From: an uncultured Actinomycetota bacterium | GTDB taxonomy: Bacteria > Actinomycetota > Humimicrobiia > Humimicrobiales > Humimicrobiaceae | DNA: 25,067 nucleotides | Direction: 5' to 3' | Assembly: GCA_964649405.1 (NCBI GenBank) | Contig: CAZYQD010000005.1 | Location: forward strand, 1-25,067 | In this document: piece after piece, positions 1 through 25,067 of the stretch | Numbering within the stretch: the stretch's first letter is position 1 | Layout of the letters: each line of letters begins with the position of its first letter | Translations under genes and position numbers: made by a program | The notes under the pieces: model-generated | What the model was told of the DNA's origin: nothing | The model's input: the letters and a program-made list of their open reading frames with translations, nothing else | Database searches by the model: none

Positions 1-356
1 ACATTCCTTGAGGATTTCAGGGCTTCTCTTATCACTTCTATGCTGATGCTGTCATATTTTATAATAATATCAAAAAAGCCTTTAAGTATTTGAGATAATA
101 TCACACCGGAATTTCCTCTGGCTCCCATCAATGCTCCGAATGAAGCTTTTTCCAGGACATTTTTTAGGGAAAAATCATTAAGTTTCATGAGTTCTTCCCT
201 GATTGAATTTAAAGTAAGCAGCATATTGGTACCGGTGTCCCCGTCAGGTACGGGAAACACATTCATATCATTGATTTTTGCTTCGTTCTTTTTGAAATTT
301 TCTATTATGATATCAATGACTTTTTTTAAATCCCGGTCATTTATTTCATTAACCAT
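1..356 (-). CDS. fakA: DAK2-domain fatty acid kinase catalytic subunit (FakA/YloV-like), 5' part only; runs off the window
   Basis: Not in the ORF track; translated by hand from ATG at 356 (GAGGG RBS): MVNEINDRDLKKVID...INDMNVFPVPDGDTGTNM...ALMGARGNSGVILSQ. Both are DAK2/YloV signature motifs. Divergent from rpmB, the usual context. Confidence 0.9.
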   Translation of the reverse strand, partial: MVNEINDRDLKKVIDIIIENFKKNEAKINDMNVFPVPDGDTGTNMLLTLNSIREELMKLNDFSLKNVLEKASFGALMGARGNSGVILSQILKGFFDIIIKYDSISIEVIREALKSSRN

Positions 357-534
357 AGTTCCCTCAGTCAAATGTTTAAATATTTTAATATTCTATACCA
401 GAACTTGCTTCATTTCTATTTAATTAACACTTCACTTCAAAACTTCGATATTTTCTATATTCCTTAAGACTTTACTTATCAAAAATTGTTTCTATTTGCG
501 CCTGATTACTTTTTTATTTACTTTCCAATTCACC

Positions 535-563
535 TTGAAAAGTAAACGATAAAATGCTAATAT
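535..563 (+). promoter_or_regulatory. Putative sigma-A promoter of rpmB
   Basis: TTGAAA (535-540), 17 nt, TAATAT (558-563), with an extended -10 TG at 555-556; about 90 nt upstream of rpmB. Confidence 0.5.
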
Positions 564-650
564 TCCTTCCTGATTTATTATATTAATTAAAATTAATAAT
601 CTCCTTTGATTTAAGTATTTTTTAAACACATAGGAGAAACAGGAGAAAAA

Positions 651-842
651 ATGTCCAGATTATGCGAAATTTGTGGTAAAAAAACATCTTTTGGAAATAG
701 TGTAAGCCATTCACATAAAAAAACCAGAAGAATCTTTAAGCCAAACGTACATAAGACCAGGGTTGAATATGAAGGTCAGATAAAGACTATGAATATCTGT
801 ACCAGCTGTCTGTCTTCCGGTAACGTCAAAAAAATAGTCTAA
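651..842 (+). CDS. rpmB: 50S ribosomal protein bL28, zinc-binding (C+) form
   Basis: MSRLCEICGK...GNSVSHSHKKTRRIFKPNV...ICTSCL: L28 signature with two CxxC pairs; AGGAG RBS. Confidence 0.97.
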   Translation: MSRLCEICGKKTSFGNSVSHSHKKTRRIFKPNVHKTRVEYEGQIKTMNICTSCLSSGNVKKIV

Positions 843-1309
843 AGTTCCAGCTCAAGATAGGACTCGTTTACTTTGTATCCCATATTCTTATACAATCCAT
901 GACCAAAGCGTGAAGCATGTAGGCCGATCCTTCTTACATCTTTACTCCTGGCATACTCATGCAAGTGTTCCATAATTTTCTTTGCAATACCTTTGCCTCG
1001 ATGTTCGGCATCTACATAGATATTTAAGATATAAGCGTGTAGATTTCTCTTATGTCTTGGGCTTGGCGGTCTATCTTCAAGCAATATGGTCCCACACCCA
1101 ACAGCAGTCTTATCAATAAATGCAATGATACTGTAATGGTTCTTGTTATCTATATCATCCAGGTAATAGTGCACGCACTTTTCAACAATTTCGGCCTTTC
1201 TTTCACCCATATTGTCTTCCGGAAATATATCATTAAACATTTTGAAGCGATACTCCGCCAGGATAGCAGCATCTTTCTTTTTTGCTTTTTTGAAATGTAA
1301 TTTATTCAT
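839..1309 (-). CDS. GNAT-family N-acetyltransferase
   Basis: Acetyl-CoA-binding motif A (AYILNIYVDAEHRGKGIAKKIM) and C-terminal LHAS..G..LYKNMGY; 156 aa. Substrate unknown. Confidence 0.9.
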   Translation of the reverse strand: MNKLHFKKAKKKDAAILAEYRFKMFNDIFPEDNMGERKAEIVEKCVHYYLDDIDNKNHYSIIAFIDKTAVGCGTILLEDRPPSPRHKRNLHAYILNIYVDAEHRGKGIAKKIMEHLHEYARSKDVRRIGLHASRFGHGLYKNMGYKVNESYLELEL

Positions 1310-1381
1310 ATTTTTACCTGATATAGTATGAGTTTTAAAATGATTCTATAATTCTTGCCTTCCTTAGATTAAAAAGCACTA

Positions 1382-2119
1382 TCACTTACTCATGTAATAT
1401 CCCCATGAAGAAAAAATTGCAAAATAATTTATAAATGTATGAAAAATTATCGGGGGATAGATACTATCCGATTTAATAAGTAAGAATATTGCTATTATAT
1501 TCCAGATAAGATTGAAATAAAAAGCACTGAATGAAAAGTCAAAAGGTAAATGATATCCAATATAAAAAGTAGTGGATATTAAAAAGGCAGCTAAAAACCA
1601 GTGCCTGCCCAGTCTGTTTATACTCTGAAATACTGCTCCCCTCCAGGCAACATTATGAGGAATGACTGAAACCAGAGGATATTTGACGCTTTCAACCAGT
1701 AATACAATATACAGAGGATATCCCAGCATAGGAGGCATTGTAGCCATACCTCCCCCTTTTAGCACAGGGAAAAAATTGGTTAATAAAAGATAGGTTGGAA
1801 TTCCAAAACCAAAACCTATTACCATCCCCAGAGGGGCAATAAAATACCAGAATCTTTTTCTGGCTTTTTTAAAACCAAGATAAGCAAAAGAATATTTTCT
1901 AATAACAATATACCATATTAAAACCAGGCCCACTGATATTAAAGGAAAAGTCAAATGTCCCCAGGTCAGCCTGACATATGGTTCTGTTTTTGTACCCCAT
2001 AATCTATTTGATAAAATTGCTTCACCGATTATAATTGCGCCGATAATAATGGATACTACTGCATCTATCCATTTTTTTTCTTTAGCTTCTTTTGTGGACA
2101 ACCATTTTACAACCTTCAA
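1382..2119 (-). CDS. CPBP/Abi (CAAX protease-like) polytopic membrane protein with a degenerate first motif
   Basis: Multiple hydrophobic segments; P-x-x-x-x-WRG (IPHNVAWRG), YIGYH and HTFIN motifs in CPBP order and spacing; TTG start. Confidence 0.7.
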   Translation of the reverse strand: MKVVKWLSTKEAKEKKWIDAVVSIIIGAIIIGEAILSNRLWGTKTEPYVRLTWGHLTFPLISVGLVLIWYIVIRKYSFAYLGFKKARKRFWYFIAPLGMVIGFGFGIPTYLLLTNFFPVLKGGGMATMPPMLGYPLYIVLLVESVKYPLVSVIPHNVAWRGAVFQSINRLGRHWFLAAFLISTTFYIGYHLPFDFSFSAFYFNLIWNIIAIFLLIKSDSIYPPIIFHTFINYFAIFSSWGYYMSK

Positions 2120-2278
2120 ATAGATACCTTCTATCTTAATATTTGGAAAAAATATACATTCCTGCTATTTTTAAAAGATAATTCATTTATTTTTGATATT
2201 TTACATTATTTAAAAAATATAGATTTAATTTCTTTAATTTCCAGAACATACCACTTTGTCCCTGATTCAATCATCTCA

Positions 2279-3742
2279 TCATCTCACTATTTTTTTTAAA
2301 AGGCTGCAGACAAAACCGCCTTCACTTCCAAAGTAATACGGCATGATCTCAAAGCAGGTTTTTTCACTTTTTTCCGGCATATTTTCCTTTGAATCCAAAA
2401 TCAATTTCAGCTTATCCGGAATATCTGGCTTCTCTACAATATATTTCCCCTTGAATTCTTTTAAAAATCTGTCTATAACCTGCTGGTTTTCTATGGATGA
2501 AAGGGTGCAGGTATAAAAAATGATTCTTCCTCCTGTTTTTAAATAAATAGCACAATTTACGATCATTCTAAATGAAAGCTCGGAAAGCCGCAGCAGATCA
2601 TTCATTGTCTTGTTATATTTTACATCAGGATTTTTTGAAATTGTCCCGAAAGCGCTGCATGGTGCATCGATTAAAATCTTATCGAAATATCCCGCATAGC
2701 TATCAGGTTTGCTGCTTTCCAAAAAATTCTTTTTTGTCACATCTGCTTCTATAAGCTTTACGTTCTTTATATTTAACCTTCTAAGATTATTCTCCAATAT
2801 TTTTATTCTCTTTCTGCTGATATCTACCGAAATCACTTCTCCTTCATCTCCAATCAACTCAGAAATATATGTGGTTTTCCCGCCCGGTGCAGCGCACGTG
2901 TCCAGTATTTTTTCGCCCATTTGTGCATTCATGAAATATCTTACCACTATCTGAGAAGACAAATCCTGTACTGAAATAAGACCTCTCCTATAAATACCTG
3001 TTTCAGAAATATCCTGAACGCTGGAAACTTCTATGGAATCTTCCAATACGTTATCATGAGATGCAATTGACTTCATGCCAGACTCTTTCAATACCTCTTC
3101 CCTTGTGATTTTCTCTTTATTGAATCTCAGATAGGTATGCGGATTTTCATTAAGCGACCTGCAGATAAGTCCAGTCTTTTCTATTCCATACCAGTCCACC
3201 CAGTATTTAATCAGCCAGTCCGGATAAGAGTAATCGATACTCATCCTACCAACCTCATCTTTTGCCTGTTTTTTGATTTCTCCGTTTATAAACGAATCTA
3301 TGTCAGTGGTTGAACTTATTTTGCGAAGAATAGCATTTACGAATTTAGAGGAAGATATGGAAGCATTTTTCCTGGTTAACTCGACACTTTCATTAACCGT
3401 TGAATAATCCGGGATTTTATCCATATACAACAACTGATAAACTCCCATACGCAGAATATTTTTTACAGTAAAATCGATATCTTCTATATCCCTGGCAGAA
3501 AATAAAGAGAGTACAAAATCGATTTTAAGATAATATCTTACCGTGCCTTTGACAATATTAAAAACAAAGCGCCTGTCAAGTCCGGACAATTCATAAACTT
3601 CAAAGAAACTGTTTATTATATCTTTTAGTGATTTTTTTTCTTTAAAATATTTGGTCAGGATAAGAAGAGCGACTTTTCGGGGACTAGCCGCGATTCTTTT
3701 TACAGTTCTTTTTTTGGCTTTTTTTTCATTCAAAACTCTCAC
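2279..3742 (-). CDS. rsmB: 16S rRNA m5C967 methyltransferase RsmB/Sun with NusB-like N-terminal domain
   Basis: ILDTCAAPGGKT, ILIDAPCS and YTCT motifs; NILRMGVYQLLY..IPDYSTVNESV NusB-like region; follows fmt. Start could be GTG 3742 or TTG 3733. Confidence 0.95.
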   Translation of the reverse strand: MRVLNEKKAKKRTVKRIAASPRKVALLILTKYFKEKKSLKDIINSFFEVYELSGLDRRFVFNIVKGTVRYYLKIDFVLSLFSARDIEDIDFTVKNILRMGVYQLLYMDKIPDYSTVNESVELTRKNASISSSKFVNAILRKISSTTDIDSFINGEIKKQAKDEVGRMSIDYSYPDWLIKYWVDWYGIEKTGLICRSLNENPHTYLRFNKEKITREEVLKESGMKSIASHDNVLEDSIEVSSVQDISETGIYRRGLISVQDLSSQIVVRYFMNAQMGEKILDTCAAPGGKTTYISELIGDEGEVISVDISRKRIKILENNLRRLNIKNVKLIEADVTKKNFLESSKPDSYAGYFDKILIDAPCSAFGTISKNPDVKYNKTMNDLLRLSELSFRMIVNCAIYLKTGGRIIFYTCTLSSIENQQVIDRFLKEFKGKYIVEKPDIPDKLKLILDSKENMPEKSEKTCFEIMPYYFGSEGGFVCSLLKKIVR

Positions 3743-4709
3743 CGGCCCCGAGTCTGTATCCGTTTATGAAATCAACTGAAGACATTACCCTTTTACCCCC
3801 GGGCTGCAGTAACTCGATTTTTACCATTTCATTACCGTTACATCTGACAAGGATTCCTGTTTTCTTATCGGCCGCAATTACAAGACCGATTTTATTATCT
3901 TTATCAATCCTTGATTTATCGATCTTGAAATTCTCCAGATAAGCATTGGCAGACGAATCATTTAATGCAGCCGCCTTAAGTACTTTAATTCTTAAACCTT
4001 TCCAGAGAAAATAAGCACCCGGGCTTGAGCTAAAAGCCCTGATCCTGTTTACTATTTTCTCTGCGCTGCTGTCCCAGTCTATCTTAAGGTCATCTTTTGT
4101 GATTTTATAGCTAAAAGTTACATTTTTCTCATCCTGTGGATAGGGCACTATCTTTCCTATTTCCGCAAGATCGAGAACTTTAACAAGAAGAGGCTTTCCA
4201 AATTCTATCGATTTTCTCTCCAGGCTGTCCAGGTTATCATCTGCTTCTACTTCGAATTTTACCTGGGCATATATTGCACCCTTATCTACTTCCGGTACCA
4301 CCTCGATTATGCTGACCCCTCCCACTCTGTCACCATTCAGCAGTGTACTAATAATTGGTGTGGGACCTCTATATTTTGGAAGAAGCGATGGATGTACATT
4401 GAACCAGCGTGCAGCTGTCAGCTCGAATAATTTTCCGGGAAATATTTTTCCAAAAGAAGCTACTACCACCGCATCAGGTTTCAACTTACTAAATCTATCA
4501 AAAAAAATGTCGTCGAATTTCTCTATCTGTATAAAATCGATCCCCAGTTCAATGGCTTTGCTTTTTACAACATTGGGACAGGTCTTTCTTCCCCTGCCCG
4601 CAGGCTTATCGGCAGTAGTCACAACCAGGGATATACTATGTCGTGATTTATGTATTTCTTCCAGGAACGGCACCGAAATTTCGGAAGAACCAAAAAATAA
4701 TATTTTCAA
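3726..4709 (-). CDS. fmt: Methionyl-tRNA formyltransferase
   Basis: VVTTADKPAGRG and NVHPSLLPKYRGPTPI motifs; def-fmt-rsmB synteny; TTG start with AGGAG RBS. Confidence 0.97.
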   Translation of the reverse strand: MKILFFGSSEISVPFLEEIHKSRHSISLVVTTADKPAGRGRKTCPNVVKSKAIELGIDFIQIEKFDDIFFDRFSKLKPDAVVVASFGKIFPGKLFELTAARWFNVHPSLLPKYRGPTPIISTLLNGDRVGGVSIIEVVPEVDKGAIYAQVKFEVEADDNLDSLERKSIEFGKPLLVKVLDLAEIGKIVPYPQDEKNVTFSYKITKDDLKIDWDSSAEKIVNRIRAFSSSPGAYFLWKGLRIKVLKAAALNDSSANAYLENFKIDKSRIDKDNKIGLVIAADKKTGILVRCNGNEMVKIELLQPGGKRVMSSVDFINGYRLGAGESFE

Positions 4710-4720
4710 AGGAAGTCTCC

Positions 4721-5227
4721 TTATTTTTTTACAATATTTGATTTGATCTCGCTAATTTTCGTAAGCAGTTCCCTTCTTGATTTTCTGTCAAGACGGTCTA
4801 TATACAGTATTCCATCCAGATGATCGATTTCATGCTGAAATATCCTTGCCAGCAGGTCTTCTGCTACAAGCGCGATATCTTTCCCTTTGCGATCTTTTGC
4901 CTTTACCTTGACTTTGGAAAACCTGTTGACATTAAAATCCTTAATGGAATAAATACTCAGGCATCCCTCATTGCTCTCTATCTTCTTCTTATTCAGAACT
5001 TTGATTTCCGGGTTTATAAATATCTTAATCTTATCGTCAAAATTAACGGCAATTACTCTTCTGGTTATCCCTATCTGTGGAGCAGCAAGACCCACTGCAC
5101 CTTCTTCTTTTAACGTATCCATCATATCCTTGATAAGACTTGAGAGCTTATCATCTATATTTTCCACTTTTTTACTTTTTTCTCTTAAAACCGGATCGCC
5201 TATTTTTCTGATTTCTTTGACTGACAT
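4721..5227 (-). CDS. def: Peptide deformylase
   Basis: GLAAPQIG, EGCLS and QHEIDHLDG motifs. Confidence 0.98.
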   Translation of the reverse strand: MSVKEIRKIGDPVLREKSKKVENIDDKLSSLIKDMMDTLKEEGAVGLAAPQIGITRRVIAVNFDDKIKIFINPEIKVLNKKKIESNEGCLSIYSIKDFNVNRFSKVKVKAKDRKGKDIALVAEDLLARIFQHEIDHLDGILYIDRLDRKSRRELLTKISEIKSNIVKK

Positions 5228-5259
5228 TTTATACCTTTCCCATTATGCATTTCCCAAAT

Positions 5260-7524
5260 CTATAAAATCCATACAGGATCCACATCTATAATTATCTTAT
5301 TTTCATCGAATTTTTTAAATCTTTTTAATATTTTTGCCAGCGCTTCATTTATAAAATCCATGTTTTTGGATTTTATTATTATATGCCATCTGTAAAATAA
5401 ATTTATTTTATGAAAGGGTGCAGGAGCGGGCCCCAGTATGCTGCAGCAATTTCCGGCAGCTTCGACTATCCTATCAAAAAGCTCCCCAATATCTTTTTTT
5501 ACTATATTCTCATCTTTTCCTGAAATTATAATATTTACGAGATTGGAAAAAGGAGGATATCCCAGTTCCTTTCTGTCTTCCAGTTCCTGCCGGTAAAATG
5601 ATTCATAATCATTTGCAAGTATACTTTCCATGACCCTGCTTTCGGGATTATAGGTCTGAATCATTACCCTGCCTTTCTTTTTCTTCCTTCCCGCTCTTCC
5701 CGATACCTGGGTTATAAGCTGATAAACCCTTTCATTCATGTGATAATCGGGAAGTCCCAGCATACTGTCACAATTGATAATCCCCACAAGGGTGACATCT
5801 TCGATATCAAGTCCCTTGGCTATCATCTGTGTGCCTATAAGAATCGAGCCTCCGGGAGAAATAAACTTATTAAGTATTTCCTGATGCGATTTCTTTTTAA
5901 CTGTTGCGTCCGAATCCATTCTGAGTATGGGTGCATCTTTGAATCTCATTTGAAGTTTCGATTGGACCTTCTGGATTCCGGTACCATATAAAAAGATATT
6001 ATCAGCACCACAAACGGGGCATTTTCCGTCGTAACTCTGCTCCCTGCCGCAGTGGTGGCATACAAGTTTTTTAGGATCACTGTGATAATTATAGGAAAGG
6101 TCGCATGCGGGACATCTGGGGACATTACCGCACTTATTGCATATTACAAAGTTACTGTATCCTCTTCTATTTAAGAAAATAATCACTTTATTGTCTTTCT
6201 CAAGTTCCTCTCTTATAGCCGTAAACAGCCTGCCGGTTATAACCGGATCTTCTTTCAGGCGATCCGTTTTTTTAAGATCGATTACTTCCGTTTCCGGAAA
6301 GCTCGTGCTCTGCGCCTTCACGGGGATTTCAAGAAGGGTAAAATCATCATCTTTCTCCGCCCTGTATCTCATTACCAGATCCGGTGTGGCGCTGCCCATG
6401 ACCACGGGTATGCCCAGTATTTCTCCCAGTTTGATTGCCACGTCCTGTGTATTGTATCTGACCCCGGTTCCTTCTTTGTAAGAAGGGTCATGTTCCTCAT
6501 CAAGTATTATTATCCCGATCCCATCCAGGGGAGTAAAAATCGAGGACCTGGTCCCTATCACTATATCGAATTCTCCGTTCCATATGTCCAGCCATCTTTC
6601 ATATCTTTCAGCATCATTCATATTTGAATGATATACGCAAACCCTGGACCCAAACTCGGACTCGAACCTTGAAAAGAGCTGTGGAGTCAAAGAAATTTCC
6701 GGCGTGAGGATAAGTGCCTTTTTCCCCCAGGCAAGAACCTTTCTGCAGGCGGCAATATAAATATCGGTTTTTCCGCTGCCCGTGACGCCCTCAATCAGGA
6801 ATTTGTGAAAAATCTTTTTATCAAGGGCCTCTTCTATGCTGAGCAATGCTTTTTGTTGATATGGATTTAAGACTATATTTTTGCCTTTTGAGGTTCCGTC
6901 CGTATCGTAGTCATATCTGAAATCCCGCTTCTGCCTTTTTTTAATCACGGATATAATATTTCTCTCAGCAAGAGCGGCGATACTTGCATCACCTGAACCG
7001 GTATCCGTTATCAATTTTTCTTTTGATACTTCACCGTGCAGGATCAGATAATCGACTACTTTTTTCTGCGAGTAATTTTTTTTCCAGTTTATCTTATCCT
7101 TTATCTTCTTATACACAGCCTCATTCAGGGCTATATGATCCTTGAATTTAAATTTGATAGCTGAACCGCCGGCCAGTCGTCTGGACTTTCCTCCGGGGGG
7201 AAGGAAAAATCTAAAAACACTCCCTATAGGCTGTATATAATAACGGCTGATCCAGTTTATGAGTTCAAGTTTTTGCGAATCGAATAAAGGTTTTACATCA
7301 ATTATGCCTGCAATATCTTTTATTTCTTTGTCTTCCAGTTCCGATTTATCCTTGGTTCTTACGATATAACCGGTCTCTAACCTATTTTTAAATGGAACCC
7401 GGACGACTTTACCTATATTAATTTCCGGAGATAAGTGAGTGGGTATTCTGTAATCAAAAGCATGATCGATGTCAAAGGTTTTTATGTCTATGTAAACTTC
7501 TGCATATTTGTTATTTCTAGCCAT
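5260..7524 (-). CDS. priA: Primosomal protein N' (replication restart helicase)
   Basis: GVTGSGKT Walker A, DEEH, cysteine-rich CxxC region, LIGTQMIAKGLD, QVSGRAGR. Confidence 0.98.
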   Translation of the reverse strand: MARNNKYAEVYIDIKTFDIDHAFDYRIPTHLSPEINIGKVVRVPFKNRLETGYIVRTKDKSELEDKEIKDIAGIIDVKPLFDSQKLELINWISRYYIQPIGSVFRFFLPPGGKSRRLAGGSAIKFKFKDHIALNEAVYKKIKDKINWKKNYSQKKVVDYLILHGEVSKEKLITDTGSGDASIAALAERNIISVIKKRQKRDFRYDYDTDGTSKGKNIVLNPYQQKALLSIEEALDKKIFHKFLIEGVTGSGKTDIYIAACRKVLAWGKKALILTPEISLTPQLFSRFESEFGSRVCVYHSNMNDAERYERWLDIWNGEFDIVIGTRSSIFTPLDGIGIIILDEEHDPSYKEGTGVRYNTQDVAIKLGEILGIPVVMGSATPDLVMRYRAEKDDDFTLLEIPVKAQSTSFPETEVIDLKKTDRLKEDPVITGRLFTAIREELEKDNKVIIFLNRRGYSNFVICNKCGNVPRCPACDLSYNYHSDPKKLVCHHCGREQSYDGKCPVCGADNIFLYGTGIQKVQSKLQMRFKDAPILRMDSDATVKKKSHQEILNKFISPGGSILIGTQMIAKGLDIEDVTLVGIINCDSMLGLPDYHMNERVYQLITQVSGRAGRKKKKGRVMIQTYNPESRVMESILANDYESFYRQELEDRKELGYPPFSNLVNIIISGKDENIVKKDIGELFDRIVEAAGNCCSILGPAPAPFHKINLFYRWHIIIKSKNMDFINEALAKILKRFKKFDENKIIIDVDPVWIL

Positions 7525-7538
7525 TTAAAACAAAATAA

Positions 7539-8744
7539 TTATTTAAGGCCCAGAAAACTCTGGATTTCATCAACCTTATCCAGTTTTTCCCAGGTGAAAT
7601 CCCTATCATGCCTTCCGAAATGGCCGTAAGCCGCAGTTTTTCTGTAAATGGGTTTAAGCAGATTCAAATTCTTGATAATTGCTGCAGGTCTCAGGTCAAA
7701 TATTTCCTTTACTGCTTTTTGAATTTTTTTGACATCCACCTTTTCGGTGCCGAATGTTTCTACCATGACTGATACGGGGTGTGACACACCTATCGCATAC
7801 GCCGCTTCTATCTCCAATCTATCGGCTGCACCGCTCGCTACCAGATTCTTGGCAACATGTCTCAAAGCATAAGCGGCTGACCTGTCTACTTTGGAGGGGT
7901 CTTTTCCCGAAAAGCTGCCTCCTCCGTGTCTTGCCATTCCGCCATAAGTATCTACGATTATTTTCCTCCCGGTAACTCCGGTATCACCCATCGGACCGCC
8001 TATTGTAAATTCTCCGGTAGGATTTACGAATAACCTTAAATCTTTACTTAAATATTGCTCGGGAATGATTGGTTTTATCACAAATTCTTTCATATCAGGT
8101 TTTATCTGAGCTTCTATGTCGATATTGGGAGCATGCTGTGCTGCTATAACAACGGTCTCTACCGAAACCGGCTTTCCGTCTTCATATTTTACCGTCAACT
8201 GAGTCTTACCGTCGGGTCTCAAGTATGTAAGTATTCCCGCTTTCCTGACTTCGGACAGGCGGTGAGCAAGCTTGTGAGCAAACTGAATTGGGAAAGGCAT
8301 AAGTTCCTCGGTTTCATTAGTGGCATAACCGAACATCATGCCCTGGTCCCCGGCACCCTGACTGTCGAACTCATTTTCATAACCATTTCCAAACCTCGCT
8401 TCATAAGCATTGTTGACCCCTTTTGATATGTTAGGAGACTGCTTGCCTATGGAAGTAATCACACCGCAGGTCTCATAATCAAAACCAAATTTTGCTCTGG
8501 TGTATCCGATATTCTTGATCACTTCTCTAACTATATCCGGTATTTCCACATAAGTTGAAGTGGTGACCTCACCGGCCACGAATACGATCCCGGTTTTGAG
8601 CAATGTTTCTATGGCTGTCCTGCATCTGGGATCTTCAGCAATAATAGCATCAAGAATGGCATCGGAAATTTGATCGGCCATTTTATCCGGATGGCCCTCT
8701 GTAACCGATTCCGAAGTAAATAAAAAATCCTGTCTCTTTGTCAT
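7539..8744 (-). CDS. metK: S-adenosylmethionine synthetase
   Basis: [19 protein letters not shown] and [16 protein letters not shown] signatures; AGGAGG RBS overlapping the coaBC stop. Confidence 0.99.
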
Positions 8745-8752
8745 TGTCCCTC

Positions 8753-9985
8753 CTATCGATTCTTTACAGAATTTAGATTCTTTATAATTTCATCCCAGAT
8801 TCCTCTGGCAATAATCCTCTTCTTGTCCCTGGCAAGTTTTTTAACGGATCCATCCTGCCTTATCAGATCAACCTCATTATAATCGCTATCCATACCAATA
8901 TCTTCTTTCGAGATGTCATTTCCTACAATCATGTCGATATTTCTGCCTTTTAATTTTTCCTTCACGGTTTCGACGCTGTAATCAGTCTCGGCTGCAAAGC
9001 CAATAAGGTATTGGTCTTTTTTCTTTTTTTCAGCCAAAAGTTCCAGGATATTTTCATTTTCTTTAAACTTTATTTTTGATAATATATCATCTTTTTTCTT
9101 TAACTTAAAATCATATTTTTTAAGCGGAATAATATCGCTTACGGCGGCCGCCATTATAATTATATTACTGTCTTCCAAATACTCGAGCAGTGCTTCTTTC
9201 ATCGCTGCAGTATTGCTTGCATATACAATTTTTACCCCATATAGTTTCGCGAGGTTCTTTGAGGTACTTATGAGAATTACTTTTTTAGCTCCTCTGAAAT
9301 AAGCCTCACCGGCTAGAGCGTAACCCATTTTTCCGCTTGATTTATTTGAAATATATCTTACCGGATCAATAAATTCTTTTGTACCACCTGCAGTGATAAG
9401 AATCTTTTTACCTTTTAGATCCGAATTATATTTCAGAAGTTCTCCCAGCCTTTCGATAATGACATCTTCGTCTTCCATCCGGCCCAGTCCTTCCTCGCCG
9501 CAGGCAAGTTTGCCGCTTGCCGGACCTAAAAAAAAATATTTTCCGCTTTCCTTTAAATTATTGATATTTTTTTGAATCACTGGATCGAGATACATGCTTT
9601 CGTTCATAGCCGGCACAACAAGCACGGGGCAGGTAGCGGATATTGCTGATGTCGTCAGGAAATTATCACCTATCCCGTACGATAACTTCGAGATCACATC
9701 AGCCGATGCAGGTGCAATCAAAAAAACATCGGCACTGTGAGAGAGCGAGATATGATAAATCTTTTTCTGATTTTCGAATTGATCCACGATTGTCTTATTT
9801 CCGGAAATAGAGCTCAAAGTAAGAGGAGTGATGAAATTCAGGGCATTGGGTGTCATAACTGGTATCACCTCGGCACCCATTGCGGTAAGTTTGCTGCAGA
9901 TAGAAGCTGCTTTATAAGCGGCAATAGATGCGGTGATTCCCAGAATTATCTTTTTTTTAGAAAATACTGACTTATTCGGGGACAA
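8753..9985 (-). CDS. coaBC: Bifunctional phosphopantothenoylcysteine decarboxylase/synthetase
   Basis: [50 protein letters not shown]; TTG start. Confidence 0.98.
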
Positions 9986-9987
9986 AA

Positions 9988-10230
9988 TTACTCGGATTCC
10001 TTCTTCTTCTTTTCGAAAGTTACTTTTTCTTCTTTTATTTCGTTAAAGGCAATCTCCAGTGGGTCATGAGATTCCACGTCTACTAAGGGTTTTACCACGC
10101 TTATCCTTTCCATATTCTTTTGCGCGGAAAGGTAATCCCCAAGTTCCCTGGCTCTCTTAGCTGCGGCTATACATAATTTATATTTACTGTCTATACTCTT
10201 TTTATATTCATCTATATATTGAACTTTCAT
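9988..10230 (-). CDS. rpoZ: RNA polymerase omega subunit
   Basis: SKYKLCIAAAKRAREL and PLEIAFNEI; located between gmk and coaBC. Confidence 0.93.
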   Translation of the reverse strand: MKVQYIDEYKKSIDSKYKLCIAAAKRARELGDYLSAQKNMERISVVKPLVDVESHDPLEIAFNEIKEEKVTFEKKKKESE

Positions 10231-10235
10231 TGAAG

Positions 10236-10805
10236 TTATTTCCTTCCTTTTTGAGAATTCAGAACCTTTTTTAAATTTAGTAAAGCCTCATTATAATTAT
10301 TATTTACGATTATGCAATCATAATGTTTCATCTGATCAAGTTCACCCTTTGCTATCGCGAGCCTTTTCTTCATCTCTTCCGAGCTATCGGTTCCTCTTTT
10401 CCTGATCCTTTCTTCCAGTTCCTTAAGTGAAGAAGTGGTAATAAAAATTAAATAAGTCTCTTTTATTTTTTCCGCTACCTGCATGGCACCCTGCACATCT
10501 ATTACCAGGATCACATTTTTACCTTTATTTAAATTTTCATTAACGAATTCTCTGGGTGTGCCGTATTGATAGTTTGCATAGGAAGCCCATTCAAGAAGCA
10601 TATCTTTTTCTACAAGCTTATCGAATTCATCCTTACTTATAAAATGATACTGACTGCCGCTGACTTCGTCTTTTCTTCTGGGTCTGGTAGTAACAGAAAC
10701 CGATCTAATGAAATCATCGAGTTCATTTACAATATCATTTACAAGGCTGCTTTTTCCGGATCCTGAGGGTCCTGAGACAATAAATAATTTTCCTGATGAT
10801 CCCAT
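10236..10805 (-). CDS. gmk: Guanylate kinase
   Basis: VSGPSGSGKSS P-loop, SVTTRPRR, YHF, LEWA..ANYQYGT. Confidence 0.98.
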   Translation of the reverse strand: MGSSGKLFIVSGPSGSGKSSLVNDIVNELDDFIRSVSVTTRPRRKDEVSGSQYHFISKDEFDKLVEKDMLLEWASYANYQYGTPREFVNENLNKGKNVILVIDVQGAMQVAEKIKETYLIFITTSSLKELEERIRKRGTDSSEEMKKRLAIAKGELDQMKHYDCIIVNNNYNEALLNLKKVLNSQKGRK

Positions 10806-10827
10806 AAGTTATAGAAAATTTATCTGT

Positions 10828-11148
10828 CTAAGCTATTTTAAAAAAGCGGTTAAAGTTGTTTTTTTGATTTTTGCCCAGCCCGCCTACTTTTTTATTAGGG
10901 CTTATTTTTAAATCTTTTAGTATCTTTAAGGCATTTACTTTCCCGTTACCGGGTAGTGAGCTGACGAGTTCGATTACTTTCATATTTATTATATATTTTT
11001 CAAAGAGTTTGACATCTTTGAAAAGTAATCTTATCTCTGTTTTGCCCTTTTTCAGTAGTTCCTTAATTTCTGCTCTCTTTTGTCTCACCTCAAGGGCTGC
11101 CTTAAGGCCCTTTCTTCTATCTGTATCACTTAAGTTGTTTAAAGCCAT
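10828..11148 (-). CDS. mihF: Actinobacterial integration host factor (mIHF/sIHF), H2TH nucleoid-associated protein
   Basis: ALEVRQKRAEIKELLKKG...MKVIELVSSLPGNGKVNA.KI...LKISPNKKVGGLGKNQ matches the mIHF pattern; canonical position upstream of gmk. Confidence 0.88.
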   Translation of the reverse strand: MALNNLSDTDRRKGLKAALEVRQKRAEIKELLKKGKTEIRLLFKDVKLFEKYIINMKVIELVSSLPGNGKVNALKILKDLKISPNKKVGGLGKNQKNNFNRFFKIA

Positions 11149-11185
11149 AAAGCCCCCACTGACGAAAAAAAATTAGATATATTAA

Positions 11186-11214
11186 AGTATATAAATATAT
11201 GTACTTAATATCAA
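11186..11214 (-). promoter_or_regulatory. Putative sigma-A promoter of mihF-gmk-rpoZ-coaBC...
   Basis: Minus strand TTGATA (11214-11209), 17 nt, TATACT (11191-11186). Confidence 0.6.
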
Positions 11215-11227
11215 TATAATATCAATA
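11206..11227. repeat. Perfect 11-bp tandem repeat (TAATATCAATA x2)
   Basis: Directly visible at 11206-11216 and 11217-11227, overlapping the predicted -35. Confidence 0.8.
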
Positions 11228-11246
11228 TTTTTTTAAAAGATTTCCT

Positions 11247-11849
11247 TTATTTTTTCTTGCTGCCGGGGTAAATAAGAGGTAGATTCTCCCCGCAAAGTCT
11301 GCAATGGGAAGGCTCGTATTTATCGATTGCAAGCTTGATCAAATAATAATACGGGTATTCGAATTCGAGTTTTTCCGAACGATCAACAATGCTTATTATT
11401 GCTTTTACTTTTGCATTATTTTCCCTGCATATTTCTAAAACTTCCTTTACCGATCCTCCGGTAGTTATGACATCTTCGGCAACTATAACATTGGTACCCG
11501 GGTGTATCTCGAATCCGCGTCTCAGTTCCATATTTTCGTTTTTTCTTTCGGTAAATATCATCCGGCAACCTGCAGCATAAGCAATCATGTATCCCCAAAG
11601 AATGCCTCCTATTGCCGGAGATACCACCGCATCTATACTTCCTGTATCGATATCCTTTTTCATTATTTCAAGAGCTTTGCGGGCAAGCTTAAGGGTGATG
11701 TCGGGGAATTGCAGAAGGCGCGCGCACTGAAGATAATACTTGCTGTGATAGCCGGAGGTCAATTTGAAATGGCCCTCCATTATCGATCCCGTATCTTTGA
11801 GTATTCCGTAAACATCAAGTCCCTCAACCTGACTGATTACCTTAAGCAT
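11247..11849 (-). CDS. pyrE: Orotate phosphoribosyltransferase
   Basis: GHFKLTSGYHSKYYLQCA, PRPP-binding loop VIVAEDVITTGGS; last gene of the pyr cluster. Confidence 0.96.
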   Translation of the reverse strand: MLKVISQVEGLDVYGILKDTGSIMEGHFKLTSGYHSKYYLQCARLLQFPDITLKLARKALEIMKKDIDTGSIDAVVSPAIGGILWGYMIAYAAGCRMIFTERKNENMELRRGFEIHPGTNVIVAEDVITTGGSVKEVLEICRENNAKVKAIISIVDRSEKLEFEYPYYYLIKLAIDKYEPSHCRLCGENLPLIYPGSKKK

Positions 11850-12585
11850 TATTTGTGGCCCTTTCTATTTCTTTTAAATATAAATCTATAGTTTTACCGG
11901 TATCTTTGCTTCCTGTTATGGAACGGCCGACAATGATAAAATCCGCTCCATTTGCTATTGCTTCCGCCGGGGTGCTTATCCTTTTCTGATCACCTTTTGC
12001 ATCCTGGGACAATCTGATGCCGGGGGTCGCAATATAAAAACCTGTACCGAATTTTTTTCTTACCTTCTCCACTTCGTTGGGTGAACATATCACTCCATCC
12101 ATTCCTGCATCCAGCGCAATTTTAGTCAAATTGAAAACAGAATGATAAAAATCTTCCTTAAATCCAAGGCTCTTAAGATCACTATCGTCAAGACTGGTTA
12201 GAATGGTCACACCGAAAAGAAGGGGTCTGGATCTGGTATTTGATTTTGCCTGTTCTTCAAGCATTACTCTCGTCTTCTTAAGCATCTGCAAACCACCAAG
12301 AGCATGTATCGTTACCGCACTTGCACCAAGATCCCCTATGGCTCTGGCAGCTTTCTCCACCGTATTTGGTATATCCAGAAGTTTTGCATCAAGCATTACC
12401 CTGTATCCAAAACTTTTTACGGTGCCGATCACATCAAGCCCAACGCTGTATATCAATTCCAGTCCTATTTTCAAAGTGGAAACTTTCCCGTCAATCTTTT
12501 TGCATAAACTTATAACATCACTTTTTTTGCTGGTATCTATACTTATTATCAGCCTGTCTTTTGGTAAAAGTTTTTTGCCTTTCAA
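11842..12585 (-). CDS. pyrF: Orotidine-5'-phosphate decarboxylase
   Basis: DAKLLDIPNTV (DxKxxDIPNT), TPGIR, DQKR, IIVGRSI; TTG start overlapping the pyrD stop. Confidence 0.97.
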   Translation of the reverse strand: MKGKKLLPKDRLIISIDTSKKSDVISLCKKIDGKVSTLKIGLELIYSVGLDVIGTVKSFGYRVMLDAKLLDIPNTVEKAARAIGDLGASAVTIHALGGLQMLKKTRVMLEEQAKSNTRSRPLLFGVTILTSLDDSDLKSLGFKEDFYHSVFNLTKIALDAGMDGVICSPNEVEKVRKKFGTGFYIATPGIRLSQDAKGDQKRISTPAEAIANGADFIIVGRSITGSKDTGKTIDLYLKEIERATNNA

Positions 12586-13556
12586 GTCCTGATCCTTCCG
12601 ATCACTTCGTTGATATCGTAAATCTTTCTTGATTCGAGAAAATTCCTTAAACCCTCTATTATCTTTTTTCCCGCATCATATTGTATAAAGTTTACGGTAC
12701 CTATACCCACCGCGCTGGCACCGACCACCAGAAATTCCAGGGCATCTTCCCAGTTAAAAATACCACCCATCCCAATTACTGGCAGAATTTTTTCACGCGC
12801 CAGGCAGTACACTTTTGCCAGGGCGATGGGCTTCACTGCAGGACCGGAAAGGCCCCCCAGGACATTGCCCAATCCCGGCCTGAATGTCTTTATATCCACT
12901 GCCATACCAACAACGGTATTTATAATGGATACTGCCTGAGCCCCTCCTTCTTTTGCGGCTGCTGCCGCTTCGATTATATTATCCTGATTGGGACTAAGCT
13001 TCGCTATAATGGGAATACTTAAGATATGTCCGACCGAACTTACGATTTCCTTCACTGCATCCGGAACGGCGCTAAATGCCATTCCTCCTTTCTTGATATT
13101 TGGACACGAAAGATTAAGTTCCACAGCAATTATTTTTTCTTTGATGTCTTCGATTTTTAAAATCCTGTATGCTATCTTATCGAACTCCTGCTGGTCCTGC
13201 CCGAATATACTTAATATGATTTTTATTCCCAGTTTTTCGGCCTCGGGCAGATCCTTCTTTATGAATACATCTATCCCATCATTTTGAAGTCCTATGGAAT
13301 TAAGCATCCCCGAAGCAGTCTCGCAGATCCTTGGCAGAGGATTTCCTTCCATTGGCTCGAGTGAATAGCTTTTAGTGGTCACTGCTCCCAGAATGGCAGT
13401 ATTATAAAACCGATTGTATTCCACTCCGCAACCAAAAGTACCGGAACATGCAATTACCGGATTTTCAAGCTTTATTTTTCCAAGCCGGACAGATAGATTG
13501 ATTCCGCTTCCCGGTCTTGCTGGTTCCTCCGAAAACAAGCCTTTTTGCTCAGTCAA
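12582..13556 (-). CDS. pyrD: Dihydroorotate dehydrogenase family 1B, catalytic subunit (324 aa; start corrected from the ORF track's 13688)
   Basis: NPVIACSGTFG, ELNLSCPN (catalytic Cys), GGLSGPAVKP. A GGAGGTG Shine-Dalgarno inside the pyrK 3' end precedes the in-frame TTG at 13556, which avoids a 140-nt overlap with pyrK. Confidence 0.93.
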   Translation of the reverse strand: MTEQKGLFSEEPARPGSGINLSVRLGKIKLENPVIACSGTFGCGVEYNRFYNTAILGAVTTKSYSLEPMEGNPLPRICETASGMLNSIGLQNDGIDVFIKKDLPEAEKLGIKIILSIFGQDQQEFDKIAYRILKIEDIKEKIIAVELNLSCPNIKKGGMAFSAVPDAVKEIVSSVGHILSIPIIAKLSPNQDNIIEAAAAAKEGGAQAVSIINTVVGMAVDIKTFRPGLGNVLGGLSGPAVKPIALAKVYCLAREKILPVIGMGGIFNWEDALEFLVVGASAVGIGTVNFIQYDAGKKIIEGLRNFLESRKIYDINEVIGRIRT

Positions 13557-14343
13557 AAAGCACCTCCCCAAGGTCGAATGCGGGTCCATCCTCACAGACT
13601 TTCTGATAAGAAAATCCTTTGCTGCCTTTTCTGATTTTAACAACACATCCGGCGCACACTCCAACCCCACATGCCATTCTCTCTTCAAGAAAGGCAGTTA
13701 CTTTATTTTTTTTATTCTTGTAAATATTTTGCAATGTCTTGAGCATATCCCTGGGTCCGCAGCAGTAAACATCATAATTTTCAAACATTTTTAAATTGTC
13801 CCATATGTAATCCGAGATCAGACCTTTCTCTCCCCAGGATCCATCCTCGGTCATCACGGCATAGTTTATTTTCAGCCGGATCAAATCTTTTTCCCATCTC
13901 AGGAAAGTATTATCTTTGAATCCTGCCGCAAAGAATACGTTATTTTTCATTTTGACCGCAATCTTTGCGATGAGATTTAGGGGGACTATACCTATACCAC
14001 CACCGATAAGAAGCATGTTTGCTCCGCTGCTTGCCAGATCAACTGCTTTTCCCAGGGGACCTGCAAAATCAAGCATGGCTCCACGTTCCAGCCGGGAGAT
14101 AAACTGGGTTCCTCTTCCCCTTAAAAGATATAATAATGAAAAAACATTGAATTTTTTTTCAATATCGAAAATCGCAAAGGGTCTTCTCAGGAAGGGATCA
14201 AGGGATTCTTCGTAAGAACATTTCACATTTATAAACTGACCCGGCTGCGCATTTTTACATATATACGGCGAAAAAATCTCCATCTTATAAAGATTGTCGC
14301 CATATCTTTCATTAGACAGTATTTCTCCACTTAAAAGTTTCAT
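13549..14343 (-). CDS. pyrK: Dihydroorotate dehydrogenase 1B electron-transfer subunit
   Basis: PGQF, LRRPF, GGGIGIVP, CGP and the [2Fe-2S] motif EERMACGVGVCAGC...VCEDGP; adjacent to pyrD. Confidence 0.95.
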   Translation of the reverse strand: MKLLSGEILSNERYGDNLYKMEIFSPYICKNAQPGQFINVKCSYEESLDPFLRRPFAIFDIEKKFNVFSLLYLLRGRGTQFISRLERGAMLDFAGPLGKAVDLASSGANMLLIGGGIGIVPLNLIAKIAVKMKNNVFFAAGFKDNTFLRWEKDLIRLKINYAVMTEDGSWGEKGLISDYIWDNLKMFENYDVYCCGPRDMLKTLQNIYKNKKNKVTAFLEERMACGVGVCAGCVVKIRKGSKGFSYQKVCEDGPAFDLGEVLFD

Positions 14344-17300
14344 TTAATAGTATTCCTGTATAGGTTTAACCTTGACTTTAGAGTTATATTTCATTTCTTT
14401 TATCCCCTGGACCAGAGCGAGAGCCCCGGATATTGTGGTAACCGATGGTACATTATGAAGGACCGCTGCGGTTCTAAGATAATATCCGTCGCTCCTGGCA
14501 ACGCTTCCCTCCGGAGTATTTATGATGAGGTCGATCTCCCCGTTTTTTATCATATCCAGGACATTGGGTCTTCCTTCTCTGATCTTTGGAACCTTCTGGC
14601 ATTTTATTCCTTTTTCTTCCAAAACATCGCCGGTTCCCGTTGTTGAGATTATATTAAAACCGAACTGCGCCAGTTTACTGGCTATTCCGATTATATCATC
14701 CTTGTCCTTATCATTTACGCTTATAAAAACTGAACCCGAAACCGGAAACACCTGATTGGTAGCGATCTGGGTTTTTGCAAATGCAATTCCAAAACTGCTG
14801 TCTATGCCCATAACCTCTCCGGTAGATTTCATCTCTGGACCAAGGACGGTATCTACACCAGGGAATCTATTAAATGGCAGCACCGCTTCCTTGATGCTGT
14901 AATATTTTAACCTTGTGGGATCGATTCTTTTGAAATCCATACTCTTTAATTTCCTGCCGGTCATCACAAGTGCGGCTATCTTTGCAAGGGGGACACCTAT
15001 GGATTTGCTTACGAATGGAACCGTTCGCGAAGCACGGGGGTTGGCTTCCAGCACATAAACAACGGAATCTTTTACTGCATACTGGATATTCATGAGCCCC
15101 ACCACTTTTAGTTCTTTTGCCATCCGGTAGGTATGGTCCTTGATCACTTCTATTATCTTTTTACTTAACGTAAAAGGCGGCATCACGCAGGCGCTGTCAC
15201 CCGAATGTATTCCAGCTTCTTCTATGTGTTCCATGATCCCGCCGATAAAGAGCTCTTTTCCGTCATAGATTGCATCGACATCGACCTCGATCGCCCGCTC
15301 CAGAAATTTATCTATAAGTACCGGCCTGTCATTGGATACAACCGTCGCATTTTTGACATAATCGATAAGAGTTTCTTCATTATAGACTATATTCATAGCT
15401 CTTCCTCCCAGTACGTAAGAGGGTCTCACCAGTACCGGGTAACCTATTCTTATGGCTATCTTTTTTGCCTCATCAACATTCATAGCGGTTCCGTTCTCGG
15501 CCTGGGGGATATCTAACTTTCCAAGCATAACCCCGAACCTTTTACGGTCCTCGGCAAGATCTATGCTATCGGGTGATGTACCTAAAATGTTTATACCAGC
15601 CTTTTGCAGCCTCAGGGCAAGTTTCAGAGGAGTCTGTCCTCCAAACTGCACTATCACTCCATAAGGTTTTTCGGCTTCTACGATATTTAAAACATCCTCG
15701 AATGTCAGCGGCTCGAAATACAGCCTGTCCGACGTATCGTAATCGGTGCTCACGGTTTCAGGATTGCAGTTAACCATTATGGTCTCGAAACTCGCGTCGT
15801 GCAGGGCAAAAGAAGCATGTACGCAACAGTAATCGAACTCTATTCCCTGTCCGATGCGGTTGGGCCCGCTGCCAAGGATCACTATTTTCTTTTTTGTCGC
15901 AGGTAAAATCTCATCCTCGGTCTCATAAGTTGAATAATAATAGGGAGTATAAGCCTCGAATTCGGCAGCGCAGGTATCCACGGTTTTAAAAGTAGCAGTC
16001 ACTCTCATCTTCTTCCGCAAGGCTCTTATTTTATCCTCGCTGCAATTGCAGAGATAACCCAGCTGTCTATCCGAATAACCGTATCTTTTAGCCTTATAAA
16101 GCAGCTCTCTGGTTATATTTCCCGGTTCGCGGCCCTCAAAGACCTTTTCAAATTCCACCAACTGCTTTATATTATTCAAAAACCAGGGATCTATTCTGGT
16201 GTACCTGTATATATCCTCGACACTTCTTCCCTGTTCGAATGCAAACTTTATATAGAACACACGGTCCTGATTGGGCACGGAAAGTTTTTTACCCAGCAGT
16301 TCCTCGCTCGTATCATTCACTCCATCTGCTCCCAGCCCATACCGGTCAATTTCCAGGGACCTGATTGATTTTTGAAGAGCTTCTTTAAAGGTCCTCCCGA
16401 TTGCCATAACCTCGCCAACCGACTTCATCCTCGTGGTAAGACTTATATCCGTTCCGGGGAATTTTTCAAAGGCCCACCTGGGGAATTTTACCACCACATA
16501 ATCGATGGAAGGTTCGAAGCAAGCCGGGGTCTTTTTGGTGATATCATTGGGTATCTCGTCAAGGGTATAACCCACTGCAAGCTTGGTAGCAATTTTTGCA
16601 ATCGGAAATCCGGTAGCCTTGGATGCCAGAGCGCTGCTCCTGGAAACCCTGGGATTCATCTCGATTACCGCCATCTTCCCGTTTTCTGGATTTATGGCGA
16701 ACTGTATATTGGAACCTCCGGTTTCCACTCCAATCTCTCTTATAACAGCCAGGGCGGCGTTCCTCATTACCTGATATTCCTCATCGGTTAAAGTCTGAGC
16801 TGGAGCCACTGTAATGCTGTCTCCGGTATGCACTCCCATAGGATCGAAGTTTTCTATGGAGCAGACTATAACCACATTGTCATTTTTATCCCTCATAACC
16901 TCAAGCTCATATTCCTTCCAGCCCGCTACCGATTTTTCCACGAGCACTTCCGATATAGGAGAAAGATCGAGCCCTCTCGTAACTACATCGGTAAATTCCT
17001 CTTTATTGAATGCCACACCTCCGCCCAGGCCTCCCAGGGTAAAACTGGGCCTCACAACCAGCGGAAACCTTAACCTGCGGCTGAATTCCAGTGCTTCATT
17101 AAGGCTGTGCGCATATCCGCTTGGAGGAACGTAAAGCCCGATGTTTGCCATGGATTTTTTAAATTTTTCCCTGTCTTCAGCTTTATTTATGGCTTCTACA
17201 TCCGCTCCTATAAGTTCCACCCCGTATTTTGAAAGGACCTTTTCCTTTGCCAGCATAACCGCTATGTTCAGTCCGGTCTGTCCTCCCAGAGTAGGAAGGA

Positions 17301-17556
17301 TTGCATCAGGCCTTTCCCTTTTTATGATCTTTTCAACAAATTCAGGACTTAACGGTTCGATATATGTCCTGTCCGCAAACTCCGGGTCAGTCATAATAGT
17401 GGCAGGATTACTGTTTACTAAAATTACCTTATATCCTTCTTCCTTTAATACCTTACACCCTTGAGTTCCTGAATAATCGAACTCGCATGCCTGCCCTATC
17501 ACTATTGGGCCCGATCCTATTATCATTATTTTTTTTATATCTTTTCTTCTGGGCAT
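14344..17556 (-). CDS. carB: Carbamoyl-phosphate synthase large subunit
   Basis: [18 protein letters not shown], two ATP-grasp halves ([11 protein letters not shown]; EANPRASRT), C-terminal MGS domain; 1070 aa. Confidence 0.99.
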
Positions 17557-17572
17557 AAATTTCTTTCTTCTT

Positions 17573-18670
17573 TTAGTTAAAACTATCTATGATCTCTGCA
17601 AACCTGCCAAATATATATCTGGCATCATGGGGACCGGGACCCGCTTCAGGATGGTGCTGCACCGTAAGCGCGCCTATCCCGGGATACTCTATGCCCTCTA
17701 TAGTGTTATCATTTAAATTGAGGTGTGTCACCCTGTAACCGGTAACTTTAATGTTTTTAAGCGAACCGATATCCACTGCAAATCCATGATTCTGGGTCGT
17801 TACCTCCACTTCACCACTATCTAGATTTTTAACCGGATGGTTTGCCCCATGGTGGCCGAATTTCAATTTATAAGTTTTAGCTCCAAGAGCAAGTGCAAGA
17901 AGCTGATGCCCCAGACAGATTCCAAACAGTGGTTTTTTCCCTATAAGTTCCCTGATACCGGAAATAGCATAATTTACCGCTGCCGGGTCTCCCGGACCAT
18001 TTGATAGAAGAACTCCGTCAGGATTCATCTCAAGAACCTTTTTGGGATCCGTGAATGCCGGAACCACTTCTACTTTAAAACCGGCATCGGACAGACACCT
18101 TAAGATATTTAATTTTACTCCGTAATCATATACTACCACTCTGTGCCTGTAGCTCTTCTTTCCTGGATTGAAAATATAGGGTTTTCTGCAGGTGACAAAA
18201 TCTACCAGGTTCCTTCCTACCATATCAGGGAAACTTTTTAATTTCTGAAGCAAGATTTTATCGTCAAAGGTTGCCGTGGAGATTATACCCTTCATAGCCC
18301 CTTCGACTCTTATGTGCCTCGTCAACTGTCTGGTATCGATCTCCGAAATGCCAATAATCCTATAATTCTTAAGATACAACTCCAGGCTTTCATCGGCCCG
18401 CCAGTTACTATAATACGGAAGATACTCTCTTACAATAAAGCCCTTTACCTGGACCCTATCCGATTGTATGTCCTTGCCATTTGTTCCATAGTTTCCTATC
18501 TGAGGATAGGTCATAGTGACAATCTGCTCGCAGTAAGAAGGGTCAGTTATAATTTCCTGATAACCGGTCATCGAAGTATTAAAAACTACCTCCCCTATCA
18601 CTTCTCCGGAGCAGCCAAAATTAATACCTTCGAATATTTTCCCATCTTCTAGCATAAGTATTGCTTTCAA
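17573..18670 (-). CDS. carA: Carbamoyl-phosphate synthase small subunit
   Basis: [40 protein letters not shown]; TTG start overlapping the pyrC stop. Confidence 0.99.
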
Positions 18671-19971
18671 GATTGCACGCTCCTATAAACCAGTTTCCCC
18701 TTGCTTATTGTGCAGACTATTTTCCCCTTCAGCTTCTGTCCTATAAAAGCACTGTTCTTACTTTTAGATATAAAGCTTTCCCTCTTTATCTCTTCTTCTG
18801 CGTCCGTATCTATAACCGTGATATTTGCAATTTTTCCCACCTCTATTTTTCCTGCATCGATACCAAGTATCTTTGCAGGTGAAACAGTAATCAAGTTTAC
18901 CAACCGGGAGATACTCATCTTTTCTTCACCGCATAATTTTGTGAAAGCTGCCGCAAATAACGTCTCAAGTCCGATTGTCCCAAAACTTGCAAGTTTGAAA
19001 GTAGTATTTTTTTCGGTATCCAGGTGAGGCGCATGATCGCTTGCTATTGCATCGATAACTCCCTCTTTTAGGCCGCTTATCAGCGCCAGTCTGTCTTCCT
19101 CGCTTCTAATCGGGGGCTTAACCTTCAAGTTTGTATTAAAGGATATAAGATAGCTGTCGTTAAAGAACAGGTGATGAGGGGTCACATCGCAGGTTATTTT
19201 CAGTCCTTCTTCCCTGGCTTTTTTTATCATTTCCACTCCGCCCCTGGTACTTAAATGAGTTATATGGATCCTTGCACCGCTTTTTTTTGCAAGCATTATA
19301 TCCCTGGCTATCATCACATCTTCGCCTAAAGCTGATGTCCCTTCAAGTCCCAGCATAGATGAATAATATCCTTCATGCATGAGACCTCCTTCTGACATAA
19401 AGTAGTCTTCCTCATGCAGTATCAGGGGAAGCCCAAACTGTGTGGAATATCTCATGATCTCATACATCACCCTGCTATCAGCCACGCATTTTCCATCATC
19501 GGAAAAACCAACCGCGCCTGCTTCGGAAAGGATTCCCATCTCGGTAATAGCTTTGCCTTTAAGGTCCTTCGTCATTGCAGCCACCGGCAGTATCCTGCAG
19601 GCTGCATCCTGCGATTTTTCCAGAATATATTTGACGAGAGCATCACTGTCTATTGCGGGATTTGTATTGGGCATGCATGCGACAGTGGTTATTCCTCCCT
19701 TTACTGCAGCAAGTGCTCCGGTTTCGATGGTTTCCTCATCCTCGAACCCCGGATCGCGCAGATGGACATGCATATCCACAAATCCCGGTGAAACTATAAA
19801 GCCCTTCGCATTTATCTTAGTGACATCATCCCCGCCAGCTTTTATATTTTCTTTGATTCCGGTAACAATCCCGTCTTTTATATAAATATCTGAAACTAAT
19901 TCCTTGCCCTTCTCAGGGTCAATTATCGTGCCCGACTTTATAAGTATGTTCTTTTTATCATCCTTAACCAT
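18667..19971 (-). CDS. pyrC: Dihydroorotase (long, type I)
   Basis: DMHVHLRDPG, MPNTNP, HITHLS, DVTPHHL, IASDHAPH. Confidence 0.97.
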   Translation of the reverse strand: MVKDDKKNILIKSGTIIDPEKGKELVSDIYIKDGIVTGIKENIKAGGDDVTKINAKGFIVSPGFVDMHVHLRDPGFEDEETIETGALAAVKGGITTVACMPNTNPAIDSDALVKYILEKSQDAACRILPVAAMTKDLKGKAITEMGILSEAGAVGFSDDGKCVADSRVMYEIMRYSTQFGLPLILHEEDYFMSEGGLMHEGYYSSMLGLEGTSALGEDVMIARDIMLAKKSGARIHITHLSTRGGVEMIKKAREEGLKITCDVTPHHLFFNDSYLISFNTNLKVKPPIRSEEDRLALISGLKEGVIDAIASDHAPHLDTEKNTTFKLASFGTIGLETLFAAAFTKLCGEEKMSISRLVNLITVSPAKILGIDAGKIEVGKIANITVIDTDAEEEIKRESFISKSKNSAFIGQKLKGKIVCTISKGKLVYRSVQS

Positions 19972-20017
19972 TTGCTATCACCCGTTACCATTAACCATAA
20001 TAATCTCTAACCTGATA

Positions 20018-20938
20018 TCAACCGAGTATCAAATAAAGTATTGCCATTCTTATTGCCACTCCATAAGTCACCTGCTCTTCGATTGCAATCTTTTCTCCCA
20101 GTTTGCCGCTGGCATCCATGACTTCATCTGTGATCTCTATTCCCCTGTTTACCGGCCCCGGATGCATTACCACCGATCCCGGTTTCATCATCCCGAGCCT
20201 TTTCATATCCAGTGTCAGGAATCTGTTATATTCCATCACCGAGGGGTAAAATTTCCTGTCCTGTCTTTCAAACTGCATCCTAAGCATATATAAAATATCC
20301 GTATCCTCGATGACCTCATCGATATTGTGTCTTACCTTCATTTTCGAGTAGTCTTCGGGAAGAAGCATCGTCGGAGCCACTATGGTCACATCCATCCCCA
20401 TCTTTTCGAATAAATCCATATCCGACCTTGCCACCCTGCTGTCCAGGAAATCTCCCACGATTGCCACTTTAAGTCCCTCGAATTTTCCGAATCTTTTCTT
20501 TATGGTGTAGAGGTCAAGCAGAGCCTGTGTCGGATGCTGGTATTTGCCGTCTCCTGCATTTATTACGGGAACATCCACAAACCTTTTTATCATCTTAGCC
20601 GTTCCGCTGTCGCTGTGTCTTATGACGATAAGATCAACATTCATCGAAAGTATGGTTTTAAGGGTATCGATTATAGATTCACCTTTTTTAAGACTGCTGG
20701 CGGACGAGGAAAAATTGATTATGTCTGCACTTAGCCTTTTGGCCGCAATCTCGAACGAGGTTTTTGTCCTCGTGCTCGCTTCGAAAAATAAATTAACGAC
20801 CGTTTTACCGCGCAGAGTCGGAACTTTCTTTACATCCCTTCTTGATATTTCAAGAAAAGAATCGGCATTCGAAAGTATAAGATTTATATCTTCCGGTTCA
20901 AGGCTGCCTGCATCCAGTATACTTTTTTTACCAAGCAT
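20018..20938 (-). CDS. pyrB: Aspartate carbamoyltransferase catalytic subunit
   Basis: FFEASTRT, SSLKKGES, HPTQALLD, MHPGPVNRG. Confidence 0.98.
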   Translation of the reverse strand: MLGKKSILDAGSLEPEDINLILSNADSFLEISRRDVKKVPTLRGKTVVNLFFEASTRTKTSFEIAAKRLSADIINFSSSASSLKKGESIIDTLKTILSMNVDLIVIRHSDSGTAKMIKRFVDVPVINAGDGKYQHPTQALLDLYTIKKRFGKFEGLKVAIVGDFLDSRVARSDMDLFEKMGMDVTIVAPTMLLPEDYSKMKVRHNIDEVIEDTDILYMLRMQFERQDRKFYPSVMEYNRFLTLDMKRLGMMKPGSVVMHPGPVNRGIEITDEVMDASGKLGEKIAIEEQVTYGVAIRMAILYLILG

Positions 20939-20940
20939 AT

Positions 20941-21477
20941 TTATTCCCCTTCCGCCAGTGTGACGCTGTCTTCACCGTCAGTTTCTTTTAATTTGACATC
21001 CACGGATTCGTTCAGCGATGTGGGAAGATTCTTCCCAACATAATCCGCCCTTATGGGAAGTTCCCGGTGACCCCTGTCAACCAGAACCACAAGCTGTATC
21101 GATCTTGGCCTTCCAAAATCTATTATTGCATCGAGTGCCGCCCTTACCGTCCTTCCGGTATAAAGCACGTCATCGACCAGAATCACGTTCTTTCCCTCTA
21201 TGTCGAAGGAGATATCGGTTATCTGGGCAGTTGGTTTTATATTCTTCCCGATATCATCGCGGTAAAAGGTGATATCAAGCTTTCCGGTCTCGATTTCGGT
21301 CCCTTCGAATTTTTTGATGTTTTCCGCTATTCTTTTTGCCAGAGGCACCCCTCTTTTTTGAAGACCGATAAAAACCAGACTTTCGGAACCTCTGTTTCTT
21401 TCAAGGATCTCGTGTGATATCCTCTTTATCACCCTGTCTATATCAATTTCACTTAATATTTGCGCTTTTTCTTTCAT
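20941..21477 (-). CDS. pyrR: Pyrimidine operon attenuation protein / uracil phosphoribosyltransferase
   Basis: [52 protein letters not shown]. Confidence 0.98.
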
Positions 21478-21492
21478 ATCTCTTCCCCATAT

Positions 21493-21525
21493 AAAAAAAC
21501 CTCCTTACCATAAAGGTAAGAAGGT
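21493..21525 (-). terminator. Intrinsic attenuator-terminator in the pyrR leader
   Basis: Minus-strand RNA ACCUUCUUACC-UUUAU-GGUAAGGAGGU forms an 11-bp stem (one G-U pair) followed by a U tract, just upstream of the pyrR RBS. Confidence 0.9.
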
Positions 21526-21571
21526 CAAAATAAATCCGTTATTTTTATATTCTAAAAATATTCTTTTCATT

Positions 21572-21602
21572 CCTTTTTAGCCTCTCCGGACTATTTTAAA
21601 GG
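21572..21602 (-). ncRNA. PyrR-binding RNA element (anti-antiterminator)
   Basis: CCUUUAAAAU-AGUCCGGAGAGGCU-AAAAAGG. The core at 21592-21579 fits the ARUCCNGNGAGGYU consensus; a 5' CCUUUAA segment and closing CCUUU/AAAGG pairing are present. Confidence 0.92.
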
Positions 21603-21637
21603 TAATATTATTTTATTTAGTATTCTGCTAGAAAGAT

Positions 21638-21666
21638 ACTATAGAAGATTACAGGCAAAAAAACAA
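21638..21666 (-). promoter_or_regulatory. Putative sigma-A promoter of the pyr operon
   Basis: TTGTTT (21666-21661), 17 nt, TATAGT (21643-21638), about 30 nt upstream of the PyrR element. Confidence 0.6.
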
Positions 21667-21682
21667 GTATAAATTTTAAAAC

Positions 21683-22063
21683 TTATCCCATGTTCTTTCT
21701 GAGCTGTCGGAGCTTATAATTTAAGTCTCCTTTACCGCCGCCGCCGCCTTCTCTTCTGTAGCCACCACTACCGCCATTGCCGTAGTTTCTATCTCTCGGG
21801 CCATCAAAATTTCCTTTGTTCTGGGTTCTGGCTTCATTAACTACAATCGTTCTTCCTTTGAAATCACCCTGGTTGAATTTTTCGATAGCAGCCTTTGCCT
21901 GTTCCTCGGTTTCCATTTCTACAAATCCAAAGCCTCTCGATTTTCCATCCATTCTAGAAATGACTTTAGAATAAGTAACGGTACCTGCCTGTGAAAAAAA
22001 CTCTTCCAGTTCTTTGTCGGTAGTATTGTAATCCAGATTGCCCACGTACATTCTCTTGTTCAC
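21683..22063 (-). CDS. RRM (RNP-1) RNA-binding protein with glycine-rich tail
   Basis: RNP-2 MYVGNL, RNP-1 RGFGFVEM, ..VNEAR, then a Gly/Arg-rich tail; GTG start with GGAAAGG RBS. Confidence 0.95.
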   Translation of the reverse strand: MNKRMYVGNLDYNTTDKELEEFFSQAGTVTYSKVISRMDGKSRGFGFVEMETEEQAKAAIEKFNQGDFKGRTIVVNEARTQNKGNFDGPRDRNYGNGGSGGYRREGGGGGKGDLNYKLRQLRKNMG

Positions 22064-22255
22064 TTAAAAATACCTTTCCTCTAATTGATTTACTATATAT
22101 AAAAAGAAACGTAGAGATATATTATTTTGAATTTGAAATGGAAAATTAATAGATATGGAAAGAAGACTAAAATCCTATTTTTATTTACGCACTTCTAATA
22201 TAAAATCCCTACTACTCTATTTTAAAATGTAAAACTATTTCAGTAATACCCCAAT

Positions 22256-22283
22256 ATTATATAATATATTTTACATTTGTCCA
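22256..22283 (-). promoter_or_regulatory. Putative sigma-A promoter of the RRM gene
   Basis: TGGACA (22283-22278), 16 nt, TATAAT (22261-22256). The region is very AT-rich, so a chance match is possible. Confidence 0.45.
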
Positions 22284-22315
22284 AAGAATATTTTTTCTGT
22301 AGGAATCCTCTAGTA

Positions 22316-22852
22316 TTATCTAAAAGTCAAAATTTTTTCCAGGGGCAGCCTTTTTCTGGGACCAGTTTTTAAATCTTTTTGTGCATATCCCACTGCTATC
22401 AGAGATACTATCTTCCATGTCAGAGGTATATTTAAGATCTTTTTTAACCTCCTGGCATTAAACCAGCCTATCCAGCATGTTGAAAGTCCCAGATCTTCGG
22501 CTTCAAGGACCAGGTGTTCAAGGGCAATGGCAACATCGATCAGGTGGTATTGGACCCTGATTATTGCTTCTCCTATATAGTGAGAAAACAGACTCTTTCT
22601 TACTGAACAACCGACTATGATAAGAGGGGCGGACCGGGCCCACCGGTTGATTATTCCCAGCGATTCCCTGACTACCCGGTAAAGTAATTCTTTATCGGTC
22701 ACCGCAACAAATCTCCAGGGCTGCCTGTTGGATGCTGATGGTGACAGTCTGGCCGCTTCGATTATTTTTATAATCTTTTCTTTTTCCACGGGCTGATCCG
22801 TAAATTTTCGCACACTGCGTCTTTTTTTTATCACCTCAAATATCTCAGCCAT
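22316..22852 (-). CDS. Nitroreductase-family flavoprotein
   Basis: KRRSVRKF, AARLSPSASNRQPWRF, LGLSTCWIG, RKRLPLEKI; GAGGT RBS. Confidence 0.93.
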   Translation of the reverse strand: MAEIFEVIKKRRSVRKFTDQPVEKEKIIKIIEAARLSPSASNRQPWRFVAVTDKELLYRVVRESLGIINRWARSAPLIIVGCSVRKSLFSHYIGEAIIRVQYHLIDVAIALEHLVLEAEDLGLSTCWIGWFNARRLKKILNIPLTWKIVSLIAVGYAQKDLKTGPRKRLPLEKILTFR

Positions 22853-22941
22853 AGTACCTCGCTTAAGCTATAATATCTCACCTTATATATTATGCCTAAT
22901 TTCGCCTATAATAACCTGCTTCACCTATAACCCTCACTTTT

Positions 22942-24213
22942 TTAAGGTTCGACGACTTTCCCCATGAAAAGAATGCTTCCGCTTCTGTCATCGGAAATTG
23001 TAAAGAAGAAAGGCCTGTTTACTATAAACTGTACTATCTCCGTGGGTTCCATTGCCGATTCTATCATCTCGACAACCGTAGCAGCGGCTGCCTCGCTTCC
23101 TTTCTCGTTTACTTCTATAACAGCCTTGTGCAGAACCCGGGATATTAATATACCCGGACTTATTCCACTGAAATCTGCTTCCGGACTGAAAGCTATTCCC
23201 ATACCCAGATTAGTGAGTACATCGTTTATAACCTTCACCCCGTACTCCATCTTATATTTGGGCATAACCAGGGAAACTTCTGTACCGGAAAAAGACTGCA
23301 TTATCTCATTCCAGCTCTCTTCATCCAGGGATTCGATAACCGAATCGATCTCCTCTCCCTCATCAGGTAGGATTATATACATAGCCATCTTTTCCTGCCC
23401 GTAGGGAAGCTTTACTGCTGAGAAACCATCACCGTCATAGTAGGCAAAATTTCCTTCCTGACTCATCATCGGAACATTCTTTGCTGTTCCATCCAGAAGG
23501 TAAAAATCATCGTCAACCGTCAGGTCCTCATCAAAAGGATTTGTCCAGTTTCCCTTAAAATAAATGGCATTTATAAGATACATCACTGCGTCGGGGGGAA
23601 TGACATCCAGCATCTTTTCAATCTTTCCCTTTGTTTTATCCTCTATCCATCCGTTTATAGTATCCAGCACTCCCGGTTTGATAAAATCGATTTCATTTAC
23701 TTCCGAGGAGTAGTAATTTTTGTTTCTATCGATAAAATCTTGATTTATATCGTATCCCATCTTGTACCATATAGAATTTGCAATGGACAATTCTATATCG
23801 CTGTCGACATTCATTATACTTACCAGAAGATCATGAAACCCGGAATTCAGCTCCTCCAGATCAAACTCGCTAAAACCAAGAGCTTCGGCCATTGCCAGGT
23901 TGGTTTCACCAACTGAGCCGTTATATGTCATTGCAAGAGCAAGAAGTATCGAAAAAGGAGATATGAATACATTGCTGTCCTCATCTTCTGCAGTAAGTTC
24001 TTTAAAGATATTGAATCCGAATCCTGTATTGGCATCAACCAGATTCTTATCAACCGAACCTGCGCGTTCATCTGACTCCTCTATGGTAACTTCCTCTACT
24101 TCTGCTGTTTCCCCATCCTCTTTCCCGGCGCACGCTGTAAGCAAAGCTGCGTTGAAAAGAAACATAATCATAACGAGAATAGCAAGAATTGAAACAAGTT
24201 TACTTTTTTTCAT
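22942..24213 (-). CDS. Serpin (serine protease inhibitor), predicted lipoprotein
   Basis: NVFISPFSI, INGWIEDKTKGKI, YLINAIYFKGNW, hinge EKGSEAAAAT, FIVNRPFFF, LFMGKV. Preferred start is ATG 24213 (AAGGAG RBS): MKK + hydrophobic stretch + lipobox LTA-C28. Confidence 0.95.
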   Translation of the reverse strand: MKKSKLVSILAILVMIMFLFNAALLTACAGKEDGETAEVEEVTIEESDERAGSVDKNLVDANTGFGFNIFKELTAEDEDSNVFISPFSILLALAMTYNGSVGETNLAMAEALGFSEFDLEELNSGFHDLLVSIMNVDSDIELSIANSIWYKMGYDINQDFIDRNKNYYSSEVNEIDFIKPGVLDTINGWIEDKTKGKIEKMLDVIPPDAVMYLINAIYFKGNWTNPFDEDLTVDDDFYLLDGTAKNVPMMSQEGNFAYYDGDGFSAVKLPYGQEKMAMYIILPDEGEEIDSVIESLDEESWNEIMQSFSGTEVSLVMPKYKMEYGVKVINDVLTNLGMGIAFSPEADFSGISPGILISRVLHKAVIEVNEKGSEAAAATVVEMIESAMEPTEIVQFIVNRPFFFTISDDRSGSILFMGKVVEP

Positions 24214-24268
24214 AAAAACTCCTTGAACCATTCTTATAAATCTTTATATCATAAATCCTTAATATATA

Positions 24269-24297
24269 TACGATAGATACCTGAAATTAACCGGGGT
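24269..24297 (-). promoter_or_regulatory. Candidate sigma-I-dependent promoter upstream of the serpin
   Basis: Minus strand ACCCCGGTTAA-TTTCAGGTATCTAT-CGTA: C-tract, AA, 14 nt, CGWA, resembling described sigma-I promoters. Confidence 0.55.
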
Positions 24298-24324
24298 AGG
24301 AAAAGAATCAATAAATAATCCCGC

Positions 24325-25035
24325 CTAGTAAGCGTTCCCGTTTACTTCCAGCCTTAAGCTGGTTTCTCCTGCTTTAAGGAAAATCGGTTCCTTTTTAACC
24401 TTGGACGGTTCAAAACCATCAAGAGGAATTATTTTTACCTGTGACACACTATAATCGGCAAATAGCGTTGTAAGTGTAACTGTTCCGTTAAAACCCGAAA
24501 CACTGCTTATATTTCTAATTTCGACCTCTAGACTTACACTATCATTGACTTCATATGAAAAAGATAAAACGCCCTCTATATTTTCGCCTTCGACCTTCGC
24601 CTCTTCGATAAGAGAATAAGTCTTCTCAAAACTAACCGCTTCTTCTTGATCGGCATCCATACCTAAAACGGACTCTTCGGCACTTTCTTCCCGGGCTGCT
24701 TCTCCGGAAACTTCTTCTTCTGCTGCTTCCGGTGCTGCCTCTTCGGTTATATCCCCCGTCAACAGGGTCGCATTCCTTAAAGGAAGATACTGTTTGAAAT
24801 ACCATACCCCAAAAATCGAAAGTACTGCTATCACAACCACAGCCATAGATGCAACCGACAGGCTCTTCAACCAGCCAGCTTTGATCGCCTTCGGCTCATA
24901 GGAGTATTCTTTGGCGACCACGATCTCATCACCGATTTCAAATACTCCTACCGGAATATTCTGTTTTAAAAATTGCCCGTCTTTTGTCATGACGATGCAA
25001 TAGCCCTTATGCATTTCTATTATCACTGCTTTCAT
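24325..25035 (-). CDS. RsgI-type anti-sigma-I factor (RsgI_N domain, one TM helix, acidic linker, beta-rich C-terminal ectodomain)
   Basis: MKAVIIEMHKGYCIVMTKDGQFLK...FEIGDEI matches the RsgI N-terminal pattern; TM at about aa 59-80; E/A-rich linker at about aa 94-134. Confidence 0.8.
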   Translation of the reverse strand: MKAVIIEMHKGYCIVMTKDGQFLKQNIPVGVFEIGDEIVVAKEYSYEPKAIKAGWLKSLSVASMAVVVIAVLSIFGVWYFKQYLPLRNATLLTGDITEEAAPEAAEEEVSGEAAREESAEESVLGMDADQEEAVSFEKTYSLIEEAKVEGENIEGVLSFSYEVNDSVSLEVEIRNISSVSGFNGTVTLTTLFADYSVSQVKIIPLDGFEPSKVKKEPIFLKAGETSLRLEVNGNAY

Positions 25036-25067
25036 TTTCCACCACCCCTGCGGATATCAATATAGCT
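25032..25067 (-). CDS. 3' end of an upstream gene, probably the cognate sigma-I factor (...SYIDIRRGGGK*)
   Basis: Open frame from the window edge ends in TGA (25034-25032), overlapping the anti-sigma ATG (ATGA). Identity is inferred only from the usual sigI-rsgI coupling; 11 codons are not diagnostic. Confidence 0.4.
   Translation of the reverse strand, partial: SYIDIRRGGGK

Follow-up and report, generated by a model that had tools for sequence, protein, structure and literature searches.

Gene organization of the locus

The window, that is, the whole stretch of DNA analysed, is an entire contig of 25067 nt from an uncultured, low-GC, deep-branching actinobacterium, and every organism found to carry the loci described below is uncultured. 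Analysis of the window revealed the four elements listed in the initial annotation, namely the end of an upstream gene, an RsgI_N gene coupled to it by ATGA, a promoter and a gene for a serpin with a lipobox and an inhibitory-type hinge, all of them on the minus strand and exactly where that annotation had placed them. The features and their coordinates are given in Table 1. Exact-sequence look-ups of the window RsgI and serpin proteins returned no match.

Table 1. Features of the sigI-rsgI-serpin locus, with the basis for each assignment.
Feature	Coordinates	Strand	Basis
Serpin, predicted lipoprotein, 423 aa	22942..24213	-	Pfam Serpin and family alignment
Reactive-centre loop, residues 370-392, EKGSEAAAATVVEMIES-AMEPTE	23038..23106	-	Inhibitory hinge
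Predicted sigma-I-type promoter of the serpin gene	24264..24297	-	Consensus, spacing, conservation
rsgI, membrane anti-sigma-I factor, 236 aa	24325..25035	-	ORF and Pfam RsgI_N
RsgI C-terminal eight-stranded beta-sandwich, residues 131-236	24328..24645	-	AlphaFold2 model
RsgI extracytoplasmic disordered acidic tether, residues ~89-128	24652..24771	-	AlphaFold2 model, composition
RsgI single transmembrane helix, residues ~59-82	24790..24861	-	AlphaFold2 model and conservation
RsgI_N, cytoplasmic sigma-I-binding domain, residues 2-39	24919..25032	-	Pfam match
sigI 3' end	25032..25067	-	Last 11 codons SYIDIRRGGGK and TGA stop; remainder past contig end

The upstream gene and its own promoter

Only the last 36 bases of sigI are present, in a reading frame truncated by the edge of the window. 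As the contig ends there too, orthologous loci were used to identify the upstream gene; their SigI C-termini (SYVDIRRGGGR/K) are matched by the 11-codon tail of the window. The orthologues at L001, L004 and L006 scored 209, 213 and 199 bits on TIGR02895, and SigI orthologues also matched Clostridium thermocellum SigI6 (PDB 8i24, E=2.7e-23). The proposal that the upstream gene encodes SigI was borne out in every orthologous locus, with TIGR02895 scores of 199-213 bits against a cutoff of 185. In SigI6, residues K170-H171-R172 and S174 of the C-terminal domain read the A-tract, and His171 is an essential minor-groove residue (PMC10575876). Pairwise alignment of L001 SigI with SigI6 placed R-Q-E opposite K170-H171-R172 and leucine opposite S174; the counterpart of His171, unlike in the C. 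thermocellum protein, is glutamine. Judged from this alignment, an arginine one position off could stand in for the A-tract-reading residue.

Examination of orthologous loci (L001, L004, L006 and L088-L091) found the sigma-I promoter motif to be absent from the stretch of 110-170 nt that precedes sigI, and a housekeeping-like TTTATA-17-TATAAT promoter to be conserved upstream of the gene. Autoregulation by sigma-I was rejected because the examined orthologous loci have no sigma-I motif 5' of sigI, a difference from the autoregulated Firmicute SigI systems.

Domain architecture of RsgI

The rsgI start codon (25035-25033) overlaps the sigI stop codon (25034-25032) in the ATGA at 25035-25032. The window protein matches RsgI_N (PF12791) at E=2.1e-10 with 40.7 bits, the cutoff being 25. 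This domain was found in all 40 RsgI homologues and is the most conserved region of the family alignment. The AlphaFold2 model predicts one long helix spanning residues 53-92, and S73, F75, G76 and Y79 of the transmembrane segment are nearly invariant in the family. Beyond the membrane lies the acidic tether, modelled with pLDDT below 50, consisting of about 26% glutamic acid and containing nearly no lysine or arginine. It is 40 residues long here; its length varies among relatives, some of which carry insertions of E/V/P repeats, and a recurrent motif (EESAE or EES-x-L-S-M) is found in it.

The C-terminal domain is all-beta, is modelled with pLDDT above 90, is conserved across the RsgI family and is presumed to serve as a sensor or cap. 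In a fold search the domain resembled only the MATH domain of SPOP, and that weakly (E 3e-4, TM about 0.5). Only 12 matches at E<=1e-3 were found for it among 1.84 billion representatives, and the genuine ones are all RsgI-like; very long repeat proteins were rejected as relatives, being compositional matches with unrelated Pfam content. Compared with solved structures, the whole-RsgI profile gave no significant match in sequence, and a Pfam scan of RsgI returned RsgI_N only, leaving the beta-sandwich without a match. The beta-sandwich is an orphan domain.

The initial annotation had assumed that sigma-I release depends on proteolysis of RsgI. That RsgI proteins are processed is established, but the characterised ones undergo site-1 cleavage autoproteolytically, at an Asn-Pro bond of a juxtamembrane SEAL/periplasmic domain, and are not cut there by an outside protease (PMC10556640, PMC10328401). 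Unlike these Firmicute proteins, the window RsgI has neither the domain nor the autocleavage site. The Asn-Pro dipeptide is absent from the entire RsgI translation, and no SEAL/periplasmic-domain structure of an RsgI occurs among the 50 listed fold matches. A SEAL domain was rejected on the grounds that Pfam gave no match, the membrane helix is followed by disorder and the sole folded part of the ectodomain is all-beta. Comparison of the genes of the block identified rsgI as the fastest-evolving, at 38-77% identity compared with 73-99% for pyrB.

Putative promoter in the rsgI-serpin interval

The promoter reads ACCCCGGTTAATTTCAGGTATCTATCGTATATAT (24297-24264) and has the overall form ACCCC-N20-CGTA. 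Its -35 element ACCCCG (24297-24292) is followed by the AT-rich TTAATTT, and its -10 element CGTA (24272-24269) by TATAT. Target promoters of sigma-I were taken to have a -35 of the ACCCC or C-N5-AAA type, a CGWA -10 and a spacing of 13-15 nt, and the consensus in Bacillales is ACCCCC--AA-15N-CGAA----T (PMC4711584). The serpin promoter fits this consensus with exact spacing, the consensus being that of Bacillales and the host an actinobacterium. It is conserved in all serpin loci examined, and in 15 diverged loci the conservation takes the form of two blocks (-35 and -10) within diverged flanking sequence. With a weight matrix from which the window and its closest relatives had been left out, the site scored 45.8 bits, compared with 12.3 for the second-ranking site of the window and a top score of 16.6 in 200 shuffles; by this matrix the site is unique in the window, and it is unique as well in about 200 kb of actinobacterial sequence. 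The loose pattern ACCCC-N12-24-CGWA was dropped as evidence in its own right, as its 2 hits in the window against 2.5 expected are not significant. The consensus spacing, the two-block conservation and the leave-out weight-matrix score together argue that the promoter is more than a chance occurrence, in agreement with the sigma-I-like promoter proposed initially. A consensus scan found no sigma-70-like promoter upstream of the serpin gene.

A motif of this kind also lies 5' of the gene that follows rsgI in sister modules with a DUF4349 gene, and hence the motif goes with the sigma/anti-sigma pair and not with the serpin. On this comparative evidence, which is strong, the serpin is probably under the control of sigma-I through this promoter.

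The serpin

The serpin ORF was called at 22942-24231, and translation most likely begins with the ATG at 24213, as AAGGAG lies 7 nt upstream and 36 homologues start with MKKSKL. The Pfam Serpin model (PF00079) is covered in full (E=2e-119). The signal peptide (MKKSK...AALLTAC) ends in the canonical lipobox LTAC, which agrees with the pattern [LVI][ASTVI][GAS]-Cys used for lipoprotein prediction. The lipobox cysteine, Cys28 (codon 24132-24130), is conserved in at least 90% of the serpin relatives, many of which read FTQC with an atypical glutamine at -1. An acidic tether of about 30 residues follows the lipobox and leads into the serpin core.

Comparison of 120 relatives showed that positions P17, P15-P10 and P8 of the hinge (E370-KGSEAAAAT) are invariant or nearly so, with at most one exception per position, while P16 and P9 are variable. 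With glycine at P15, serine or threonine at P14 and small residues at P12-P9 taken as the signature of inhibitory serpins, the window serpin is of the inhibitory type by its hinge sequence. Further along the loop, glutamic acid is predominant at P2 (101/120), serine or threonine at P1 (117/120) and alanine at P1' (104/120); Glu385-Ser386 and Ser386-Ala387 are the candidate scissile bonds.

The closest solved structure is miropin of Tannerella forsythia (5NCS, E=2e-86), with which the hinge and loop align gaplessly (miropin loop VEMVKTSS). Miropin, whose main reactive bond is Lys368-Thr, is a serpin displayed on the cell surface as a lipoprotein, as is predicted for the window serpin, and is believed to guard surface proteins against proteases of foreign and host origin. 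The Ile-Glu-Ser of the window loop is replaced by Val-Lys-Thr in miropin, so that specificity probably differs. Miropin is anchored in the outer membrane of a diderm Bacteroidota species, unlike the window serpin, and is not known to have a dedicated sigma/anti-sigma pair.

Conservation of the module and sister modules

All 10 species representatives of Actinomycetota that were recovered with this serpin have the order sigI-rsgI-serpin, as do 39 of the 56 metagenome loci that were informative; SigI identity falls as low as about 50% among these loci. The adjacency of the serpin is hence not peculiar to one genome and recurs across a diverged actinobacterial lineage; the initial annotation had named recurrence across genera as support for a system. 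Among 70 loci with serpins of other phyla, none had sigma-I or RsgI beside the serpin, as judged with a SigI search model sensitive enough to detect clostridial SigI. A DUF4349 gene takes the place of the serpin gene in 15 of the 56 loci, with the same RsgI architecture. The sensor is not demonstrably protease-specific, because this RsgI architecture pairs with DUF4349 as well. Three related loci retain sigI-rsgI and have lost the serpin, and one has a mere remnant; sigma-I may therefore have targets besides the serpin. A nitroreductase gene was rejected as a member of the module, since only 4 of 13 syntenic loci carry it. The conserved neighbourhood of the module contains no protease gene.

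Sigma-I had been thought undescribed in this lineage. Genes in Actinomycetota MAGs already carry the sigma-I label in NCBI annotation, but our search of the sigma-I/RsgI literature found no paper treating sigma-I in Actinomycetota. Nor was any paper found that links RsgI and serpin functionally; co-mentions of the two concern cellulosomal serpins.

Comparison with known systems

The module shares with the SigI/RsgI systems of Bacilli and Clostridia (SigI-RsgI of Bacillus subtilis, SigI1-8 and RsgI1-9 of C. thermocellum) a sigma factor of the SigI family above the TIGR02895 cutoff, a co-translated single-pass RsgI_N anti-sigma encoded after the sigma gene and a target promoter with an ACCCC-type -35, an AT-rich tract and a CGWA -10 at Bacillales spacing. 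An extracytoplasmic disordered region is a further likeness to B. subtilis RsgI. The module differs from these systems in its actinobacterial host and in an ectodomain made of a tether and a small orphan beta-sandwich, with no carbohydrate-binding module. A further difference is that its apparent local regulon consists of one adjacent gene, the serpin or, in the sister modules, DUF4349.

A protease-inducible serpin is known from Bifidobacterium breve, where a two-component system is encoded beside the serpin operon and induction by papain has been shown experimentally (PMC8012564 and references therein). Both cases are actinobacterial, both have a membrane sensor-regulator encoded beside the serpin gene and both would serve to make an inhibitor when environmental proteases appear, the window unit being known by its adjacency and promoter. 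In B. breve the sensor is a histidine kinase with a response regulator, unlike the sigma/anti-sigma pair of the window, and the serpin gene there, unlike that of the window, shares its operon with genes for a membrane protein and a LacI-type regulator.

RsiV-SigV (which responds to lysozyme), RsiW/PrsW, RseA/DegS and the mycobacterial Rip1 substrates are anti-sigma systems under regulated intramembrane proteolysis. The logic shared with the RsiV-SigV type is that an extracytoplasmic event truncates the anti-sigma, a site-2 protease finishes its removal and the genes of the regulon then counter the hostile enzyme detected. Systems of that type differ in having ECF sigmas, other anti-sigma folds and a defined site-1 protease or receptor step, whereas in the mechanism proposed for the window module the first cut would come from the hostile enzyme.

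Proposed mechanism and alternative explanations

The conserved sigI-rsgI-serpin unit points to a possible circuit that would induce an inhibitor when the cell surface is attacked. In the mechanism proposed, sigI and rsgI would be co-translated from an ordinary housekeeping-type promoter, and RsgI would tether sigma-I to the membrane via RsgI_N. Proteolysis in the exposed tether, with loss of the ectodomain, would replace site-1 cleavage; the cutting agent would most likely be a foreign or stray secreted serine protease. We infer regulated intramembrane proteolysis of RsgI, in which a site-2 protease and then cytoplasmic degradation of the anti-sigma would set sigma-I free. Freed sigma-I would transcribe the adjacent serpin gene from its promoter, and the serpin, attached through its lipid and a comparable acidic tether to the outward side of the membrane, would trap the protease and turn the signal off. 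As a whole, this self-contained envelope-defence module, in which tether proteolysis releases sigma-I and the serpin traps the protease, is put forward tentatively, as a reading with a considerable chance of being right. The protective role of miropin against foreign proteases and the protease-induced serpin of B. breve speak for it; the DUF4349 modules, the loci that have lost the serpin, the missing sigma-I promoter before sigI and the glutamine at the His171 position speak against it. The absence of the SEAL domain leaves a gap that tether clipping could fill; clipping by an outside protease as the trigger is plausible, though less likely than not.

A narrower form of the proposal holds that RsgI is a decoy substrate, whose EESA-type tether motifs resemble the Glu-Ser-Ala of the serpin loop and are cut by the proteases that the serpin traps. 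Of 29 distinct RsgI-serpin pairs, 15 have the P2-P1-P1' tripeptide of the serpin inside the RsgI tether, where shuffling predicts 3.4; this match is confounded by shared ancestry and composition, and the motif is also present in a DUF4349-type tether. Covariation of the serpin loop variants (ETA, ETT, TSM and ATA) with the RsgI tether was not seen, and the folded, conserved C-terminal domain of RsgI suggests ligand sensing rather than passive bait. The decoy form is considered unlikely; were it true, the site-1 cut would be made by a hostile protease, which would thereby switch on its own inhibitor, and an enzyme would be sensed by its activity via a SEAL-less sigma-I/RsgI pair outside the Firmicutes.

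Control of the serpin by sigma-I could be real and the trigger different. The beta-sandwich might bind a ligand or the disordered tether might sense the state of the cell wall, with an endogenous site-1 protease or mechanical unfolding starting intramembrane proteolysis and the serpin being one output of an envelope-stress response. The confident fold and family-wide conservation of the C-terminal domain agree with this, as does the DUF4349 output of the same sensor architecture; peptidoglycan defects are sensed by the extracytoplasmic disordered region of B. subtilis RsgI, and clostridial RsgIs carry ligand-binding modules. Against it, no ligand-binding relatives of the beta-sandwich can be recognised, a SEAL domain for turning a pulling force into exposure of the site-2 substrate is lacking and a protease inhibitor is the only detectable local output, while the fast evolution of RsgI relative to pyrB suits an interface with a variable outside partner. 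We regard this explanation as somewhat unlikely, though one to be taken seriously. The logic of the proposed circuit would also be kept, with no foreign enzyme needed, if a secreted serine protease of the cell itself were the site-1 enzyme of RsgI, its rise at the surface releasing sigma-I and the serpin inhibiting the same protease. The Glu-Ser/Thr-Ala of the serpin loop and the EESA motifs of the tether would suit a single cognate protease, and serpins that accompany a bacterium's own secreted enzyme complexes are known, such as the cellulosomal serpins. The conserved neighbourhood lacks such a protease gene, however, and the match between tether and loop motifs is weak evidence. A homeostatic brake of this kind is considered quite improbable.

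It is very improbable that no regulatory link exists, the serpin adjoining sigI-rsgI by inherited synteny and the motif being a promoter of another sigma (ECF, or housekeeping with a -10 only) or the site of a regulator. All serpin loci are orthologous, so that gene order and upstream sequence are possibly inherited; TATATAT looks like a housekeeping -10 element, CGT-containing -10 elements occur in ECF promoters as well, and a residue on which SigI6 relies to read the A-tract differs here. Yet conservation is limited to two blocks at sigma-I spacing within diverged surroundings, and the invariant CG just 5' of TATAT together with the ACCCC -35 fits the sigma-I consensus and not TTGACA. Moreover, DUF4349 modules, which are not orthologous, have the same kind of motif in the same place directly after rsgI.

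Significance

The literature treats sigma-I/RsgI as a Firmicute system with an autoproteolytic first cleavage. A conserved SEAL-less actinobacterial clade, wired to a single adjacent output, would reveal a second operating mode for this switch, and with one sensor, one promoter and one product it would make a very simple system for study. Its parts are small, and reconstitution in B. subtilis is possible, as has been done for clostridial sigma-I factors. If tether clipping is true, the module would provide a clear bacterial case of a hostile enzyme being sensed through its catalytic activity, and would place bacterial serpins, whose physiological roles are for the most part obscure, in a regulatory context.

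Organization of the module in the window

Analysis of the window confirmed the observation of a sigI-rsgI-serpin module and gave partial support to its interpretation in the initial annotation as a protease-sensing circuit. Every gene of the 25-kb window is encoded on the minus strand. The TGA of the sigI frame overlaps the rsgI ATG as ATGA, and this overlap, together with the Pfam match, agrees with the proposed RsgI_N anti-sigma factor coupled to an upstream gene. A spacer of 93 bp separates rsgI from the serpin gene. For the serpin, a good ribosome-binding site and the MKKSKL start of 36 homologues favour the ATG at 24213, giving a protein of 423 amino acids.

The genes outside the module are a conserved actinobacterial housekeeping block. 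A PyrR-binding regulatory RNA upstream of pyrR heads a complete pyrimidine biosynthesis operon. In all loci, the module is directly followed by a conserved gene for a small RNA-binding protein with an RRM domain and a Gly/Arg-rich tail; a near-consensus sigma-70 promoter precedes this gene. The CAAX/Rce1-like intramembrane protease gene, close to the opposite window end, showed no connection with the module.

Positions of features in the window and in related loci (L-numbers)
Feature	Position	Strand	Remarks
sigI, 3' end	last 36 bases at contig end	minus	frame reads ...SYIDIRRGGGK-stop, continues off contig
rsgI	24325-25035	minus	236 aa; residues 1-39 Pfam RsgI_N, E=2.1e-10, 40.7 bits (cutoff 25)
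RsgI tether	24652-24771	minus	26% Glu, 5% Asp, 5% Lys+Arg
Serpin promoter	24297-24264		ACCCCGGTTAATTTCAGGTATCTATCGTATATAT
GATTTATAA	24232-24262	minus	just downstream of serpin -10
Serpin	ORF reaches 24231; probable start ATG at 24213	minus	Pfam Serpin E=2e-119
Serpin reactive-centre loop, with Glu-Ser-Ala-Met	23038-23106	minus	
Nitroreductase-family gene	22316-22852	minus	
Sigma-70 promoter	22256-22283	minus	TGGACA-16-TATAAT
RRM gene	21683-22063	minus	
PyrR-binding RNA	21491-21606	minus	Rfam RF00515, 64 bits
Remainder, in order		minus	nitroreductase, RRM protein, pyrR, pyrB, pyrC, carA, carB, pyrK, pyrD, pyrF, pyrE, mihF-like gene, gmk, coaBC, metK, priA, def, fmt, rsmB, CAAX-type protease, GNAT acetyltransferase
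CAAX/Rce1-like protease gene	1382-2119	minus	
259-aa gene	L001:3590-4369	plus	upstream of sigI
166-aa gene	L001:4665-5165	minus	upstream of sigI, divergently transcribed
GATTTATAA	L001:5205-5225		upstream of sigI
sigI-rsgI-DUF4349	L089:5001-7497		
Region with serpin remnant	L117:1394-1829		remnant of 64 residues

Identity of the upstream gene and recurrence of the module

Since the window is the entire contig, the upstream gene was read in the loci of relatives. The RsgI homologues (n=40) all came from uncultured organisms, some labelled Actinomycetota MAGs; RsgI identity to the window was 77% in L001, 63% in L004 and 41% in L006. The gene overlapping rsgI in these three loci encodes a protein of 232-234 amino acids ending SYVDIRRGGG(R/K) or SYVNLSGGGER, which scored 209, 213 and 199 bits, respectively, on the NCBIfam sigma-I equivalog TIGR02895 (cutoff 185). 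The upstream protein also matched SigI6 and SigI1 of C. thermocellum (E about 1e-23). The orthologues' scores identify the upstream gene as a sigma factor and therefore remove the objection, raised with the original proposal, that it might not be one. A SigI search gave 291 relatives; NCBI names several of these sigma-I factor, and one belongs to an organism placed in Candidatus Humimicrobiaceae.

A scan with the serpin alignment, using one genome per GTDB species, gave 80 serpin loci. The ten closest were Actinomycetota MAGs and all had sigI-rsgI immediately upstream of the serpin (10/10), so the adjacency extends beyond this genome. With a search model that detects clostridial SigI, no SigI/RsgI was found within 7 kb of the serpin in the 70 loci of Bacillota, Cyanobacteria, Acidobacteriota and other phyla. 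The syntenic block reads hyp259-(mazE)-hyp166-sigI-rsgI-serpin-(nitroreductase)-RRM-pyrR-pyrB. Identity to the window across syntenic loci was 73-99% for pyrB, 62-96% for the serpin, 49-87% for SigI and 38-77% for RsgI, and thus RsgI is the fastest-evolving member.

The conserved 259-aa and 166-aa genes have no Pfam match, and almost every syntenic locus has them together with the module. A gene for a MazE-like antitoxin is variably inserted between the two, accompanied by a PIN toxin in L004. The nitroreductase-family gene that separates the serpin from the RRM gene is limited to 4 of the 13 syntenic loci (window, L001, L004 and L012). In L004 it begins 15 bp after the serpin and may be co-transcribed with it.

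A metagenome scan with the SigI alignment added 80 loci, in which the gene after rsgI was a serpin (39 loci), a DUF4349 protein (15), neither of these (2) or beyond the contig end (23); rsgI itself was absent from one locus. In L006 (6709-6984), L113 and L131 sigI-rsgI is kept, the serpin is lost and the RRM gene directly follows rsgI. The serpin remnant in L117, where the promoter motif is absent, suggests a decaying serpin.

The sigma-I-type promoter

The Bacillales sigma-I consensus is ACCCCC--AA-15N-CGAA----T and the clostridial one C-N5-AAA-13/14N-CGWA----TW (PMC4711584). In the serpin promoter CGTA starts exactly 25 bases past the A of ACCCC, with an AT-rich tract after the C-run and TATAT after CGTA. 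A loose sigma-I search pattern was without significance when used alone. Across 15 loci with otherwise diverged spacers, only CC (-35) and CG-T-T-TAT (-10) were invariant. A weight matrix derived from an alignment that left out the window and its two nearest relatives scored the serpin promoter at 45.8 bits, against 12.3 for the next-best site in the window and 16.6 for the best of 200 shuffles; over about 200 kb of related loci its sole matches lay just upstream of the gene after rsgI. Consensus match, conservation and matrix score together uphold the sigma-I-like promoter noted between rsgI and the serpin. A sigma-70 consensus scan found no promoter for the serpin. Upstream of sigI, no sigma-I-type motif was found in relatives' loci and the conserved promoter is TTTATA-17-TATAAT.

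The element GATTTATAA, present in two copies in the window, is conserved downstream of the serpin -10; relatives also have it inside the housekeeping-like promoter that precedes sigI. It may serve as an operator, or its recurrence may be a coincidence of AT-rich sequence.

The sigI-rsgI-DUF4349 modules (L089 and 15 metagenome loci, e.g. L124, L127 and L137-L141) carry ACCTC-N-CGTATAAT before the DUF4349 gene. They are the best evidence that the motif belongs to the sigma/anti-sigma pair and not to the serpin, because they carry it at the same position in a different genomic context. Their -35 element is ACCTC, whereas serpin modules have ACCCC, a difference that may reflect distinct specificities of paralogous sigma-I factors.

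The proposed RsgI sensor and the serpin

An AlphaFold2 model of RsgI from 31 sequences predicted a small beta domain (residues 1-40), a single long helix (53-92), a segment with pLDDT <50 (89-128) and an eight-stranded all-beta domain with pLDDT >90 (131-236). The tether varies in length among relatives through E/V/P-rich insertions; more distant serpin-type RsgIs (L088, L090) keep the layout with a longer tether, and the DUF4349-type RsgI of L089 has the same architecture, being 33% identical over its full length, C-terminal domain included. The C-terminal domain showed a weak structural match to the SPOP MATH domain (E 3e-4, TM about 0.5), and among 1.84 billion representative proteins it gave 12 matches at E<=1e-3, of which the genuine ones were all RsgI-like. 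In characterised RsgIs a juxtamembrane SEAL/periplasmic domain cleaves itself at Asn-Pro (PMC10556640, PMC10328401). The window RsgI has no Asn-Pro anywhere in the protein, its juxtamembrane part lacks an alpha/beta domain, and RsgI_N is its sole Pfam match. Its sigma-binding domain and its partner therefore place it in the RsgI family, whereas its signalling domain does not.

The serpin is predicted to begin with a signal peptide, closed by the lipobox L-T-A-C, and to continue with a stretch of about 30 acidic residues before the serpin core; its hinge (E370-KGSEAAAAT) reads as inhibitory, in line with the lipid-anchored inhibitory serpin initially described. Many serpin relatives have FTQC (Gln at -1), not a canonical lipobox, and the Cys28 column is still at least 90% conserved (alignment A1 of serpin relatives); lipidation of these relatives is uncertain. 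Among solved structures, Tannerella forsythia miropin is the nearest (E=2e-86); it is a surface lipoprotein of broad specificity thought to shield the cell surface from foreign proteases, and its main reactive bond is Lys368-Thr. The reactive loops align without gaps, VEMIESAM in the window serpin versus VEMVKTSS in miropin. Numbered by alpha-1-antitrypsin length, the loop is conserved in 120 relatives as Glu(P5)-Met-x-Glu(P2)-Ser/Thr(P1)-Ala(P1'), which makes Glu-Ser or Ser-Ala the probable scissile bond.

Possible trigger of the circuit

Comparison of the loci supports well that sigI-rsgI would be expressed from a housekeeping-type promoter, that RsgI is a putative membrane anti-sigma factor and that the serpin would be read from a sigma-I-type promoter. 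Site-2 proteases generally require a truncated ectodomain, and since this RsgI has no autoproteolytic domain, another event must remove the ectodomain; in the model, the long disordered tether would be the obvious site. In B. subtilis, an uncleavable RsgI can be processed by an unidentified extracytoplasmic protease, which then enables RasP cleavage (PMC10556640). Taken together, these points make the initial proposal mechanistically reasonable: in our leading model, a protease cutting the RsgI tether would thereby induce the serpin that inhibits the same protease.

In the main alternative, the signal would come from the envelope or from a ligand and would be relayed by an endogenous site-1 protease. 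This alternative is favoured by the conserved, folded C-terminal domain predicted for RsgI, which suggests a ligand and counts against tether clipping; so do the apparent use of the same sensor for a non-serpin output (DUF4349) elsewhere and the lineages that keep sigI-rsgI but have lost the serpin. A lead for tether clipping comes from recurrent EESAE and EES-x-L-S-M motifs of the tether, which resemble the serpin loop: 15 of 29 distinct RsgI-serpin pairs have the serpin P2-P1-P1' tripeptide in the tether, versus 3.4 expected from composition-preserving shuffles. This match carries little weight, because the sequences are related, no clean covariation of loop variants with the tether was seen among the pairs, and a DUF4349-type tether also contains ESA.

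Relation to known systems

The system would operate as a sigma-I/RsgI switch and belongs to this family by its sigma factor, its anti-sigma N-domain and its promoter. Characterised systems have a SEAL autocleavage domain and autoregulation, whereas this system has neither. In the sigma-I/RsgI papers found, sigma-I is described for Bacilli and Clostridia and no RsgI is functionally coupled to a serpin, co-mentions being cellulosome component lists. The initial annotation noted no description of sigma-I in an mihF-bearing lineage, which agrees with these papers, but the NCBI pipeline already labels these actinobacterial proteins as sigma-I factors. RsgI-serpin coupling appears new, but a protease-induced serpin is not: in Bifidobacterium breve the serpin is induced when proteases appear, via a two-component system beside the serpin operon (PMC8012564). 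The novelty therefore lies in how the parts are wired, and in a possible trigger by protease activity, rather than in the concept. The key mechanistic claim is a proposal, and the module is conserved, internally coherent and should be simple to test in a heterologous host.
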